Assembly: GCA_963838765.1 (NCBI GenBank)
Contig: CAWISU010000076.1
Coordinates: 514-64,513 of the forward strand
DNA: 64,000 nucleotides
Direction of reading: 5' to 3'
Origin: an uncultured Acidobacteriota bacterium
Lineage (GTDB): Bacteria > Acidobacteriota > Terriglobia > Terriglobales > Acidobacteriaceae
Shown here: piece by piece, positions 1-64,000 of the stretch
How positions within the stretch are numbered: the stretch's first letter is position 1
How the letters are laid out: each line of letters begins with the position of its first letter
The notes under the pieces: model-generated
Databases searched by the model: none
Seen by the model: only the letters and a program-made list of their open reading frames with translations
What the model was told of the DNA's origin: nothing
Position numbers and translations under genes: made by a program

Positions 1-640
1 GCCAGGAAACGACGACCGGTGCTGGATGGTCGATCACCAGCGGACAGGTAGTCAGAATATTTTCGTGCGTAACAATCACGCCCTTGGGCTCCATCGTTGA
101 ACCCGAGGTGTACTGGAGAAACAATATCTCCGAAGAATCGACCGGTAGCCGGTCCGAAATCGTATCCACGAAATCTTCCGTGGCGATCCACGGAAGACCG
201 GAAATGTAATCTACGTCAACGCCCGACGCCGAGACTCCACGTCTGGCGAGATTCGTCTTGAGAGATGCGTGGTAATCTCTGCTGGTTAAGATCCCAGCCG
301 CCTGGCAATCCTTTGCGATGTGGACCGTCTTATATAGGGCGCTCTGGAAGCCACGCGAACTGGGTGGATAGACCGGCACGGGGATCAATCCGGCGCGCAC
401 GCAACCAAAAAATGCGCAGATCATTTCAAGCCCCGGCGGGTAGGCAAGCAGAAGCCGGTCGTCCGCCGCGAAACGATCTTCTTTCAGTAAATGTCCGGCG
501 ATCGCTTGCGTTCGGCGGAGAAACGACGCGTAGGTGTAGCTTTCGATCGGATCGCCGTTTACGTCAAGAAATGAATAAAGGAGTTGATCCGGGTGTTCAT
601 CCACCAGCCTATCCAGGTGGCCCAGAATTGACGCGGTCAT
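1..640 (-). CDS. fatty acyl-AMP ligase / AMP-dependent synthetase, N-terminal part (gene continues off the left edge)
   Basis: Absent from the ORF track because there is no stop in the window. The reverse-strand translation starts at the ATG that is the complement of 638-640: MTASILGHLDRLVDEHPDQLLYSFLDVNGDPIESYTYASF...LAYPPGLEMICAFFGCVRAGLIPVPVYPP...EILFLQYTSGSTMEPKGVIVTHENIL. The AMP-binding P-loop (TSGST-x-x-PKG) and a FAAL-like N-terminal region are present. Confidence 0.8.
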   Translation of the reverse strand, partial: MTASILGHLDRLVDEHPDQLLYSFLDVNGDPIESYTYASFLRRTQAIAGHLLKEDRFAADDRLLLAYPPGLEMICAFFGCVRAGLIPVPVYPPSSRGFQSALYKTVHIAKDCQAAGILTSRDYHASLKTNLARRGVSASGVDVDYISGLPWIATEDFVDTISDRLPVDSSEILFLQYTSGSTMEPKGVIVTHENILTTCPLVIDHPAPVVVSW

Positions 641-975
641 TAATCAGCGATCCTCCAAGGTCAAATAGAACGCAAGTCAGTCTTGCACAGGACGCTAAGC
701 AGACTTGTGGAGCTCCTATACCACATGCAGGAGACCCCATTCACTAAGGTTCATTGGTTGGTATATATTAGCAAACCGCTCGTACAATACCATGCGTAAA
801 TCGCTTCCTGGGATGGGGCACCAGCATCCATACTCGGCTCGTTCTGAATTTTCTTGATTGCCCTTAATGGCTCGCACTAAAATACCGTAGCGAGACTGTC
901 GACAGCGCAGCAACAATTACGCCGCGGGTCAGGACCGTTTGTGCATCTTGTGGAACGCGTCGGGTCCAATTTACC

Positions 976-2130
976 ATGATCGCGGAGGCGCCGGTGACGT
1001 TCCAGCCCGAAGCGGTGATTGCCGATCAGCCGGACATCGCGGATCTTGTACCATCGGAAACCTCAGCATCGCCGATTATCGAATCGGCTGGTGCGTCTTC
1101 ATTCCCGAAAGTCTTGCGTAGCCGCCTGGATAGGTTTTTTGCCGATCAGAGCATTTCTCCCAAGGCGGACCGCGTAATGTGGGTCAAGATCGCTCTGGGT
1201 ATGGCAGTCCTCGGGGGCGCATGGATTGCTCTCTATACGCTCAAGCCCGGCTCATGGAAATTTCTCGCCCTCTACCTTTTAGGCGGCCTCGCGCAGACAT
1301 TCCTTTTGCTGAACATCGCCCATGACAGCAATCACAACGCCATCTCGTCTCGGTCGCACGTCAATAAAATCCTGAACTATGTCTTCGATCTGTGCGGAAT
1401 GAGTTCGTACATGTGGCGTATCCTCCATCATCGGGGACATCACTCCTGCATCAATCTCCACGGTGAAGATGACGCGCTTTCAGGACGCGGTATCTTTCGC
1501 TTTACGCCTTATGAACCCCGGGCGCGATGGCACCGGTTCCAACACATCTACGCGCTGTTCGTCTACGCGATGTTCTCTCTCGACTATGTGTTCTTTAGGG
1601 ACTTCCAGTGCTTTTTCTTTCCGGACCATGAATATCTGAGACGTACTAACCATTCTCTGCGCGAATATGCCATTCTCTTTGCCGGCAAGGGCTTCTACCT
1701 CACTTACATGCTTATCCTGCCGGTGATGGTGCTGGGGAAATCGCCTCTGCTGGTCGCCGGTGCGTTCCTTTTGGTCCATTTGATCGTCGGTTTAAGCGTA
1801 ACGCTCGTATTCCAGTCGACGCACACCGTCGACAGCACCTACTTTCCTTCGGATCGCAGCGAGTTTGAAAACGGCGTGTATCACATCTTCGCGACAACGG
1901 CCGATTACGCAACTGAAAAACCGCTGGTCGGTTGGCTCGTGGGCGGGCTTAACCATCACGTCGTCCACCACCTGTGTCCTTTCGTGTGCCATACCCACTA
2001 TGCTCCGCTGACCAGGATCGTGAAGGAGACTGCCGAAGAGTTTGGGGTTCCCTATCGGCAGAACCCCACTATGACCGGGGCAATCCGGCATCATCTGATA
2101 CTCTTGAAGCAACTGGGGAATGAAAATTGA
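976..2130 (+). CDS. membrane fatty-acid desaturase (three His boxes, no cytochrome b5 fusion)
   Basis: 384-aa ORF with His boxes HDSNH, WRILHHRGHH and GGLNHHVVHHLCP. Several hydrophobic segments are present. It is divergent from the acyl-AMP ligase. Confidence 0.85.
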   Translation: MIAEAPVTFQPEAVIADQPDIADLVPSETSASPIIESAGASSFPKVLRSRLDRFFADQSISPKADRVMWVKIALGMAVLGGAWIALYTLKPGSWKFLALYLLGGLAQTFLLLNIAHDSNHNAISSRSHVNKILNYVFDLCGMSSYMWRILHHRGHHSCINLHGEDDALSGRGIFRFTPYEPRARWHRFQHIYALFVYAMFSLDYVFFRDFQCFFFPDHEYLRRTNHSLREYAILFAGKGFYLTYMLILPVMVLGKSPLLVAGAFLLVHLIVGLSVTLVFQSTHTVDSTYFPSDRSEFENGVYHIFATTADYATEKPLVGWLVGGLNHHVVHHLCPFVCHTHYAPLTRIVKETAEEFGVPYRQNPTMTGAIRHHLILLKQLGNEN

Positions 2131-2228
2131 TTCTGAGCGTTTTATCTTTTGCGTATGGGCCATCCACCGCTTCCTACAAGTGAGATGAAATCTCCTCCGG
2201 TTCGAGGCAAATATCGAGACGGCTGGGT

Positions 2229-3602
2229 ATGAGTTCATCAACGCCTGTCCCCATTGTTTCCCGACTTCGCTGCTTTGCGGATTCTCGCGCCATGGCGCGC
2301 AATCCCGTGCAGGTTTTGTCGAGGTACAACGAAATCTTCGGCAACACATTCCGGATCTATTTGGGTGGTCTCAAGGAAGCGATCATTACCATCGATCCCG
2401 CGGTCATTCAGCACGTATTGAAGACCAATGCGGAGAACTACCAGAAATCCGAAATTCAAGTAAAGCGTATGGGTCACTTCCTGGGGAAAGGTCTTCTGAC
2501 GACCCACGGAGAAGCCTGGCGCACGCAGCGTCGTCTGATCCAGACGGGTTTCGATCGAAAGCAGCTCGATGTGCTGTCCTCAATCATGCGGGACTCCCTC
2601 GCCGACTCGCTGCGGGATTTCGACCGACAGGTGCGTGTTGGCCCTGTCGATGTCTACACCCACCTGATGAAGATTACTTTCGCTATGGTCGCTCGATCGC
2701 TATTTGGCGCACGCTTGAAGGATGGAGACATCGATCTTGTCAGCCATACCATCTGCACCGTCCAGGAATTCATTGTCCGGCAAACTCTTCAGCCGTATCT
2801 AAATCCCTGGTTCGCGGTCTCGGGCGAACTGCGCAAACACGAAGACATGCGAACCTGCGCCGACGCCATTCTGCTCGAATACATCAGGAAGCGCCGCAAC
2901 GAACCGCCCGGCCACGATCTGCTGCAGACTTTGATGGATGCGCGTTACAGCGATGGCAAAGGCATGAGCGATGAGCTCATCCTGAGCGAGAGCATGCAAC
3001 TTCTGGTTGCTGGCCATGAAACATCGTCGAATGGGCTGTCGTGGCTTCTTTATCTTTTGAGTTCGCGTCCAGATTGCCTCGAAAGGGTACGGCAAGAGTT
3101 TGATACCGTGCTCGGCGACGCGCCTCTCGGCTACAGCGACGTTCCAAAATTTGAATTTGCGACCCAGGTAATTATGGAGGCGTTGCGCCTCTACCCGCCG
3201 TTTTGGATGGTCGACCGCATGGCTGTTGCCGACGACCGCGTAGGCGACCTCGCCATACCCCGCGGATCGATGGTCATTGTCTATGTGTACGGTGCCCACC
3301 ATGCTCCGCGCTACTGGCAGAATCCTGAGAACTTCGATACCGAGCGTTTCACCAAAGAAAACGACAAGCAGCGCACACCCTTCACCTTCCTTCCCTTCGG
3401 AGCCGGACCGCGAGGCTGCATCGGTGGAAATTACGCGATGCTGCAGATCCTCATGATTTTGCGCGACCTGCTCAGAACGTACGATTTTCAGTTGGCTCCG
3501 GGGCAAAGGATTGAAGCTCGCCCGATGGTCATCCTGCGGCCGAAACACGGGATCCGCATGACGTTCACCAATACCATCGCTCCCGCCCCGTGTGTCGCAT
3601 AA
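2229..3602 (+). CDS. cytochrome P450 monooxygenase
   Basis: 457-aa ORF with I-helix VAGHETSS, ExxR (EALRLYPP) and the heme-thiolate loop FLPFGAGPRGCIGGNYA. Confidence 0.9.
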   Translation: MSSSTPVPIVSRLRCFADSRAMARNPVQVLSRYNEIFGNTFRIYLGGLKEAIITIDPAVIQHVLKTNAENYQKSEIQVKRMGHFLGKGLLTTHGEAWRTQRRLIQTGFDRKQLDVLSSIMRDSLADSLRDFDRQVRVGPVDVYTHLMKITFAMVARSLFGARLKDGDIDLVSHTICTVQEFIVRQTLQPYLNPWFAVSGELRKHEDMRTCADAILLEYIRKRRNEPPGHDLLQTLMDARYSDGKGMSDELILSESMQLLVAGHETSSNGLSWLLYLLSSRPDCLERVRQEFDTVLGDAPLGYSDVPKFEFATQVIMEALRLYPPFWMVDRMAVADDRVGDLAIPRGSMVIVYVYGAHHAPRYWQNPENFDTERFTKENDKQRTPFTFLPFGAGPRGCIGGNYAMLQILMILRDLLRTYDFQLAPGQRIEARPMVILRPKHGIRMTFTNTIAPAPCVA

Positions 3603-4156
3603 GACGCGATCCCGGGCTGGAACGGAATTGAGTTGTGAAGCGCAAAGCATTGAGATGGCAGTTGTTGAAAAGCCGCTTTCAGTGGGCAAACTTGTAATCA
3701 TGTGCTAATTGAAGGAGTGCATTCGCACCGATAAGTCGGCATATCGGCGTTGACGAGTGGCCAAATCCCGATTGCTCCAAGATGATCGCGCTGAGATTGG
3801 TTACATTGCAGAACAAAAACAGAATCTTGGTCATCGCAGAGAATGCTTGCATGAAGATTACGCGAGTAGCTTGCTGGTTCACCGGTGACCCGGGGTTCGT
3901 GGAATGAGTATGCGGGGTTTGTTGCTCTAGCGGGTTGCTTCTCATCCGAGTACTGGCATAGCGTTAACCGAGAAATCAATAGAGCCGCGCGTGACGATCG
4001 CAATGCGCTCTTAGCATCTTTAATTGGATCGCCGAAGGCTTGCCAACTTCCGCCTGTATAGAACCTCGCGGAAGAAATAGGAAGCGTCTGATAACATTGG
4101 ACTTATGCGACGAACTGGAAGACCTTTAGTTTTCGTGTTAAGGTATTGATTCTAAA

Positions 4157-4241
4157 GCGGAAGTGGTGGAACTGGCAGACACACCATCTTGAGGGGGTGG
4201 CGCCGAAAGGCGTGGGGGTTCAAATCCCCCCTTCCGCACCA
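4157..4241 (+). tRNA. tRNA-Leu (anticodon GAG), CCA encoded
   Basis: Acceptor stem gcggaag/cttccgc. Anticodon stem ccatc/ggtgg with loop ttGAGgg. Long variable arm cgccgaaaggcgt. T-arm ggggg-ttcaaat-ccccc. 3' end ACCA. Confidence 0.9.
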
Positions 4242-4509
4242 GTTTTACAATTCTTATCTATATTGTGCAATTTTGAGTTCTATGTATTCGGGTTTGCTTT
4301 CTGGATCATTGGGATGGTGCATGGAGAGCGAATTTCGTTTCAGGCGATAAGAGGCTGCTAAAGCGCGCGCGCATTTCAACGACTCAACGGCCCGACTGAA
4401 GTCGGCCCCTCGCCAAAATCTGCGGGAATCATAGTTTTTCAGCAGCCTTTAAAAGCCGCGCACGGGAATCCATCCAGCCACTTGCCGGCATAACTGTGGG
4501 CTTGTTCCG

Positions 4510-5151
4510 GTGGGGCGCGGGTGTAGAATAGCTGCCACTTGCGCACACTTAGGGGCTAGTGTCTTGCAATTCCACAAATTCAATGAGGCGTATTTGGAGC
4601 GGCTATGTTCGGGTGACTTCCGGACGGAGAGCCATTTTGTTGCCTACTTCAGTGAGCTGATCCAATTGAAGCTGCGTTCCCGGGTGAATTCTCCTCATAC
4701 GATCGAAGACTTGCGGCAAGAAACCTTTGCCCGAGTGTTCACTGCTTTACGAAGTGAGGGGAGATTACGACAGCCGGAACGGTTAGGAGCTTTTGTGAAT
4801 TCCGTTTGCAATAATGTGTTGCTGGAGCACTATCGGTCGTCTTCTCGAGAGAATCCGATGGAGGAGGAAGACAGCCAGAATGTTCCTGATCCATCGCTGG
4901 ATGTGGTGTCGATTTTGTCGCATAAAGAAATGGAGCAGAAAGTGCGGCAGGTTCTCGATGAATTGTCGGAGAGAGACCGGCGTCTGCTGCGCGAGATATT
5001 CCTAGAAGAACGCGACAAGGACGCGGTGTGTCAGGACTTTGGCGTGGACCGGGACTATCTTCGAGTGCTGCTTCATCGCGCCAAGCAGGCCTTTAAGGCT
5101 GTGTATTTAAAGAACATGGCGGCGGGCATACGGAGTACGGCGGCGGGCTAG
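4510..5151 (+). CDS. ECF-type RNA polymerase sigma factor (start codon uncertain; GTG at 4510 or a downstream TTG)
   Basis: Sigma-2-like region (EDLRQETFARVFTAL) and a sigma-4 HTH (LSERDRRLLREIFLEERDKDAVCQDFGVDRDYLRVLLHRAKQAFK). Confidence 0.8.
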   Translation: MGRGCRIAATCAHLGASVLQFHKFNEAYLERLCSGDFRTESHFVAYFSELIQLKLRSRVNSPHTIEDLRQETFARVFTALRSEGRLRQPERLGAFVNSVCNNVLLEHYRSSSRENPMEEEDSQNVPDPSLDVVSILSHKEMEQKVRQVLDELSERDRRLLREIFLEERDKDAVCQDFGVDRDYLRVLLHRAKQAFKAVYLKNMAAGIRSTAAG

Positions 5152-5202
5152 GACGGTGAAACGATTTGTCTTGTCTTTTCACTATCCATTCGAGGGGGAT
5201 TT

Positions 5203-5886
5203 GTGGTGATGGACCATAGCGAATCAATCCGCCTGATGGCTGCCGAGAAGTACTTGCTCGGCGAGCTTGCGCCGGAGTTACGCGAGCAGTTTGAGGAACA
5301 CTTCTTCGACTGCCAGGAGTGCGCTCTCGATGTTCGAGCGGGAGCTGCGTTAGTCGAACATAGTAAGGTCGTATTGTCGGAGCCGGTTGCGGTTTCGCAG
5401 GCGAGAGTGCCCGTTCTAGTGCCCGCAAAGCCAGGTTGGTTTGGGTGGTTACGTCCCGCGTTGATCGTGCCGGTTCTTGGGGTGCTGCTGGTGGTAGTTG
5501 GGTATCAGAACCTGGTGACCTATCCGCAATTGAAGCAGGCGGCCAACAGCCCGCAGATTCTGCCGTGGGCCTCGGTCAACGTGAGCACAAGGGGGACCAG
5601 TACAATTCAGATCTCGCCCGGCGCTGGGCAGGGCTTCCAACTGCTGGTGAACATCCCCCCGGACAGCCGCTACACCTCTTACACTTTCGACTTGTCTAGC
5701 CCGTCAGGAAGACTAGAATGGTCGCACACGATTCCCGCAGCGGCATCCGACGAGGCGCGGTCGATTTATATTCCAGGGGCGAATCAGGAGCAAGGCATTT
5801 ATAAGCTGGCGGTACGCGGCAATACGGCTACCGGAGAAAGTTCAGACCTCGGCCATTATTCGGTTGAAGTGCAAATTCAGAAGTAG
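5203..5886 (+). CDS. anti-sigma factor, zf-HC2 type, single-pass membrane protein
   Basis: N-terminal HFFDCQECALDV putative zinc-finger motif, followed by a hydrophobic span (LRPALIVPVLGVLLVVVGY) and an extracytoplasmic domain of about 120 aa. It lies 52 nt after the sigma gene. The ATG at 5209 sits about 10 nt after the GAGGGGGA SD and is probably the true start. Confidence 0.7.
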   Translation: MVMDHSESIRLMAAEKYLLGELAPELREQFEEHFFDCQECALDVRAGAALVEHSKVVLSEPVAVSQARVPVLVPAKPGWFGWLRPALIVPVLGVLLVVVGYQNLVTYPQLKQAANSPQILPWASVNVSTRGTSTIQISPGAGQGFQLLVNIPPDSRYTSYTFDLSSPSGRLEWSHTIPAAASDEARSIYIPGANQEQGIYKLAVRGNTATGESSDLGHYSVEVQIQK

Positions 5887-5908
5887 CTCAATCGAGCGGA
5901 GGCAACAA

Positions 5909-6810
5909 ATGGCAACAGCAATGAAACCACCCATGCCGAGAGAAGATGCGGAAAAAGAGCCAACCCACATCTACTACGCCGACGCCTATGTTCTGAAGCG
6001 CAAATTTCGAGGCACCCGTGCATGAGGAGATCAAACCGCGGGCGCAAGTCAGATTGTCCGAGGACGGCCACTACGAATTCAGGCAGGCCGAACCCTTCCG
6101 GCTGGACGGGCTCATCTCGTACCGCTCGGGCTACACCCAGGTCGCGGGACACCGCAGCACCGAAGCCAGGCCACGGCTTCGCCACGCTGGCGACTTCCGT
6201 GCTCGAGGACCTCAATGTTCTCGACGTGCTGACAGCGGATCGAGTGGTTGCGCAGATTTCCACGGAACACCCTGTCTACGATCCCGAGAATGGGCAAACG
6301 GATGGAGTGCCCTCGGTTAGTTTCTTGGGTACGCGTTTCGACAATTTGAGGATTGACGGGCACAAGATTGAATTGGAACGGCACGTCGATATTCTGGGGC
6401 CTAAGCCAGCTGGCGGAAGATCCTATTTTGAAGACCAGGGCGTTCTGAGCCGGATCTCCGAGCAATATGAGAACATAAACGACGCCAAGGATCTTCCCGA
6501 TTGGGCGAGTGAACGATATCGCTGGGATCGCGCCAGCGCTCAAAAACAGCCCGAGTTGAAATGCTCTTTGGTGAATCGCGTCAGTGGTGCTCCGGGAATA
6601 CAATTCGGACACGTGATCGAAGTGCCTCACTTTGGCAAGATATTTCTGGCCGAGCTAAGACTAAAGCGCGAAAAAAACGGTGGACCCGGGCCGGAGAAAT
6701 ACAGCTTTCACTTGACCATGATCCGGATGGAGCTAGGATGTCCGGTGCAGGGCAACGGCAGTGCCGGGAGCGCCGATGCAAATGGCAGTGGGGGCAGCGG
6801 CGGGCACTAG
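5909..6810 (+). pseudogene. conserved-looking protein of unknown function, coding sequence spread over three frames (two +1 breaks)
   Basis: ATG 5909 (frame 2) reads MATAMKPPMPREDAEKEPTHIYYADAYVLK and then stops. Frame 3 continues SANFEAPVHEEIKPRAQVRLSEDGHYEFRQAEPFRLDGLISYRSGYTQVAGHRST. Frame 1 continues PGHGFATLATSVLEDLNVLDVLTADRVVAQISTEHP... to the stop at 6810. Confidence 0.5.
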
Positions 6811-6832
6811 AACTGCAGATGGGGCACATGTA

Positions 6833-7936
6833 TCATGCGATGCGAGAATTTGCCTGGTCTACCGAGTATCTGATCCTCGCATAGGCCAAATTGATGTTGC
6901 GAGTCCACTTTTTTATCGATACGGGGTCCTTGATCTCGCGCGCCAGTGCGAGCGCTCGCTGATAGTAAGAAATTGATGTGAAATAATCGCGGCGGTGCAG
7001 GTAGACGTTGCCAATGTTGGCCAGCACGACCTGGTAATTGTGGATCATCCCGGCCTCGTAGTTTACGCGCTCTGCCTTGCGGAAGAGCTCCATGGCTTTC
7101 TCGTCGTCTCCGAAACCCAGGTAGCAGACTGCGAGTTCACCCCATACCATCGCAATCCGTAATGGCGCGCCAGCATTTTCAAAAATTCCGAGCGACTGCT
7201 CCAGCCAAGGCATTGCTTCCTCATAGTGTTCCTGGATCATTAGGTTTTTACCGATACCCCAAAGGGCACTGCCGCGCAAACGCCAGCCGTCGACGAATTC
7301 CGTGAGTTTCAGGGCCGAGCGGAACAATCCGTCAGACGAAACATAGTCTTTCTGAAGAAAGAAGATGAAGGCTCGGGAAAGATGAACGTCGCCAAGAAGC
7401 CTTAGCAAATTCGCATCGTGGGCAATGATTTCTGCTTCAGCAAGCAAACGGTGCGAAGGCTCATACCGGCCTAGAGAACCCAAGTACGAGCCACGGTGCA
7501 TTCTGAGTGCAGCTTTCGACTCAATGTCGTGGTCAGCCGGCGGTACCAGAGACTCCAGGTATTTCAAAGCGTCCTCGACATGGCCGTGGGCGTTTAGAAC
7601 ATCGGCTCGAATGAAACGAAATCGCCAAAGTTCAGTTGAATTGTCTTTGTCTCCGAGCCGTTGAATTTCTGCCTCTGCGATCTTGTTCGCCGCATCCAAA
7701 TCGCCGAGGCGTTGCAGGTCGGGTGCTTTGCTCGTGGGCGGACTGTGCCATGGCGTCTCCCGGAACAGATCAAATAACCAAAATCGGTTGTCATTCCGAA
7801 CTGTTTCAGCCCGTGAGTTAGTTGACCCGAGACAGCTCCGAGGAGGCGCATGCTCATTGGCCTTCGACTTCTCGGAATGACAACCGAGAGGCGTTGCAGC
7901 CAGACTAGCGACCGTCGCTGCCCGTCCCGTCCGCAT
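6833..7936 (-). CDS. TPR-repeat protein
   Basis: 367-aa ORF with repeated 34-aa TPR-like units (..YEEAMPWLEQSLGIFENAG.., ..DDEKAMELFRKAERVNYEAG.., ..YFTSISYYQRALALAREIKD..). The N-terminal 60 aa are doubtful; see the 7905-8099 fragment. Confidence 0.7.
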   Translation of the reverse strand: MRTGRAATVASLAATPLGCHSEKSKANEHAPPRSCLGSTNSRAETVRNDNRFWLFDLFRETPWHSPPTSKAPDLQRLGDLDAANKIAEAEIQRLGDKDNSTELWRFRFIRADVLNAHGHVEDALKYLESLVPPADHDIESKAALRMHRGSYLGSLGRYEPSHRLLAEAEIIAHDANLLRLLGDVHLSRAFIFFLQKDYVSSDGLFRSALKLTEFVDGWRLRGSALWGIGKNLMIQEHYEEAMPWLEQSLGIFENAGAPLRIAMVWGELAVCYLGFGDDEKAMELFRKAERVNYEAGMIHNYQVVLANIGNVYLHRRDYFTSISYYQRALALAREIKDPVSIKKWTRNINLAYARIRYSVDQANSRIA

Positions 7937-8099
7937 CTGGCGGGTGGAAGGGTCCGGGTTGTGGGTTGTCGGCAGTAGCTACATGCCGATTGCCTGCGCC
8001 GCCCAGTTCCGCTGATGGCACAGTCTTTGCGCTGCTCTGGTAACCGAGCAGCAACAATACGGGGGTGAAATAACCAAACATGCGTCGTGCACTAAACAT
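7905..8099 (-). CDS. signal-peptide-bearing 64-aa ORF, probably the true N-terminus of the TPR protein separated by a +1 frame break
   Basis: A strong SD (AAGGAGG) lies 8 nt before the ATG. The ORF begins MFSARRMFGYFTPVLLLLGYQSSA, a signal-peptide-like sequence. It overlaps the TPR ORF by 32 nt in the frame offset by one. Confidence 0.45.
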   Translation of the reverse strand: MFSARRMFGYFTPVLLLLGYQSSAKTVPSAELGGAGNRHVATADNPQPGPFHPPDADGTGSDGR

Positions 8100-8179
8100 A
8101 CTTTGGCCTCCTTGGGGGAGGGATTATACAGAAACTTTTCCGATTTTCAAGTTAAAATCTAGCGGCGAATGAATCCCCC

Positions 8180-10719
8180 ATGCCTCCTTCAATCCAGCAC
8201 CAAGACTCCAGCCGACAGGGAAGGTGCAAGTGTGTCCGAGCGCGAGCTCTGGGAATTATGCCGCTCATCCTAGGGGTCGCCCTGTTGCCGTGCTGCTCGC
8301 GCCAACGCGATCCTCACGCCGCTTTCGATCATGCCAGGCAAACGCTTCGGAAAGGCGACACGGTAGCTGCGGCCTCGGAGGCAGAGAAAGGCTACAAGGA
8401 TTTCCACACTATGAGCCCTGAGTGGGCATGGAGATTCGCCATCCTTCGGGCGTGGGCTCTGCACTCGCGTGGGCTGAACGATGACCTGCTAAAGCTGCTC
8501 AGCTCCGAGGTGGTCCCACCCCCCAACGCTGAATTATCCGTTCAAAAACTAAGGTGGGAAGGCGTCGCCTTCGCTTCTCTGCACAAATTCCCGGAGGCGG
8601 AACAAAAGTTCGGAGAAGCGGAGCGCATCTGCGCTGCGTCCAGCTATCCCGCCTGCGCGGATGTGGTGGACGCGCAGGGAAGACTCGAAATGGAACGCGG
8701 TCACTATGCCAAAGCCCAAAGCCTCTTCGAGCGGGTTCTCGGGTCGGCCCGCGCGAGCGGGGACCCACTGTGGGAGGCCGGCGCGCTGCTGGCTTTGAGT
8801 TGGTCCGCAGACGAGCAGACTCATTTTGACGAGGCTCTCAACTGGGCAGATGCCGCCCGTCAAATTTCTGTGGCTCAGAACTTTGGTAGCATCGCGCAAA
8901 CCGCCTCAGGCAATATGGGTTGGGCTTATTACAAGCTTGGCGATCCGGAGAAGGCATCGGAGATGTTTGTCGAGGCGGCAAAGCAGGCCGAGAAACTCGG
9001 CGACATCACGGATCAAGTAAAGTGGCTTTTAAACGTTGGGTACGTTTACCTGGATAGCCACGACTTCCCGGCTGCCGAGCTTTCCTTTCGGCAGTCGCGC
9101 GACCTTGCAGTTAAAGTCAACAGCAGAGAAGACATCATCAACGCCTTGCAGGCGCTAGCCTTCATCTCTCAGCAGACTAGTAAGCTGGATGACGCGAAAC
9201 ACTACGCCGACGAAGCGCTCTCCATGGCGAAAGCCGATGGTAATAAGCGCGACGAGGTCTATCCCCGGCTTGTGCAAGGGCAAGTTGCGGCGAAAGAGCA
9301 CGACGTTGCTGCAGCCGAGAGCGCGTTCCGCGAGGTTTCGCAGGCTGAGGATAGTCCGGTGTTTCTGAAGTGGGAGGCGGAACGGTCGCTCGCGCGGCTA
9401 TATGAAGACGAAAACCAGCCAGAGTCGGCCGAGCGGGAATACCGGACTGCGCTCAGTACCTTTGAGACCGCTCGCTCGGGGCTGAAGCATGAAGATTCCC
9501 GGCTGCCGTTTCTTACTAACGCCTCGCGTATTTACGACGACTACATTCATTTTCTTGTTTCTCGGGGAAAGACCAGCCAGGCTTTGCAAGTTGCCAATTA
9601 CAGCCGCGCCCGGACCTTGAGCGAAGGGTTGGGGCTGTTGCCGAAGGGAACCTCATTTGCCCCTGATCCGCTGAATGCGCAACAGGCCGCTGGACGCGCC
9701 GGCGGCACAATCCTTTTTTATTGGCTGGGCGAGAAGCAATCTTATCTCTGGGCGATCACGCCGCAGAAAACCAGTCTGTTTCAGCTTCCTCCCGCGGCGG
9801 AGATCGATGCGGTCGGTGCAGCGGTATCGAAAGGCGCTGGTTGGTCCGCAGGATGTTCTCGAAACTGCGAATGCCGATGGGATTGAGCTTTACAGAATGC
9901 TCGTCTCCCCGGCACGAGTGCTGCTGACGAAAGATGCGCAGGTCTTCATCATCCCGGATGGCAGCTTGAATGGTTTGAACTTTGAGACCCTGTTGGTGCC
10001 GGAACCTAAGCCGCACTATTGGATTGAAGACGCGACTATCGCCGATGCCAGTTCGCTCCGGATGCTCGCAGGGTCACAAACGCGACATGACTTAAAGACT
10101 GGCGCGGATAAACTGCTGCTCATCGGCGACGCGGTTGCGTCGAGTGCTGAATATGGCGAATTGCCAAAGGCGGGAGTGGAAATTGAAAATATCGAAAAAC
10201 ATTTTCGCGCCCGCGAAACGCGCGGTTCTTACACGAGCGCAAGCCACCGCTCCGGCTTACCTGGGGAGTGTCCCGGAACAGTTCGCGTATATCCATTTTG
10301 TGGCGCATGGCACGGCCAGCCGCCTGAGTCCGTTGGACTCCGCGGTTATATTGTCGAAGGCTTCGGCGGAGGAAGATTCTTTCAAACTGTACGCGCGAGA
10401 CATTATTCAGCGCCCCTTACATGCGGAGCTGGTGACGATTTCAACCTGCTATGGGGCGGGCGCGCGAGCCTACACAGGAGAAGGATTGGTGGGACTCTCG
10501 TGGGCATTCCTGCGGGCGGGCGCGCACAACGTGATCGGCGCGCTGTGGGAAGTGAGCGATGCTTCGACCCCCCGGCTTATGGACCAACTGTATGGCGAAC
10601 TGAAGCGGGGCCGAAGTCCACAAGCGGCACTGCGTTCGGCGAAGCTTTCTTTACTGCACTCTGATGACTTCCGCAAGCCCTTCTACTGGGCGCCGTTTCA
10701 GCTCTACAGCGGTACGTAG
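8180..10719 (+). pseudogene. TPR-repeat / CHAT-domain (caspase-like protease) protein, about 846 aa if joined, frame broken twice (+1 each)
   Basis: ORF 8180-9886 is TPR-rich with a hydrophobic N-terminus MPLILGVALLPCCS (internal ATG at 8258). The reading continues in ORF 9675-10664 (VQRYRKALVGPQDVLETANADGIELYRMLVSP...LLLIGDAV) and then in ORF 10135-10719, which carries the CHAT catalytic dyad context YIHFVAHG (His codon 10306-10308) and VTISTCYGAG (Cys codon 10447-10449). Confidence 0.75.
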
Positions 10720-10959
10720 GAACTGCGATGAGGGGGAGCACTGTTGCCTTAAAGGGTTCATCCGTGTCCGCTCAGGGTTTCGAAAACCTCAAAGCGCTGG
10801 TTCAGGAGAGCTTGAATAAAGTAAGACTGACAATCAGTTAGCGATTGGCGGTCACGGCGATTGCAGTTTTAGCGAAAACATTTGCACTGTTCCCAAGGCA
10901 CTCCATTTTTCATATAATTGGGCACCGCAGATGCCCCCGCATCGCTAAGGGGATCGAAA

Positions 10960-11145
10960 ATGCATTGGCTCCAGCTATTTATATTGGGATGGATTTCATT
11001 TGGGCTTACAACGGTCATTTTGATGTTCTGGTTGTGTAAGCGAACTGCCGCAGTCCAAAGAGATACGGCCAAAGCGGCTTTACTTTCCCCGGAGCGGGCT
11101 GAGTTTGCCGCGAGCGAACTGTCCAGCGAGTTGCGTTCCGCCTGA
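10960..11145 (+). CDS. small single-pass membrane protein (61 aa), hypothetical
   Basis: Internal ATG of ORF 10918-11145, preceded by AAGGGGA about 6 nt upstream. The product is MHWLQLFILGWISFGLTTVILMFWLCKR plus a charged tail. There is no family signal. Confidence 0.3.
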   Translation: MHWLQLFILGWISFGLTTVILMFWLCKRTAAVQRDTAKAALLSPERAEFAASELSSELRSA

Positions 11146-11297
11146 TTTGCTGAGTCGCGCTGTTCTCTCGTCATTTGCGCCTGAGGCTCGGTATTTGGAT
11201 AATGTATGCAGGCGCGCCATATCTGGGGGCTAAGACGCTCGGACGCCATCTCACCCGGTAGTGCTAACATTTAGCCATCGCAGCCGTCTTAGCTGTC

Positions 11298-13755
11298 ATG
11301 AAATCTGCCAACCTGGTGCAGTATTTTCGGCACTCTTTCCGCTTATTGCGGAGATCGCCCGTGTTTTCCGCGGTGGTGATTCTCATGCTCGCGCTTGGAA
11401 TTGGCGCGAACACGGCGGTGTTCAGCGTGGTGGACGGAGTTCTGCTGCGAAAGCTTCCCTACCGCGATCCGGATCGTCTGGTCATGGTCTGGGAAAAGAA
11501 CCCTGCGCTGGGGACGTCGATTGGCGAGCGCATCCCTGCAGCTTATACGAACTTCGCTGAATGGGTGAGCCAATCCACGGCCTTCGAGGGCATCGCGGGC
11601 ATGGAAGACGCGAACCTGAACCGCACCGGCGGTGGCGAACCGGAGCGCGTAAACGGGGCACGAATTTCACCGAACTTCTTCCAAGTGCTGGGAGTGAACT
11701 CGGCTATCGGCACTACTTTCGACTCAGTCGAGCAGGGATCCCGTGACACCCAGGTGGCCATTCTGAGCGCCGCCTATTGGGAGAGCCATTTCGGCGGAAG
11801 GCGCGATGTCATTGGCCAAACTGTCACGCTTAATGACGTTCCTTACACCATTGTTGGCGTGCTCCCAGCGCATTTCTATTTGCCGTCCACGCGAGAAGGC
11901 ACCGAGCAGCGAAAGCCCGACATCTGGATTCCTTATGAGCCCATGGCGCAGCGCACTACGCTGGAATTGAACCGACTGAAGGTGCAGGTCTACGCACGAT
12001 TGCGTCCGGGCATTTCGCTGGAGCAGGCGCGGGCAGAAATGGATGTGATTGGCAAGCGCTTGGAAGAGCAGATCCCCACTCTCAATTCTGGCTTTGGGGT
12101 AAATATTTTTCCCGTGTACGTCGAGGATGTAGGCAAGGATCTGCGCCGCAACCTTCTCGTGCTGTTGTCGGCGGTGGGTTTGATTCTGCTGATCGCATGC
12201 GCAAATCTGGCGAATCTGGTATTGACGCGTGCGATGGCGCGGCAGAAAGAGCTGGCAGTCCGCAAGGCGCTCGGGGCAAGCCGATCGGAATTGATCGCGC
12301 AGATGGTCGTGGAAAGCCTGGTTCTCAGTTCGATTGGAGGGTTGCTCGGTTTGCTGGTGACGCGCTGGGGAATTCGAGCTATTCTCGCGCTCAAGCCAGC
12401 GGACATTCTGCGCCCGGAACAAATTCATATAGGCATTCCGGTGCTGCTGTTTACGACCGGGGTCAGCATACTTGCGGGCATGCTCTTCGGGATTTTTCCT
12501 GCGTTGTATGTTTCGCGCACCGAGGTTATTACGGTTTTGAATCAGGGCGCGCAATTGACTCGGACCCATCCGCGAATCATGCGTGCGGCTCTCATCGTGA
12601 TCGAAGTCAGTTTGGCCTCGGTGCTGTTGATCGGGGCTGGATTTATGATTCGCAGCCTGCTTTCGGCGCTCGACGTCGACCCGGGGTTTCGTCCGGATCA
12701 TTTGTTGACCATGCATTTCAGCATGCCGCCCGATCGTTACTCGAGCAAGTGAGCAGACAGCTGCATTCTGCCGTCAGGCATTGGAGCGAATCGCGGCGCT
12801 ACCCGGGGTTAATGCCGCCAGCTTTGCCGATGGCTTGCCGCTGACCCGGATTCGTCTGATGCGATTCACGGTCGAGGGCCAGGCAGTTCCTAAGCGCGGA
12901 AGTGAGCCAACAGCAGACATGCGCGGGATCAGTTCGCCGTCGTACTTCGGGACTTTGGGGATCTCGCTGGTTAGCGGCAGAAACTTCACCGTGGATGAAA
13001 TCAATCAAAACCTTCCGGTGATCGTGGTGAATCAGACGCTCGCGAAAAAGCTGTGGCCAAATCAAGAAGCGATCGGCAAACATATCTGGAGCGTTCCGGC
13101 CAGAGCGGAAAAAGTGCCGGTGGAGTTGACGGTGATCGGAGTGGTGCGCGATACGCGGCAGATGTCTGTCGAGAGTGCGACGCGACCGGAGATTACGCGG
13201 CCCATGCAGGACTACACCTACTTGACGCTTGCGGTTCGCAGCGCCGCGGATCCGACCTTGCTGACGGCGAGCGTCAAGCGGCAGATTTGGGCCCTCGACA
13301 AAGACCTGCCGGTGTTCGACGTGCTGACCATGCAAGATGTTCTCGACGACAACCTCGGACAGCGCCGCTTCGATTCATTTCTCATGAGCATCTTCGGGGG
13401 GCTTGCGCTCGTGCTGGCTTGTGTTGGCATTTATGGCGTGCTCGCTACCACGGTGGCGCAGCAGACTCGTGAAATCGGGGTTCGAATGGCTCTGGGTGCA
13501 CGCCGGGGCGATGTGCTCAGAATGATTATGGGGCAGGGTTTGCGATGGGTATCGATTGGCCTGCTTATCGGTTTGACTTTGGGATTTTTGCTGACGCGAA
13601 TGCTCGCGAGCCTCTTGTTCGGGGTTGGCCCCTCGAACCTGCTCACCTATATCGCCGTCAGCGCTGTTATGCTCGCGGTGGCAGCGGTGGCCTGTTACTT
13701 GCCGGCTGTTCGTGCCATCAGGATCGATCCCATGCGGGCTTTACGCTACGAATAG
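11298..13755 (+). pseudogene. ADOP-family (MacB-like, duplicated FtsX) ABC transporter permease, one +1 frame break near 12744-12752
   Basis: ORF 11298-12752 contains MacB periplasmic core plus FtsX half 1 (MKSANLVQYFRHSFRLLRRSPVFSAVVILMLALGIGANTAVFSVVDGVLL...). After ...PPDRYSSK* the reading continues in the +1 frame as SEQTAAFCRQALERIAALPGVNAASFADGLPL... (ORF 12781-13755), which contains the second core plus FtsX half. Confidence 0.8.
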
Positions 13756-13780
13756 GTTGACAAGGGCGCGTACTAGTCTC

Positions 13781-14233
13781 CTACCGGGGATACGCTCCTG
13801 AAATGTAGCCTTCCAACTCCTGAATGGTGTGCGCCTGACCAGAGATGATCCACTTCACCAAGTCGCCGAGTGAAACTACTCCGGCGACAGCGTCGTTTTC
13901 CACGACCGGCAAATGGCGAAAACGGTGCTTGGTCATAATGGACATACACTCGTCGACGGTGTGCTGCGGGCTCACGAACACAACTGGTGTGGTCATGATC
14001 TGGCGGACCAGGGTTTCCTTGGAAGAATGGCCCATGAGGATTACTTTGCGCGCGTAGTCACGCTCCGAGAGAATACCGACGAGTTTGTGGTTGGAAATGA
14101 CGACTAAGGCGCCAATACCGTACTCGGCCATCTTCTCAATCGCTTCATAAACCGACTGATCGGGCTCTATTGACAAAACTCTATTCTCGTCTTTGCTGTT
14201 GAGCACCGATGCAATCGGGTCGGTAAGTTTCAT
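13781..14233 (-). CDS. CBS-domain pair protein
   Basis: 150-aa ORF with two CBS motifs (..[33 protein letters not shown].. and ..[33 protein letters not shown]..). Confidence 0.85.
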
Positions 14234-14254
14234 CAGGCCTCCTAGGGCATGTGG

Positions 14255-14728
14255 TCACTTGCCGGTCCGCGAATCCCAAACCGGCTTGCCTTTGTCGTCA
14301 CGGAACATAAGTGTGTCGGCACCCTTCACGAGTTCTCGAGCGAGGATCACGTCCAACGCTTCCTGCTTGACCTTTGAACCGGTGACGGCGATCTCGTCTC
14401 CCTTGGTGAAGCTGATGCCCATCTCCTCCTGAAATGGTTTGGGGCACACGTAGATGTGCAGCTTGTCGTCTCCGCTTTTGATGATCAGTTCCGTGAAGTC
14501 TTTCCTGGTTCCCATAGGGAGCAGATTTATTTCGTCCACCACCCCTTTGGTTTTCGTCTCTGTAGTGAGGTCATACTTCGGCAGGTTAGCGTCCTCTTGG
14601 TGGGCTTTTTGCGAGAGGCCTGGTGTCACGCACAAAAGCGTCACGCACAAAAGCAGAAACAAGGAGAGATGGAAAAGTGCTTTGTTGGCTTTGTGTGGCG
14701 CAGTGGAGATTTGCAGACGGAGTAGCAC
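14255..14728 (-). CDS. secreted hypothetical protein
   Basis: 157-aa ORF with an N-terminal hydrophobic signal-like segment (LSLFLLLCVTLLCVTPGLSQ). No catalytic motif was recognised. Confidence 0.55.
   Translation of the reverse strand: MLLRLQISTAPHKANKALFHLSLFLLLCVTLLCVTPGLSQKAHQEDANLPKYDLTTETKTKGVVDEINLLPMGTRKDFTELIIKSGDDKLHIYVCPKPFQEEMGISFTKGDEIAVTGSKVKQEALDVILARELVKGADTLMFRDDKGKPVWDSRTGK
14625..14654. repeat. perfect tandem duplication, 2 x 15 bp (gtcacgcacaaaagc)
   Basis: Read directly from the sequence. It lies inside the signal-peptide coding part of the 14255-14728 gene and encodes LLCVT-LLCVT. Confidence 0.9.
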
Positions 14729-15002
14729 GGCTCCTCCTCACGGTTCACGGAAACTCAATGCGGAGGACGAGGTGCTTCTCTATCTGCGCCACGGCCCAGA
14801 GAAAGATATGCATCGGTTCCCGGATTGCCTGATAGTTCGCTTACGATAAGGCCGTTATCCAGTCACTTTCCAGGAAGACAGAAGAATCGTACACCCGCGG
14901 GGCTATGGTTGGCCAGATTTGTGAGAGCATGGCGGTGGGCTAAGTCGGCATTTGTGTCATTGAAGGACGGGTGTCTCGCCCGTTCAGCCGGGCGGGAAAT
15001 GC

Positions 15003-15079
15003 TGGAGGCCCCGGGCGGAGTCGAACCGCCGACCAACGGTTTAGGAAACCGCTGCTCTATCCAACTGAGCTACGGGGCC
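15003..15079 (-). tRNA. tRNA-Arg (anticodon CCT), CCA encoded
   Basis: The reverse complement is ggccccgtagctcagttggatagagcagcggtttCCTaaaccgttggtcggcggttcgactccgcccggggcctcca. The cloverleaf arms all pair: acceptor ggccccg/cggggcc, D gctc/gagc and T ggcgg/ccgcc. Confidence 0.9.
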
Positions 15080-15212
15080 AATAGTCATAACCTTTGAGGT
15101 TACATTAGTTTACAGCAATTGATTGGGCCGAACCCACCCCGCAAGCGAGCTAGGCCTATTCCAATCTCGAGCTAACGTGCACGACCCCGTTTTCCCTGGA
15201 ATCTTGCGCGCC

Positions 15213-16352
15213 TCACTCGACGACTGCAAGAGCTCGATTTTTCTCCAGCCGATCAAGAACAGCGTGCACGTCGTCCAACGTGTTATACAGATGAAACGAC
15301 ACGCGCAAGCCATCCATCCGATTGGATACGACGATATTTTCAGCCGCCATCTTCTTTACCATCGCTTCAGCATCTTTCATTTGCAGGACAACCAAGGGGC
15401 CGACGCCTTCGGCCGGCGTCTTCACCTTAATCTTCAGGTCACGAGCGCCGTCCGTCAGCGCGCGGGTCAGGGACTTGATATGCTGCGCGGTCTTTTTGCG
15501 TCCAAAATCATCGAGCAATTTGAGGGCGGCCGTTGCGGTGTAGGCGTGCGGTAGCGGAGGAGAGCCCGTTTCAAAACGGCGGGCGGTGGTGGCCGGATCG
15601 AAATGTTTGACATCAAACGCAAACGGATTCTGCTGGGCAAACCAGCCGGTGATTGTCGGAGTCAGTGCGGAGATCAATTCGGGCCGCACGTACAAAAACG
15701 CGATCCCGGACGGGCAAAGAAGATATTTGAGCGCTCCACTCACGTAGAAATCCACATCAAGCGCCTTGACATCAATCGGCCGGGTTCCGCAATCCTGATA
15801 GTCGTCGAGCATGACCAAAGCCCCACGTTCATGCGCCTGCTCGACGATGGGGACGACCTCCGACCGAAAACCGTTCATGAAGCAGACGTGGGTCAGTGGC
15901 ACGATGAGTGTTTGATCATCAATCGCGCGCGAATAGCAGTCCGCGCATATTTTGCCATTCTGGGCCGCGAGGAATTCGACTTCGGCGCCCCGACGCTCCT
16001 GAGCGAGCCAGATTTGCCCCATCGTGGGAAATTCGAATTCACCCATGACGACTTTTCGGCGCTTGCCAAAATCGAGAGCGCTCGCAATGGAATTGATCCC
16101 GGCGGAGGCGCTGGTGACGACCGCGACTTCCTCGGGAGCGGCCCCGATGAAGCGCGCGAATGCAGTCCGCGCCGCTTCGTACTCTTCGACCCAGCGGTCC
16201 CACGGGGACCCGTGTTCGTGCCAGGAGCGGATGTGCGCCTGCATTGACGCTTCCACCGCATCACTCAAGGCTCCCTGCGAACAGGAATTCAAGTAGACTT
16301 TGTTCTTGAAGATGGGAAAATGTGCACGGGCGGATTCAATCTCGATAGACAA
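15213..16352 (-). CDS. class V aminotransferase / cysteine-desulfurase-like PLP enzyme
   Basis: 379-aa ORF with the PLP-lysine context FYVSGALKYLLCPSGIAFLY and a fold-type I layout. Confidence 0.8.
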   Translation of the reverse strand: MSIEIESARAHFPIFKNKVYLNSCSQGALSDAVEASMQAHIRSWHEHGSPWDRWVEEYEAARTAFARFIGAAPEEVAVVTSASAGINSIASALDFGKRRKVVMGEFEFPTMGQIWLAQERRGAEVEFLAAQNGKICADCYSRAIDDQTLIVPLTHVCFMNGFRSEVVPIVEQAHERGALVMLDDYQDCGTRPIDVKALDVDFYVSGALKYLLCPSGIAFLYVRPELISALTPTITGWFAQQNPFAFDVKHFDPATTARRFETGSPPLPHAYTATAALKLLDDFGRKKTAQHIKSLTRALTDGARDLKIKVKTPAEGVGPLVVLQMKDAEAMVKKMAAENIVVSNRMDGLRVSFHLYNTLDDVHAVLDRLEKNRALAVVE

Positions 16353-16487
16353 ATATTTGACCTCGAATCAAGATAAGAAACGAACGCAAAACTGCAGCTG
16401 TTTAGTCCGGCCCTCGGAGTTTTACATCAAACGCGACTAACATGGGACACACGCTCTTAATGGCTACCTACAGCATGGGGGATTCGA

Positions 16488-16910
16488 ATGAAACGCCGCG
16501 ACTCTAAGTCGACGCGAAAAAACAAAACGAACTCGGAATCCGCGATTGTGAATAAGGTCATCCGCCTTGAAAAGCGCGTATGGAAGACTGCACAGGAGCG
16601 AGACGCTGATAGATTCCGGAAACTTGTGCCCACCGATGCCATCATGATCTTCCAATCGGGAGTCGTGCCTCAGCCAGAGTATTTGGCAACCATGAATGAA
16701 CGAACCATCTCGCGCTATGAACTCCGCCGTTTTCGCGGCTTTATGCCAAACTCAAAAACCGTAATCCTCTACTATGAGGCTCTGCGCCTGGGCGAAGAAG
16801 CCGGCAAAACGTTCCCCGAAGGGGCAGTCATCGAGAGCACAACCTGGATCAAGCGAGGCGCTCGCTGGGTTGCCATTCTGAATCAGGAAACGCCGGTCGC
16901 CAAGAGCTAG
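16488..16910 (+). CDS. NTF2/SnoaL-like (DUF4440-type) small protein
   Basis: 140 aa. The pattern ..VWKTAQERDADRFRKLVPTDAIMIF...GARWVAILNQETP is typical of the SnoaL/DUF4440 fold. This is a weak motif-level call. Confidence 0.5.
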   Translation: MKRRDSKSTRKNKTNSESAIVNKVIRLEKRVWKTAQERDADRFRKLVPTDAIMIFQSGVVPQPEYLATMNERTISRYELRRFRGFMPNSKTVILYYEALRLGEEAGKTFPEGAVIESTTWIKRGARWVAILNQETPVAKS

Positions 16911-16977
16911 CTCTGCCACAAAACCACACCTCCTCGGGGACAACACGTTTTGGAAGCCGCAACTCCAGTCCGTCCCG

Positions 16978-18888
16978 CTAATTCACTACCGGCCCTGTCA
17001 GTGGTTTGAGAATCTCGTCCAGATAATCCGGAGTATCCTTAACCCGCTCCAGGTGGGGAAACTGATTGCCGCCATGGTAATCAAGTTTGTGGTGCTCTAA
17101 CTTTCCTGCCCTCTCGATTTGAAGCTCGATCGCAGTGGAATTTGATTTGGAATCCCGAATCGCACGCCTCATTTCTTCCATGGAAAACGCAAGCCCGTTG
17201 ATGCCGATAATTTTCGAGTATGGACTAAGTCCACTCTCAAATGCGGGCATCCCGGGGATAGCGTCAACGATTGCACCGTCGCGCTTTACGCGGAGTCCGA
17301 TCGAAGATGTGAAGTCGCCGCTTCCCGACAGATCATCCTCCGCCGATTGAATTTCGTTTGGATCATCGTTGTACACGAGCCGCCAACCTCCGCCGGATAT
17401 CCCGCCCAGCGGGGCATTGGCAGCGGTAGAATCCAGGCGCGAGCGAAAAAACGATGCCCAGTCATAGGCAGCGATGCCATTCAGGGTCGATACCAGATCC
17501 TCGAACGTGTAGGTCTCGATAACGGGTTGACCCTCGTGTCCGGCATAGAAGGCGTGGCAGAAGTCGTCCATGGATTTTCGATCGCCGGTGAGCTTGCGAA
17601 GGGTTGTGTCGACCTCGAGCCAGATCAGAACCGCTTCAGGATAGAAATCTGTTCCCCGGCGATACGACGACCACTCGTGAACACTGAAATACAAAATCTG
17701 CGCGGCGTTCGCCGTGTTCTGCAGTGAACGCCAGCGGCGGCCAGCCCGGTGCTCCATTGTCGAAGCGACCAGTGCGATCCGGTCGTGCGACTGCGCTGCC
17801 GTCATAAGTCCGCTGCGAGCGGTGAGCACTGTGCCCAAATATTCGGTCAGGCCCTCGTAGACCCACAAAAGTTCGCCCTTCATAGGCTGCTGGAAATCCG
17901 GCGTCGCCAAACCCTCTGGCCGGCGGTATTGCCCATTCCAGGAGTGTGAAAACTCATGGGGAAAAAGTCCCGCCATCAGCAGCCGCGCATTTGGATCAAC
18001 CAGCGTGTGCTGTTTTACGCGATCGTCGCTGCTTTCGTGATGCTCCTGCCCGAGTTCCATTACGTTGTCGCTCAGGGTCAGCAGAAAATGGTAATCGCGA
18101 AAATGATGGGACTGATAAAGAGCGCCTGCTTCCGCTACCAGTTGTTTGTAGCGTTCGATCAATTCGGATGGAACATCGAGCGCCCATGCGTCATCAGAGA
18201 GCACATCCAATTCCTGGGGAGGGCTGCCGCTTGCATTGAGAGGAAAAGTCCGCATGAACTCACCCGACTGCACGGGCGAATCGACCAGCAGATCGAGTGG
18301 GACAGGCGAGAATGAGATCGTGCTGCCGGATTGGTTGCTGACCGGTAGGGAGGTGCTGAATTTCCATTGGCCCGGCAGCGTTAGAGTCGGATGAAAGATG
18401 AGATCAGCGGCGGCCCAGCCTTTTGGATAAAGAACAACCTGGTTCCACATCAGGATGAAAAGATTGGCAGCTCCGGAGGCACTGAAATCAATGGTCGGGC
18501 CGGGAGCCGAAATCAGAAAATCCAGCGCAGCGTCGATCGAGGTTGTTCCGGTAGGCACGTTGACATTGAAGGCATACATATCCACGTCATCCTGTTGCCA
18601 AGGAATCTCCTGCGTACCGGAAAAAAACTTGAGGCCCACCAGGTTCCAGACCGGGCCGTCCGGCGAGTGGTCTGCCGGCATCCACTTCGGATAGTAAAGC
18701 GTGAGCGGCCCGGAATGGACCGGGAACACAAGTTTCGCGTGCAGGATCCGCTGCGAGACCTGCGTCGCATCGACGGATATTGCAATCGCGCCCGGAGGAG
18801 CTGTAGCCGCACTCGCCGCTACACACAGGGGCGCAACCAGCGCGATTGCCAGAGAAAACAGGCTCGCGAATTTCCTGCCATCAATCAT
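16978..18888 (-). CDS. M61 family glycyl aminopeptidase with C-terminal PDZ domain, secreted
   Basis: 636 aa with a signal peptide (FSLAIALVAPLCVAASA), the zincin motif HEFSHSWNG and a C-terminal PDZ-like segment (..GIIGINGLAFSMEEMRRAI..). Confidence 0.85.
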   Translation of the reverse strand: MIDGRKFASLFSLAIALVAPLCVAASAATAPPGAIAISVDATQVSQRILHAKLVFPVHSGPLTLYYPKWMPADHSPDGPVWNLVGLKFFSGTQEIPWQQDDVDMYAFNVNVPTGTTSIDAALDFLISAPGPTIDFSASGAANLFILMWNQVVLYPKGWAAADLIFHPTLTLPGQWKFSTSLPVSNQSGSTISFSPVPLDLLVDSPVQSGEFMRTFPLNASGSPPQELDVLSDDAWALDVPSELIERYKQLVAEAGALYQSHHFRDYHFLLTLSDNVMELGQEHHESSDDRVKQHTLVDPNARLLMAGLFPHEFSHSWNGQYRRPEGLATPDFQQPMKGELLWVYEGLTEYLGTVLTARSGLMTAAQSHDRIALVASTMEHRAGRRWRSLQNTANAAQILYFSVHEWSSYRRGTDFYPEAVLIWLEVDTTLRKLTGDRKSMDDFCHAFYAGHEGQPVIETYTFEDLVSTLNGIAAYDWASFFRSRLDSTAANAPLGGISGGGWRLVYNDDPNEIQSAEDDLSGSGDFTSSIGLRVKRDGAIVDAIPGMPAFESGLSPYSKIIGINGLAFSMEEMRRAIRDSKSNSTAIELQIERAGKLEHHKLDYHGGNQFPHLERVKDTPDYLDEILKPLTGPVVN

Positions 18889-19008
18889 CGTGTGCTCCTC
18901 TATGCTGGCAACATTCCTTTCATCCGCTTCGCACGGGCCGAGCGTCAGGGGTTGAGAACGCCTCCGCCCGCAGGCTTGCCATCATGGTCTTGTGAAACCA
19001 GCGAATAC

Positions 19009-22000
19009 TTACCACGTGATCTTGCCCATGAACTGAATGTTGCGTGGGCCGCCGACGCCAAAGTGTGAATCGAAACTGCCATCATCTGCGGTAGCGGTGA
19101 TGAACGTGGCATTTGCTGGACCGGGGGAGGGCTCGGCAAAGTTCGGGTGATTGAATGCGTTGAAGAAGCTGGTCCGGAATTGGAACCCAAACCGGTCGCC
19201 GAGCCTGAACGTTCTCTGCAGCGATATGTCCCACGCGTTCAGCCCCGGCGCGACCAGCGGATCGCGCGGGCAGTTGCCAAACGTTCCCGGCGCGGGCTCC
19301 TGAAACGAACTGGGCGACGCGTACGGTAGCAAGAAGTTGCTTAATTGATAGTGAATCGGCCCGACGCAATTATACCGCGTGTGATTATTGCCCACGCCGC
19401 TCTCGTCACCAAAGGTCAACAGGGGTGCAGCAAAGCCGTCACGAAAAGTGGTGGTCCCGGAGACTTGCCAATCCTTTGCCAGGTAAGCGAACGCGCTGCC
19501 AGTTTTAGGGGAAGGGATGGCATATACGTATGTAAGGATGAGCGCACGGCGCTGATCGAATTCTGAATTGCCGTAACTGCCCTTCAGATTCGTCGAGTCT
19601 TGCGGCACATAGCCGCTGGTGCCGAAGAAATCTTCCACTTCGGACGCAGTGTCGAGATTGTGAGACCAGGTGAAAGCGACCTGACTCGTCAAGCCATGAA
19701 AGTTATTCGATTTCAGCGAAACCTGCAAAGAGTGGTAAGTCGCAAAACCCGGCGTCGAAATCGTATTGATTTGCGACAAGGTGGGGAACTTCGCGTTAAA
19801 CGGGCGCGCGTCCTGCTCACACGTCAAATTGGGTAACGGGGGCGCACATCCGGCGCCGTAGCCGGCCCCCAGCGGCGGCTGGTTGATGTCCAGCAATTGA
19901 AGTTGGTGGATACTATGGTTCCCGACATACCCAATCTGAAAGACGACCTTGTCGCTGAGCTCCTGCTGGATATTCAAATTCCATTCTTGCGTATTCGGCG
20001 TCTTCAGATTGTGCTGAATGCTTTCAATGTTAAATGGCGGCTGCGGTGCGCCCGTGCCGAAGATTGGCACTCCAACGCCGAAAGGGATGGGAGGACTGGG
20101 CACGATCGTGTAGCCGGCCGTCGCCCCGATGGGATTCTGCGCCAGCCCTTCTTCGAAGTTATTGAGTGGAATCGTATCGTAATAAATTCCGAATCCGGAA
20201 CGGATCACTGTCTGCCGTCCCGAGATAAGTTGGGACTCAGGCGCCCAGGCAAGCGAAACGCGAGGCCCAAAGTCGCCCTTGGGGGAGTTGTAAATGGTTC
20301 CCCCCGGCAATTGCGAGGCCGGGACAAGCCCCAGATTGGGGTCAAATGCGGAGAAACGCCCTTGCGATTCGTTCACAGTCGTGAAGAAATCGTAGCGCAG
20401 CCCGGCAATCAACGTGAGGCGGGGACTGACCTTGAAGGTGTCGATAGCGAAGCCGCTGATGATGTTCTGGTCAATATTGGCGCGGGGGCTGCCGACCCGC
20501 GTGATTTGCGTGAGGCCGTTCCCCGGCGTTGGAAGACCGGCAATCAAGTCGACCAGAGACGCCATCCCCGCGCTCTGACTAAGCTGATCTCCAAGCTGTG
20601 AACCGGTAAAGGAAAAGATGCCGCGTCCCCCGGCTAGGGTGTAATCGGAATAGTTGTGAAGGAAGTTAAACCCGAACTTCCAGGCATGCGCGCCACGGGT
20701 CCAACTGACTTCGTTAGCGATTTGATAACTGGTCGCGACGCGCCCCCCCGCGCCATACTGCAGTCCGAGGTTCGCGAAACCATATATGTCGACCTCCGGA
20801 ATGCCGTAACTGATCGGCGTTACCCCGGTGTTGAAGCCGATCGTGTCCGGGTTCACGTTCGAGTCGCGACCTTTTTGGAATTGGCTGAAGCGGTTCCAGC
20901 CGAGCCGGATTGTATTGATCAACTCCGGCTTGAAGATGTGAACCTCGCTGATCGCGAAGTTGTCGGCTACGGTCGGGGTCACGCCAAACCACGGGCCTAG
21001 CTGAGATCCGCCGCCCGGGCCGGGTCCGCCGCCAGGAAACTCGTCTTCGCCGTTTCCATGAAGGTAGCGGGCTGAAAGCGAATCGGAGGTCGAGATACGG
21101 TGATCGATTTTCAAAACCCCGCTGTTGGGTGTTTGAAGACCGCGATTGTCGATAGCGAATGGACCGGATAGACCCAGACCCGAATAGAGTCCGAGAATAT
21201 TGAGCCCCAGTTGATTCGGCGTGATGCCCTGCCCCTGAACCAAAGCGGTGGCTGTCGCGATCTGTGCTGAAGTTGGCGCAACTCCGTTAAGTGTGGTGCC
21301 CAGCCGGAGGCGGCTTCCATCATAGCCTGCAAAAAAGAACGTGCGGTTCCGGCCATCGTATACGTGAGGAATGGAGATCGGGCCGCCAATCGTTCCGCCG
21401 AATTCATTCCACACGAACGGCGCTTTTGGTACTCCATGCAGATCTTCAAAAAAGTTGGCGGCATCAAGAGCAGCATCGCGATGCAATTCGTACAGAGAGC
21501 CATGAATCTGATTCGTGCCGCTGCGAATGATGACATTCATTACGCTGCCGGAATTTTGCCCGCTATCGGCACCGGCGTTCGCGCTGACGATCACCTCCTG
21601 AATTGCGTCCAACGGAAGGCGCGTCGCCGCTGTCGCCGAATTTCCACCTTCATTGATGGAGGGTAGGTAGGTTGAAGGGTCTGTGTCGGAAACACCGTCG
21701 ATATTGAAGCCGTTCGAGCGCGCGCGTGAGCCGTTGATCGTGTATTGCGCGAATGCGAAGTTGCTATTTTGGGTAACTCCCGGCAAGACAAGAGCAAGCC
21801 TCGTGTAGTCACTGTTGCCGATTGGAAGAGCCTCGACTTGCACCTCGCTCAATTGACCGCCGACTTCATTCGTCTCTGTCTGCAGGAGCGCCGGCGCCGA
21901 GGTCACCTCAATTTGTGAAGTGACGGTTCCGACCGCCAGCACGGGGTTGAGGTTATTTACCTGCCCTTGGGAGGTCACGATATCGTTGATGACCGTGGTG

Positions 22001-22272
22001 CGAAAGCCTTCTTTACTCACCGTCAACCGGAAAGTGCCGAGCGGCAGCTCCGGGAAATTGAATTCGCCGTTTTGATCGCTGGCGAGCGTCCGCTCCTGGC
22101 CGGTGGCGGGGTTTGAAAGTTTGATGCTTGCGCCGGGCACCGCAGCACCCTGAGCATCCCGCACCGTTCCGGTGATTCGACCTGGAAAAAACTGGGCCGC
22201 GGCAAACGAAGCGCAAAGAGCGACAACAACGATACTCGACGTTATGAATCGAATCGCGTGAACGTTCCTCAC
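19009..22272 (-). CDS. TonB-dependent-receptor-like outer membrane protein with N-terminal CarboxypepD_reg domain
   Basis: 1087 aa. It has a signal peptide and an N-terminal segment GRITGTVRDAQGAAVPGASIKLSNPATGQERTLASDQNGEFNFPELPLGTFRLTVSKEGF. The remainder is a long beta-rich body ending in ...GKITW. Confidence 0.85.
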   Translation of the reverse strand: MRNVHAIRFITSSIVVVALCASFAAAQFFPGRITGTVRDAQGAAVPGASIKLSNPATGQERTLASDQNGEFNFPELPLGTFRLTVSKEGFRTTVINDIVTSQGQVNNLNPVLAVGTVTSQIEVTSAPALLQTETNEVGGQLSEVQVEALPIGNSDYTRLALVLPGVTQNSNFAFAQYTINGSRARSNGFNIDGVSDTDPSTYLPSINEGGNSATAATRLPLDAIQEVIVSANAGADSGQNSGSVMNVIIRSGTNQIHGSLYELHRDAALDAANFFEDLHGVPKAPFVWNEFGGTIGGPISIPHVYDGRNRTFFFAGYDGSRLRLGTTLNGVAPTSAQIATATALVQGQGITPNQLGLNILGLYSGLGLSGPFAIDNRGLQTPNSGVLKIDHRISTSDSLSARYLHGNGEDEFPGGGPGPGGGSQLGPWFGVTPTVADNFAISEVHIFKPELINTIRLGWNRFSQFQKGRDSNVNPDTIGFNTGVTPISYGIPEVDIYGFANLGLQYGAGGRVATSYQIANEVSWTRGAHAWKFGFNFLHNYSDYTLAGGRGIFSFTGSQLGDQLSQSAGMASLVDLIAGLPTPGNGLTQITRVGSPRANIDQNIISGFAIDTFKVSPRLTLIAGLRYDFFTTVNESQGRFSAFDPNLGLVPASQLPGGTIYNSPKGDFGPRVSLAWAPESQLISGRQTVIRSGFGIYYDTIPLNNFEEGLAQNPIGATAGYTIVPSPPIPFGVGVPIFGTGAPQPPFNIESIQHNLKTPNTQEWNLNIQQELSDKVVFQIGYVGNHSIHQLQLLDINQPPLGAGYGAGCAPPLPNLTCEQDARPFNAKFPTLSQINTISTPGFATYHSLQVSLKSNNFHGLTSQVAFTWSHNLDTASEVEDFFGTSGYVPQDSTNLKGSYGNSEFDQRRALILTYVYAIPSPKTGSAFAYLAKDWQVSGTTTFRDGFAAPLLTFGDESGVGNNHTRYNCVGPIHYQLSNFLLPYASPSSFQEPAPGTFGNCPRDPLVAPGLNAWDISLQRTFRLGDRFGFQFRTSFFNAFNHPNFAEPSPGPANATFITATADDGSFDSHFGVGGPRNIQFMGKITW

Positions 22273-22386
22273 TTTATTCCCCCCCGAGCCGTCAATCGGC
22301 GCATGCTACCCTGTAAGCTACGAGTATGTCAATGGTATTCAGATGGTATGTCAAATGAACGGGGTGGAAATGCGGGATTGTTTTGT

Positions 22387-23256
22387 CTAGAGTCTCGCGT
22401 TAGCACGAGCTGAAGTTGAACTTGCGGCCGGGCGAACGGGAAGAACCGAAGCCACTCCCATGACCTTGTCTTTCGATTGCATAATATGGTCATGCATAAG
22501 TTGGCGCGCGCGCTCAGAGTCCCGTTCCCGGATCGCGTTGAGAATCGCAATATGCTCGCGGCCGGGAACTTCGCCATAATAGTGAATGTCAATCGCGGCC
22601 AACATGATTCGTTCCATCTGACTGCGGGCTTCGCTGACGGCCTTCACCAGCATTTGATTGCGCGCTAACAGCGCGATGCCGACGTGAAAGGCAGTATCGG
22701 CCTCGATAAAGCGCACGCAACTGCGGCGGTCATCCGGGCTGCAGGATGCCTTGGCAAGATCGGTCAACTCCTTCAGGGCCTCGCCGGTAGCGCCTTTGGC
22801 GGCTGCAAGTTCAGCCGCGGCGCATTCAACCGCGCTGCGGAATTCGTAAATATCATTCAGAACTTGCAGCGTAATCTGAGCCACGAAATACCCGCGGTTC
22901 GGAACAATGCGCAGCAGCCTGTCATTTTGAAGCCGGACCGCGGCCTCACGCACGGGTGTGCGGCTTGCCTTATAGCGGCGCGCTAGATCTTTCTCGCTCA
23001 AAGCCTCGCCCGGCTGGAAAATGCCATGAATAATGTCGAGTTTGAATGCGGAATATACTCTCTCGCTCAGGGTCGCGGGCACCGTACTGATCAGATGCGG
23101 TTGCGATAAAGAAGAAAGGGTGCGCGACAGGATTCGATGTCCTCTGTCCCGCCTGGCGGCCTTTGCCAAGAATTCCTCCTCAAAACACTCATTGTTCCCG
23201 AGTGTCGCTGCTATGTCAACGAATACAATGGTCTCGACCGAGTAGGGCGCTTTCAT
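22387..23256 (-). CDS. GntR-family transcriptional regulator, FadR/FCD subfamily (start uncertain)
   Basis: wHTH segment GEALSEKDLARRYKASRTPVREAAVRLQNDRLLRIVPNRGYFV followed by an all-helical C-terminal domain. The 289-aa ORF is longer than usual, so the true start may be internal. Confidence 0.85.
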   Translation of the reverse strand: MKAPYSVETIVFVDIAATLGNNECFEEEFLAKAARRDRGHRILSRTLSSLSQPHLISTVPATLSERVYSAFKLDIIHGIFQPGEALSEKDLARRYKASRTPVREAAVRLQNDRLLRIVPNRGYFVAQITLQVLNDIYEFRSAVECAAAELAAAKGATGEALKELTDLAKASCSPDDRRSCVRFIEADTAFHVGIALLARNQMLVKAVSEARSQMERIMLAAIDIHYYGEVPGREHIAILNAIRERDSERARQLMHDHIMQSKDKVMGVASVLPVRPAASSTSARANARL

Positions 23257-23363
23257 CCCGTCGTTCTTTTTGCAGCAGATCGTATACAGTCGGTATGTCC
23301 ATGATATTCTAGCTGGCTCTAGCCGCTTACGAATGCCTGCCTGGAGCGAGCGGTGGAGGATGA

Positions 23364-24650
23364 ATGAACAACTCTATTCTCTTGGCAGAAACTGGCAATA
23401 CCGCCAGGCGATTCCCGGTCGAGATCGTTCGCCGCGCGTTTCCCTCTCTGAATCGCGGTGAGAATTTCATATTCTTCGACAACGCAGCCGGAGCCCAGGC
23501 ACCGCAGGTCGTTTTCGATGCGGTCAACAAGCACCTGCTTGAAAATAATGTCCAGCGGGGTGGACGATACGCCAAGAGCCAGGAAGTCGACGCAATGATC
23601 GCGCGCGCGAGAGAGAGTGTTGCTGTGCTCATCAATGCGCGGCATCCCAGTGAGATCGCATTTGGAATGAACGCAACGTCGTTCATCCGGCTGATCAGTC
23701 TGGCGATTGGTCAAACGCTGGCTGAACGCAACGAGATCGTTGTTACCGATATGGACCACGAGGCCAACGTCGCCACCTGGCTGGCCCTCCCCAATGCCAA
23801 GTTCGCCTGGTGGAAGATTCGGGAAGACGGAAATTTGCACGTAGAAGACTTGCAGAGACTTCTGTCTTCACGAACGCGGCTGGTAGCGTGCACCGTTACT
23901 TCCAACGCGCTTGGTTCGATCGTGGATGCGGCGGAAGCGGCCAAGAGTGCCCATCTCGCGGGCGCGGAAATTTTTCTCGATTGTGTCCACTACGGCCCGC
24001 ACGGAACCGTCGACGTGCAGGCCTTCGACTGTGATTACCTCGTCTGTTCGGGGTACAAGATATTCTCGCCGCACATGGGATTTCTGTGGGGTCGGCGGGA
24101 GCTGTTGAAAAGCCTGCCTACCTTCCGCGAGGATTTCATCCCGGACGAACCGCCGGGAAAGATTGAAGCCGGTACGTTCATTTATGAAAACGTTGCCGGT
24201 CTAGATGCAGCGATAACTTATTTAGAAACGCTTGGGGCCAGTCTCGGCGGAAATTTGAACCGCGCCTCCGAAAATTCCAGGCGGAACAACCTGGTGATTG
24301 CCATGAATACGGTGCGCGCTTACGAAGCATCGCTCTCGTCGGAATTGTTGCGCGTCTTGAAAGAGGCCGATGCCACAATCTACGGCATCCGCGATGAAGA
24401 TCGGTTGCGCGAACGCGTTCCCACTTTCTGTTTCAACCTTCAGAAAAGGCATCCGGCACGCGTCACAGAAACCCTGGCGGATGCCGGCATCGGAGTTCGC
24501 GATGGACACATGTACGCACCGCGCCTCATGCGGAGGCTGGGTCTGGACCCGGAGTCTGGGGCGGTCCGCGTGTCCCTCGTGCATTACAACACCGCAGAAG
24601 AAATCCATCGCTTCCGCGACGTAATCCTGCCAATGAGCCGCTATGCCTGA
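23364..24650 (+). CDS. class V aminotransferase / cysteine-desulfurase-family PLP enzyme
   Basis: 428 aa with the PLP-lysine context [19 protein letters not shown]. It is divergent from the GntR gene. Confidence 0.85.
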
Positions 24651-26088
24651 GGCGCCGCGGCCAGTACATCTTCTCGAGAGCTCACTCCCGATTACACAGC
24701 CGAGTAGTGCTTCGCCGGCGCCCGAGAACCTCCAACGTCGGCTCACTCAACGGCAACTCACCATGCTCGCCCTGGGTGGAGCGATCGGCGTTGGTCTATT
24801 CCTGGGCAGCAGCATAACCATCCGACTTGCTGGACCGGGAGTAATTTTGTCGTACCTGCTCGGGGCAGTCATCGCGATGATCGTTGCTTATTCGCTGGCA
24901 GAGATGGCAGTGATTCATCCGGTGGCGGGTGCTTTTGGCGTATACGCTGAGACTTATCTCAATGCATGGTCCGGGTTCGCGGTGCGCGCGACCTATGGGC
25001 TCGTGCAAATTATCGCAATCGGGGCGGAGGTAACCGCCGTGGCAATTTACTGCGGATTTTGGTTTCCACATGTGCCGCAGTGGGTCTGGGTTGCAGGCGC
25101 ATCGCTCGCGCTGGTCGCGATCAATGCCCTGCAGGTCGGACGGTTTGGGGAATTTGAATATTGGTTTGCTTTGATCAAAGTGTCCGCCATCGTCGCTTTT
25201 ATCGCCATTGGCGCGATGCTGATATTTGGAATCGGTCCAAGACCGGCGCTCGGACTCTCGAATCTGGTTGCGAATGGCGGCTTCCTGCCCTTCGGTCTGA
25301 AGGGCGTTTGGTTGGCGCTTACGCTCGCCCTGACCAGTTATATGGGCGTGGAAGTTATCGCCGTCACAGCCGGCGAGGCGCGCGATCCCGAACGTTCGAT
25401 TCCGCGCGCGATGCGCACCATTGTCTACAGGCTGATCTTTTTCTATGTTCTCGCGATTTCCGCGATGTTGGCCATGACTCCATGGAACCGGGTGGGAAGC
25501 GAAACCGGAATTAGCGGTAGTCCATTCGTGAGCGCCTTTGCCGGTGTCGGAATTCCATACGCTGCCAGCATCATGAATCTAGTGGTAATCACCGCGGCGC
25601 TTTCCAGTTGCAATGCCGATCTTTATCTCACCACCCGGATGCTGTTCTCACTCTCGCGAAGCGGCTACGCGCCCGCGTGGCTCTCCCGGCTGAGCAGCAA
25701 CGGAGTCCCTCATCGCGCGCTTGGTCTTTCGACCGCCGGCATGATCGCGGCGATATTGCTTGCTATTTATGCGCCTTCACGCGCCTTTCTGATGCTCTAC
25801 GGGGTGGCGGTGGCCGGGATGTTCTTTGTATGGGTTGTCATTCTTCTCAGCCACATTTACTTCCGAAAGTCGCTTAGTCCCGAGGTTCGCTCCCGCCTGC
25901 CCATCAAATTAGCCTGGTCGCCGTATTCCAATTGGATCGGCATCGCCGCCCTGCTGGGCATCACAGCGAGTACTTTTTTTGTAGACGGTTTGCAGTATGC
26001 CCTCCCCGCGTTCTCGCCTTTTCTTCTGGCGATGTCGCTTGTGTACTGGAGAGTACAGCGCCGTCCCCAGTTTAAGAAAGCCGGATAA
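24643..26088 (+). CDS. APC-superfamily amino acid permease
   Basis: 481 aa with about 12 hydrophobic spans and an N-terminal [25 protein letters not shown] signature. Its ATG overlaps the upstream stop by 8 nt (ATGCCTGA). Confidence 0.9.
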
Positions 26089-26384
26089 AACCGCCTCCAG
26101 CCGACTAGTATGGCTACAATATCCTGATTGCATACAAAATGTTGAACTCTGTGACGAAAGGGTTTCTTGTAAACATTTGCCGATGCATTCCATGAATTGG
26201 TTGATCAGGCATTATTGAGACACATACGACTTTACAGATGTAACGTTGCATTCAAAGATGCCTATGGACAACTCCCGCGGCCCTCTGAGGGTGACGCAGG
26301 CGAGTCGTCCCTGCTGAGATACAGCCCCGACACTGCCAGTTTGGAGGTGGCTTTAAAGGCCGCCCTATGGACCCGGTTCAAGTC

Positions 26385-27248
26385 TTACGCCCGGGGACGC
26401 CTGCTCTCGGTGATGGCTGCGTCCAATCGAGCTGCGAGTTCGGCGAAGCCGGGGGTGGGACCGTTCCATCGTAACTGGTCTATGTCGTCGAATAGCGTGA
26501 TGTCGGTCCGGAGCGTGGCGAGCATGCGAAAGAGCAGTGCGCGATCGCGATCGCGGGAGAGAGTGGCTGCGAGGACACTCGCGTTGGCGGCGTTCACGTG
26601 CCACTCCCGACAGTCTGGAGGGATGGATTCGAGATGGCCAAACTTCGCAAGGACGGCAGCCGAAGATTTCGCACCCCAGCCTTTCAGTCCCGGATAGCCG
26701 TCCGCCGCATCGCCCACCAGCGCTAGATAGTCGGGGATGGATGCCGGCGAAACGCCAAACTTCTGGACCACGCCAGCCTCGTCCAACGTGACCCCTGTCC
26801 GGCGATTCAGTTGGACGATGCGTGAGCCGCTCACGCATTGGGCAAGGTCCTTGTCCGGGGTGCAGATGATCACGCGTTCGACACGTTCGTCTTGAGCGGC
26901 CGCAGCCGCCCCGGCAGCGAGCGCGTCGTCCGCCTCAAACTCCACCATCGGCCAGACGACAATACCAGCGGCTGTAAGGACGTCTTCGAGCAGTGGAAAC
27001 TGTGCCAGCAGCTCGGGTTCGACGCCTTCGCCGGTCTTGTAGCCTGGCCATAAGCTGTTGCGAAAAGACTCGATCACATGATCGGTCGCAACCGCGATGT
27101 GCGTGGCGCGGCCTTTGATCATGCCCAACATCGAGGCGAGCACGCCTCGGACTGCCGCGACCTCCATGCCGTTCTCATCCCGCGCCGAGGGCAGCGCGTA
27201 GTAGTGCCGGAACAACTCGTAAGTTCCGTCGATCAGATAGACTTTCAT
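26385..27248 (-). CDS. 5'-3' exonuclease / flap endonuclease (PIN-like plus H3TH domains)
   Basis: 287 aa. The product begins MKVYLIDGTYELFRHYYALP and later contains ..TPDKDLAQCV...GVSPASIPDYLALVGDAADGYPGLKGWGAKSAA. This layout is typical of a Pol I-type 5' nuclease. Confidence 0.85.
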   Translation of the reverse strand: MKVYLIDGTYELFRHYYALPSARDENGMEVAAVRGVLASMLGMIKGRATHIAVATDHVIESFRNSLWPGYKTGEGVEPELLAQFPLLEDVLTAAGIVVWPMVEFEADDALAAGAAAAAQDERVERVIICTPDKDLAQCVSGSRIVQLNRRTGVTLDEAGVVQKFGVSPASIPDYLALVGDAADGYPGLKGWGAKSSAAVLAKFGHLESIPPDCREWHVNAANASVLAATLSRDRDRALLFRMLATLRTDITLFDDIDQLRWNGPTPGFAELAARLDAAITESRRPRA

Positions 27249-27387
27249 TCGGGACTGCTGACAACCCTACAAGGCTGGCGCTCGGTAAATCAACTTTCAC
27301 ACATTGATTTCTCACCCTCGTGGCGCAGCAGACTTCAGGGAATTTACCGGATCCAAATAAGCGCCGTTGCGGTGGTAGCCTGTCTAG

Positions 27388-27815
27388 GTGGCGAAACAAG
27401 CAGCCGGTGACATGCTCTCCATCGATGGACGCGAAGTCCAGGTAACGCATCCGGACAAGCTGTACTTTTCATCGCAGACACAAATTTCGAAACTGGATCT
27501 GGTTCGCTACTACCTGTCTGTTGCGCCGAGCGCGCTGGCTGGGATTCAGGATCGTCCGATTGTTCTAAAGCGGTTCGTGAATGGCGACGAAGGAGAAGCG
27601 TTTTACCAGAAACGTGCGCCCGCACAAAGGCCCTCATGGCTCCGGACGGTCACGCTTTCCCTTCGGGGCGAACTGCGGAAGACATTGTAGTCGGTGATGC
27701 GGCTGGCCTTGCCTGGATTGTCAATCTTGGTTGTATCGAGCTATACCCGCATCCGGTGAGCTCGAATGATCGGGCTCTTATCGCATGCGCAGCTATTTGG
27801 GAGAACTGCAAGTAA
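27388..27815 (+). pseudogene. remnant of a LigD polymerase/primase (PrimPol) domain gene, -1 frame break and premature end
   Basis: The ORF reads LSIDGREVQVTHPDKLYFSSQTQISKLDLVRYYLSVAPSALAGIQDRPIVLKRFVNGDEGEAFYQKRAPAQRPSWLRTVT. It then continues in the other frame as FPSGRTAEDIVVGDAAGLAWIVNLGCIELYPHP, and similarity is lost at about 140 aa. No ligase or nuclease domains follow. Confidence 0.6.
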
Positions 27816-27844
27816 TCGGCGGCCCAGCGCTGGCAGAAACGAGA

Positions 27845-28597
27845 TCAACGTATGCGAATAGAAAAAAAAGCGCGACGACGGGGAGGGAGTTTCTGCGAGC
27901 CATGCGCTTGTGCTGTCTGGGTTGAGAACCCGCACGCAGCGAGTTGATTGCGGAGGGTTGCAGCGTCGAATAGCCGTATTTGGTGGACTTCGCAGCCGCG
28001 CCTATACAATTGGTCAACCCGCCGGAATGTTTCGATTTTTCTGACCAGCGTCCGCGTACTCTGATCCTCCTCGATCTCGACCAATACGGCCCAATCCTCG
28101 CTTGAAGCCCAAAAGCGCCCTGACAACGAGGGCTCACCGAGTTCGATCACATCGAAGATAAGCATTCCGCCTGCTGGCAGAGCGCGGGACGCGGCGCGAA
28201 AAAAGCCCTGGACCAGAGTGTCGGCATCCGCATTATCTGCGTGGTAGGTCAATGGTTCCCCTAGCGCTACAATGGCCTCGCACGGAGGAAGCTTCGTCTC
28301 GTAAAGTGACCCGTGTATGAACTGTGCTTCCGGGTTGGCGGTTCGTGCAATTGCCAGGAGCTCTGCCGAACAGTCGATGCCAGTAACCTCAAAACCGGCC
28401 TCCACGAGTGCCGCGCTTAATGGCCCAGCCCCGCAGCCAACATCTACGACCCTTCGAATCGGTAGCGAAGCACACTTGAGCAGCCGGATGATCTCAGGCG
28501 CAGCGCCTTGGGCAAGGCTTCCGAAAGCCGCAGCTTGGATGTGTGCAAGGTCCTGCCCGTAAAGCGCCATAGAAATGAAAGTACACCCGTTGAACAT
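27845..28597 (-). CDS. class I SAM-dependent methyltransferase
   Basis: Motif I VVDVGCGAGPLS. 250-aa ORF; the start is possibly the internal MALYGQ. Confidence 0.85.
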   Translation of the reverse strand: MFNGCTFISMALYGQDLAHIQAAAFGSLAQGAAPEIIRLLKCASLPIRRVVDVGCGAGPLSAALVEAGFEVTGIDCSAELLAIARTANPEAQFIHGSLYETKLPPCEAIVALGEPLTYHADNADADTLVQGFFRAASRALPAGGMLIFDVIELGEPSLSGRFWASSEDWAVLVEIEEDQSTRTLVRKIETFRRVDQLYRRGCEVHQIRLFDAATLRNQLAACGFSTQTAQAHGSQKLPPRRRAFFSIRIR

Positions 28598-28632
28598 TCT
28601 CGTCTTGATTTCCGCCGCTTCGAGGAACCGGG

Positions 28633-29847
28633 TCAGGGGGTGAGCTTGAACACGGTTCCGCAGCCCGAGAATCCGCAGCTGAGGTCGCCGCCGGCGCTGG
28701 TGGTGCCGTAGAGATTCCCCGCCTTATCCATGATCAAGCCTGCGATCGGATGAGCGCCGTCGGGTGAGTAGTTGAAGCTGTGCAGGATGGTCAGTTTGCT
28801 GGCGGTATCCAGCTTGAACACGGTTCCGTAGCCGGATGTGCCTCCGTAGAAAGTGGTGCCGTAGAAATTGCCAGCGGCGTCACGAATCAATCGAGAATAG
28901 GGATTCTCTCCATCTGGCATTCCGGCAAAACTGTGGAGCAGGGTCGGTTTGCCTTTGGCGGTCAGCTTGAAGACCGTGCCGTAGCCGCCGTTGGCGCCTC
29001 CATACTCGGTGGTGCCATAAAGATTTCCGGCGGCGTCCCGCAACAAACCAGCCAGTGGATTTACGCCGTCCGGTGTTCCGCTAAAGCTGTGCATCAGAGT
29101 CAGCTTGCCTTTCGCATCCAGTTTGAACACGGTTCCGAAACCACCGCCTGTGCCTCCGAATTGGGTCGTGCCATAAAAGTTTCCCGCTTTGTCTCGAAGC
29201 AAACCTGCGAAGGGATCTTCCCCGTCCGGAGTCCCTGCGAAACTATGCAGCAGGGTCAGCTTGCCGTTCGAATCCAGCTTGAATATGGTTCCGAAGCCGC
29301 CGTTAACGCCGCCATATTGCGTTGTACCGTAGAGATTGCCGGCTGCGTCCCGCACCAGGACTGAGCGAGGATCTTCGCCGTCCGGGGTTCCGGCGAAGCT
29401 GTGAAGTATGGTTTCCTTGCCACCGGGATGCAGCTTGAATACGGTTCCAAAGCCGCCTTGAGTGCCGCCGTACAGCGTCGTACCGTAAAAGTTCCCGGCC
29501 TTGTCGCGGGTCAAACCTGAATATGGATCTTCGGCATCGGGCGTACCCGCGAAGCTGAGCAGTACGGTTTCCTTGCCCTTGGTATTCAGTTTGAACACGG
29601 TTCCGAAGCCGCCCTTGTTGCCGCCGTATTGCGTGGTGCCATACAGGTTGCCTGCCGCGTCTTGAAACAAACTCGCGTCGGGCTGTTCCCCGTCGGCTGT
29701 GTTGGTGAAGGTGTAGAGCACGGTGAAAGTCTGTGCCTGGGCTGAACTTGCGGCGACGAGTGCCAATGCGAATAGGGTTGCCGCTGTCAGTAAGGCTCGT
29801 GCAGTTTGCGGATGTATCCTCGAAAACCGATTTGCTTTGTTTTTCAC
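28633..29847 (-). CDS. secreted tandem-repeat protein, Gloeo_Verruco ('GloVer') repeat type
   Basis: 404 aa. A signal peptide is followed by about 8 repeats of about 48 aa with the consensus LHSFAGTPDGEDP-x-GL-RD-AGN-YGTT-YGG-x-GGFGTVFKL. Confidence 0.8.
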   Translation of the reverse strand: MKNKANRFSRIHPQTARALLTAATLFALALVAASSAQAQTFTVLYTFTNTADGEQPDASLFQDAAGNLYGTTQYGGNKGGFGTVFKLNTKGKETVLLSFAGTPDAEDPYSGLTRDKAGNFYGTTLYGGTQGGFGTVFKLHPGGKETILHSFAGTPDGEDPRSVLVRDAAGNLYGTTQYGGVNGGFGTIFKLDSNGKLTLLHSFAGTPDGEDPFAGLLRDKAGNFYGTTQFGGTGGGFGTVFKLDAKGKLTLMHSFSGTPDGVNPLAGLLRDAAGNLYGTTEYGGANGGYGTVFKLTAKGKPTLLHSFAGMPDGENPYSRLIRDAAGNFYGTTFYGGTSGYGTVFKLDTASKLTILHSFNYSPDGAHPIAGLIMDKAGNLYGTTSAGGDLSCGFSGCGTVFKLTP

Positions 29848-29950
29848 GGATTTCTTCCCCGCGACGAAACCGCGTTTTTATCATGGAAGTTGAGAAGAGG
29901 CAAGTCTGTTCGGCTGGTAATCGTTGATCAGGGACGTAGAAATTTTCTGA

Positions 29951-30280
29951 CTAGCAGGGTTCTAACTTTCGGCAGAATCGTTTGATGAGGTCGCCCTGGT
30001 CGGGGAGCGCGCCGATGAACTCAAAACCGTGCAGGAAGCCCATGCGGTGGCGGACCACCGATCGGATCGCGAAGACCTCGGGAACGTCTGGGATGGAGAA
30101 TTCGAGAGTCACCATTTCTCCGGCGGCCAGCTCGCTGGTAATCACGGCGCCGAGGCCAGCCTCGGCAATCTCGAAGCAGCGGCCATGGATGCGGATGTAC
30201 CCGTCCTTCCCGAGCACCTTTACAATAATCGGTATCTCCGTACGATATCGGGCGTAACGTCGAGTGGAAGACTTGTGCAT
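29951..30280 (-). CDS. PilZ-domain protein
   Basis: 109 aa with a RRYARYR-type RxxxR motif near the N-terminus and the downstream D/N-x-S-xxG-like EIAEAGLGA element, on a small beta-barrel size. Confidence 0.7.
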   Translation of the reverse strand: MHKSSTRRYARYRTEIPIIVKVLGKDGYIRIHGRCFEIAEAGLGAVITSELAAGEMVTLEFSIPDVPEVFAIRSVVRHRMGFLHGFEFIGALPDQGDLIKRFCRKLEPC

Positions 30281-30556
30281 TCCCGCGAGCCTTATCGAAG
30301 CAGAGTGAGAGCTTTTCAGAGAATCCTCGTTATCCCGACAAGTAGAATAATGGATTGGGGGCGAGTCTGACAGTTACTTTGGAGAGTTCGGGTGAAATTG
30401 GCGGAAGAATTCCAGTTTTGAGAAGTGACTGTCAAGTTGGCAAGTAACTCGAAAGATGGTGACTGCGGACTTTTTTTATAAGGAAAGTTGACTTGACACT
30501 TGTATTTTTTGACAGTCGGGAGCACACTGGGCACACCGAACTAGAAGGGAGCGGGG

Positions 30557-30727
30557 ATGAATACAAAGATGTTGCGTAGGCTATGGTCGGATGATGAAGG
30601 CCAGGACATTGCCGAGTACGCTGTGATGTTGGCGGTGATTCTGGTGTTGGTGGTTGGCACCATCCGATTGATTGGGGGCAGTTCCAACAACGTGTTTTCT
30701 TCTGTGGCTAGTTCGATTGGCCAGTAG
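30557..30727 (+). CDS. Flp/Fap-family type IVb pilin (56 aa)
   Basis: Absent from the ORF track because it is under 60 aa. The product is MNTKMLRRLWSDDEGQDIAEYAVMLAVILVLVVGTIRLIGGSSNNVFSSVASSIGQ. It has the G-x-x-x-x-EY Flp processing motif plus a hydrophobic helix. The SD GAAGGGAGCGGGG lies upstream. Confidence 0.8.
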   Translation: MNTKMLRRLWSDDEGQDIAEYAVMLAVILVLVVGTIRLIGGSSNNVFSSVASSIGQ

Positions 30728-30760
30728 CTCCGGCGAAGCCGAACTTTGATTTCTGCGCGG

Positions 30761-30792
30761 AGCCAGACCGGTACGGTCTGGCTTGTTTTTTG
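30761..30792 (+). terminator. Rho-independent terminator after the flp gene
   Basis: Stem agccagaccg / cggtctggct (10 bp) with a 3-nt loop, followed by tgtttttt. Confidence 0.6.
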
Positions 30793-30914
30793 CGCATTCC
30801 AGTTTCTGCCTCTAACCATAAGACTTAGAGGGGGTTCCTGCCCCCCGTCGGGGGGAGATAATCTGCGGTTCGTTTTGCCTGGGAATGGGTTCCGCCTAGC
30901 CTCCCCCGGAAGTA

Positions 30915-31457
30915 ATGCCCCACGATGGCCTTCCTCTGGTATTATCTTTCGAACGGGGTCTCTGGCTGGATGGTATGGCAACCATGTTCATTCCGCATCC
31001 TAATCTCAGCGACGAAGTGAATGCCAACATCGTCCAGGCAGAAATCGAGGGTGGGGTCTCGCTGGGAGACTTGCCGCCTTCGACAGTGCTGGAGATCCAG
31101 ACGCAACACCATCGGTATACTGCCGTGTTCCTGGGCGAGAGCCAGGCGCTGATTTCGGGGCATCCGGAATATTGTCCGGAGCCAGTGCTGGTAGCGATTG
31201 CCGGCTCGACGTGGGGCGGATCGATGCTGAAGCTGCGCTACATCGGGCGCGGCATGCATTTGGAGTTTTGTCATCCTGAGTATCGCACTCCGATTGTTAC
31301 TTCTCGTATTCAAGAAGTGCGCGAGTGCATTCATCTTGATTTCGAGAAATCTTCCAGGGCGAACAATAATGCGCTGAGTTCTGCCGCGCCCACGCCCCCG
31401 GCATCCGCGCCCGCTCCTTCCATGCTGGCGCGTGGAACTTTCACGAAACCTTCGTAA
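30915..31457 (+). CDS. hypothetical protein (start probably the ATG at 30975, MATMFIPHP...)
   Basis: 180-aa ORF. The globular part (..[17 protein letters not shown]...[26 protein letters not shown]..) is followed by an Ala/Pro-rich tail. No motif was recognised. Confidence 0.45.
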
Positions 31458-31604
31458 GAGCTGGTTGCAAGATTTCGCGTATTTAGGTTCAGCACCTGGG
31501 CGAGTCTTCTCCTGTTGCGAGCTTCGTGCGTCCGGGCACGAGGCGCAAACAAAGCGCATTGCCACTTTTCCAGAATTGGTACCGAGTTCATTGTTCGTTT
31601 CTGG

Positions 31605-31730
31605 GTACCCCCCCTCCCCCCGGTTATCTCGCAAAATCTAGAAAACAAAAGATTTATTTTACCACTATGTGCTAAATCTTTGAGTTTAGAGGAGTTACGG
31701 GCAAAATCTAGAGAACATGGGAGTTATGGC
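31605..31730. repeat. dispersed repeat, copy A (C-tract element)
   Basis: The element starts with the tract ggtaccccccctcccccc. It then contains ..aaatctttgagtttagaggagttacgggcaaaatctagagaacatgggagttatgg, which aligns by eye at roughly 70 percent with 42916-43030. An internal near-duplicate gcaaaatctaga(a/g)aac occurs at 31631 and 31701. Confidence 0.55.
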
Positions 31731-31931
31731 GGTCCGTGTCGGCATCGGGAGTTCCTTTTTGGGACTCGGTTCTACACCCCACGCACCGAACTGCGGTTCT
31801 CAATGGCTCCGGCGTGGGATATGCAGCACGCACCAAGCTCCATTCATTGCCTGGTCAGATTGTCAAAGAGCTATTATCCTGGAGATAATATAGTTCGAAT
31901 TAGTATTGTCCTATTTGCAGTTTGCAGTCAA

Positions 31932-32234
31932 CTATAAAGTATTCGATTTGGATGGGTCGACCTCTTGGTAGGGAGCGCAAAGACGCCCCTTCCGCCAGCC
32001 CTCAAAATCCGCAAGGACTTCCTTCTCCGAAATGCCACGGCGCTTGATCTGGCGGGCGATTTCGCTGGTCAACATGGCAAACAGTTCGCGGGTCAATTCT
32101 CCCGGCAACGAATCCTTCTGCAAGGGAAAAAACACGCCCGCGAGCCTTCCCCGCCGCGTCACCAGAATCGGGTCTTTGGAGCGCAGCATTCCCGTAGCCT
32201 TGTCCCGAAATTCCCGCACCGTGCTGGTCTTCAT
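31932..32234 (-). CDS. Phd/YefM-type type II antitoxin (100 aa), no cognate toxin gene downstream
   Basis: Internal ATG of ORF 31932-32408 with AGGTGA 6 nt upstream. The product begins MKTSTVREFRDKATGMLRSKDPILVTRRGRLAGVFFPL, a Phd/YefM-like N-terminus. Confidence 0.6.
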   Translation of the reverse strand: MKTSTVREFRDKATGMLRSKDPILVTRRGRLAGVFFPLQKDSLPGELTRELFAMLTSEIARQIKRRGISEKEVLADFEGWRKGRLCAPYQEVDPSKSNTL

Positions 32235-32505
32235 GTGGTCACCTGTGTAACCATTATAAAACACTTGAACGGTGGCAGGACGGACCATTCTTTGGGCAAC
32301 CCCGGCGGGTGGCTTGTCTATCCGCCGTCCACATTGGGCGCGGTCAACCACGAGGCTCAGATCTGAAATTAGCGTACCGCCCTGTGTCTCCAAAAACCGG
32401 AGAAGCAAGGGTGGGTCGCCTCGTGAATAGGATCAGAAAGAACGAATGGGCCAACCCCCCGGACCTCTCGTCAATCATTTAGAATGAATAACTTGGGGGT
32501 GAGAC

Positions 32506-32829
32506 TTGATGCATACCTTATATTTGCACGCCCCATATGACAAGAGCCAGCAAGGGGGTGCCTTCTATAAGGACTTCTACACAATCTTTCAGAATGGCAT
32601 TGGCCCCGATTACGCGATCTACTCTGGCCTGATAGGACTGATCAATCCAGGAACAAGAGTGGTCGTGTTTGATCGCAGCAGGCAACTACAGGCGGAGGGT
32701 GTGGTCAGCCACTTGGTCCTCAAGCCCTTCAATCGAATTCAGCGTTTCGATGTCCACATCCTCAATTTAGCTAGGGTTCCCTACAGCAATCCCCCGGGCG
32801 TCAACAGATGCGGTGTTGAGGTTTTGTAA
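32506..32829 (+). CDS. hypothetical protein, 107 aa
   Basis: ORF only, with an A/T-rich codon usage unlike its neighbours. It is convergent with the 463-aa gene, with a 37-nt gap. No motif was recognised. Confidence 0.45.
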   Translation: MMHTLYLHAPYDKSQQGGAFYKDFYTIFQNGIGPDYAIYSGLIGLINPGTRVVVFDRSRQLQAEGVVSHLVLKPFNRIQRFDVHILNLARVPYSNPPGVNRCGVEVL

Positions 32830-32866
32830 ACGCCGTAATCGGTTACTCCGCGTTCCATGCATGCGC

Positions 32867-34258
32867 TCAGTCAGTCTCCGCAGGTGCATCGTATTCGATC
32901 CGGCCAGTTTTTTTGAGCAATTCTCGTGCTGCGCCCTTGGTCAGGACGCCTTTCTTTACAGCCATGACGATCTTGTGAAGTTCTACCGTGGAGAGTATTC
33001 CAATATTCTGTTCTACCGCTGTGTCGGCGATGTGGGCATCCGCACCGGTGTAAACACGGGGACGCCTTGATGGATGATTCTCGATGTCATAGTTCAGCAC
33101 AAGAAGCCCGGCGATCTCCATGCCCAAGGGCAGCACAAGGTCGCTCTGCCTTTTGTAAAGCGTCATCATCCTGCCCAAAATGTCGTGAAACTCTTTCACC
33201 TTGGGGTTCTTGTTTACCGTCCCGGTCACCTCCGTAATCGCAAGGAACTTTCCATCGCTCACCCAAAAATCCTCCTTCCGAATAGCACTTTTGATCTTTT
33301 CGTCGATGTCCTCTACTTTGAAATCCAAGTATTCCAAAGCAGCCTTTACAACGCCCGACAGCCTTTGCTGCGGTAGGAGCTTAGGGTCTTCCTTCGCAAC
33401 AAGCAGCGCTCTGACAAGAGCATTCGTTTCTCCCAGAGTTTTCGCCTCTTTCCGCTTAGCCTCAATAAAGCTCTTTGCTTCCGCAACTTTTTCCTCTATA
33501 GCCTTGTTTATCGCCGTTTCCTCGGGCAACAGGAACTCTTCGCCTTCGAGCCAGTCGGTCCTGCGCTTGTCAGGGAACAAGGCCGGGACCAATTCCTCTA
33601 AGCATTCGAGTATCTGGACAACCGCTTGAGCAGTGTTTTTCATTTGGGGCAGGATGATGTAGTTTGGGATTTTTTTCTCCTCATACGTTGTTCCGTATCC
33701 CATCACCCAGTCGTAGTTCCTCGTAGACAGGACCGGAACATTCCAGATTGACCCGTGCTGCTCAGGCTCGAAGAACTGACCGACCAAAGATACCTGCGCC
33801 TTCAGATTGGTAAGCGTTTGGTGTAACTCGTCGATCCTCCAAGTACGGTTCTCGACCTCGCGCAAGGCAGAGACATTCTCGTCAGCATCAATCAGCTTCA
33901 CGAACGGAACACCGCCTTGAATTAGGAAGTCAAATCCTGCCTCTTCTCCTATGAACGACACCCTTACACGGGGTGGCGTGTCGAAAGAAGACATCGTTTT
34001 GACAAACCCAGCCTCACTGAGACCATTACGCGGGCTTGAGAACTTTTTATTCAGTTCATTGGATATACGAGAGTTGTAGAAGAGGATGTCGTATTCGTAA
34101 AGAGGATGAGGCGTCACGTAAGGAAGGTATTTCGTGCTCTGATTCCCCACACCGACAAAACCTTGCTCCACGTTGTAGCCGGCCTTCGTGATTGTCTCCG
34201 CTTCCCTGTCGGTAAAATTGAGCAGAATTATTCGGTGGGCAGTCTCGTTTGTGGTCAA
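32867..34258 (-). CDS. hypothetical protein, 463 aa (N-terminal alpha/beta domain, central coiled-coil, C-terminal PD-(D/E)xK-like region)
   Basis: A long clean ORF with no comparable ORF in other frames. See the findings for the domain reasoning. No known family was recognised from the sequence alone. Confidence 0.8.
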   Translation of the reverse strand: MTTNETAHRIILLNFTDREAETITKAGYNVEQGFVGVGNQSTKYLPYVTPHPLYEYDILFYNSRISNELNKKFSSPRNGLSEAGFVKTMSSFDTPPRVRVSFIGEEAGFDFLIQGGVPFVKLIDADENVSALREVENRTWRIDELHQTLTNLKAQVSLVGQFFEPEQHGSIWNVPVLSTRNYDWVMGYGTTYEEKKIPNYIILPQMKNTAQAVVQILECLEELVPALFPDKRRTDWLEGEEFLLPEETAINKAIEEKVAEAKSFIEAKRKEAKTLGETNALVRALLVAKEDPKLLPQQRLSGVVKAALEYLDFKVEDIDEKIKSAIRKEDFWVSDGKFLAITEVTGTVNKNPKVKEFHDILGRMMTLYKRQSDLVLPLGMEIAGLLVLNYDIENHPSRRPRVYTGADAHIADTAVEQNIGILSTVELHKIVMAVKKGVLTKGAARELLKKTGRIEYDAPAETD

Positions 34259-34425
34259 CTGTGAATTCCTCTACTTGATTCCAGAAAGCAAGTCATTCAG
34301 CGGAAACGCGCGAGGCTCGGGTCGTCCCTGCCCTCTCAAGAATTGTACACATGTCGACGGTTAGGGAAACGACCAGGCTAGGGCGCCCTCCAATTTGCCT
34401 CAAGCGCTTCGCGTCTCTAGAATAG

Positions 34426-35949
<1,524 letters not shown>

Positions 35950-36000
35950 GTCCTCTTTGACACGACCCATGTTTTTCCAATCCGCGGGGGATGCTCGCGC

Positions 36001-36480
36001 TTGACCTCGGATCAAAAGCAAGTACTCAAAACCTGGATTGCTGCGTTCTTGTGGATAGGGCTGATTGCGATTGAATCCACTGACACGTTTTCCGCCGAGC
36101 ACACCGGCCGATTTCTATATCCCATACTTCACTTCCTCATGGGTCTGGATCGGGCGGCCTTCGAGGTGGTGCATCACTACATCCGGAAATGCGGGCATTT
36201 TGTGGGCTACTTTACCTTGAGTTTTTTCCTGTTTCGCGCCTGGCGGGCGACGCTGCGTTTGCCGTGGGCTCCGCGATGGGCGTTGCGCTGGGCCGCGATT
36301 GCTTTTTTTATGTCGGCCCTGGTGGCTAGTTTGGACGAATGGCATCAAACGTACATCCCGTCGCGAACCGGCGCAATTGAGGATGTCATGTTGGACAGTT
36401 TTGCGGCGCTGACGGCGCAAGTTCTGATATTTCTTTATTTGAGCTGGAAACCTCGGGGGATGGTTGCGGCGGGTGATTGA
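36001..36480 (+). CDS. VanZ-family membrane protein
   Basis: 159 aa with 4 hydrophobic spans and LDEWHQTYIPSRTGAIEDVMLD, typical of VanZ-like proteins. Confidence 0.7.
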   Translation: MTSDQKQVLKTWIAAFLWIGLIAIESTDTFSAEHTGRFLYPILHFLMGLDRAAFEVVHHYIRKCGHFVGYFTLSFFLFRAWRATLRLPWAPRWALRWAAIAFFMSALVASLDEWHQTYIPSRTGAIEDVMLDSFAALTAQVLIFLYLSWKPRGMVAAGD

Positions 36481-36543
36481 GGATGTGGGCCGGATTGGGG
36501 GTCTTCGACCCGCGACCGGGTTGAAGACGCGGTCCCAGACTAT

Positions 36544-37036
36544 TTAATACATCGCGTCGTATCTTGTGACTTCCCAGGCACCTTCCTTGTTTTCGAGCGT
36601 GACTGAGAACAGCTCTTTGTAGGTTCCGGGCTGGCCGGCGGCGTTGCGGCGCTTGCCCTGGTAATGGAGGATGCGGAGGGGCGGCGCGTCTTCCCAGTCG
36701 ACTACCTTCCAGGAAATCAACGGATGTTGCGCCTCGGAGGCGCAAATGAAAGCTGCGTACTTCTTGCGATAATCTTTTTCCCAGGTGGCGAGTTGTTCTT
36801 CACAGTGTCCATCGCGCATGGCGTCGATGTATTTCGTGGCCAGGCGTTCGGTGGAACGGTCGCGTAAGGGGTTCAGCGAGATGGAATTGGGAGTGCCGGA
36901 AAGGGGATCGCGGCCCTCGGAGCGGGACAGACACTGGGCCTTGCCCGTTCAGCCACATCAGGTAGCCAAAAAAGACGAGCAGAACGAGTACACCTGCGCC
37001 CACTGCAATGCCGATTTGTAGGCGGGAAAATCCCAT
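36544..37036 (-). pseudogene. membrane-anchored hypothetical protein, +1 frame break near 36940-36950
   Basis: The frame starting at the complement of 37034-37036 gives MGFSRLQIGIAVGAGVLVLLVFFGYLMWLNGQ, a TM anchor. The +1 frame continues GKAQCLSRSEGRDPLSGTPNSISLNPLRDRSTERLATKYIDAMRDGHCEEQLATWEK... through to the end of ORF 36544-36819. Confidence 0.4.
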
Positions 37037-37186
37037 TACTGCAAGTGTAACGGGCTGAGGACTTAGCGCCAGATTACGGCGGTGACCCGCACAAGGACAT
37101 GTACGAGTGGAAAAAGCGCACTTCCGAACCGAGGGTAAGTGCGCTTTTTCGATTTGCATTTCCGCCGAGGAGTGCTGGTAGAGGCG

Positions 37187-37579
37187 CTAGTACTGGCCGT
37201 AAATCAGCACATCCAAGGAGCCTTTGGTTCCGGTAGAGCCAACGCTGTCGGCGTAAACGCTGAGCTGGGTGCCGGGCACTTCGTATACGCGGGTGACTTG
37301 CGAATGGGGGGTGAGCAATATGGTATCGAGTTGCGCTACCAATTCTTCACCCTCGGTGAAAGTGAGTCGCAGAATAATGTTGGAAGTCGAATCGATGCGC
37401 TCATCCGTAACCAGGCGGATGCGGTCGTACATGCTGACATCGACGACGCCTAACAATTTAGTTTGTCCGCCGGGAATGGTGACTGCGCCCACGGCTGTGC
37501 GGAACGCCAATACATTCTCAACGCTAGGAGTTAAATTAGGTTGAATAGGAGTTGGGGCGATTTTTGGGGATGTTGCCAA
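37187..37579 (-). CDS. hypothetical protein, 130 aa
   Basis: ORF only. The composition looks beta-rich and there is no signal peptide. Confidence 0.45.
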   Translation of the reverse strand: MATSPKIAPTPIQPNLTPSVENVLAFRTAVGAVTIPGGQTKLLGVVDVSMYDRIRLVTDERIDSTSNIILRLTFTEGEELVAQLDTILLTPHSQVTRVYEVPGTQLSVYADSVGSTGTKGSLDVLIYGQY

Positions 37580-37760
37580 GTTTTAACCTCCATATCTGAT
37601 GCGCCGGAAAGGCGCGTTTGATTTGTGTTTCTACGTGATGGGGGAAAATACTCCGGTTCTATTAACAAGCGGATTCTAGGTCTGGGTGGATTGAAAAACA
37701 ATGGTTGCGGAGCAAAATATGCGGGTTCGAGGACCAAAATGGGAATGCGGGCTCGTGGCA

Positions 37761-38252
37761 CTACTTTTGTTTCTGCGTCGGATCATTCGCCGCGTCGAAG
37801 TAACGGGTGTCGGTGGGGCCATAGCCGGAGATTTGGACAATCGAGGGAGAGTCGTCGGTGCGTGCGAAGTGGTTCACCCCGCCCGGTTCTGAGTAGACGC
37901 TTCCCGGCGGCAGTTTCTTGAGCAACTGCTCATTGAACTGGGTGCCATAGCCGAAGCTCCAACTGCCGGAGACGACGACTGCCATGCGGTCGTCGCGATG
38001 GGAGTGTGCGGGTACGGTGGTGTGCGCGGGAACGAACAGAAGAATTGTGTAGAAACCCGGCTTGGAGGGGTCGCCAAACAGCACCTTTGACCTGACTCCT
38101 GACAAACGAGAGCTTCCAATTTGGCTGTCATTGAATGGGATCGCGGAAATCTCGTCTGGGGTCATGCGCATTTGGGGAAGAGTAGGAGCGGTTGAAGCGA
38201 ATGCGGCGCAGAAGAACAAAGCGAGTATCGAAATTTTTCTAAACATTTGCAC
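37761..38252 (-). CDS. secreted cupin-domain protein
   Basis: Signal peptide MFRKISILALFFCAAFAS. Cupin motifs are present: PAHTTVPAHSHRDDRMAVVVSG and ..PGGVNHFA. Confidence 0.7.
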   Translation of the reverse strand: MQMFRKISILALFFCAAFASTAPTLPQMRMTPDEISAIPFNDSQIGSSRLSGVRSKVLFGDPSKPGFYTILLFVPAHTTVPAHSHRDDRMAVVVSGSWSFGYGTQFNEQLLKKLPPGSVYSEPGGVNHFARTDDSPSIVQISGYGPTDTRYFDAANDPTQKQK

Positions 38253-38315
38253 AACTCCTTTCTGTGCTTTCGAACATTAGTCGCTGTTCATTATCGCGCG
38301 CGACTGTCAACGGGC

Positions 38316-39224
38316 TCACAGGAATTTCATCAGGGCGTCGGTTGCATCCTTGGGTTGTTCCTCCATCACCCAGTGGCCGCAGTTTTTCAGAACGATCATG
38401 GTTGCGTCGGTGGCGACGAGTTTCATTTGATCACCCAGTAGCTTTCCGTTTGCCTTCTCGCCGCCGATCGCCAGCACCGGCATGGTGAGCCTGGTCTGAG
38501 AAAGTTGAGAAAAATCCGTGGCTGCCTGCTGGAAGGAAACGAAATAGGCCCAACCTGCGCGCATTCGTCCTGGGCGAGCATAGGCGGCGGTGTATGCTGC
38601 GCGGTCGGATTCTGGAAGCGAATGGGTCTTATCGGCGGCGAAGTCGTTCCAGAAGTAGTCAAAATAGATCCGCTCGCGCCCACGCACCAGCGCTTCCGGC
38701 GTCGGGCCATTGAAGCGAAAATGCCAGATGCCAGGGTTGTTGTAGACATCCTCCCATCCGGCCACGCCGGGGAGGAATGCGTCCATCACGACGAGCTTTT
38801 CGGTTTCCGAGGGAAACTGAGCGGCGTATGCGTAGGCAACCATCAGCCCAATGTCGTGGCCGACGACCCTAGCCTTCTCCACTCCGAGCGACTTGGCAAG
38901 CGCATGAATGCGGATGGCAGCGGTCTTCATATCCAAACCGTCGTTGGGAATTTCCGAGTCGCCGATTCCGGGGAGGTCGGGCGCAATCACGGTAAATTTC
39001 TCGGCTAGGAGCGGGATGATTGGTCTCCACATGCGTGATGTTTGCGTGTAACCGTGCAGCAGGATAACGGTCGGACCATGGCCGGCCGTCAAGTAGTGTA
39101 GTTTGACGCCGTCCACTTGTGCCATTCTCGACGCGATCGCTTCTGGCTGTGCGGAAGCTTCGCTCGCGATGGCAAAAAGAATTAATAGAGTCAAACCGGT
39201 TAACCGTCTGAACGCTAATTTCAT
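38316..39224 (-). CDS. secreted alpha/beta hydrolase (epoxide-hydrolase/haloalkane-dehalogenase-like)
   Basis: Signal peptide, then HGYTQTSRMW, the nucleophile elbow VVGHDIGLMVAY and a C-terminal ..NCGHWVMEEQP. Confidence 0.85.
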   Translation of the reverse strand: MKLAFRRLTGLTLLILFAIASEASAQPEAIASRMAQVDGVKLHYLTAGHGPTVILLHGYTQTSRMWRPIIPLLAEKFTVIAPDLPGIGDSEIPNDGLDMKTAAIRIHALAKSLGVEKARVVGHDIGLMVAYAYAAQFPSETEKLVVMDAFLPGVAGWEDVYNNPGIWHFRFNGPTPEALVRGRERIYFDYFWNDFAADKTHSLPESDRAAYTAAYARPGRMRAGWAYFVSFQQAATDFSQLSQTRLTMPVLAIGGEKANGKLLGDQMKLVATDATMIVLKNCGHWVMEEQPKDATDALMKFL

Positions 39225-39330
39225 GAAGCCTCCTGATGAGATTCACGCTGCGTAATTTTAATGTGTTTTGGCCTGTAGGCTGGAAAGGAATATCCGGCCC
39301 TCCCCACGCGCGGTGAAGGCCGGAGGAGTT

Positions 39331-40170
39331 TTATGCGGCGGCTTTTTTGCTTTGTTCTAAGAATGCCAGCAGGTCGGCGTTGATCTGGTCGGCGTTGGTG
39401 GTGGGCATGCCGTGCGGGAAACCTGGATATATTTTCAGCTTTGCTCCCTTCACGAGCTTCGCGGACAACGGCGCCGCCGCGGCGATGGGCACGATCTGAT
39501 CGTCGTCGCCGTGAAGGATGAGGGTGGGGACATCGAACTTCTTGAGGTCTTCGGTAAAATCGGTCTCGGAGAAAGCTTTGATGCAGTCGTAACCCGCCTT
39601 CATCCCGCCCATCATGCCCTGGAACCACCAATGCTCCCGAATGCCTTCCGAGATCTTGGCGCCCGGCCGGTTGTAGCCGTAGAACGGAAGGGTAATGTCC
39701 TTGTAAAACTGGGGCCGATTTTTCACATATTGGGCTCGCAGGTCGTCGAACACCTCGATCGGCGCACCCGCAGGATTCTTGTCCGTCTTCAGCATCAACG
39801 GTGGCACCGCACTGATGAGCACGGCCATGGCGACACGTTTGGTGCCATGCCGGCCGATGTAACGGGCGACTTCGCCGCCGCCGGTGGAGTGGCCCACATG
39901 GATTGCGTTCTTCAGGTCAAGCTTTTCAGTCAGGGCGGCGAGATCGTCGGCGTAGGTGTTCATCTCGTTGCCATCCCAGGTCTGCGTGGAACGGCCGTGG
40001 CCGCGCCGGTCGTGGGCGATGACGCGATAGCCGCGCTGCCCGAAGAACAACATCTGTCCGTCCCAGTCGTCGGCGGTGAGCGGCCAGCCATGACTGAAGA
40101 CTATCGGCTGCCCCGATCCCCAGTCTTTGTAGTAAATCTGCGTACCGTCTTTCGTGGTAATCGTTGGCAT
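39331..40170 (-). CDS. alpha/beta hydrolase, non-heme chloroperoxidase/arylesterase type
   Basis: The start is taken at the internal ATG (complement of 40168-40170), with AGGAGA 7 nt upstream. The product begins [43 protein letters not shown]. The nucleophile elbow is [10 protein letters not shown] and the C-terminal part contains HGDDDQIVP...GFPHGM. Confidence 0.9.
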
Positions 40171-40231
40171 AAGTTCTCTCCTTGGATCGTGATTTGTTTC
40201 GACTGCAAAGTGCACGAACAAAATTTGCTGA

Positions 40232-40732
40232 TTAAACGGCTTGCGCGGGCTCGATGTGGAATCTCTTTGCGGCCAGAATGGTAAGGCCGAGATACACGAC
40301 CAGAACCAGAGACTGCGCGACCAAGAATGGTGGCTCTGTCTGGGTTGGCGCCAGCGCTTTCAAGGCCGGTACCTTCTCGAATGACTGCACCACGAGGACG
40401 AAGACGTTCAGATAAAGCGCAGTCGCTGCTCCGACCACATAGGTGATGCGCCATGCGCCGGCGAGGTGAAAGACGTAACGTGCCGGAATCGCGATCGCGA
40501 CTATCACCAGCGAGATAATTCCGACTTTGTGCGCTGGCAGGAGGTGATCGAATGGGAAACCGAAGCCGGTGAGGCTGGTCAGTACCGTGGTAATGAGGAA
40601 GACCGCGGTCAGACTGTCAAGGCGTTTTCCAGTCAGGAATCCAAACATCACCACCAGCCCTGAGCCGATTGCCACCAGGCTGATCAGCACGTGCAGGAAG
40701 GTGTAGGTTGCTGCGGACATGCCTAGAATCAT
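40232..40732 (-). CDS. integral membrane protein, hypothetical (about 5 TM)
   Basis: 166-aa ORF that is almost entirely hydrophobic spans. It lies downstream of the ECF-like sigma gene. Confidence 0.55.
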
Positions 40733-40826
40733 CCCTGTCTCCTTCTAAATCAGAGTTTTTCTAGATCCGTTTTGATTTGCTTCGTCGGTGGCCTTCGTCC
40801 GCCTTCGCGGGCGTTCCTGGATTGGC

Positions 40827-41384
40827 TTACGCTGTGGCGTGAAGGCGAAGTGGGGGGCGGTCCACCTGCGTGCCACAGAACTCGTCTGCGTCGGGCAAGC
40901 GGCGCAAGGCTCGCAGGCGAACCTGCAGCACGTTCTTAATGCTGCAACCGAGTAGCAGAGAGCATTCCCAAGCGGAATAGCCCTCGAGAATCGACATGAC
41001 AAAAATGAAGCGTTCGAGCGGGGCTAGCCGGGTGACAGCGTCGAGTTCGCTATCTCCAGGCGTTGCGGGCTGCTCGGCTCGCGACGATTCGCGTTTTCCC
41101 ATGGCCGACACCGGCGATACGATTTGAATCGCATACTTAATCAGGCTGCGCTTGAGCCAATGCACTGCCCATGGTTTGAACACGGCTTGCTGTTCGGAAG
41201 ATGCATCGATGGTCGCGCCAAAACATCGTTCGGCGTCGTGGTGATTTGCCGTCAATAAGAATGCGAGCCGATAGAGAGAGTTCATCTCGCGTTCAAGAAG
41301 TTTGCAGAAATCAACGGGCGTTGTGTAGTCAACTTTTGCGATTTCGCGTTTATTGGTTCGAAACATGAGCCCCCTCTTTCGCAT
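40827..41384 (-). CDS. ECF-like sigma-70 family protein
   Basis: Sigma-2-like LYRLAFLLTANHHDAERCF and sigma-4 HTH LERFIFVMSILEGYSAWECSLLLGCSIKNVLQVRLRALRRL. Confidence 0.65.
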   Translation of the reverse strand: MRKRGLMFRTNKREIAKVDYTTPVDFCKLLEREMNSLYRLAFLLTANHHDAERCFGATIDASSEQQAVFKPWAVHWLKRSLIKYAIQIVSPVSAMGKRESSRAEQPATPGDSELDAVTRLAPLERFIFVMSILEGYSAWECSLLLGCSIKNVLQVRLRALRRLPDADEFCGTQVDRPPLRLHATA

Positions 41385-41570
41385 GATGCAATCTTGTGGA
41401 TATGTGTGTTCCGCTGCGTCTAAGGCAGAATGCGCCGTCGCGGAAGAGAATGCATCCCGCGATGCAGTGCTTTTTTGCTACCTCGGAAGGCTGGTGGACG
41501 AATAACACGTTTGTGGTAGCGGATTTTTTGCAAGTCGGAGACAGGCGAGACGCCCGTCCTCCACGAACTC

Positions 41571-42008
41571 TTAGGATTTCGCGGAAGAAGACGGAATGAT
41601 AATTTCGCGGCGGCCGAATAAACGGGCGTCCAATGAAAACGCTCCTGGGCCGAGGCAGACGAGAGCGAGTGCAATCACGGTCGCCAAGGCAGCTGTCAGC
41701 TTGGCTGCAAATAATTCCAAGTTCGGAGGCGCAAACCAGGAGAAGGCGCAGCCTACCCAGAACAACCCGGCAAGAATGCCAGCGACCGGAGTTAGATAGC
41801 CGATCAAGAGCAAAGCGCCGGTCGCGACCGTTAATAAGCCGACAGCCAAAGTCAGGAACCCCAAGACGTGCCAATCGACAAGGCAGGCCGTGGCTTGAAC
41901 AAGAAGAACAACTGCTAAGGCGGCTCGAAGCAGCAAAAGGCCGGCTCCGGGTAACCCATCCGGGAACATGCAAAAAGCCCGCTGCAACCGCGCCTCAACG
42001 ATAAACAC
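41571..42008 (-). CDS. DoxX-like small membrane protein (tentative)
   Basis: 145 aa with 4 hydrophobic spans. It overlaps several shadow ORFs and the family call is weak. Confidence 0.4.
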   Translation of the reverse strand: MFIVEARLQRAFCMFPDGLPGAGLLLLRAALAVVLLVQATACLVDWHVLGFLTLAVGLLTVATGALLLIGYLTPVAGILAGLFWVGCAFSWFAPPNLELFAAKLTAALATVIALALVCLGPGAFSLDARLFGRREIIIPSSSAKS

Positions 42009-42117
42009 GCTCTTAGAGTAGAGCTTTCCCGCCGCGAATGAATCCCTAGTACTTGGAATTTTTTAGTACTACTTTAGCGGTAGCGTGAGTTCAATGAGAG
42101 TCGAAGGTCCATGAGGG

Positions 42118-42771
42118 TCAACGCGGCAAAGAACTGAGCAATTGGCTGACGCCGTTCCACAGAATCTGCACGCCGATGCAGACCAACAGAAACGAGGAAA
42201 GCCTCAGAATTACGTTCATCCCGGTGGGGCCCATAAAACCGGCGAGCCGATCTGCGAAGGCATAGCAGAGATAAATGGTTGCTGCCACGAAAGCGGAACC
42301 GATGGCAGCCGCGAGAAGTGCCAGCAGGTTTGCTCCCAGGCGACGCGGCTCATTTGCGCCTAAGGTGATTGCGACGGAGATGGAGCCGGGGCCGACCGTC
42401 AAGGGCAGCGTCAGCGGGTAAAACGCATCGCGCAAAGCATCGGTGCAGTGGACGGTTTTCCCGGCTGTCGCCCGATCGTTGCTGTCTTTCTGATTCAGCA
42501 TCGCCCAGCCTGTCGAAATGACGATCAGGCCACCGCCGACTTGCACTACCGGAAGTGAAATCCCGAAGAATGAGAGCACGTGAGATCCGATGGTGAAGGA
42601 CGCGATCAGCAATATAAAACTGTTTATCGCTATGTGGCGGGACAGGACTCTCCGCGTCTCGTCGGTGTAATCGCTCGTGAGCAATAGGAAGACCGGGCTT
42701 CCTCCGATTGGATCGACGATCGGAAAGAGTGCGCTTACGACGAGGAGAATATTCTTAGCAACTTGAATCAT
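42118..42771 (-). CDS. MarC-family (UPF0056/NAAT) membrane protein
   Basis: 217 aa. The product begins FPIVDPIGGSPVFLLLT, has 6 TM spans and contains ..TVGPGSISVAITLGA.., as in MarC-family proteins. Confidence 0.85.
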   Translation of the reverse strand: MIQVAKNILLVVSALFPIVDPIGGSPVFLLLTSDYTDETRRVLSRHIAINSFILLIASFTIGSHVLSFFGISLPVVQVGGGLIVISTGWAMLNQKDSNDRATAGKTVHCTDALRDAFYPLTLPLTVGPGSISVAITLGANEPRRLGANLLALLAAAIGSAFVAATIYLCYAFADRLAGFMGPTGMNVILRLSSFLLVCIGVQILWNGVSQLLSSLPR

Positions 42772-42915
42772 CGGTTCCCACCTCGCTGAAGTGATGTCCC
42801 TGATGCGGTCTTCGGTTCCCTGAAAGAAGTGTAAAACCTAGGGCGGGCATTTTCTTGGCCAGGTTTATTTTTGCCTTCTCGCTCGGGCGGAACAAGTTTA
42901 CTTTTTGGTTAGCCG

Positions 42916-43030
42916 GCACCCCCCTCCCCCTGATCTTTTGGAATCATAGGATTAGGGTGGGACTACCACCAAGATCTTTGAATTATAAGGACTTACATGC
43001 AAAATATTCCGGACAAAGGGAGTTAGTGGG
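42916..43030. repeat. dispersed repeat, copy B (C-tract element)
   Basis: The element contains ggcacccccctccccctgatc...aagatctttgaattataaggacttacatgcaaaatattccggacaaagggagttagtgg. It shares the C-tract head and a 3' block of about 60 nt with copy A at 31605-31730. Confidence 0.55.
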
Positions 43031-43474
43031 TTGCTGTGTTATCTATCGGCTGACTGTACAGGTACAGGATTAACTGGATTGGAGTGTGAAAGTCAAGGTT
43101 AAAGGTGGAGGAAATCGCAAGCCATTTCCATTTTGGACACCGCATGACAGAAAAGGGCGGGATAGCGTGGAGGCAGGGAATTCCTCCGCCCCCTCGGGCT
43201 GACGCGGGCGGCGAACAAAGAGGGGCGTCGAAAGGAGGACAGTCATTTCCCATTCAGTGAGCGCTATGGCGATTTTGCGTCAATTTGACGCCATTTAATC
43301 CGAAGGTAGAGTGAATTGCGCGAGGCGCCCTGAACACGTGGGACCCAGTGAGCGCGGGTGGGTCAGGCAAGTTCCATCCTCACGGTGGAAATCCTGAGCA
43401 GATGTTCGATGAGGGATTTGTACGTACCCCGCCACAAATAAAGCAGGGAGCGGGTGAAGGAGGACCGCCTCATT

Positions 43475-44176
43475 TTAGACAACAAACGGTATCCAGCGGC
43501 TTTTTACGCGCTCCAGATACGCGGCATACTGCGGATCGGCTCGCAGAAAGTTCTCTTCGACGATGCTCTTAATCAGAAACCACAACACTCCCAGAGCGAG
43601 AATCATCACATTCCGGACGCTGTAGGCCCGCAACGCGACACCAAGAGAGCCAATGAAAAGCCCGGTGTAGATCGGATGGCGCAAGTACCGATATGCGCCG
43701 CTGATTACGATCTCGCGCTGTGCAGGCACAAAGCCAATATTCCGCCCAAGGCTGAGCCGCGCCCAAACAATAACTGCAAGACCACAAATCGCCACAGCAT
43801 CTGAAACGAGTCTGGGCACGACGGGCTGGCCCTTCTGCATTAGCCCAATCGTAAGCAGCGCCCAATAAGTCGCCACAAACGCTAGTAGCCAATACACTGG
43901 ATTTGGCGTCACTCTTTTTGGTGGCCGGCGAATGATCATGGTCACGAAGGCGGTTAGGGTTCCGATGCTAAACGAAACCAGCGGCACACCGATTCCCATG
44001 TGCTGATAGCGAGCGTAGGTGAGGTACAGAAGTGGCACACAGGCAATGAATGCGATTGTGCGGTCTAGCCACGGCCGGCCAAGGACCGTAAGGAAGAGGG
44101 TTGCAGGTCGGGCTCGTAGGATAGGACCTGCACTCATGATTTCACCCCTGCCGACCGTTGCTGAAAACTTGCTCAT
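43475..44176 (-). CDS. isoprenylcysteine carboxyl methyltransferase (ICMT/PEMT-like) family membrane protein
   Basis: 233 aa and multi-pass, with a C-terminal signature LSLGRNIGFVPAQREIVISGAYRYLRHPIYTGLFIGSLG. Confidence 0.75.
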   Translation of the reverse strand: MSKFSATVGRGEIMSAGPILRARPATLFLTVLGRPWLDRTIAFIACVPLLYLTYARYQHMGIGVPLVSFSIGTLTAFVTMIIRRPPKRVTPNPVYWLLAFVATYWALLTIGLMQKGQPVVPRLVSDAVAICGLAVIVWARLSLGRNIGFVPAQREIVISGAYRYLRHPIYTGLFIGSLGVALRAYSVRNVMILALGVLWFLIKSIVEENFLRADPQYAAYLERVKSRWIPFVV

Positions 44177-44708
44177 GGAACTTAATCCTCCTCAGGCTGA
44201 GATTTCTAGATTTCTTAGTGGCGCTCGCAGAGTTCGGAAGGGGGTTACCGCTTGCCGATCCGCCCAACCGACAATTGTGATCTTGCCTCTTGTGCCCACA
44301 ACTAGTCCTGAAAAGCTTCTAAAAGAAATCTAAAAATATCAGGAATGATGGATTCCAAGGAAAACAGCGCACTCTTCGGCTCTGACAGTTACTCCATTGC
44401 GTCCGATCGCATCTTGGCAGGCCAAACTCCTGTAGTTGGCGTAACAGACCATAGCGCTCACAGGCCCCTCAATGAGCGTAATCGAGATGTTTCAAAAGTT
44501 AAGGTCCCGGTCTTTGCTGTGGCTCTTATGGGTTAATTCAGCCAGAAAAGGAGGAGCAGCGTTTTCAGTTAGTGTAGATTACGCCATTTGGGGCGGGGAT
44601 TTTCAAGGCGTCGGGGTCTCTCGGTCCGATGGAGACGCTGGGCGTCAGAAGAGGGTCGTCTCCGTACCGATCGTGAAAGCGTTAAGCCCGCATCGGGAGG
44701 TTTAGGCC

Positions 44709-45545
44709 TCAGCGCACGATTTTGGGGTTGGCGCACTGACCGTGCGCACGGCCGAAGACATTGTTTAAACTACCCCCGGAGTCTCCGAGCTGTGGGCTTG
44801 GGTTGTTCTTAGCACATTTCAAATTGCCAAGGATGGAATTGGTGGCAATCTCGTTGCCGTCCGGGTCGTTAGTCACGTTGTCGCTGAAGTCGACGTTGTG
44901 CGCGATGCCGTTACGGAAGAAGCCCAGCCAGCAGGATGTCCATCTATTGATCGTGAGGTTGCCTCCGACGATCATGTCCTCGAAGTCGCCATAGGGCGGG
45001 CCGCTCAGCGGCGGGGGAAGCGAGCCGGAGCAGGAATCGCCGCCGCCACCCCCGGTCATGATCACGTCTTGACCGACAATGACAAGATGGACCACTACAG
45101 CAAGGGCATCCTCTGCAATGAGGTGCCCACCAATCGCGTCCCTAGTAAAATACGAACCGACCTTCTGATCGGGATCGTTCAGGCAGATCTGATTGACCGG
45201 CTCGCAGCCCAAGAAGAGGATGCCGTTCTTCAGCACATGGATGTCGCCAAAGACATTTAAGTTCGAGCCGACATGCAGTTTGTCCGTGCCGCCGTACAAG
45301 GCGACTAGAGCGCCGCCGGAAAGCACCGTTACATCGTGCCTAACCTTCACCGACCCGGCGTCGAGCGTGCAGACGCCGGTAATTTTGAGACTTGAGTAGA
45401 CACCAGGAGTGATCGATCCACCGGTGCAGGTCTTGTCGTCACCGCCCGAGGCGTCACCAGCACTCGCCTTTGCACTTGCCCCCACCAGAACAACCGCGGC
45501 AACAGTCACCGCAATGAAACCGAACATCCGGCGATATCCGATCAT
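44709..45545 (-). CDS. secreted hypothetical protein, Gly/Asn/Asp-rich, possibly beta-helical
   Basis: 278 aa with the signal peptide MFGFIAVTVAAVVLVGASAKASA. It has several Cys residues and repetitive G-x-L/I-x-V segments. No catalytic motif was recognised. Confidence 0.55.
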   Translation of the reverse strand: MIGYRRMFGFIAVTVAAVVLVGASAKASAGDASGGDDKTCTGGSITPGVYSSLKITGVCTLDAGSVKVRHDVTVLSGGALVALYGGTDKLHVGSNLNVFGDIHVLKNGILFLGCEPVNQICLNDPDQKVGSYFTRDAIGGHLIAEDALAVVVHLVIVGQDVIMTGGGGGDSCSGSLPPPLSGPPYGDFEDMIVGGNLTINRWTSCWLGFFRNGIAHNVDFSDNVTNDPDGNEIATNSILGNLKCAKNNPSPQLGDSGGSLNNVFGRAHGQCANPKIVR

Positions 45546-45917
45546 GGCGTTTTCTCCTCATTTCCCCATGAGTGACACTGGTCGCTTCGTGAGGCACTTT
45601 ACAATCGGCAGGATTGTCCTCCTTTACTATGAGGCTGTCAAGCAGGACTGCTGAAACTCACTAAACTTAGTCCTTTGGCTCCCGGACGCGGGACGCCTGG
45701 TTAGACGGCGCTTACGCTGCCGTATGGCTGCGGGCTGCACTCTAACGCCGCTTCGCGGCTACAGATTGCTCGCCTGGACGGGCGAGGGCGCCCGTCCTCT
45801 ATTCTGAAGTGTGCGAGTTTTGTCTATTTGCGTTGTTTGTTCAGAAGTGCGATAGTGCTGCTGCCTTTCTTGAGGCTGGAAACCCGAACTTGGGCACGGG
45901 TAAGATGGTGAAGTGCT

Positions 45918-46778
45918 ATGAGAGAACGTCGATATTGGAAATTCTTCAGGTTGGTGTTCCTCTTAGCCGCGATAAGCATCGTGTCCTGCGGGCAGACGGC
46001 GTTGTTGCCGAGTGTATGCGACGAAACCGCAATGGCGTCGCCGTTGAAAGATGCTCTGCGGCAGGTTTGTCTGCGAAAGCCTGCTGCCGTGGCGGACCTT
46101 ACGGTCCGGAAGGCGATCATTATTGGGTTTGTTGGAGGCTTTGTTAAGCGCGACGATCCGAAGCATCCTGAAGTGCAGTTTGCCGCGTACCTTCGCGAGC
46201 GTTACCCCTCGGGCATCCATGCAGAAGTGTTTGCAAATCACGAAGGGCAAAAAGCGCTGCGTGAGGTTTTGCGCATGCTGGACACCGACGGTGACGGGGA
46301 CCTAACTGCTGCGGAGAAAGAGCAAGCCAACATCATCATCTACGGACATAGTTGGGGCGCTTCGCAGACGGTCACGTTAGCCCGCGAGTTGGGGCGGCGG
46401 GGTATTCCGGTGCTGCTCACCATCCAGGTGGATATCATTGCTAAACCGGGGCAGAATGGTTCCATAATTCCTGCTAACGTAGCAAATGCGATTAATCTTT
46501 ATCAGCCGCGAGGTCTGCTTCATGGACGCTCAGAAATTCGCGCGGTCGATCCCGCGCGCACCAAGATTCTTGGAAACCTTCGGATGACGTACGAGGACCA
46601 CCCGATCAATTGCGACAACTATCGATGGTTTGCTCGAACGTTTAACAAACCACATCATGAAATCGAGAATGATCCAAGGGTATGGGAGCAGGCTGCATCG
46701 CTGATCGATGCTGAGCTCGCGAACCCGAGTTCGACGGCGCAAGCGGGATCGCCCTTGCAGTCAGCGCTCGTCAAATAG
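45918..46778 (+). CDS. lipoprotein with alpha/beta-hydrolase-like GxSxG motif and an EF-hand-like Ca-binding loop
   Basis: Lipobox LAAISIVSCGQ, the loop DTDGDGDLTAAEKE and the motif IIYGHSWGASQ. Confidence 0.55.
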   Translation: MRERRYWKFFRLVFLLAAISIVSCGQTALLPSVCDETAMASPLKDALRQVCLRKPAAVADLTVRKAIIIGFVGGFVKRDDPKHPEVQFAAYLRERYPSGIHAEVFANHEGQKALREVLRMLDTDGDGDLTAAEKEQANIIIYGHSWGASQTVTLARELGRRGIPVLLTIQVDIIAKPGQNGSIIPANVANAINLYQPRGLLHGRSEIRAVDPARTKILGNLRMTYEDHPINCDNYRWFARTFNKPHHEIENDPRVWEQAASLIDAELANPSSTAQAGSPLQSALVK

Positions 46779-46833
46779 TTTCTAGTTCGCTTCCGAGTAT
46801 GCTTCCCATTGGCCTCGCAGGCTTGCCGACGCT

Positions 46834-47289
46834 TCACCCTAAGCGCGGGGTTGGGCTGGGATCGTAGAGGTGAAAAACCTCACGGTAGGGCTCGACGGGA
46901 TAGCCATTCGCTTTCCAGGCTGCCAATCCACCTCTGAGGAATTTGATTCGGGAAAATTGCAGGGCAAGAGCTTGATGCAAAATCTCCCGGCTGGTTTTAT
47001 CGCCGGGACAGGTACAGTAGACGACCGTCTCTTTCTCTTTCGGAATCAGAGACGGCTTCTCGAGGACTTCTTTGGGGGGAATCCTCTGCGCACCCGGGAT
47101 GATCTCGGGATAGGCCAACAAGTCGAGGGGTTGGCGAACGTCAAGAAGAAGTACCTCCTGGTGGGAGTCAAACAGGGAGTGGAGTTCCTGCGCTGTGATG
47201 CTGTGCTGCTCTAGTTCATTCTGATCTCGCGTGCGCTTGATCCGTGCGAAGATCAGCAGGCACAGAACCCCGAGGCAAATTGCAGCCAA
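46834..47289 (-). CDS. membrane-anchored rhodanese-domain sulfurtransferase
   Basis: N-terminal TM segment (MAAICLGVLCLLIFA), a rhodanese fold with the active-site loop VVYCTCPGDKTSR, and a C-terminal LRGGLAAWKANGYP. Confidence 0.8.
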   Translation of the reverse strand: MAAICLGVLCLLIFARIKRTRDQNELEQHSITAQELHSLFDSHQEVLLLDVRQPLDLLAYPEIIPGAQRIPPKEVLEKPSLIPKEKETVVYCTCPGDKTSREILHQALALQFSRIKFLRGGLAAWKANGYPVEPYREVFHLYDPSPTPRLG

Positions 47290-47633
47290 GAATCAAGAAC
47301 ATTTCTTTTTTCCTTGTGCTCTCGTGATAGGAGATTCCGAATCGGCTCGAGAAGATTCACGGAGCACGTTCGGAAAGCAGCTTTATGGCTAGACTCGACC
47401 GAAACTGACGTCTCTGCCAGCAGTCTTTTCTTATACCCCAAACGGGGTACGTAACTACAGACTCGCTGGTGGTAGCAAAAAAACACTGCATCTCGTGATG
47501 TGTTCCGAGCCGCCAGTGTGCGAAAGTTCGGTATCGCAAGGAGTGTTGGACGGTGGGGGGGCGGCTCGCGCTGCGTTACTCCCTTGCAGCATAGCTAATG
47601 TAGGACGAACGCCCGTGAAAGGGAAAAGCGCTT

Positions 47634-47846
47634 ATGGACAGACTAGTAACCGCACTGGATTTTGTTTTTGGCTGCCACCACAGCCATCTGAGCCGCGTGT
47701 TCACCATCGGCGGGGAAACTTATCGGGTGTGTTGCGAATGCGGAGCGAGGTTCGAATATTCGTTGGATAGCATGTGCATGGAGCGACGGTTTACGGCACT
47801 TAATTCCCCGCATGGGGAGATATCGGTCTCATATGAGTCAGTTTAA
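47634..47846 (+). CDS. small Cys-rich (zinc-ribbon-like) protein, 70 aa
   Basis: The product begins MDRLVTALDFVFGCHHSHLSRVFTIGGETYRVCCECGARFEY, with a C-x-H...C-x-x-C arrangement. ORF only. Confidence 0.4.
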   Translation: MDRLVTALDFVFGCHHSHLSRVFTIGGETYRVCCECGARFEYSLDSMCMERRFTALNSPHGEISVSYESV

Positions 47847-47888
47847 GGGCTAACGGACTGCGGAAGAACTCCCGAATTGGCGTTTAGG

Positions 47889-47969
47889 TTTGAAGGGGCT
47901 TGGCTTTCAGCCGCGCCGTGACTACGTTTTGAGCGACTTACGGCGCGGCTGAAGCCGTGCCCCTTCAAA
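47889..47969. repeat. REP-like imperfect palindrome (arms of about 31 nt, 20-nt spacer)
   Basis: The left arm tttgaaggggcttggctttcagccgcgccgt (47889-47919) pairs with the right arm acggcgcggctgaagccgtgccccttcaaa (47940-47969). Mismatches are confined to one internal block. Confidence 0.75.
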
Positions 47970-48366
47970 ACCACAGCGCCCAATCGGCTTGAACGGAGGT
48001 TGACGAATGTCAACCGATCCAATGATTGCGAACCGGTGTTCCGCGGCTGCGTCGAGCACAATTTTCCTCACCTGGGCATTCTATCCCAGATATTTGTCAG
48101 CGTAATTCACTGGGGATACATAACTTAAAGGCCCGCCGGCTTGGCGGGCATTTCTGTTTTGTGAGACAGCAAAAGACCTTTGACCCTCGGTGAGGGGGTT
48201 TGCTTCCGCTTTTCAACTTCCCGTTGTCCTCCTTGCTCACCCGGTTCCGAGACGCCTTTGAAGCTTGCAAACAAATGTGCAGCGTTATATTGTTATCCGC
48301 AAAATTGCGCTTCGCTGTGGCTGTTTCCCGACAATGACCAAAGATTTCGCGAAAGGTAGGTGACAA

Positions 48367-51300
48367 ATGTCAGCTCCCCGATGGAGTTTCCGCAGGACCG
48401 AATTGGCGGTGGTTGTGCTTCTGGCGATGACTTTTGTCCGCCCGTTGTCTGCCCAGACCACGGTCGGAACCGGCAGCATTGTGGGGAACGTCACAGATCC
48501 CTCTTCCGCAGTGGTTAGCGGCGCGGGAGTGACTGTTACCAACGTGGCCACAGGGCAAGTGATTAACCTTACTACCAATTCGTCCGGCGCGTACAACTCT
48601 GGAGCGTTGCTCCCGGGCAATTACAAAGTACGAGTGTCGGAGCGAGGGTTTCGACAGATGGAAATGCCGATCACGGTGCTGGTTGGCAACACCGCGACGG
48701 TGAACATGAAGTTGGAGATCGGGCAGGAGAGTCAGGTTGTCGAAGTGCAAGGCTCTGCCGTACGCGTCAACACGGAGCAGGCGACGGTGCAGGGCGTATT
48801 GAATGCGGAACAGATTGAGAACCTGCCGGTCAATGGCCGCAATTTTCTTGACCTGGCGCAACTCGAGCCTGGGGTTCAGATCCAGGATGGACAGGATTTC
48901 GATCCCACTAAGGCGGGATATTCGTCGATCTCGTTTGGAGGGCGATTCGGCCGCACCGCCCGGATTGAAGTGGATGGCGTCGACGTTTCCGATGAAACGG
49001 TCGGAACCACGACCATGGATATTCCGGCCAGTGGAATTGAGGAATTTCAACTCAGCCAGTCGAGTTTGGATCTGTCGAACGAGCTGACGTCGTCCGGCGC
49101 CGTGAATGTAACCACGAAATCGGGGACGAATAACATTCATGGCGAAGCTTTCGGATTATTCCGCGACAGTTCGTTAGCTGCGGCGTTGCCGACGCCAGCC
49201 GGATTGCCCTCCCCTACTTCTCAACGCTCTCAGTATGGCGGCCGCTTCGGTGGCCCGATTATCAAGAACAAGTTTTTCTACTTCCTGGATGGAGAACGAA
49301 CCGAACAGCACGGCCAGGCGGCGGTGTTGGCGGGCGCACCTTTCAATAATTTTTCGGGCTACTTCAACTCACCATTTATCGAAGACAATCTGATGGGGAA
49401 AGCTGACTACCAACTTACCCAATCCGCGCACCTCTTTTATCGTTTCAGCTACTTCAAGAATTCTCTGCTGGCAGACGCGGGTCTGGGTTTCTCTGTGTAT
49501 GACAACAAGGACATCACCCGGAACCACGTGATTGGGCTGGACTTCAACACCGGAAGTTTCAGCCATAGCATCCGGTTCGATTATCTGAAGTTCCAGAACC
49601 AGATTGTTGACGCAACGATCGGCAGCAGCTTGCCACTGGCCAATTATCCCGTGGAAATACAGATGGGATTCACGGGCCTGGTCACAGGGCCGAACTACCT
49701 GGCTCCGCAGAGCACGCTGCAAAGCAATCACCAGCTCAAGTATGACGGCAGCAAGTCGCTGGGTTCGCATGTGATCCGCTACGGTTTTGGTTGGAACCAC
49801 ATTGTGGGCGGAGGTTTCGCGAATTTCCAGAGCATAGTGCCATACTTGATCACGCAAGTGGGAACTCTCGAAACGACATTTGCGCAGACCGGACCCTTCC
49901 CCGGAGGTATTACGAACCCACTGAATTATCCCGTGGAAGATGTTTACCTGGGCAATGGTTTAGGATATTCGACTACCACACCAGCGTTTGGTTTCCCCGC
50001 GGGCGGGATTACTGACAACCGCATCGGCGCCTATCTGGGTGACAGTTGGAAGATCAAGAAGAACTTCACACTCACCTACGGTTTGCGCTACGTTCGGGAT
50101 AGTGGCCGCACCGACAGCAACCTTCCGGGCATTCCGGAACTCAATGCGTTGCTGCCCGGCTTGGGCAATCCTGTCAGTCAACCCAATTTGAATTTGGCGC
50201 CGCAACTTGGCGTTGCCTGGGATCCGACCGGCCAGGGCAAGACTGTAATCCGCGCTGGCATTGGGATCTTCTACGAAAATGCGATCTGGAATAACGTAGC
50301 CTTCGATGCTCCAGACCGAGAAACGACAGGGGCTTTTGGGCAGTTCCCGACGGCCTGCAATGGCGCCAACACTCCGCAACCGGTTGTGGCTACCGCCGGT
50401 GCACTGCCTCTGCCAACGTTTTGCGGCACTGCATCTGGCGGCCTCGTGGCTATTGGGACTGTAGCCAATCAGATTGAGGCCTACCAGAAACTTTATCAGT
50501 CGCTCTCGCCTTTCAGGGTGACCTTGCCCAATCCGAGCTATGTGGGTTCGCTACTGGATCAAGGAATCGGCTTCGGCACCACTCCTTCGATGTTCGATCC
50601 CAATTACAAGACTCCGCGGTCGGTGCAGATCAACGCCGGCATCCAGCGCGAGATCCGTCCAGGCATGATTTTTAGCGCGGATTTTGTGCGCAACGTGCAG
50701 ACTCACTATTTGCTGGGAATTGATGAGAACCACGCGGGGGATATTCATTACTTCAATAAGACCGGTGCTCTCGACGCAATCAATGTGACAAATGGTCAGT
50801 TTGGTTGCGCCCCGGGGGTCGCCGGCATCCAGTGTGCGATCAATAACGGCGCGACCATGTCGGCGTACGCGGGAAATGGATTGACCTCATCGGCTGATTT
50901 TGATGTAGACTGCGCTGCCCCCGCACCAGTCGGATTTGGTTACCCCTGCGCGTTCGGCGGGATCAACCCTAACGCGCCTCCTCTGCCTTTTTTGAAGCCG
51001 GTGGGCAGATCCGTGTACAACGGCCTGCAGGCGAAATTAATCGAGAATGTGAAACAGCCGGTTCGTGGGGTTCGCATGCTGAACTTTCAGCTGTCGTACT
51101 CGCTATCTCGTTTCGAAAACACGGGCGGTGGTTCAGGCGATAGCCCAGCCGCGTCGGATCAGGACTTCATCATTAGTGCTCTCGACAACGCCGAACCCAA
51201 CCGGTACTTCGGACCGTCTGTGCTGGATCGAACCCATCAGATCTCGTTTGGTGGGTACGCTGATTTGCCGGCAGGATTCCAAGTCAGTATGATCTCGCAC

Positions 51301-51924
51301 TTCTGGAGCCCGCTCGCAGTTTCAGTGGTCGTTCCAAATACAAATCTCGGCCCGGGCGAAATCTTTCGTACTGACTTTACCGGCGATGGCACGGTGCAGG
51401 ATCCCATGCCGGGTACGAAGGTGGGAAACTTCGACCGGGGGATCAATGCGTCAAACATTAATGCGGCCATCACCAACTACAACAACACGTATGCTGGCCA
51501 ACCGACGCCGGCAGGTCAGGTACTAATTCAGAATGGACTGTTCACCTTGCAGCAACTTCAACAGATTGGAGCGTCAACTCTCGGCCAGTCGTTCGGTGAC
51601 GGCGTTGCACCGGCCATTCCGCTTGCTCCTCCGGGACAAGTCAATCTGGCATGGCTGCGTGCGTTCGATATGAAGCTAACCTGGCTTCACACCTTCGGCG
51701 AGCGGTTCACCGTACAGCCAAGTGTGGGTTTCTACAATCTGCTCAATTTCGCCAATTTTGATCTGCCCTCAGCCACGCTGAATGGGTTGCTGACCGGAGC
51801 CGCCGGGCAAATCAATGGGACCAATGTGGCCGGGCACAATATTGATCGCGTAGGCGTGGGAACCGGTGTTTTCGCGCTCGGGTCTCCTCGCCAGATAGAA
51901 TTCGGGTTGCAGCTTAGCTTCTAA
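48367..51924 (+). CDS. TonB-dependent-receptor-like outer membrane protein with N-terminal CarboxypepD_reg domain
   Basis: 1185 aa. It has a signal peptide, then [60 protein letters not shown], a plug-like region (..[18 protein letters not shown]..) and ends in ..LQLSF. Confidence 0.85.
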
Positions 51925-51930
51925 GAAGAG

Positions 51931-51972
51931 AGCCGCAATCCAGTTTCGATTGCGGCTTAGACGTTTTGTTAG
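51931..51972 (+). terminator. Rho-independent terminator
   Basis: Stem agccgcaatc / gattgcggct (10 bp) with the loop cagtttc, followed by tagacgttttgtt. It begins 7 nt after the stop codon. Confidence 0.6.
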
Positions 51973-52104
51973 TGCGCGTAGTTTTGACTGCGTGGCCACA
52001 GAAAGGTAGGGCACCGTTGATCGATAGAACGCCGTCTTGCAAAGCCTGCTGGAGCATTCACTGAGGCAAGACGGAAAATCTGCCGCGACCGGGTCAACCC
52101 TCGG

Positions 52105-53368
52105 CTAAGGCGTGGCGTGAAACAGCGTTCCGAAACTTGCGAATCCGCCGAGCATCATGCTGCCATAGAGATCGTCATGCGAACCTAAAGTCACGCCCGT
52201 CGGAAAAAATCCATCTGTGTTTCGTCCCCCCGTCTGCTCATCGAAATCGTAGAGGTCGGTATACTTCCCCCTCGTGTCGATTCTGAACAAGCATCCCGTA
52301 TTGTGAGCGCCGTCGAATTTTTGGGCGCCATACAAGTTGCCTTTCGAGTCCCTCACCAGGAGGTTGGCAAAGAACGAAGAACGGGTGATCGGCGGAGTAA
52401 AGGTGAACAGCACGCTGAAAGCGCCAGTCTTGGTGTCGACCTTGAAAATGGTTCCGTAGCCATCGGGGCTGCCGTGGTGATCTCCGCCCCCTGATGCAAT
52501 GCCATAGAGGTTGTCTTCCGAGTCGATAATCACACCCAGAGGGCCGGCGCCGTCTTTGTGGTTGCTGAACGTGTGCAGTACGGTGTACTTGCCGTGGACA
52601 TCCACTTTGAAGATGGTTCCGCAGCCGGGGGCATAATTATTACGGTCGCCCACGGCCCGGCACGCGCGGATGCCGCCAAACATAGCAGCGCCGTACAGGT
52701 TGCCTTTACTATCCCGCACCAGGCCGCTTTCTGGATACATTCCATCCGTTCCCTTAAAGGTGTGGATTGTCGTGAACTTGCCGTTTGGGGTCATCTTAAA
52801 CAGGGTTCCGCAGCCCAACCCGTGATAGTCCCAACCGCAATTGGGTGTGCCTCCGTAGGGAACCATGCCATAGACGTTGCCTTTCGCGTCCAAGGCGACA
52901 GGGGAATCTAAGGAGCCGAAATTGACGCCGGCCGAAGGGGCGTAGGATGTCTCCTGGCCTCCCGGAGTAAGCTTGTATACCACCGACAAGCCAAAGAAGC
53001 CGCTGCCCTGAGTCGTCCCATAGAGGTTGCCACTAGCGTCCCGAACCAAGGCCGGCGATCGGATAGACGCCATTGTTCCCGGCAGTGAAGTCGTAGAGAT
53101 CTTTGAGCTCGCCAGCGCGGTTGACCTTGAACACGTACCCGCAACCGAAATCACAGAGGCTGCTACCACCAGCTTCGGCTGCGCCATACAAATTGCCTTC
53201 CGCGTCCCGGATCAGCGGAGTAGGATACACGCCATCTGCTGAACCGGTGAACGTATGCAGAACCGTGTAGTGGTATTGCGCATTCGCCGGCAGGGCGGCG
53301 AGTACCGTCAACAACAACGTGACGAATGCGACACGATAAAAAGTGCTGCGGCATCTCTTGCTTAGCAT
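52105..53368 (-). pseudogene. second GloVer tandem-repeat secreted protein, +1 frame break near 53040-53060
   Basis: The start is the complement of 53366-53368, with the SD GAGGGA upstream. The product begins MLSKRCRSTFYRVAFVTLLLTVLAALPANA plus the first repeats and ends ...VYPIAGLGSGR*. The +1 frame continues VRDASGNLYGTTQGSGFFGLSVVYKL... as ORF 52105-53187. Confidence 0.75.
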
Positions 53369-53657
53369 GTTAATTCCCTCCCCAATCGGACGCACCGATG
53401 TAGGCAGATCGAATTTGTTATGAACGCAATCGACATCCAAATCTCGTTCAGGGGCCATTTAATGCCAGAGAGACCGACTTTCACAAATCACATGTCTATT
53501 ACCTCCATCTCACAGGCCAACTGAATGATTAACAGACATTTAGCGCCTGCATGCGTTTGCCCTGACAACTCGCTATTGGCGGCTTGACATCCCCGTTACA
53601 CTGTTTGCAAGATAACTTGCAACGCGGGCGCCCCCTCCCTCGATTTGGCCTTGAACA

Positions 53658-56561
53658 ATGTCTCCTGTCGAGTCCGGTAATTCAGAACCCGAGCGCTTGA
53701 ATAAGAGTGTGGCAGGCGCGAATGGCTCAAATGTACCTCCCCGCGTGTGTTTCGGGCTTTATGAAGTCGATTTGCACGCGCACGAGCTTCGTAAAGGAGG
53801 GCTCAGACTTAAGATTCCGCACCAGTCATTTCAAATTCTGGCCATGCTCCTCGAAAAACCAGGCGAAGTTGTCTCTCGCGAGGATATGAGACGGAAGTTG
53901 TGGCCGAGCGACGTCTTCGTCAATTTTGAAGCCAGCCTCAATAGTGCGGTGCAAAGGTTACGGAGCGCGCTGCAGGATACCTCGCTCGAACCGCGCTACA
54001 TCGAAACCCTGCCCCGGGTAGGTTATCGCTTCATAGCTGGAGTTGAATCGCTTCCAGTCTCCGAGATTCCGGTCTCGGACGACGCGCCGCAAAGCGCGCC
54101 GAGGTCGGATTGCGCTGAGCTGCCATCGGTCGACGCGACACCCGAGCAGTTGTCGATCATGCTACCAGTAAAAGGTCGCAACTGGTTTTGGGCAACGGCG
54201 GTCCTACTCCTGATGCTGTTCGTCGCGTATGTTGGGTATCGCTATAGCCGCCGAGATCAGCATGTGCCGGAGGCGCAAGCTCAACCCTCTGTGGTCATTC
54301 CCTCCGGTCTCCCACGCCGGTCGGTTGCGGTGATGGGTTTCACGAACGCTTCCGGAAATGCGCGGGACGTATGGTTATCGACCGCATTTACTGAGATGCT
54401 CGCGACCGAATTGACTGCGGGCGACCACCTCAGAACGGTGGCCGCGGAAGATGTTGCCCGAGCGAAACTTGAACTCTCCCTCACCAATAAGGATAGCTAT
54501 GGCGGCAATACCTTAACCAAGATTCGCAAGGATATTGGTTGCGATTATGTGGTTGCCGGCTCGTACCTCGCAATTGGACAGGTAAGCAACGGACGGGTTC
54601 GCCTCGATGCTCGCCTGCAGGACGCAGTAACCGGGGATACGGTTGCGAGCATAGCGGTGGTCGGCTCCCAGTCGGAGCTGTTCGACCTGGCGTCTCGCGC
54701 CGGCGAACAACTGCGGGCAAAACTAGGGATTGGGACGTTGACCTCGACCGAGGCGGAGGAAGCCAAGCTCGCTCTGCCTTCGAATCCCGAGGCAGCCAGG
54801 CTCTACTCCGACGGAGTCGCCAAATTGCGGGTCTACGACGATATAAACGCCTGCGATCTGTTTGAAAGAGCGATTCGTTTGCAGCCTGACTATTCACCGG
54901 CGTATTCGGCCTTGGCAAGCGCACGGTTTGCTCTCGGGTACGACGCCGAGGCCAAAGTTGCGGCGCGAAAAGCTCTGGACCTGGCGTACAATCTGCCACA
55001 ACAAGTGCGGCTGCAAACCGAGGCCCACTATCGCAAGATCAACGGAGACTGGGCACAGGCGGCCGAAATCTATTCCCAGCTGCAGCGATCTTACCCTGAC
55101 AATCTTGACTACGGTTTGAACCTCGCCTTCGTGCAAGACGTGATGGGCAAAGGTGCTGAAGCGGTAGCGACGACGATTACTGCTTTGAGAAAGTTGCCCG
55201 CTCCGGAACGCGACGATCCGAGAATTGATCTTGCGGAAGCCAGAATCGCCGGCGACCTTGCGGACTACAAACGAGAACAAGCCTTAGCCGAGAGTGCGGC
55301 CAGAAAAGCGGAGATGACTGGGGCACGCCTGCTGCTGGCGCGCGCGAAGCTTGTTGTGGGATATGCTGCGGATGGTTTGGGAAATTTCAGGAGTGCGAGA
55401 GATGCCTATGCCGTAGCCCAGCAAATGTGCGCCGAATCAGGAGATGTGGTCGGGGCTGCCTTAGCAGAAATGGACATCGGGATTACGTTGGACGAACAAG
55501 GCGATCTTGCCGGGGCCAAGCGCAGCTACGAGCAAGTGCTGCCGGTATTCCAAGGAAAAGGTGATCAGTTGAGTCTGGTGGCCGCACTCACCAACCTTAG
55601 CCTGATCTATTCGCGCGAAGGGGACCTGCCGAAACAGGAGCACCTTATTCGCGAAGCCCTGGCTATCTCCCATAAGCTGAATAGGATGGATAAACTCGAC
55701 ATCGAAACAAGCAACCTTGCCCAGTCGCTCGAGCGGCAGGGAAAGCTTCGCGAAGCAAGAAACATCCTGGAGCCGCTCGTGGAACATCTTCGCAGCACGG
55801 GGAAGAAATCACTTCTGGGAGACGCCATCGAAATCCTCGGCTCAACCGTGGAGGCTCAGGGAGACATGACAACGGCGCTGCGCATGTACCAAGAGGCGGT
55901 TGCACTTTTTAAAGACTCGGGCAACAAGACGGCATATGCCGGTGCCGAGCGGTACATGGGGAAGGCACTACTCAGAGAGGGAGATTTTGTGAGTGCAAAA
56001 CAGGCCCTTTCCGAAGGGCTTTTGGTGGATCGTGAAACTGGCGCAAAGACTGACACAGCCCTGGATCAGGTTGCGCTTGCCGAACTTTCATTGGCGCAGG
56101 CAGGAACAGTGGACATGGGCGCTCTTCAGTGCGTGATCGACCAGTTTCGACTACAGAAAATAACCGATGGTGAAATCGAAGCGGAGATCATCCTGGCGCG
56201 GGAGAGCATTCAACAGGGCAAAACTGCCGAAGCTGCGAAAATCCTTGGGCAAAGTGCCTTTCTTTTGGCAAAGAGCTACGATCCGACTGTCCGTTTCGAT
56301 GTCGCACTGGCCACCGCTCACCTTCGACGTGCACAGCATCGTTTTACCGACGCGAGGAGTACCATCCGACCTGCGTTCGAGAAGGCCGTGGCAGTGGGTT
56401 GCGTGCGCTGCCAACTGGAAGCTCGACTGGAACTGGGAGAGATGGAGATCCAAGCGGGAAACGCAGAGCCGGGGCATGCTCAATTGCGTGATCTTGCCGC
56501 CGAAGCTGGGCGCAGGGGATTCCGCCTGATTGCTGAGCATGCTGCCGCCGAAAGCAGGTAA
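53658..56561 (+). CDS. membrane-bound transcriptional regulator: OmpR/PhoB-type winged-helix DNA-binding domain, TM segment and large TPR-rich sensor region
   Basis: 967 aa. The N-terminus reads YEVDLHAHELRKGGLRLKIPHQSFQILAMLLEKPGEVVSREDMRRKLWP...IETLPRVGYRF. A TM segment WFWATAVLLLMLFVAYVGY follows, and then many TPR-like repeats. Confidence 0.8.
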   Translation: MSPVESGNSEPERLNKSVAGANGSNVPPRVCFGLYEVDLHAHELRKGGLRLKIPHQSFQILAMLLEKPGEVVSREDMRRKLWPSDVFVNFEASLNSAVQRLRSALQDTSLEPRYIETLPRVGYRFIAGVESLPVSEIPVSDDAPQSAPRSDCAELPSVDATPEQLSIMLPVKGRNWFWATAVLLLMLFVAYVGYRYSRRDQHVPEAQAQPSVVIPSGLPRRSVAVMGFTNASGNARDVWLSTAFTEMLATELTAGDHLRTVAAEDVARAKLELSLTNKDSYGGNTLTKIRKDIGCDYVVAGSYLAIGQVSNGRVRLDARLQDAVTGDTVASIAVVGSQSELFDLASRAGEQLRAKLGIGTLTSTEAEEAKLALPSNPEAARLYSDGVAKLRVYDDINACDLFERAIRLQPDYSPAYSALASARFALGYDAEAKVAARKALDLAYNLPQQVRLQTEAHYRKINGDWAQAAEIYSQLQRSYPDNLDYGLNLAFVQDVMGKGAEAVATTITALRKLPAPERDDPRIDLAEARIAGDLADYKREQALAESAARKAEMTGARLLLARAKLVVGYAADGLGNFRSARDAYAVAQQMCAESGDVVGAALAEMDIGITLDEQGDLAGAKRSYEQVLPVFQGKGDQLSLVAALTNLSLIYSREGDLPKQEHLIREALAISHKLNRMDKLDIETSNLAQSLERQGKLREARNILEPLVEHLRSTGKKSLLGDAIEILGSTVEAQGDMTTALRMYQEAVALFKDSGNKTAYAGAERYMGKALLREGDFVSAKQALSEGLLVDRETGAKTDTALDQVALAELSLAQAGTVDMGALQCVIDQFRLQKITDGEIEAEIILARESIQQGKTAEAAKILGQSAFLLAKSYDPTVRFDVALATAHLRRAQHRFTDARSTIRPAFEKAVAVGCVRCQLEARLELGEMEIQAGNAEPGHAQLRDLAAEAGRRGFRLIAEHAAAESR

Positions 56562-56871
56562 CCATTCAAATTCAAAAAAGGCTCCGGAGGCGCAATTCCG
56601 GGTCAGTCCTGAATGTGATTACCAGGTCGGGAACCTCTGCCTTTCATGGCAACATGTATGAGTTTGTCCGGAACGAAGAACTGAATGCCAAGGGCTGCGA
56701 TCCCACAACGCCGGAGTAGCGTCACCGTCGCCAAGGCCCTGAACAACCGCAGCGGATGCACCGCGGCGTGGAACCATCGAGACACCAGAGCGGTAGAGGA
56801 GATGGCTCAGACGCGCTCGAATAGCTTGGGCAGGCTGGTTTTCAGTCCTCTGGCAATCTTCCGAATGTTCC

Positions 56872-58110
56872 TCATTCGGGTCCAGCTTTGCTAAGCAGGG
56901 AAATTATCTGAACTCTGCCTGCGGTCCTCGCGAGTTGCGTCGCGGTGCTTCCCTGGACATCTCTATCGTGTACATGGGCACCCCGTTGCAGCAGGGTCTG
57001 CACAACATCGAGGTGGCCCTTGAACGCGGCCTCCATCAGGGGCGTCCTTCCATGAATGTCCTTCGCATTCACAGCTGCTCCATTATCCAGCAACGTCCGC
57101 ACAACATCAGCTCGACCCTCATTTGCCGCCTCCACCAAAGCGGTGCGGCCCAGATTGCTCTTGAGGTTGACGTCGGCGTGCTTCGCCACCAAAATTCTCG
57201 CAATATCGTCGTGTCCTTCACGCGCGGCTATCATCAACGCCGTCCAGCCTCCCGACAGGTAGCCAGGGCAATCGCATTTGGCATTGACGTCCGCACCTCT
57301 GTCAACCAGCGTTTGCACGAGGGACGCTCGGTCACGGTCCGCTGCCAAAAGTAGGGCAGTCCATCCTTCTTGATCTTTCGCATTCACGTCAACCCCACGG
57401 CTAAGCAGAAAACTTACAGTGTCGTTCCGGTCCTGATCGGATACATCTACCACCGTTGACCCAGCTGCCTCCAGCAACGCCTCCGATCCAACCTCGTTCA
57501 GTTTCACTCCTTTTTCCAGAAGAGCGCGCAAGACGTCCGTGCGTGCATTCTTTGCTGCCGTGACGAAGGCTTCGTTTATTACCGGCGCGCCAGCGCCCTG
57601 GTCCAAAAGGAGCTGCACTGTATCCGCTTTTCCTCGCGCCGCGGCCAGCGACAAAGCGGTTCCACCCCCAACGTTTTTCTCGTTAACGTTAGCTTTGGCT
57701 TTGAGCAAGACTTTGATGATTTCGGTGCGATTTTCGGCTGTCGCGGCCATTAGGGCCGTATTACCGTCGTCGTCCTTTGCATTCGGGTCCATGCCCGCCG
57801 CAACGAATAACTTCACAGCCTGCATGTCTCCTTGCTGTGCGTGCTGTATAAAGGCCTGCGGTGTGTAGTCGACAGACAGGTCCTTCAATTCGAGGCGCGC
57901 CCTTTCCGGGCTTTGCCCCTTGAGCAAATCAAGAAGGCGTTTTGTTGCATCTGAAAATGTCGAAAGCGCAATAACGATGGTTCCTGCGACGAGTAGGACA
58001 GCGACGACGGGGTTATTCTTGATTCTCGCTATAATTCTGTCGAAAAGCGAGTCTCGTTGTTTCATGGCTTTCGCCCCCAACGAGCAATTCGGTTCGGTGA
58101 TGCCCGACAT
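56872..58110 (-). CDS. membrane-anchored ankyrin-repeat protein
   Basis: 412 aa. The N-terminal TM segment is VVAVLLVAGTIVIALS. About 9 ankyrin units follow (e.g. GNTALMAATAENRTEIIKVLLKAKANVN, GWTALLLAADRDRASLVQTLVDRGADVN). Confidence 0.85.
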   Translation of the reverse strand: MSGITEPNCSLGAKAMKQRDSLFDRIIARIKNNPVVAVLLVAGTIVIALSTFSDATKRLLDLLKGQSPERARLELKDLSVDYTPQAFIQHAQQGDMQAVKLFVAAGMDPNAKDDDGNTALMAATAENRTEIIKVLLKAKANVNEKNVGGGTALSLAAARGKADTVQLLLDQGAGAPVINEAFVTAAKNARTDVLRALLEKGVKLNEVGSEALLEAAGSTVVDVSDQDRNDTVSFLLSRGVDVNAKDQEGWTALLLAADRDRASLVQTLVDRGADVNAKCDCPGYLSGGWTALMIAAREGHDDIARILVAKHADVNLKSNLGRTALVEAANEGRADVVRTLLDNGAAVNAKDIHGRTPLMEAAFKGHLDVVQTLLQRGAHVHDRDVQGSTATQLARTAGRVQIISLLSKAGPE

Positions 58111-58254
58111 TAATCGTGCGGCGAGAAGTGCTCGGTACAGCGTATGTCAGGTAACACTAGCAGACCAAGATAGGACTGTCCATTTGGGTGCATGCGGCCG
58201 GGAGCAGATCGCACCATCGCCAAACAGCCCATCAATTTTCCGCGCCAGCGAAGC

Positions 58255-58362
58255 TTACAGAGCAACCAGCCTATAAAAGAAAGCTAAGGTCAAGATCGTA
58301 ATGGCGATGGTTGCAGCCCCAGCAAGGGTTTCGCCAATAATTGCGCTCCTGGCTTTTTCCAT
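58255..58362 (-). CDS. possible 35-aa membrane peptide
   Basis: Absent from the ORF track. The SD GAAGGAGAG lies 6 nt before the ATG (complement of 58360-58362). The product is MEKARSAIIGETLAGAATIAITILTLAFFYRLVAL. Confidence 0.3.
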   Translation of the reverse strand: MEKARSAIIGETLAGAATIAITILTLAFFYRLVAL

Positions 58363-58846
58363 ATGTGCTCTCCTTCAGTATCATTTGGGAGAACACCTAA
58401 TCCTAAGTTCGACGAAGAATTGCGGCAGTGACGAAGCTCACTTAAAGGTGTGACCGAGTCATGGCGATCCGCAAATAATCCACGCAAATCAAGAGGAGCG
58501 GGGGGCCTGACGGCAACATGATTGTCGAAATCAGTGCAACGCTCGTTGAGATAAGCCGATCCGGGGTCAACGACGATCACGGAAGTGAGCCAGGCAATCG
58601 AACGAGAGTAGAAAACTGTCCTGAGGCGGAGCGGTTGATGACCCATCCCGAAGTCGGTGCCTCGACCGCACCGGCGCAGCGAGCATCATCGAAATCCAAC
58701 GAAGTAGATTCATTAAAAGTAGCTCCTTGGAAGTGAGAGATTGTCCAAGCACGCTCACGCCGCAACAAGAAGCGACGCCCGCGTGACGTAATTATAATAT
58801 GTCGTTACCTCGCCAAGTGTCGATGTGTGTGATATCTTGTTGAGCT

Positions 58847-59583
58847 GTGCGAACATTAACATCCATTCTTGCCATTGCCCTCATAGGCTCGGTTTACGCC
58901 GCCGCGGATCAACCAGCGGTTGGGGTGGAGCGCCGGCAGCGCGCTGCGACTGCGCTTCACGAGGGAATCCTTTTGCTGCATGCCAAGTCCACGCTGGATT
59001 TTGACGCTGACGGTTTCCGCCAGGAACCATTCTTTTATTACTTTACTGGCTTGGAAAATACGGTAGGAGCGGTGCTTGCCATCGACGGAAGAACGGGAGA
59101 GAGTTGGCTTTTTCTGCCATCGAGAGGTCCGTCAAGGGGCGGCCTGGCGCTGGAAGCGCAGCCTGAAGCAGAAGCCGCAAAGCTACTGGGGTTTGAGCAC
59201 GTTGTCGATTGGTCCGAGATGGAGACCTTCTTTTCTGGGCGCTGCGCGAGGGTGTGACGGTCGATCAGGTGTTCGAGGTCTGGCGGAACGAACTCGCAGG
59301 TCACCGGGCATCGGCGAAGAGCCAATTGGCGCAGCACGCGATCGATTCCTGGTCGGACCGTAAGAATGTTCCGTTCTGGCAGGTGCATACAACGAACCTG
59401 GTCGAAGTTTTTGCTTCGGGGCCGCTCAAGGCAGGCACCACGATCAACTATGAACCGATTGCTTCGGTAGATAGGCAAGGATTTTTCCTCGAAGACACGT
59501 ACCTGATCACCAGGGACGGTGCGGAGCTTCTAACTCCTGGCGTCCCATATTCGGCTGAGGACATCGAAGCTGCGATGCGATAG
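58847..59583 (+). pseudogene. remnant of an M24-family Xaa-Pro aminopeptidase (N-terminal domain plus extreme C-terminus, catalytic core missing, frame change)
   Basis: ORF 58847-59257 has a signal peptide plus an AMP_N-like FRQEPFFYYFTGLENTVGAVLAIDGRTGESWLFLP. ORF 59209-59583 ends ..LKAGTTINYEPIASVDRQGFFLEDTYLITRDGAELLTPGVPYSAEDIEAAM, which is like the M24 C-terminus. The total of about 245 aa compares with more than 400 expected. Confidence 0.5.
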
Positions 59584-59585
59584 GG

Positions 59586-59750
59586 CTACGGTAGGGCCGA
59601 TGCTACAGCGTGTGCGTAGAGTTCGTCGATCTGCTTGCGATATTGTTCTTCGATTACACGGCGGCGTAGTTTGAGCGTAGGCGTGAGAGCGCCGTTGTCG
59701 GCAGAAAATTCTTCGGGGATGAGCAACACGCGCTTTAGCTTCAAAAAACA
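59586..59750 (-). pseudogene. C-terminal remnant of a long-chain acyl-CoA synthetase (AMP-binding C-terminal domain)
   Basis: The reverse strand reads ..LKLKRVLLIPEEFSADNGALTPTLKLRRRVIEEQYRKQIDELYAHAVASALP*. There is no upstream AMP-binding body in any frame. Confidence 0.5.
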
Positions 59751-59830
59751 ATACGAGTTGGCAGCAACTGTGCTTGAGAAACTTTCAGTTTTTCTGTCTG
59801 GTCAGCGAGGTGTAAAGCGTTGCCAGGAAT

Positions 59831-60136
59831 TCATCCTCGCCCAGAATTGGCCGCCCAGGACCGCCAGACCAGGCAGACAAAGCCGTTCTTACCCTGTACC
59901 GCCGTTTCGTAGTCGTGATTGCCCAGGACTGGAACGCTCGCATCGGCGGAAATCGAAGTAGGCGCGGCGGTTTGCGCCAGCGCGATCTCCGCAGAAACAC
60001 TTGCCTCACGGTATTGCTCGATAGGCGCCATGACGGGAAAAGCGGGTTTCGCATCCTCGGCGCAGGGTGTCCCGATGGCTCCAATCAGGAAAGCCAGTCC
60101 GTACAGCTCGATCATCGGTCGTCTTCTTGTTCGCAC
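59831..60136 (-). pseudogene. truncated secreted protein of unknown function
   Basis: 101-aa ORF with a signal-like N-terminus (MIELYGLAFLIGAIGTPCA). It ends abruptly and the reading appears to continue briefly in another frame (ORF 59785-60084). Confidence 0.35.
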
Positions 60137-60305
60137 GGGTCGCCTACTTCAAACACACATCGTTTATTTGCTATATGACCAATTATCAACGAAAGCGACG
60201 AATGTCAACTGCACGGGGTTAGGTGGAAAACGGGAGACTGTCCCCTGGAGTGGACCCCAAAACTGAGACATGGAAAATGGCGACAGTTCTGGAGGAGAAG
60301 AACGC

Positions 60306-60470
60306 ATGTCACAAGAGAACCAAGCTGAGTACGCGATGGAGTTGAAGTTGAGGGCAGTGCAGCGGGGGAAAGCGTAAGGGCGGTGGCGGAGGAGTTGGGG
60401 ATTCGACGCAAGCGGCTGTACGTTTGGAAAGATCGCTACGCGGAGTTCGGTGGTTTTCGCTGCTTAACGC
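60306..60470 (+). mobile_element. IS3-family transposase orfA (HTH) remnant, frame-broken and truncated
   Basis: The ATG at 60306 gives MSQENQAEYAMELKLRAVQRGKA*. The next frame reads (E)SVRAVAEELGIRRKRLYVWKDRYAEFGG. This is a typical IS3/IS911 orfA N-terminus. No orfB/DDE region follows. Confidence 0.6.
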
Positions 60471-60563
60471 CGCTGTTCAGCCGCGCCCTATATAAGCCGA
60501 AGGAGAAGGACCTGCTGACTGGGCGTCGGCTGCAACAGCTTGTTCGGCGGCATTCCCGAGCCA

Positions 60564-61088
60564 TCACGACTGCCCGGTCATACGCCCACCCAAGATGCGG
60601 TCGATTTGCCGAAGATGGTTCAAGTCGTGTGCCGCTTCCAAGCGGACGAACTCCTCGACCGTTTGCCGTCCGCGTACCTCGTGGACCCCATAGCACTCCA
60701 CCCACCGTGCGCGCGGGACCGACTCCAACAGTCGCAGGTTGCTCTCGCGCAACGCCCGAAAAACCCCTGCCGAAAGGCTCGCATCTTGCTGCGCGTAACC
60801 CAAGCGCTCGGCCCATACGGCCTCATCCCACCACGTCAGGGCCACGCCCGGATTCGCCAGCATGTTTCGCAATCGCCACCCCATCGCCAGCTCCGCGTCC
60901 GCCAAGTGCGATACGATCTCGGCGATTGACCACTTTTCAGGCGCAGGACGCCGGATCAACTCCTCGGGCGCGACATCGCGCAGTCGACGCTCGAGCTGGG
61001 ATGGGGTGGCTTGTTGGACACCGATGGGCTCCTCATCGCCAAGGTAGCTCAGGACTCGGTTTCGGTATGCTTCGAACGTCTCTGCCAT
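60564..61088 (-). CDS. DinB-superfamily protein
   Basis: 174 aa forming a four-helix bundle with His triad context: WSIAEIVSHLADAEL ... LEAAHDLNHLRQI. Confidence 0.8.
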   Translation of the reverse strand: MAETFEAYRNRVLSYLGDEEPIGVQQATPSQLERRLRDVAPEELIRRPAPEKWSIAEIVSHLADAELAMGWRLRNMLANPGVALTWWDEAVWAERLGYAQQDASLSAGVFRALRESNLRLLESVPRARWVECYGVHEVRGRQTVEEFVRLEAAHDLNHLRQIDRILGGRMTGQS

Positions 61089-61365
61089 TGGTCCTCCCGG
61101 TAGACTGTGTATGCCGCCGAACTCGTGTTGGAGTAGACCGTTCTCGCTGCTTCGCAGCTAACGGCCTCTCCACCCGCGGCCATCCTAGCGCACAACCCCA
61201 ACGGTCCCAACAGCTTCCGTTTGACGCCATCATCAGCTACGACCGGCGTATGGCTGCGAGCCACCCGACGGCCGCCGATTGGGGTTTTGTTAGAGGCGCT
61301 CAGCAAATCGCTATCGGTAAATCTGGCCACCAAAAAGCTGCGTCACTCAAGCGTGCCGCTAGTTC

Positions 61366-61668
61366 CTACACTTTCGCTAGAATGGCTTTCTTGATTTGCG
61401 TGATTCTGGCCTCGTCGCGCTTGTAAAAGGTCCACTTCTTGATTCGCTTGGGGCGGGTCAGTCCGGCCTGGCACAGAATCTTCATGTGTTCGCTCGTGGT
61501 CGGTTGGCTAATGCGAAGCTTGCGCGCAATGAGGCAGCCGCAAACCCCATCCTTCACCAAATCGCCGTCGACTTGTGGGGGGAAGTGCTTGGTTGGGTTC
61601 TTAAGCCACTCAAGAATCTGTAGTCTGCGCTCATTCGCGAGAGCCCGGATTGCGACAGTCGATATCAT
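61366..61668 (-). CDS. ArsR/SmtB-family transcriptional regulator
   Basis: 100 aa. The product contains RALANERRLQILEWL followed by the HTH CLIARKLRISQPTTSEHMKILCQAGL and the wing RIKKWTFYK. Confidence 0.85.
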   Translation of the reverse strand: MISTVAIRALANERRLQILEWLKNPTKHFPPQVDGDLVKDGVCGCLIARKLRISQPTTSEHMKILCQAGLTRPKRIKKWTFYKRDEARITQIKKAILAKV

Positions 61669-61740
61669 TACGTTTAGGACACTCCCTAATTATCATAACA
61701 CTTTCGTAGAAATTTGCGGCGGTTTAGAGCCTCATTCGCG

Positions 61741-62039
61741 TGCCTTGTTGCCGACGTCGCTAATGGGACTCTTGCCCATCTTCGAAGCATTCGGCGTCTC
61801 CCTGGCAGTCTGCGGCAATACCCACATTCAGTTTGACCAGATGGTCGGCACGACTCGAGTCGTGAACGCAGGCAGCGTCGGCATTCCATTCAGAGAACCC
61901 GGCGACCGATTGGCTGCTGCTCGATCCCGATGTTCACCTCCTCCACACTCGCTACAATCTTGCCCGAGCCGCCGATCGCAGCCGGCATTTGAAACTTGAC
62001 ACGCGAAATTATTTTGTGCCATTATATTTCGTCAGTTAG
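61741..62039 (+). pseudogene. C-terminal remnant of a metallophosphoesterase (YfcE/MJ0936-like), frame-broken
   Basis: The sequence reads ..LAVCGNTHIQFDQMVGTTRVVNAGSVGIPFREPG and then, in another frame, WLLLDPDVHLLHTRYNLARAADR... The N-terminal metal-binding motifs are absent. Confidence 0.5.
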
Positions 62040-62178
62040 CTAATATACATATTATGATGCATTCGCAGAGCCTTCGGCGGCCCTTGGATCCCGCTTGGAA
62101 CTTGTGCGGAAATAGAACCGGTCGCTGAGCTTTCCGATGTAGGCAGTGTACGTTTAGCGATGAAAGGATGCCCTCCCG

Positions 62179-63144
62179 ATGAAGGCGATCTGCGTTAGCG
62201 AATTCGGCGGTCCTGAAGTTCTGAAACTGGAAGCCATGCCCGACCCTCGACCGCCCCAATCCGGGGAAGTCGTAGTTCGTGTGAATGCCGCGGGTGTGAA
62301 CCCTTACGACACTTACATGCGCTCTGGCGCCTACGGCTCCGGGAATCCGGCCCTCCCCTTTACGCCCGGTTCCGACGCCGCCGGAGTCGTGGAATCCGTG
62401 GCAACGGATGTCGACCTGACGCCGGGGGATCGTGTCTATACCACTGGGACGATCACCGGAGCCTATGCGGAGTTGGCGTTGTGCAAGCGCTCCCAGGTTC
62501 ACCCACTGCCTGAGCGCGTGAGCTACGCCCAGGGCGCAGGCGTTTACGTTCCTTATGCCACTGCGTATCGTGCGCTGTTTCAGTTGGCGCGAGCCAGGCC
62601 CGGCGAGAGTCTGCTCGTCCACGGAGCAAGTGGTGGCGTCGGGTTGGCCGCGGTTCAATTCGCGCGCGCGGCGGGCATGAAGGTCATCGGCACGGCAGGA
62701 AGCGACGAAGGCCTGCAGTTGGTGAAGAAAGAGGGAGCGCTTGAGGCAATCAACCACCGCTCTACGGATTATCACAAGCAGATTCTCGAGCTAACGAACG
62801 GGGGTGGAGTCGATGTGATCCTCGAGGTGTTGGCGAACGTAAACCTTGCCCACGATCTGAACATGCTGGCCTATCGCGGACGAGTCGTTGTGGTGGGCTC
62901 TAGAGGAAAAGTCGAAATCAACCCTCGAGACATAATGACGCGTGAGGCGGCCGTATTCGGAGTTTTTCTCTGGAAGGTGCCAGTGGCAGAAGCGTCGGAG
63001 GCTCAAGCCGCTCTTCAGGCGGGATTGGGAAATGGAACCCTGCGTCCGGTGATTGCTGCGGAGTTGCCTCTGGCCTCAGCTCCTGATGCCCACCGGCGAG
63101 TCATGGAAGCCGGTGCACGAGGCAAGATTGTTCTCATCCCCTGA
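62179..63144 (+). CDS. NADPH:quinone oxidoreductase (zeta-crystallin-type MDR)
   Basis: 321 aa. It begins MKAICVSEFGGPEVLKLE, has the nucleotide-binding motif LVHGASGGVGLAAVQFA and ends in GARGKIVLIP. Confidence 0.9.
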   Translation: MKAICVSEFGGPEVLKLEAMPDPRPPQSGEVVVRVNAAGVNPYDTYMRSGAYGSGNPALPFTPGSDAAGVVESVATDVDLTPGDRVYTTGTITGAYAELALCKRSQVHPLPERVSYAQGAGVYVPYATAYRALFQLARARPGESLLVHGASGGVGLAAVQFARAAGMKVIGTAGSDEGLQLVKKEGALEAINHRSTDYHKQILELTNGGGVDVILEVLANVNLAHDLNMLAYRGRVVVVGSRGKVEINPRDIMTREAAVFGVFLWKVPVAEASEAQAALQAGLGNGTLRPVIAAELPLASAPDAHRRVMEAGARGKIVLIP

Positions 63145-63228
63145 CGAAAGCAATGTACCCGCATCTTGCGGGAGTCGCCGTCGTTAGTTACACGAGTAGC
63201 CCAAGCTCAGGTCGGGCAAAGGAGGTTT

Positions 63229-63603
63229 ATGCGCAATGTCGTCTGCACCGGCAAGGCTCCCGGTGTCGGGCCTTACTCACAAGCTGTCAAGGGCGGTGGA
63301 TTTATTTTCGTGAGCGGACAGCTTGCTCTGGATCCCGTTACCCGGCAGATCATCGCGGGTGACGCCCGCCAACAGACCGAACGTGCCCTTCAGAATATTG
63401 CCGCGGTCCTTGAGGCCTCTGGATCCAACCTGGACAAAGTCGTGCGGTGCGGAGTGTTTCTGAAAAACATGGGTGACTTCGAAGCGATGAATGAGGTGTA
63501 TGGAAAGATCTTTGGCCCGTATCCCCCGGCGCGCACAACCGTCGAGGCGGCGCGTCTGCCGAAAGACAGCCTGGTGGAGATTGACGCTATCGCCCTGGAG
63601 TGA
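63229..63603 (+). CDS. RidA/YjgF-family reactive-intermediate deaminase
   Basis: The start is taken at the ATG 5 nt after AGGAGG. The product begins MRNVVCTGKAPGVGPYSQAVKGGGFIFVSGQLALDP and later contains ..ARTTVEAARLPKDSLVEIDAIA. Confidence 0.9.
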   Translation: MRNVVCTGKAPGVGPYSQAVKGGGFIFVSGQLALDPVTRQIIAGDARQQTERALQNIAAVLEASGSNLDKVVRCGVFLKNMGDFEAMNEVYGKIFGPYPPARTTVEAARLPKDSLVEIDAIALE

Positions 63604-63714
63604 CATTCACATTGCAAGAATTGAAGCCGATGGTCCGACAGTGCGGGCTAGTGTTTCGTGAACTCCGCCCCCATCTCCAATCAGAGAACGAGTTCGTGGA
63701 GCTGCCGTTGGCTG

Positions 63715-64000
63715 TCAGCTGTGAATATAGCTCGTCCAGGTAACGGACAAGATCTTCCACTGCCCATCAATTTTACGCACCTGCCAGTGTTCGACGCCTG
63801 AATTGGTAACCTTGTCGTTGACGACAAAATCGTAATTAAATGTCACCAGCCCTAGATCACCGTCCTGGCGAATCTCGATATTGTGAAATTTCTCTTCGAG
63901 TTTGTCCTTCGACGTAGAGAGGAATTTCGCAAATCCATCTAGACGGCTCGGGCCAATCCCATCGAACTGAGCGTTATATTTGCGGGCGCTATCAACTTCT
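63715..64000 (-). CDS. NTF2/SnoaL-like (DUF4440-type) protein, C-terminal part (5' end beyond the right edge)
   Basis: The reverse strand reads ..FAKFLSTSKDKLEEKFHNIEIRQDGDLGLVTFNYDFVVNDKVTNSGVEHWQVRKIDGQWKILSVTWTSYIHS*. Confidence 0.55.
   Translation of the reverse strand, partial: EVDSARKYNAQFDGIGPSRLDGFAKFLSTSKDKLEEKFHNIEIRQDGDLGLVTFNYDFVVNDKVTNSGVEHWQVRKIDGQWKILSVTWTSYIHS

Follow-up and report, generated by a model that had tools for sequence, protein, structure and literature searches.

The locus described here lies in a 64-kb window, by which we mean the whole stretch of DNA that was analysed, and is made up of four co-directional, closely spaced genes encoding an ECF-type sigma factor, a single-pass zinc-finger anti-sigma factor, a DUF8256 protein and a TPR-CHAT protease, together with the features collected in Table 1. 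An earlier, sequence-only reading had described a five-gene module. All five of its genes are genuine and correctly placed; however, the core of the cassette consists of four genes, to which an optional two-gene accessory unit is added, and the divergent TPR gene of that unit is confined to about 8 of the 80 loci examined (~10%).

Table 1. Genes and sequence elements of the cassette and its accessory unit, with positions in the 64-kb window.
Feature	Position	Strand	Families and remarks
Distal conserved motif GATGGTGC-N-TTTCGT	4313–4338	+	Upstream of the sigma gene
Proximal sigma-70-like promoter TTGTTC-N16-TAGAAT	4502–4529	+	Followed by Shine-Dalgarno AGGGG (4551–4555) and TTG start (4564)
ECF-type sigma factor, ~195 aa	4564–5151	+	TIGR02937, Sigma70_r2, r4_2; ORF open from 4510
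zf-HC2 (ZAS) single-pass zinc-binding anti-sigma factor	5209–5886 (start 5203 or 5209)	+	PF13490
DUF8256 protein, ~299 aa	5909–6810	+	PF26784; two single-A insertions at ~5996 and ~6159
Accessory TPR protein, ~305 aa	6833–7751	-	TPR_12, TPR_2 and related families; inserted A at ~7728
Small ORF, 58–64 aa	7905–8099	-	Signal peptide and ~40-aa mature peptide (..GNRHVxxADNPQPxP..PPxxDGxG)
Strong sigma-70-like promoter TTGAAA-16-TATAAT	8150–8123	-	Same strand as the small ORF
TPR-CHAT caspase-like protease, ~845 aa	8180–10719	+	PF12770 and TPR families; single-T insertions at 9813 and ~10202

The cassette is conserved across the class Terriglobia of the Acidobacteriota, at more than 1,000 loci of soil bacteria. 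The gene for DUF8256 was found in the genomes of 548 species and on at least 545 metagenome contigs, and 974 homologues were collected, intact and up to 84% identical (814 clusters at the 50% identity level). Neighbourhood counts were taken over 80 species-level genome loci encoding DUF8256: the TPR-CHAT gene adjoins the DUF8256 gene in 77/80, the zf-HC2 anti-sigma gene lies directly upstream of it in 78/80, sigma orthologues are present in about 69/80, and the exact order sigma, anti-sigma, DUF8256, CHAT on a single strand is found in 55/80. A second DUF8256 subfamily shows the same layout, as do distant loci from metagenomes. Such recurrence of one gene order, at almost all 80 species-level loci, goes far beyond what chance would give, and the co-occurrence of these families outside this genome, on which the sequence-only reading had made its module depend, is massive. 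The gap between the anti-sigma and DUF8256 genes is about 22 nt, and the distance from the DUF8256 stop codon to the mature N-terminus of CHAT falls to only 57–69 nt, so that the two genes overlap in some clades. Identity among loci broadly tracks taxonomic labels, which suggests that the cassette has been inherited mostly vertically, like a housekeeping signalling unit. The genes around it, in the window and at related loci, are ordinary and vary by locus (P450, MacB-type permease, efflux pump, kinases).

The sigma factor exceeds the cut-offs of both TIGR02937 (54.4 bits; cut-off 42.9) and Sigma70_r2 (24.5 bits; cut-off 24), in keeping with the ECF assignment first given to the open reading frame at 4510–5151, and alignment with 69 orthologues identified the TTG of Table 1 as the true start; the best PDB matches, SigE and SigR, are weak. 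The anti-sigma factor scores 23.6 bits against PF13490 (cut-off 22.2) and, at about 225 aa, comprises a cytoplasmic HxxxCxxC domain (family consensus FEEHfFdCqeCA), one transmembrane helix and a periplasmic domain. A single transmembrane segment is present in 76 of 77 family members, as the proposal of a single-pass zf-HC2 protein would have it, and the periplasmic part measures 117–140 aa across the family (mean ~125).

Two conserved elements precede the sigma gene. The distal one, GG[AG]ATGGTGC-N14-TTTCGTT, is shared by two distinct clades, where it occurs once per locus and always 5' of the sigma gene; in the 64-kb window its single occurrence compares with 0.02 expected by chance, and no further copy was found there. 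The motif is a candidate for an operator or for a promoter that depends on the sigma factor itself (autoregulation), and its spacing exceeds that of typical ECF promoters. The best-conserved promoter is the proximal element, which is of the housekeeping type and whose TAGAAT (TGCTA[AC]ACT in other clades) is kept at over half of 70 loci, 37–43 nt before the start codon. These elements bear on one alternative, which we consider unlikely, namely that the anti-sigma factor senses a signal of its own (envelope stress, or redox state sensed at the zinc site), and that DUF8256 and CHAT are simply products switched on by the sigma factor, the one an effector in the cytoplasm and the other a protease serving defence or quality control in the periplasm, neither taking part in sensing. 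The distal motif could be the promoter required, the four genes have the look of a single operon, ECF operons commonly regulate themselves and include the main targets of their sigma factors, and ZAS anti-sigma factors can sense redox directly, as established for the RsrA and ChrR classes. However, because the proximal promoter is of the housekeeping type, it points to constitutive co-expression of all four genes, as for a sensing apparatus; the TPR array of the protease, which exceeds 450 aa, suggests regulated recognition rather than bulk proteolysis; and the DdvA precedent discussed below places TPR-CHAT on the input side.

The CHAT domain matches PF12770 over nearly its full length (E = 4.7e-47, 161 bits). 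The HFVAHG and ISTCYGAG motifs are present in the window protein, and the dyad that had been taken as intact from them, H709/C756, is conserved against PF12770 and invariant in 73/73 sequences, from which the domain is predicted to be catalytically competent. In most orthologues the N-terminus consists of a hydrophobic stretch, a lipobox Cys and a conserved RRDPQ-type motif, with a lipobox reading LLPCC in the window, which bears out the lipoprotein-like N-terminus suggested earlier; the Terracidiphilus clade has a signal anchor instead. Because it carries a lipoprotein or secretion signal, TPR-CHAT is predicted to be periplasmic.

The product of the third gene, which the sequence-only reading could describe only as a protein of about 300 aa with unknown function, is present as described and is now assigned to Pfam DUF8256. 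No signal peptide was found in it, and it is therefore predicted to be cytoplasmic. The AlphaFold2 model is confident (pLDDT 92.9) and mostly β-strand, and it matches no solved structure in the PDB. In other lineages DUF8256 is fused N-terminally to CHAT, subtilase (S8), trypsin-like or TIR domains, some copies sit ahead of transmembrane helices, and long stand-alone DUF8256 proteins adjoin cytoplasmic CHAT-like proteases. At locus L178, a DUF8256-CHAT fusion lies 3 nt upstream of a bacterial gasdermin gene (PADLOC bGSDM, E = 5.6e-44). The link to conflict systems that had been proposed is upheld by the fusions to CHAT beside a gasdermin, to subtilase and to TIR, and, since DUF8256 occupies the N-terminal slot of CHAT, subtilase, trypsin-like and TIR effectors, it is most likely a regulatory or sensor module.

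DUF8256 is not itself a gasdermin: its model bears no structural similarity to gasdermins or to any pore-forming toxin (best E = 0.012, TM-score at most 0.21), and PADLOC holds no model for it. A related alternative treats DUF8256 as a gasdermin-like toxin, cut by CHAT near its Gly-rich C-terminal tail to bring about cell death or dormancy, with the sigma/anti-sigma pair merely controlling expression. Its partner proteases (CHAT, subtilase, trypsin-like) do overlap the classes reported beside bacterial and fungal gasdermins, its fold is rich in β-strand, and a conserved C-terminal GC...NGxG motif is followed in the fusions by Gly-rich linkers. Nevertheless, we regard this account as very unlikely. 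Apart from the dissimilarity to gasdermins, the predicted topology argues against DUF8256 as a direct CHAT substrate in this cassette, because export is predicted for CHAT but not for DUF8256, which lacks a signal peptide and is elsewhere fused to cytoplasmic domains; the fusion to TIR also fits poorly; and, because the L178 fusion has a separate, bona fide gasdermin beside it, DUF8256 holds the position of a regulatory domain of the protease rather than that of a substrate.

The divergent TPR gene lies on the minus strand as first described, but the signal peptide attributed to its product does not belong to it. Orthologues are 305 aa long, begin MA(L/Q)SAH and have no signal peptide; the start in the window is the ATG at 7751–7749 (minus strand), and a 1-base insertion about 24 nt past it shifts the frame and yields a spurious upstream extension, the hydrophobic N-terminus being that of the separate small ORF. 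The accessory TPR protein is 27% identical (E = 3e-18) to residues 47–314 of the neighbouring CHAT protein, and is a cytoplasmic protein paralogous to the TPR module at the N-terminus of that lipoprotein. The small secreted-peptide ORF travels with the TPR gene, with homologues at the equivalent site in loci L019, L004/L041 and L027 (19 invariant columns). Weak TPR matches include RapF, RapH, NprR and AimR, and the accessory unit, though not the cassette, is like RRNPP-type peptide signalling (Rap/NprR/PlcR/AimR; a cytoplasmic TPR receptor with a small secreted pro-peptide) in that a small gene bearing a signal peptide adjoins the gene of a cytoplasmic TPR protein. In contrast to those systems, the TPR protein lacks an output domain of the DNA-binding or phosphatase kind, the gene for the peptide is upstream of that for the receptor and the host is Gram-negative-type; the resemblance appears to be one of layout only.

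Frame breaks had been noticed in three of the genes, and we found two in DUF8256, one in the accessory TPR gene and two in CHAT, each of the five being a single A or T insertion relative to intact orthologues (four orthologues for those in DUF8256 and CHAT). The repaired proteins keep every column conserved at 95% or more (55/55 for DUF8256 and 165/165 for CHAT), and the cassette genes contain no in-frame stops, deletions or rearrangements. Because all are +1 A/T insertions in otherwise conserved genes, a signature of technical error rather than of mutational decay, the breaks are most likely sequence errors; of the two explanations offered before, decay or misassembly, the former is improbable and an error of sequence or assembly looks right. 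That the cassette is here a true pseudogene cluster, or the region chimeric, is highly doubtful. The breaks do lie within 6.2 kb, with another in the adjacent MacB-type permease gene (11298–13755), and ORFs of 2.9–3.6 kb elsewhere in the window are intact, but the gene order and content are colinear with those of dozens of intact loci, which argues against a chimera.

Our preferred reading, to which we give a probability of roughly 45%, is by analogy that of a trans-envelope proteolytic switch, a two-polypeptide version of the Myxococcus DdvA/DdvS system, in which periplasmic CHAT would clip the anti-sigma factor. At rest, the anti-sigma factor would keep the sigma factor at the membrane; TPR-CHAT would use its TPR array to sense a cue, either a protein or a peptide, and would make the site-1 cut in the ~125-aa periplasmic domain of the anti-sigma factor, the accessible candidate substrate; and a general site-2 protease and cytoplasmic proteases would then release the sigma factor. 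DUF8256 may work in the cytoplasm, where it would act on the sigma/anti-sigma complex or serve as a co-expressed effector, and this is the least certain step. The switch put forward in the sequence-only reading is thus a reasonable one with respect to the anti-sigma factor, whereas cleavage of the unknown protein by CHAT, its other suggestion, runs counter to the predicted topology. Several observations count against the switch: it gives no necessary role to DUF8256, which nevertheless accompanies CHAT and the anti-sigma factor almost everywhere examined and elsewhere pairs directly with cytoplasmic proteases; the best-conserved sigma promoter is of the housekeeping type and the candidate sigma-dependent motif has an atypical spacing; and no site-2 protease gene lies within the cassette.

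The sequence-only reading could assign the arrangement to no described pathway, but a closely related one has been described in Myxococcus (PMC11506125), and Csx29/Csx30 is another (PMC10028731). In that system (PMC11506125), DdvS is an ECF sigma factor whose zinc anti-sigma factor, DdvA, itself carries a periplasmic TPR-CHAT domain; the pair controls CBASS and CRISPR-Cas; and the proposed logic makes the periplasmic protease the site-1 step of regulated intramembrane proteolysis. Even there CHAT activity is hypothetical, dyad mutants being without phenotype, which also counts against the preferred switch; DdvA-like fusions are reported only in Myxococcota and one Comamonas. The cassette shares with DdvA/DdvS the ECF sigma factor, the N-terminal zinc-binding anti-sigma domain, the one membrane-spanning helix and, in the periplasm, a TPR array that leads into a CHAT domain bearing a His/Cys dyad. 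It differs in that the anti-sigma factor, with a small periplasmic domain of its own, and the TPR-CHAT lipoprotein are separate proteins, in having DUF8256 as a fourth conserved protein, a partner that the DdvA/DdvS description consulted (PMC11506125) does not mention, and in occurring in Acidobacteriota with no adjacent CBASS or CRISPR genes. A TPR-CHAT profile run against PDB sequences retrieved only generic TPR proteins and not DdvA; because the profile finds no sequence-level similarity, the analogy is architectural only.

The DdvS/DdvA precedent is also what suggests that the cassette might control an immune regulon, TPR-CHAT detecting a phage-derived protein and DUF8256 a cytoplasmic cue, and elsewhere DUF8256 does lie in defence-island-like surroundings (type I restriction genes, transposases, integrase, gasdermin, TIR). 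We nonetheless think such a role quite unlikely: no defence genes adjoin the cassette among its variable neighbours in the window or at related loci, DUF8256 is not among the PADLOC models, the viral contigs searched yielded no copy, and the agreement of identity with taxonomy suggests mostly vertical inheritance.

Classical regulated intramembrane proteolysis of anti-sigma factors is represented by DegS/RseP-RseA-sigmaE of Escherichia coli and PrsW/RasP-RsiW-sigmaW of Bacillus subtilis. The cassette resembles both in its single-pass anti-sigma factor, the periplasmic domain of which is removed in those systems, on signal, by a dedicated extracytoplasmic site-1 protease. There the site-1 step falls to a serine protease or metalloprotease whose gene lies elsewhere, whereas the cassette's own operon encodes the candidate, a cysteine protease of caspase fold equipped with a TPR sensor.

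Csx29, the TPR-CHAT protease of type III-E CRISPR, cuts the sigma inhibitor Csx30 (PMC10028731). Like this Craspase system (Cas7-11, Csx29, Csx30, CASP-sigma; PMC10028731), the cassette links a TPR-CHAT protease genetically to an ECF-type sigma factor and has an accessory protein of unknown fold, and in Craspase sigma inhibition is relieved by cleaving the inhibitor. Craspase is, however, wholly cytoplasmic and RNA-activated through Cas7-11 (PMC10028731), and Csx30, unlike the cassette anti-sigma factor, is no membrane protein of the ZAS type; the surroundings of the cassette contain neither cas genes nor a CRISPR array, and DUF8256 matches no PDB entry. In contrast to bacterial gasdermin-protease systems, the window contains no gasdermin, DUF8256 is not itself one, and the window protease is predicted to be exported; the likeness lies in caspase-like CHAT proteases carrying sensor or repeat domains (bioRxiv 10.1101/2021.06.07.447441) and in the one DUF8256-CHAT fusion placed immediately before a bona fide gasdermin gene.

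The genes read between positions 4510 and 10719 were all recovered as listed, by profile matches and ORF calls, and three of the five do carry frame breaks, namely those for the DUF8256 protein, the TPR protein and the TPR-CHAT protein. Each break proved to be one inserted base when the DNA was aligned with that of four or five intact orthologues. Once the frames were repaired, the genes contained no internal stops or deletions, and every column at least 95% conserved in orthologues was kept (55 of 55 in DUF8256, 165 of 165 in CHAT). The breaks could mean that the window copy is truly inactivated, and the sequence-only reading had considered that the module might be decaying; however, because there are five A/T insertions and no deletions in otherwise undamaged genes, technical error fits better than decay. 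The neighbouring MacB-type permease gene (two MacB_PCD-FtsX halves, 11298-13755, plus strand) carries a +1 frame change of the same kind, which divides it into ORFs 11298-12752 and 12781-13755. Elsewhere in the window, ORFs of 2.9-3.6 kb are intact. Two attempts at scanning the window for frame breaks by codon usage missed even the known ones; a crude scan of this sort gave candidate same-strand frame changes at 52105-53310 and at about 28635, both on the minus strand.

Features of the cassette, its accessory genes and its upstream DNA (window coordinates)
Feature	Position	Strand	Remarks
Distal motif GG[AG]ATGGTGC-N14-TTTCGTT (GGAATGGTGC-N14-TTTCGTT)	4313-4338	+	conserved, single-copy, constant in position
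Housekeeping-type promoter TTGTTC-N16-TAGAAT	4502-4529	+	conserved upstream of sigma
Sigma ORF	4510-5151	+	start by alignment TTG 4564
Anti-sigma ORF	5203/5209-5886	+	zf-HC2
DUF8256 gene	5909-6810	+	~299 aa after repair of two frame shifts
DUF8256 gene breaks	~5996, 6159	+	inserted A each
Accessory TPR gene	ATG at 7751	-	~305 aa, no signal peptide
TPR gene break	~7728	-	inserted A on coding strand, 24 nt after true ATG
Small ORF with signal peptide	7905-8099	-	58-64 aa; upstream of TPR gene, same strand
Near-consensus sigma-70-type promoter	8150-8123	-	just upstream of small ORF
TPR-CHAT gene	8180-10719	+	~845 aa after two frame repairs; PF12770
CHAT gene breaks	9813, ~10202	+	inserted T each

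The sigma ORF matches TIGR02937 (54.4 bits, cut-off 42.9) and Sigma70_r2 (24.5 bits, cut-off 24), with Sigma70_r4_2 at 18.7 bits, under its cut-off of 25.7, and its product of about 195 aa belongs to the ECF (group IV) sigma-70 factors; no NCBIfam equivalog reached its cut-off. Its true start was assigned by alignment with 69 orthologues and has AGGGG ahead of it. The anti-sigma product matches PF13490 at 23.6 bits (cut-off 22.2) and carries the HxxxCxxC of ZAS anti-sigma factors within the family consensus FEEHfFdCqeCA, and its gene directly follows that for sigma in nearly all loci. Of 77 family members, 76 have a single transmembrane helix, and the periplasmic part measures 117-140 aa. Comparison of this periplasmic domain with the C-terminal extensions of long DUF8256 proteins gave no similarity.

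A scan of one genome per species returned 548 loci encoding a DUF8256 relative, and the family was also found on at least 545 metagenome contigs. ORFs were called in the best 80 of the 548 loci and searched with the five proteins of the window. Nearly all of these 80 are from Acidobacteriota (Terriglobales, Sulfotelmatobacter, Terracidiphilus and Solibacter), one bearing an Eremiobacterota label. The exact order sigma, anti-sigma, DUF8256, CHAT on one strand was seen in 55 of them, the exceptions being mostly contig ends or sub-threshold sigma matches, while a CHAT gene was present in 77 and an adjacent anti-sigma gene in 78, confirming that the linkage noticed in the window extends to other genomes. 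The minus-strand TPR gene, counted as a fifth member of the module by the sequence-only reading, occurs in only about eight of the 80 and is better regarded as an optional accessory. The same four-gene layout is found with a second DUF8256 subfamily (305-330 aa) and at three distant metagenome loci inspected by hand. The anti-sigma and DUF8256 genes lie about 22 nt apart, and the DUF8256 stop is separated from the codons of the mature CHAT N-terminus by as little as 57-69 nt, so that these two genes overlap in some clades. Flanking genes are ordinary and vary by locus; among those of the window are tRNA-Leu, a P450 and a fatty-acid desaturase, as well as a MacB-type permease and outer-membrane barrels. 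The same set of cassette genes, its ORFs equal in length and its accessory TPR protein identical, was found in a GTDB representative labelled Candidatus Sulfotelmatobacter (locus L041) and in an Eremiobacteraceae-labelled NCBI MAG (loci L004 and L005); one of the two bins is probably mislabelled.

The CHAT domain of the protease is full-length, the PF12770 match covering profile positions 6-287 of 289 (E = 4.7e-47, 161 bits), and the dyad suspected from the sequence is intact; as none of the 73 orthologues departs from H709 (HFVAHG) or C756 (STCYG), the protein should be an active protease. The region around the cysteine aligns weakly with the MGCSS motif of separase, which we take to be the site of the separase catalytic cysteine, and this marginal match was the only sign of sequence kinship with DdvA, Csx29 or separase; a full-length TPR-CHAT profile retrieved TPR proteins only. 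The N-termini of the family begin with basic residues and continue through a hydrophobic segment to a lipobox cysteine, after which comes a conserved RRDPQ-type motif. The description of this end as hydrophobic or lipoprotein-like needs dividing by clade, the lipobox belonging to most orthologues and an uncleaved hydrophobic anchor taking its place in the Terracidiphilus clade. Either arrangement puts the protease outside the cytoplasm, and we predict that it is periplasmic. The lipobox of the window copy (8291-8296) is an unusual one, reading LLPCCS as against LPGCS in close orthologues, with Cys rather than Gly ahead of the lipid-modified cysteine. In the core cassette, the periplasmic domain of the anti-sigma factor would be the only co-encoded polypeptide within reach of an exported CHAT protease; in the accessory version, a small secreted peptide would also be accessible.

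The protein called unknown and conserved by the sequence-only reading is conserved, with 974 homologues in a word-indexed search (at most 84% identical, all intact at about 295 aa) and 814 clusters at the 50% identity level, but it does have a family: every close homologue carries a precomputed hit to Pfam DUF8256 (PF26784), as does the 262-aa fragment from the window itself (P0017). The family is unmentioned in the literature searched. The structure prediction proposed for the repaired protein gave a pLDDT of only 58 from 40 close homologues; repeated with an alignment of 100 diverse sequences, it yielded a confident AlphaFold2 model (pLDDT 92.9, pTM 0.89) in which long antiparallel beta strands predominate and a short helical segment is inserted. 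Conserved positions of the protein include TADR, E99, N102 and N145. Neither the PDB (best E = 0.012, TM-score ≤0.21) nor BFVD gave a significant Foldseek hit to this model, and a profile search against PDB sequences and searches of PADLOC and NCBIfam were empty. These null results led us to reject gasdermin, pore former or any known fold as the identity of DUF8256; the PDB includes the bacterial gasdermin structures 7N51 and 8SL0, yet neither these nor PADLOC bGSDM was matched, and a true gasdermin from another locus (L178) does match PADLOC and the PDB. No DUF8256 was found in viral contigs.

No signal peptide or hydrophobic segment was found in DUF8256. In other lineages it stands N-terminal to TIR, subtilase, trypsin-like (GDSG) and signal-less CHAT domains, and also ahead of three transmembrane helices; lacking a signal and being fused to such partners, it is by every indication cytoplasmic. 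Passage to the periplasm by Tat hitch-hiking with CHAT was considered and set aside, as the twin arginines in the signal of CHAT vary from clade to clade. A DUF8256-TM-TPR-CHAT fusion (P0217), encoded downstream of sigma and anti-sigma genes, was not taken as proof of topology, as dnaA is fragmented on its contig, an error-prone long-read one, and the fusion may be an indel artefact. The sequence-only reading had suggested that CHAT might cleave this protein, and DUF8256 could indeed be a cleaved effector; against this stand the predicted topology, with DUF8256 in the cytoplasm and CHAT exported, the fold search and the gasdermin at L178.

At that locus (L178 2529-5989), a DUF8256-CHAT fusion of 897 aa ends 3 nt before a bacterial gasdermin gene, identified as such by Pfam Bact_GSDM, PADLOC bGSDM (E = 5.6e-44) and PDB 8SL0 and 7N51. 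Sensor or repeat domains are typical of gasdermin-associated proteases (bioRxiv 10.1101/2021.06.07.447441); with the gasdermin encoded separately, DUF8256 would thus occupy the position of a regulatory module rather than that of a substrate in this one gasdermin example. An ankyrin-repeat gene lies upstream of the fusion. Long stand-alone DUF8256 proteins of 449 and 486 aa are followed by genes for signal-less CHAT-like or C25-like proteases. At one locus (L092 8001-14549), a long DUF8256 protein precedes a cytoplasmic CHAT protein and a DUF7379 hydrolase, with type I restriction genes and transposases alongside; at another (L177 1-12293), a DUF8256-subtilase fusion has a trypsin-nuclease fusion, an AAA_16 ATPase and an integrase in its vicinity; and at a third (L176 4871-7296), a 124-aa ORF overlaps a DUF8256-TIR fusion.

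What had been read as a TPR protein with a signal peptide resolved into two genes, one for the signal-less TPR protein and one for the small secreted peptide. Residues 47-314 of the adjacent CHAT lipoprotein, which are exactly its mature N-terminal TPR module, align colinearly with the TPR protein (27% identity, E = 3e-18). The small ORF also occurs at L019 (11894-12088, minus), at L004/L041 (L004 9995-10165, minus) and at L027 (11887-12105, minus), always directly upstream of the accessory TPR gene, a layout that recalls RRNPP-like peptide/TPR-receptor pairs. Its mature peptide has the form GNRHVxxADNPQPxP..PPxxDGxG, with the DGxG at the end, and its tail (e.g. DSDGGGSGGHH) resembles the conserved DUF8256 tail DSNGxGSxGGH; this likeness may be chance in glycine-rich sequence, and we treat it as a lead only.

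Upstream of sigma, the distal motif may be an autoregulatory site; its spacing is atypical of ECF promoters, and there is no second copy in the 64-kb window. In the window only, an insertion of about 100 nt, containing a GC-rich hairpin (GGCCGAC..GTCGGCC, 4380-4408, plus), parts this motif from the proximal promoter; close relatives lack the insertion. In those relatives a conserved block with an inverted repeat, GGTTTGCTTCGCGAGTGGACCCGCGAACAAGAACC, precedes the distal motif and lies about 200-240 nt ahead of sigma (L008-L021, e.g. L008 8446-8480); the window has in its place a tRNA-Leu(GAG) gene (4157-4241, plus), some 320 nt before the start of the sigma gene. This tRNA-Leu was the only Rfam match in the conserved leader. 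A tRNA-Arg(CCT) gene lies about 4 kb downstream of the cassette (15003-15079, minus), so that the cassette together with the permease gene has a tRNA gene on either side; an integrase was not seen, and the GC content is unremarkable.

We propose that the periplasmic TPR-CHAT protein would act as a signal-sensing site-1 protease on the anti-sigma factor. The sequences establish what the genes are, their conserved linkage, the intact dyad and the predicted topology; that the anti-sigma factor is cut, what kind of signal is sensed and what part DUF8256 plays are inferences. The protease and DUF8256 could alternatively be outputs of the sigma factor rather than inputs to it. We give a probability of about 0.3 to a wider reading, in which DUF8256 would be a hitherto unrecognized domain that senses or regulates in bacterial caspase-type, subtilase and TIR effectors, including the N-terminal module of the gasdermin-linked CHAT, with a fold that has no solved relative. 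In Acidobacteria, the inner membrane would have come to separate the partners of an ancient pairing of protease and DUF8256, and the ECF sigma and anti-sigma factors would have rewired them into a two-sided switch, with periplasmic TPR-CHAT and cytoplasmic DUF8256 as inputs and transcription as output, and the D-x-[ND]-G-x-G tail common to DUF8256 and the secreted peptide could be a ligand of the TPR modules of both compartments.

We take the cassette to be a new form of ECF signalling under protease control, widespread in Acidobacteria and present at nearly every locus examined, and it holds a domain of unknown fold found also in gasdermin, TIR and subtilase systems. The bacteria that bear it dominate acidic soils and peat, and to our knowledge almost nothing is known of their signalling. 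As protease and anti-sigma factor are separate proteins, each can be expressed, mutated and mixed in vitro, which makes the site-1 hypothesis directly testable. We also know of little that explains how bacterial gasdermin-associated proteases are activated, a question on which a conserved new-fold N-terminal domain of such a protease offers a handle.

The original observation is therefore real, with corrections, and its interpretation partly right. The arrangement had been considered unassignable to any described pathway; a close precedent does exist. In the Myxococcus DdvS/DdvA pair, the zinc anti-sigma factor of an ECF sigma factor itself carries a periplasmic TPR-CHAT, proposed to cut its own linker, removal of the domain exposing the protein to RseP (PMC11506125), and in type III-E CRISPR the TPR-CHAT protease Csx29 cleaves Csx30, an inhibitor of an ECF-type sigma factor (PMC10028731). 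On these precedents we read the cassette as a two-polypeptide DdvA. It could also control an immune regulon, as DdvS/DdvA does; against this, adjacent defence genes are absent and inheritance looks vertical. Craspase has Cas7-11/gRAMP and a CRISPR array, whereas no cas genes were found among the called genes of the listed loci or the scanned flanking ORFs of the window. CHAT is absent from the main text of the ECF classification of Casas-Pastor et al. (2021); ECF54 has CHAT and subtilase genes in its context and is described as lacking an anti-sigma factor, in contrast to the cassette. DdvA is the one studied example of ECF control by a caspase-fold protease, its protease activity and signal being unproven, and DdvS/DdvA is the closest described system. 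The cassette shares with it a TPR-CHAT predicted to be periplasmic, by a lipobox or signal anchor conserved family-wide, but anti-sigma and TPR-CHAT are separate genes in every locus examined, so that the cassette is not a member of the DdvA family, although it may work in a DdvA-like way.

Follow-up and report, generated by a model that had tools for sequence, protein, structure and literature searches.

We asked what is encoded by a solitary reading frame for a 463-residue protein in the genome of an uncultured member of the Acidobacteriaceae, and what such a protein might do for the bacteria that carry it. The frame lies in a 64,000-nucleotide stretch of contig CAWISU010000076.1 (assembly GCA_963838765.1), which we analyzed as a whole and call the window. 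An original prediction from the letters of the DNA had read the protein as a sensor domain, a coiled coil and a nuclease module, a layout common in single-gene defense or abortive infection proteins.

A stand-alone gene for an unnamed protein

The gene is complete, and the frame given in the original prediction is real, as every peptide string quoted there is found in the translation (Table 1). Comparison with orthologues gave dN/dS values of 0.10–0.12 for the whole gene. It stands alone, lying in the window among chromosomal genes such as those for IMPDH and hydrolases, and its GC content is 0.503, as against 0.54–0.62 in the neighboring genes. A search for direct repeats or att sites flanking this low-GC patch turned up only short matches of doubtful meaning. 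Scanning positions 30200–34500 against Rfam gave no match, and promoter and terminator scans returned counts at chance level.

Sequence comparison did not supply a name for the protein. It has no Pfam match at E values up to 1, no component model of PADLOC-DB v2.0.0 matches it, and when it was searched together with 40–50 distant relatives against Pfam, NCBIfam, PADLOC and PHROG, no family was assigned. The sole PADLOC match among 10 distant relatives was a non-significant one to GajA (E 0.03). Sequence-profile searches of the PDB with both alignments yielded insignificant coiled-coil noise and nothing for FokI at E values up to 10, and a literature search by accession and by architecture did not find a description of the family. 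The family is thus conserved yet unnamed, its members labelled only ‘hypothetical protein’.

A full-length AlphaFold2 (AF2) model reached a pLDDT of 90 and resolved three parts, residues 1–232, 245–287 and 296–456. Its pTM is only 0.55, so the arrangement of the domains relative to one another is undefined.

Table 1. Coordinates of the gene, its domains and its motifs, and of the convergent reading frame, in the window.
Feature	Position	Strand	Basis or remark
Complete gene, 463-aa two-domain protein	32867..34258	(-)	ORF list; stop codon included
TTG start codon	34256-34258	(-)	Start region read
GAGGAA, Shine-Dalgarno-like, 7 nt 5' of TTG start	34266..34271	(-)	Read from sequence
N-terminal alpha/beta domain, residues 1-232, class-I glutamine-amidotransferase-like (flavodoxin-like), predicted	33563..34258	(-)	AF2 and Foldseek
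Connector, residues 233-295	33374..33562	(-)	DSSP on model; coordinates verified
Long amphipathic helix, residues 245-278 (34 residues)	33425-33526	(-)	DSSP on model
PD-(D/E)xK nuclease domain, FokI cleavage-domain type, residues 296-456, predicted	32891..33373	(-)	Foldseek; coordinates verified
E329-D330, first catalytic acidic motif, 'PD' equivalent	33269..33274	(-)	Aligns with FokI P-D450; translation check
E343-V344-T345, '(D/E)xK' strand, Thr for Lys	33224..33232	(-)	Aligns with FokI D467-T-K469; translation check
K353, clade-specific Lys, start of helix after catalytic strand	33200..33202	(-)	Aligns with FokI I479
orf107, convergent 107-aa ORF	32506..32829	(+)	GC 0.503; conserved 106-aa family

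The C-terminal domain has a predicted FokI-type fold

Comparison of the modelled structure with known ones shows the C-terminal domain to have the FokI-type PD-(D/E)xK fold. A Foldseek search of the PDB matched it to 2fok with an E value of 1.3e-4 and a probability of 1.0 over 192 columns (rmsd 4.2), and the probability was likewise 1.0 for N.BspD6I and the R.BspD6I small subunit; these type IIS enzymes share the fold, and no PDB structure matched the domain more closely. In a viral library the matches were to restriction-endonuclease or Mrr-like proteins. In the AF2 model, secondary-structure elements run alpha-beta(D)-beta(ExK)-alpha-beta-alpha-beta, with helices at residues 300–310 and 354–369 and strands at 314–316, 331–335, 338–346 and 381–389, and they contain the alpha-beta-beta-beta-alpha-beta core of the PD-(D/E)xK superfamily. 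A restriction-endonuclease-fold module at the C-terminus had been foreseen in the original prediction, and here the fold search returned nucleases and the strand order is exactly the one described. Of the 22 basic residues conserved in the protein, 16 lie in this domain.

The likeness to FokI covers the order of the elements, the D...(D/E)-x-K motif, which falls in register between the two proteins, and the C-terminal helices, where ‘LSTVEL...G.LT...AR’ in the window protein resembles ‘LSVEEL...GTLTLEEVR’ in FokI. Similarity between sequence profiles, in contrast, is not significant: comparing the family profile with FokI by hhalign gave E values of 0.17 and 0.034 at probabilities below 2%, and we used this collinear, low-stringency alignment for residue register only.

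The N-terminal domain remotely resembles class-I glutamine amidotransferases

The original prediction had seen a small receiver- or Rossmann-type alpha/beta domain in residues 1–110. This did not hold, as the domain extends over residues 1–232 and finds its best matches elsewhere. Modelled alone, it reached a pLDDT of 92 and a pTM of 0.91, and its top eight Foldseek matches in the PDB were all class-I glutamine amidotransferases (probability 0.80–0.99), including lin1909 (3fij), the GATase domain of GMP synthase, MsGATase, Pdx2 and CTP synthase. These matches are remote (E 5e-4 to 1e-2 and TM 0.41–0.48 for those named, TM 0.36–0.48 over all eight, rmsd 8–10 Å), and with TM values below 0.5 we describe the predicted fold as remotely class-I glutamine-amidotransferase-like. 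By our reading of the sequence, the motif Y-D-I-L-F-Y-N-S, which follows a hydrophobic strand, resembles the D-G-I-I-L-S-G-G strand of these enzymes. A receiver domain can be set aside on three counts: there is no Pfam Response_reg match, receiver structures rank below 20th with probabilities of at most 0.13, and the domain is 232 residues long. Neither CARF nor SAVED structures occurred among the fold matches.

The domain cannot be an amidotransferase, because it has neither a conserved nucleophile cysteine nor a His-Glu pair: no cysteine in residues 1–232 is conserved at 60% or more, and the Cys-His-Glu triad is absent. Its invariant residues are instead L12, N14, F15, G27, G33, G36, P50, P52, Y56, F102, Y188, G189, Y200, L203, P204 and P225. 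Of the conserved residues, N14, Y54, Y56, D57, G104, S130 and Y188 are probably part of a pocket lining. We also considered that longer relatives might carry a different N-terminal domain, and rejected this, as hhalign shows the domains of distant relatives to be homologous to residues 1–232 (probability 97%).

Between the two domains, DSSP assigns to the model a short helix at residues 280–287 after the long one at 245–278. Among distant representatives, W236 of the connector is present in 94/94 and P204, in the N-terminal domain, in 92/94. A heptad-like coiled-coil segment had been proposed for this region. In the model it consists of the long amphipathic helix and the short one, and nothing speaks for a coiled coil in particular: hydrophobic residues recur there with a period of 3.5–3.6, as they would in a coiled coil and in any amphipathic helix alike, and there is nearly no power at period 7.

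A FokI-type catalytic domain behind another domain raises the possibility of a strict restriction enzyme, either type IIS-like or type IV and modification-dependent. The N-terminal domain would then recognize either a DNA sequence or a base modification and position the FokI-like cleavage domain; the cell's own DNA would escape, either for want of the target or through protection by a methyltransferase encoded at an unlinked site. Modular fusions of a reader to a nuclease, with no methyltransferase gene beside them, form a recognized class (PMC12191111; PMC6765204), and in one locus (L016) a D12-class methyltransferase lies 1.7 kb upstream. That gene is the only methyltransferase seen, however; none adjoins the nuclease gene in the window or in the sampled loci. 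The N-terminal domain, moreover, is net acidic (family mean charge −3.3), has only 4 conserved basic residues, and matches amidotransferases rather than HTH, winged-helix, PUA, SRA or EndoIII readers. Unlike FokI, then, the window protein has its nuclease fused to an amidotransferase-like domain, and both marks of type IIS restriction-modification are missing, namely a DNA-recognition domain of the HTH or winged-helix kind and a cognate methyltransferase. On this evidence we consider a strict restriction enzyme unlikely.

Invariant acidic residues and an exchange of lysines

The nuclease assignment had been staked on conservation of the acidic residues now numbered D330 and E343. Together with E329, both are invariant in 67/67 close homologues, at identities down to 31%; among distant representatives E329 is kept in 88/94, D330 in 93/94 and E343 in 92/94. 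Also as stated in the original prediction, the canonical lysine of the (D/E)xK strand is a threonine in the window protein, Thr345. Most distant representatives (73/94) have the canonical E-x-K with K345, while throughout the clade of the window protein the position is Thr or Ser, or else Ala or Asn.

Loss of this lysine usually abolishes cleavage in classical PD-(D/E)xK enzymes, and the domain could accordingly be catalytically dead in this clade, a pseudo-nuclease kept for DNA binding or scaffolding. Yet active relatives with another residue at this position exist, BamHI having Glu and BglII Gln, and the two acidic motifs are unvaried over the whole range of close homologues. When the gene was divided into three segments, moreover, the nuclease domain proved the most constrained, with a dN/dS of 0.055–0.066; values this low, and lowest here, indicate that the active site is not decaying. 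Finally, loss of the lysine at 345 goes with gain of another. The window clade, in which the D-x-K lysine of FokI is replaced by Thr or Ser, has a new lysine at 353, and Lys or Arg occupies position 353 in 93/95 sequences with Thr or Ser at 345 as against 18/74 with K345. A neighbor-joining tree places the Thr-bearing sequences in two separate clades, and 345 and 353 co-vary in both. We therefore regard a dead nuclease as improbable, and K353 as a candidate for a relocated catalytic lysine or a dimer-interface lysine.

A scattered family without a constant neighbor

Homologues form 102 clusters, mostly full length and 31–89% identical, of which close clusters, in Acidobacteriota, number about 100. 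An exhaustive profile search widened this to a superfamily of at least 1150 representatives (clusters at 50% identity), under strong purifying selection, in which the architecture is retained down to the junction residues P204 and W236. Among the GTDB species representatives scanned, only 6 carry the gene, all of them Terriglobia. Distant relatives occur on plasmids of Klebsiella (such as WP_016946333.1 and WP_227843898.1), Serratia, Pantoea and Synechocystis, one is found on a 7.5-kb contig labelled ‘Bacteriophage sp.’, and the superfamily is present in other metagenome-derived lineages as well. Megablast of two of the Klebsiella plasmid genes against complete E. coli genomes found no relative, and no members of the Thr clade were found in the viral contigs of IMG/VR.

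The surroundings of the gene change from locus to locus. No neighbor is common to the loci, even at 80% protein identity, and tblastn of six window neighbors against all loci found no conserved partner. Some copies adjoin PIN or PhdYefM-PIN toxin-antitoxin genes; others have beside them an integrase and an AAA_13 protein, a prophage-like region, an IS200-like gene or a T5orf172 gene. The plasmid relatives are flanked by IS1 copies or sit beside RelE/NadS, and several loci are plain housekeeping neighborhoods (L002–L005, L010, L014). These contexts are anecdotal, drawn from individual loci.

In the window itself a small convergent frame, orf107, lies next to the gene. Its family comprises 29 homologous clusters, and elsewhere its members adjoin other defense-type cargo, namely a complete Pycsar system in a related genome (L024–L026) and HNH_5-like proteins (L029/L031). 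As a conserved partner of the nuclease it was rejected, since its homologues are absent from all other nuclease loci; the small convergent frames downstream of the gene in two other loci (L001, L006) are related neither to each other nor to orf107.

Such company might mean that the protein works for the mobile elements on which it travels and not for the host, as a plasmid- or IS-associated nuclease active in competition between elements, in post-segregational killing or in homing. The IS1 copies and toxin-antitoxin genes around the plasmid relatives, the adjoining integrase and IS200-like genes and the relative on the phage contig all point that way. Against it, no conserved immunity or antidote partner exists in the loci examined, Thr-clade members are missing from the viral contigs, and many copies are embedded in chromosomal housekeeping surroundings in which no element boundaries are visible; we hold service to carrier elements to be quite improbable. 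A housekeeping nuclease of Acidobacteriota for DNA repair or recombination, which the chromosomal genes around the window copy and the purifying selection might suggest, is very hard to reconcile with a gene that few species representatives carry, whose neighbors differ in every lineage, whose GC content is atypical, whose copies in two loci (L009, L013) look disrupted, and whose relatives reside on plasmids in unrelated phyla.

A proposed sensor-gated defense nuclease

The reading we favor, with a probability of about one half, is that the protein is a metal-dependent DNA endonuclease whose gene stands alone and moves horizontally, probably gated by a sensor domain, dependent on dimerization and employed in defense. 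The proposal of single-gene defense or abortive infection fits the genomic contexts described above, and the patchy occurrence of the gene, its mobile and toxin-antitoxin neighbors and the Pycsar system beside a relative of orf107 lend it indirect support. The protein would, like FokI, have one catalytic center per chain, so that a dimer or oligomer would be needed to cut both strands of DNA, as the analogy with that enzyme leads one to expect. The helix that begins at K353 may be the counterpart of the FokI dimer-interface helix, in which case K353 would either complete the active site in cis or act across the interface. The dead-enzyme domain at the N-terminus may sense a small molecule or a protein, or form a gate that responds to one; W236 and the long helix would couple it to the nuclease, which it would keep off until a trigger arrives. 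Such gating would be the sole protection of the cell's own DNA, and the likely targets of the nuclease would be phages or other mobile elements.

The closest parallel in logic is provided by the END nucleases (END-PaCF1), which defend as single genes without a methyltransferase and consist of an inactivated enzyme domain fused to a nuclease (PMC12191111). They have in common with the window protein a stand-alone nuclease, an inactivated enzyme domain as the sensor, here a putative one, and the lack of a conserved neighbor (PMC12191111). The two are not homologous. In END proteins the nuclease is N-terminal and of the PLD type (HxK), and an inactive DNA-glycosylase fold of the EndoIII/Ogg1 kind does the sensing (PMC12191111); in the window protein the nuclease is C-terminal and of the PD-(D/E)xK type, and the putative sensor is acidic and amidotransferase-like.

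A sensor domain joined to a restriction-endonuclease-fold effector is also the layout of Can2/Card1, Cap4, Shedu SduA and Lamassu LmuA. Weak structural matches to Can2, Cdn1, LmuA and SduA arose through the nuclease domain (E 0.02–0.12), and searches with PADLOC and Pfam models gave no match to the Can2/Card1, Cap4, SduA or LmuA families. The N-terminal domain differs from the sensors of Can2/Card1 and Cap4 in being neither CARF nor SAVED, and the gene comes without a signal-generating partner, no cyclase neighboring it in the loci examined. In the BREX paper, FokI comes up solely in connection with the DNA-binding domains of BrxA.

A bolder version of this sensor-gated reading, which we offer as speculation and think rather unlikely in its entirety, would see in the protein the founder of an unnamed but widespread class of immune nucleases, each a single protein, with representatives in Acidobacteriota, on plasmids of Enterobacterales and cyanobacteria, and in further metagenome-derived lineages. 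An inactivated amidotransferase-like domain would sense a metabolite or protein derived from infection and license the FokI-type nuclease. In two lineages the lysine would have moved to the helix equivalent to the dimer interface, where it might act in trans and make catalysis itself, beyond the cutting of both strands, strictly dependent on dimerization.

Should a nuclease-based defense be confirmed, at least 1150 clusters of ‘hypothetical proteins’ (at 50% identity) would join the single-gene immune systems, and the END nucleases would be followed by a second case in which the defunct domain of a metabolic or repair enzyme has been turned into an infection sensor. The exchange of Lys345 for Lys353 in two lineages would constitute a natural experiment in the plasticity of the PD-(D/E)xK active site. 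FokI-type cleavage domains underlie genome editing by ZFNs and TALENs, and a compact relative that is differently gated and dimerizes differently could be of practical use. For the soil Acidobacteriota, the gene would be among the few of defense type to have been described.

A conserved gene outside known families

Judged by its conservation, the 463-codon ORF is a real gene, since its product has homologues in 102 clusters (mostly full length, 31-89% identity), an alignment of 67 close homologues holds 29 invariant columns, and dN/dS against the two closest orthologues (about 80% identity) is 0.12 (L008) and 0.10 (L001). All the peptide strings quoted in the original prediction are found in its translation. 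An inverted repeat of 19 nt inside the coding region (95% complementary, arms 458 nt apart) may be a chance occurrence.

The window protein gave no Pfam, NCBIfam or PADLOC match at E up to 1 and no PHROGs match at E up to 0.01, and PDB sequence-profile searches with its family returned no match. All 102 clusters are labelled 'hypothetical', none with a precomputed Pfam domain, and plasmid-borne relatives are named 'hypothetical protein' in RefSeq. Searched exhaustively by profile, 1.84 billion representatives yielded 1150 proteins with E up to 1e-3, of which 567 have E up to 1e-10. No Pfam or NCBIfam family was found in 40 distant relatives scanned, nor a PADLOC match in 10, and a literature search did not find a description of the nuclease family.

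Features of the window and of the loci compared (L-numbers)
Feature	Location	Strand	Remark
Nuclease gene, 463 codons	32867-34258	-	TTG start
Shine-Dalgarno-like GAGGAA	7 nt upstream of the nuclease TTG	-	sequence
Inverted repeat, 19 nt	33164-33182/33641-33659
107-aa ORF	32506-32829	+	convergent with nuclease gene
Other 106-aa family copies	L024 5001-5321; L028 615-935; L029 4142-4462; L031 144-464
Complete two-gene Pycsar system	L024 5429-6646; also L025, L026	-	Acidobacteriaceae metagenome contig
Rhodanese	46837-47283
163-nt non-coding stretch	31568-31730		direct repeats 31631-31657, 31701-31727
Its counterparts	L024 7815-7973; L025 6269-6427; L026 7815-7972
Weakly Phd/YefM-like ORF	31932-32408	-
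404-aa repeat protein	28633-29847	-	second copy-like region 52195-53290
100-aa ORF	27388-27690	+
Frame-disrupted nuclease copies	L009 8001-9390; L013 8001-9380
WP_016946333.1 gene	NZ_CP095134.1 35415-37106		= L023 6938-8629

An amidotransferase-like domain joined to a FokI-like nuclease

A full-length AlphaFold2 model built from the 67-sequence alignment has a mean pLDDT of 90 and a pTM of 0.55, so the domains are well defined and their relative orientation is undefined. Residues 1-232 form one alpha/beta domain (pLDDT 92 and pTM 0.91 when modelled alone), in place of the small receiver- or Rossmann-type domain of about 110 residues first proposed. Its eight best PDB structural matches are all of class-I glutamine-amidotransferase type (E 5e-4 to 2.6e-2), including lin1909 (3fij), the GATase domain of GMP synthase, MsGATase, Pdx2 and CTP synthase, though the resemblance is remote (TM 0.30-0.48, rmsd 8-12 Å); receiver domains and flavodoxins come much further down the list. 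Amidotransferase activity is ruled out, as no Cys is conserved anywhere in this domain in the family alignment and the Cys-His-Glu triad is therefore absent.

The connector (residues 233-295) comprises W236, a helix of 34 residues (245-278) and a shorter one (280-287); W236 and P204 are essentially invariant superfamily-wide. The long helix is amphipathic, with a hydrophobic periodicity of 3.5-3.6, and we correct the earlier coiled-coil call to this description, a coiled coil not being specifically demonstrated. In an HMM alignment, the longer relatives (480-640 aa) seemed to have only positions 195-455 in common with the window protein; their N-termini match its N-domain in profile-profile comparison (probability 97%, E about 1e-10), indicating that they carry a divergent, insertion-bearing version of it. 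Three relatives of 608-641 aa (P0217, P0218, P0222) from the Lys clade, which has the canonical Lys at 345, bear an extra C-terminal segment whose EF-Tu domain 2 matches are weak (E from 2e-4 to 2e-2, short of the Pfam cut-off) and which may be an added beta-barrel module.

The C-terminal domain (residues 296-456) very probably has the PD-(D/E)xK fold, as originally predicted: structure comparison returned nucleases and no non-nuclease fold. The best PDB match is FokI (2fok, E 1.3e-4, probability 1.0, 192 columns, rmsd 4.2 Å), followed by the nickase N.BspD6I and the R.BspD6I small subunit. Weaker matches, all PD-(D/E)xK, are Can2, Cdn1, R2 endonuclease, LmuA, McrC and SduA, and a viral structure library yielded restriction-endonuclease and Mrr-type proteins. 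Profile comparison of the family with the FokI cleavage domain (reference sequence an exact match to 1FOK and 2FOK) was not significant; a low-stringency alignment runs collinearly for 164 columns, in agreement with the secondary-structure order. It sets R-K-E329-D330 on FokI R-K-P-D450, E343 on D467, position 345 on K469 and the C-terminal 'GILSTVELHKIVMAVKKGVLTKGAARELLKKTGRIEY' on FokI 'AVLSVEELLIGGEMIKAGTLTLEEVRRKFNNGEINF'. On the modelled structure, the cleavage module would work as that of FokI does. Membership of the FokI family or of type IIS is rejected by sequence and architecture.

The protein is unlikely to be a restriction enzyme proper, of type IIS or type IV, with an N-domain that reads DNA or modification. 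That domain carries a net negative charge (mean over the family -3.3) with only four conserved basic residues, which argues against DNA recognition, and its fold is not that of a reader. The linked methyltransferase is also missing: across the loci compared, we found no consistently linked methyltransferase, immunity gene or signal-generating enzyme.

An intact acidic site and an apparently relocated lysine

The acidic metal site of the nuclease domain is intact and strongly constrained. E329, D330 and E343 are invariant in the 67-sequence alignment and kept in 88, 93 and 92 of 94 distant representatives, respectively, which bears out the acidic pair proposed earlier (D330, E343); N389 (93/94), R399 (93/94) and D319 (87/94) are conserved as well. 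Of the 94, 73 have Lys at position 345. The superfamily thus has the canonical E-D...E-x-K signature, and the 'EVT' of the window protein, whose Thr was correctly read at the outset as replacing Lys and lies at the FokI K469 position, is a clade-specific substitution.

Thr or Ser occupies 345 in 95 of 178 aligned proteins, 93 of which have Lys or Arg at 353; only 18 of 74 Lys345 proteins do. The combination of Thr345 and K/R353 is found in two separate places on a neighbour-joining tree, a large Acidobacteriota-type clade and a small clade (P0174, P0176, P0178, P0181, P0199, P0202) nested among Lys345 proteins. As there are only two such events, the covariation is suggestive, not proof. Residue 353 is the first of the helix that follows the catalytic strand; its FokI counterpart in the alignment is I479, where helix alpha-4 starts, a helix that forms part of the FokI dimer interface (D483, R487). 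K353 may stand in for Lys345 in cis, reach across a dimer in trans, or do no more than contact DNA.

That the domain is a dead pseudo-nuclease is quite improbable given the invariant acidic residues, the K353 covariation and a dN/dS of 0.055-0.066, the lowest of the three segments, which makes a decaying active site unlikely. The window protein is probably an active nuclease.

Distribution and genomic context

The Thr clade (Thr or Ser at 345, including the window protein) occurs in at least six GTDB species representatives, all Terriglobia/Acidobacteriota, a lower bound because the scan used clade-specific peptide patterns; a scan of IMG/VR viral contigs found none. In the window, the gene is flanked by IMPDH (divergent) and the convergent 107-aa ORF. 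The nuclease gene and the 107-aa ORF, both low in GC (0.503 each, versus 0.54-0.62 for all neighbouring genes), lie in a setting that is not shared, as none of six window neighbours sought recurs in other nuclease loci, even beside 80%-identical orthologues. Elsewhere in the Thr clade, the homologue has directly upstream a PIN toxin (L008) or PhdYefM and PIN (L017), or neighbours PDDEXK_5 and an Unstab_antitox gene (L001), T5orf172 (L011), an IS200-like transposase (L013), or a prophage-like stretch with S24 repressor, D12 methyltransferase, GH108 lysin and an 806-aa AAA_16 protein (L016); L002-L005 and L010 have plain housekeeping neighbours. Of the Lys-clade relatives, one lies among housekeeping genes (L014), one beside a tyrosine integrase and AAA_13 protein (L019/L020), others on plasmids of Klebsiella, Serratia, Pantoea and Synechocystis (one of them beside a RelE/ParE-NadS pair), and one on a 'Bacteriophage sp.' contig of 7.5 kb that has no annotation. 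The 563-aa WP_016946333.1, on a Klebsiella pneumoniae IncFIA plasmid, has IS1 transposase genes on both sides, which suggests a composite-transposon-like unit.

Further downstream of the nuclease gene in the window, an ORF weakly resembles Phd/YefM antitoxins over its C-terminal 100 residues (MKTSTVREFRDK...; Pfam E 0.18, below cut-off), with no adjoining toxin gene evident. Two nuclease copies are frame-disrupted, one with 20 stops in a simple reading frame (L009), the other split into 271-aa and 129-aa ORFs beside the IS200-like gene (L013); these copies are pseudogenes, or else the long-read MAG assemblies contain indel errors.

A function serving a mobile element is improbable, slightly more so than a pseudo-nuclease, there being no antidote and many chromosomal copies. 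A housekeeping repair enzyme would hardly show this patchy, non-syntenic distribution, low GC and plasmid-borne relatives.

A small neighbouring gene beside varied cargo

The 107-aa ORF is a member of a 106-aa family (29 clusters) that is conserved and has no annotation. It was rejected as a dedicated nuclease partner, homologues being absent from other nuclease loci. A related Acidobacteriaceae genome (L024), whose rhodanese is 80% identical to that of the window, has a 75%-identical copy that likewise converges on its neighbour, there a complete Pycsar system (PADLOC: PycC cyclase E 9e-84, 2TM effector model 1.7e-55, PycTM model 2.5e-32). In L029/L031 the cargo is 327-357-aa proteins with a weak HNH_5 match, in L028/L030 it is unknown genes, and DNA-level sharing is confined to the coding region of the 106-aa gene. 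Anecdotally, then, this gene marks a position holding different defence-type cargo in different genomes, 'guilt by position' evidence, equally anecdotal, for a defence role of the nuclease. It may be a marker of a defence-cargo hotspot or a shared accessory or regulator gene.

A non-coding stretch of 163 nt in the window is 82% identical to three related contigs (L024-L026); there too the 106-aa gene is close by, but the stretch has the opposite orientation and is found on the gene's other flank. In the window it holds two 27-nt direct repeats (0.04 expected by chance). It gave no family in an Rfam scan and may represent a small RNA, some regulatory region or a miniature mobile element. The window also encodes a secreted-looking 404-aa protein with about eight tandem repeats ending 'GGFGTVFKL', homologous to a 503-aa L024 protein (42-48% identity), and a 100-aa ORF (…VTHPDKLYFSSQTQISKLDLVRYYLSVAP…FYQKRAP…) that presumably resembles the N-terminus of a LigD polymerase/primase domain, ends early and may be a gene fragment.

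Proposed mechanism

We propose that the window protein would act as a Mg2+-dependent endonuclease. Each chain would contain a single catalytic centre and, like FokI, would have to pair to cut both strands. The likely pairing surface is the helix from K353, with the clade-specific charged residues K353, K355, E356 and R363. The N-domain would be a dead-enzyme sensor or gate, coupled to the nuclease through W236 and the long helix and restraining it until triggered. As there is no methyltransferase, own DNA would be protected by gating or by restriction to foreign substrates.

The gene stands alone and is mobile, and we put the probability that it serves in defence at roughly 0.5. Single-gene, methyltransferase-less defence with an inactivated enzyme domain as sensor is known from END nucleases, which are not relatives, as their nuclease is PLD-type and their sensor EndoIII-like (PMC12191111). 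Compared with other single-gene sensor-nuclease systems, what appears new here is the combination of amidotransferase-like and FokI-like domains, an unannotated superfamily of this size and a lysine that seems to have been relocated.
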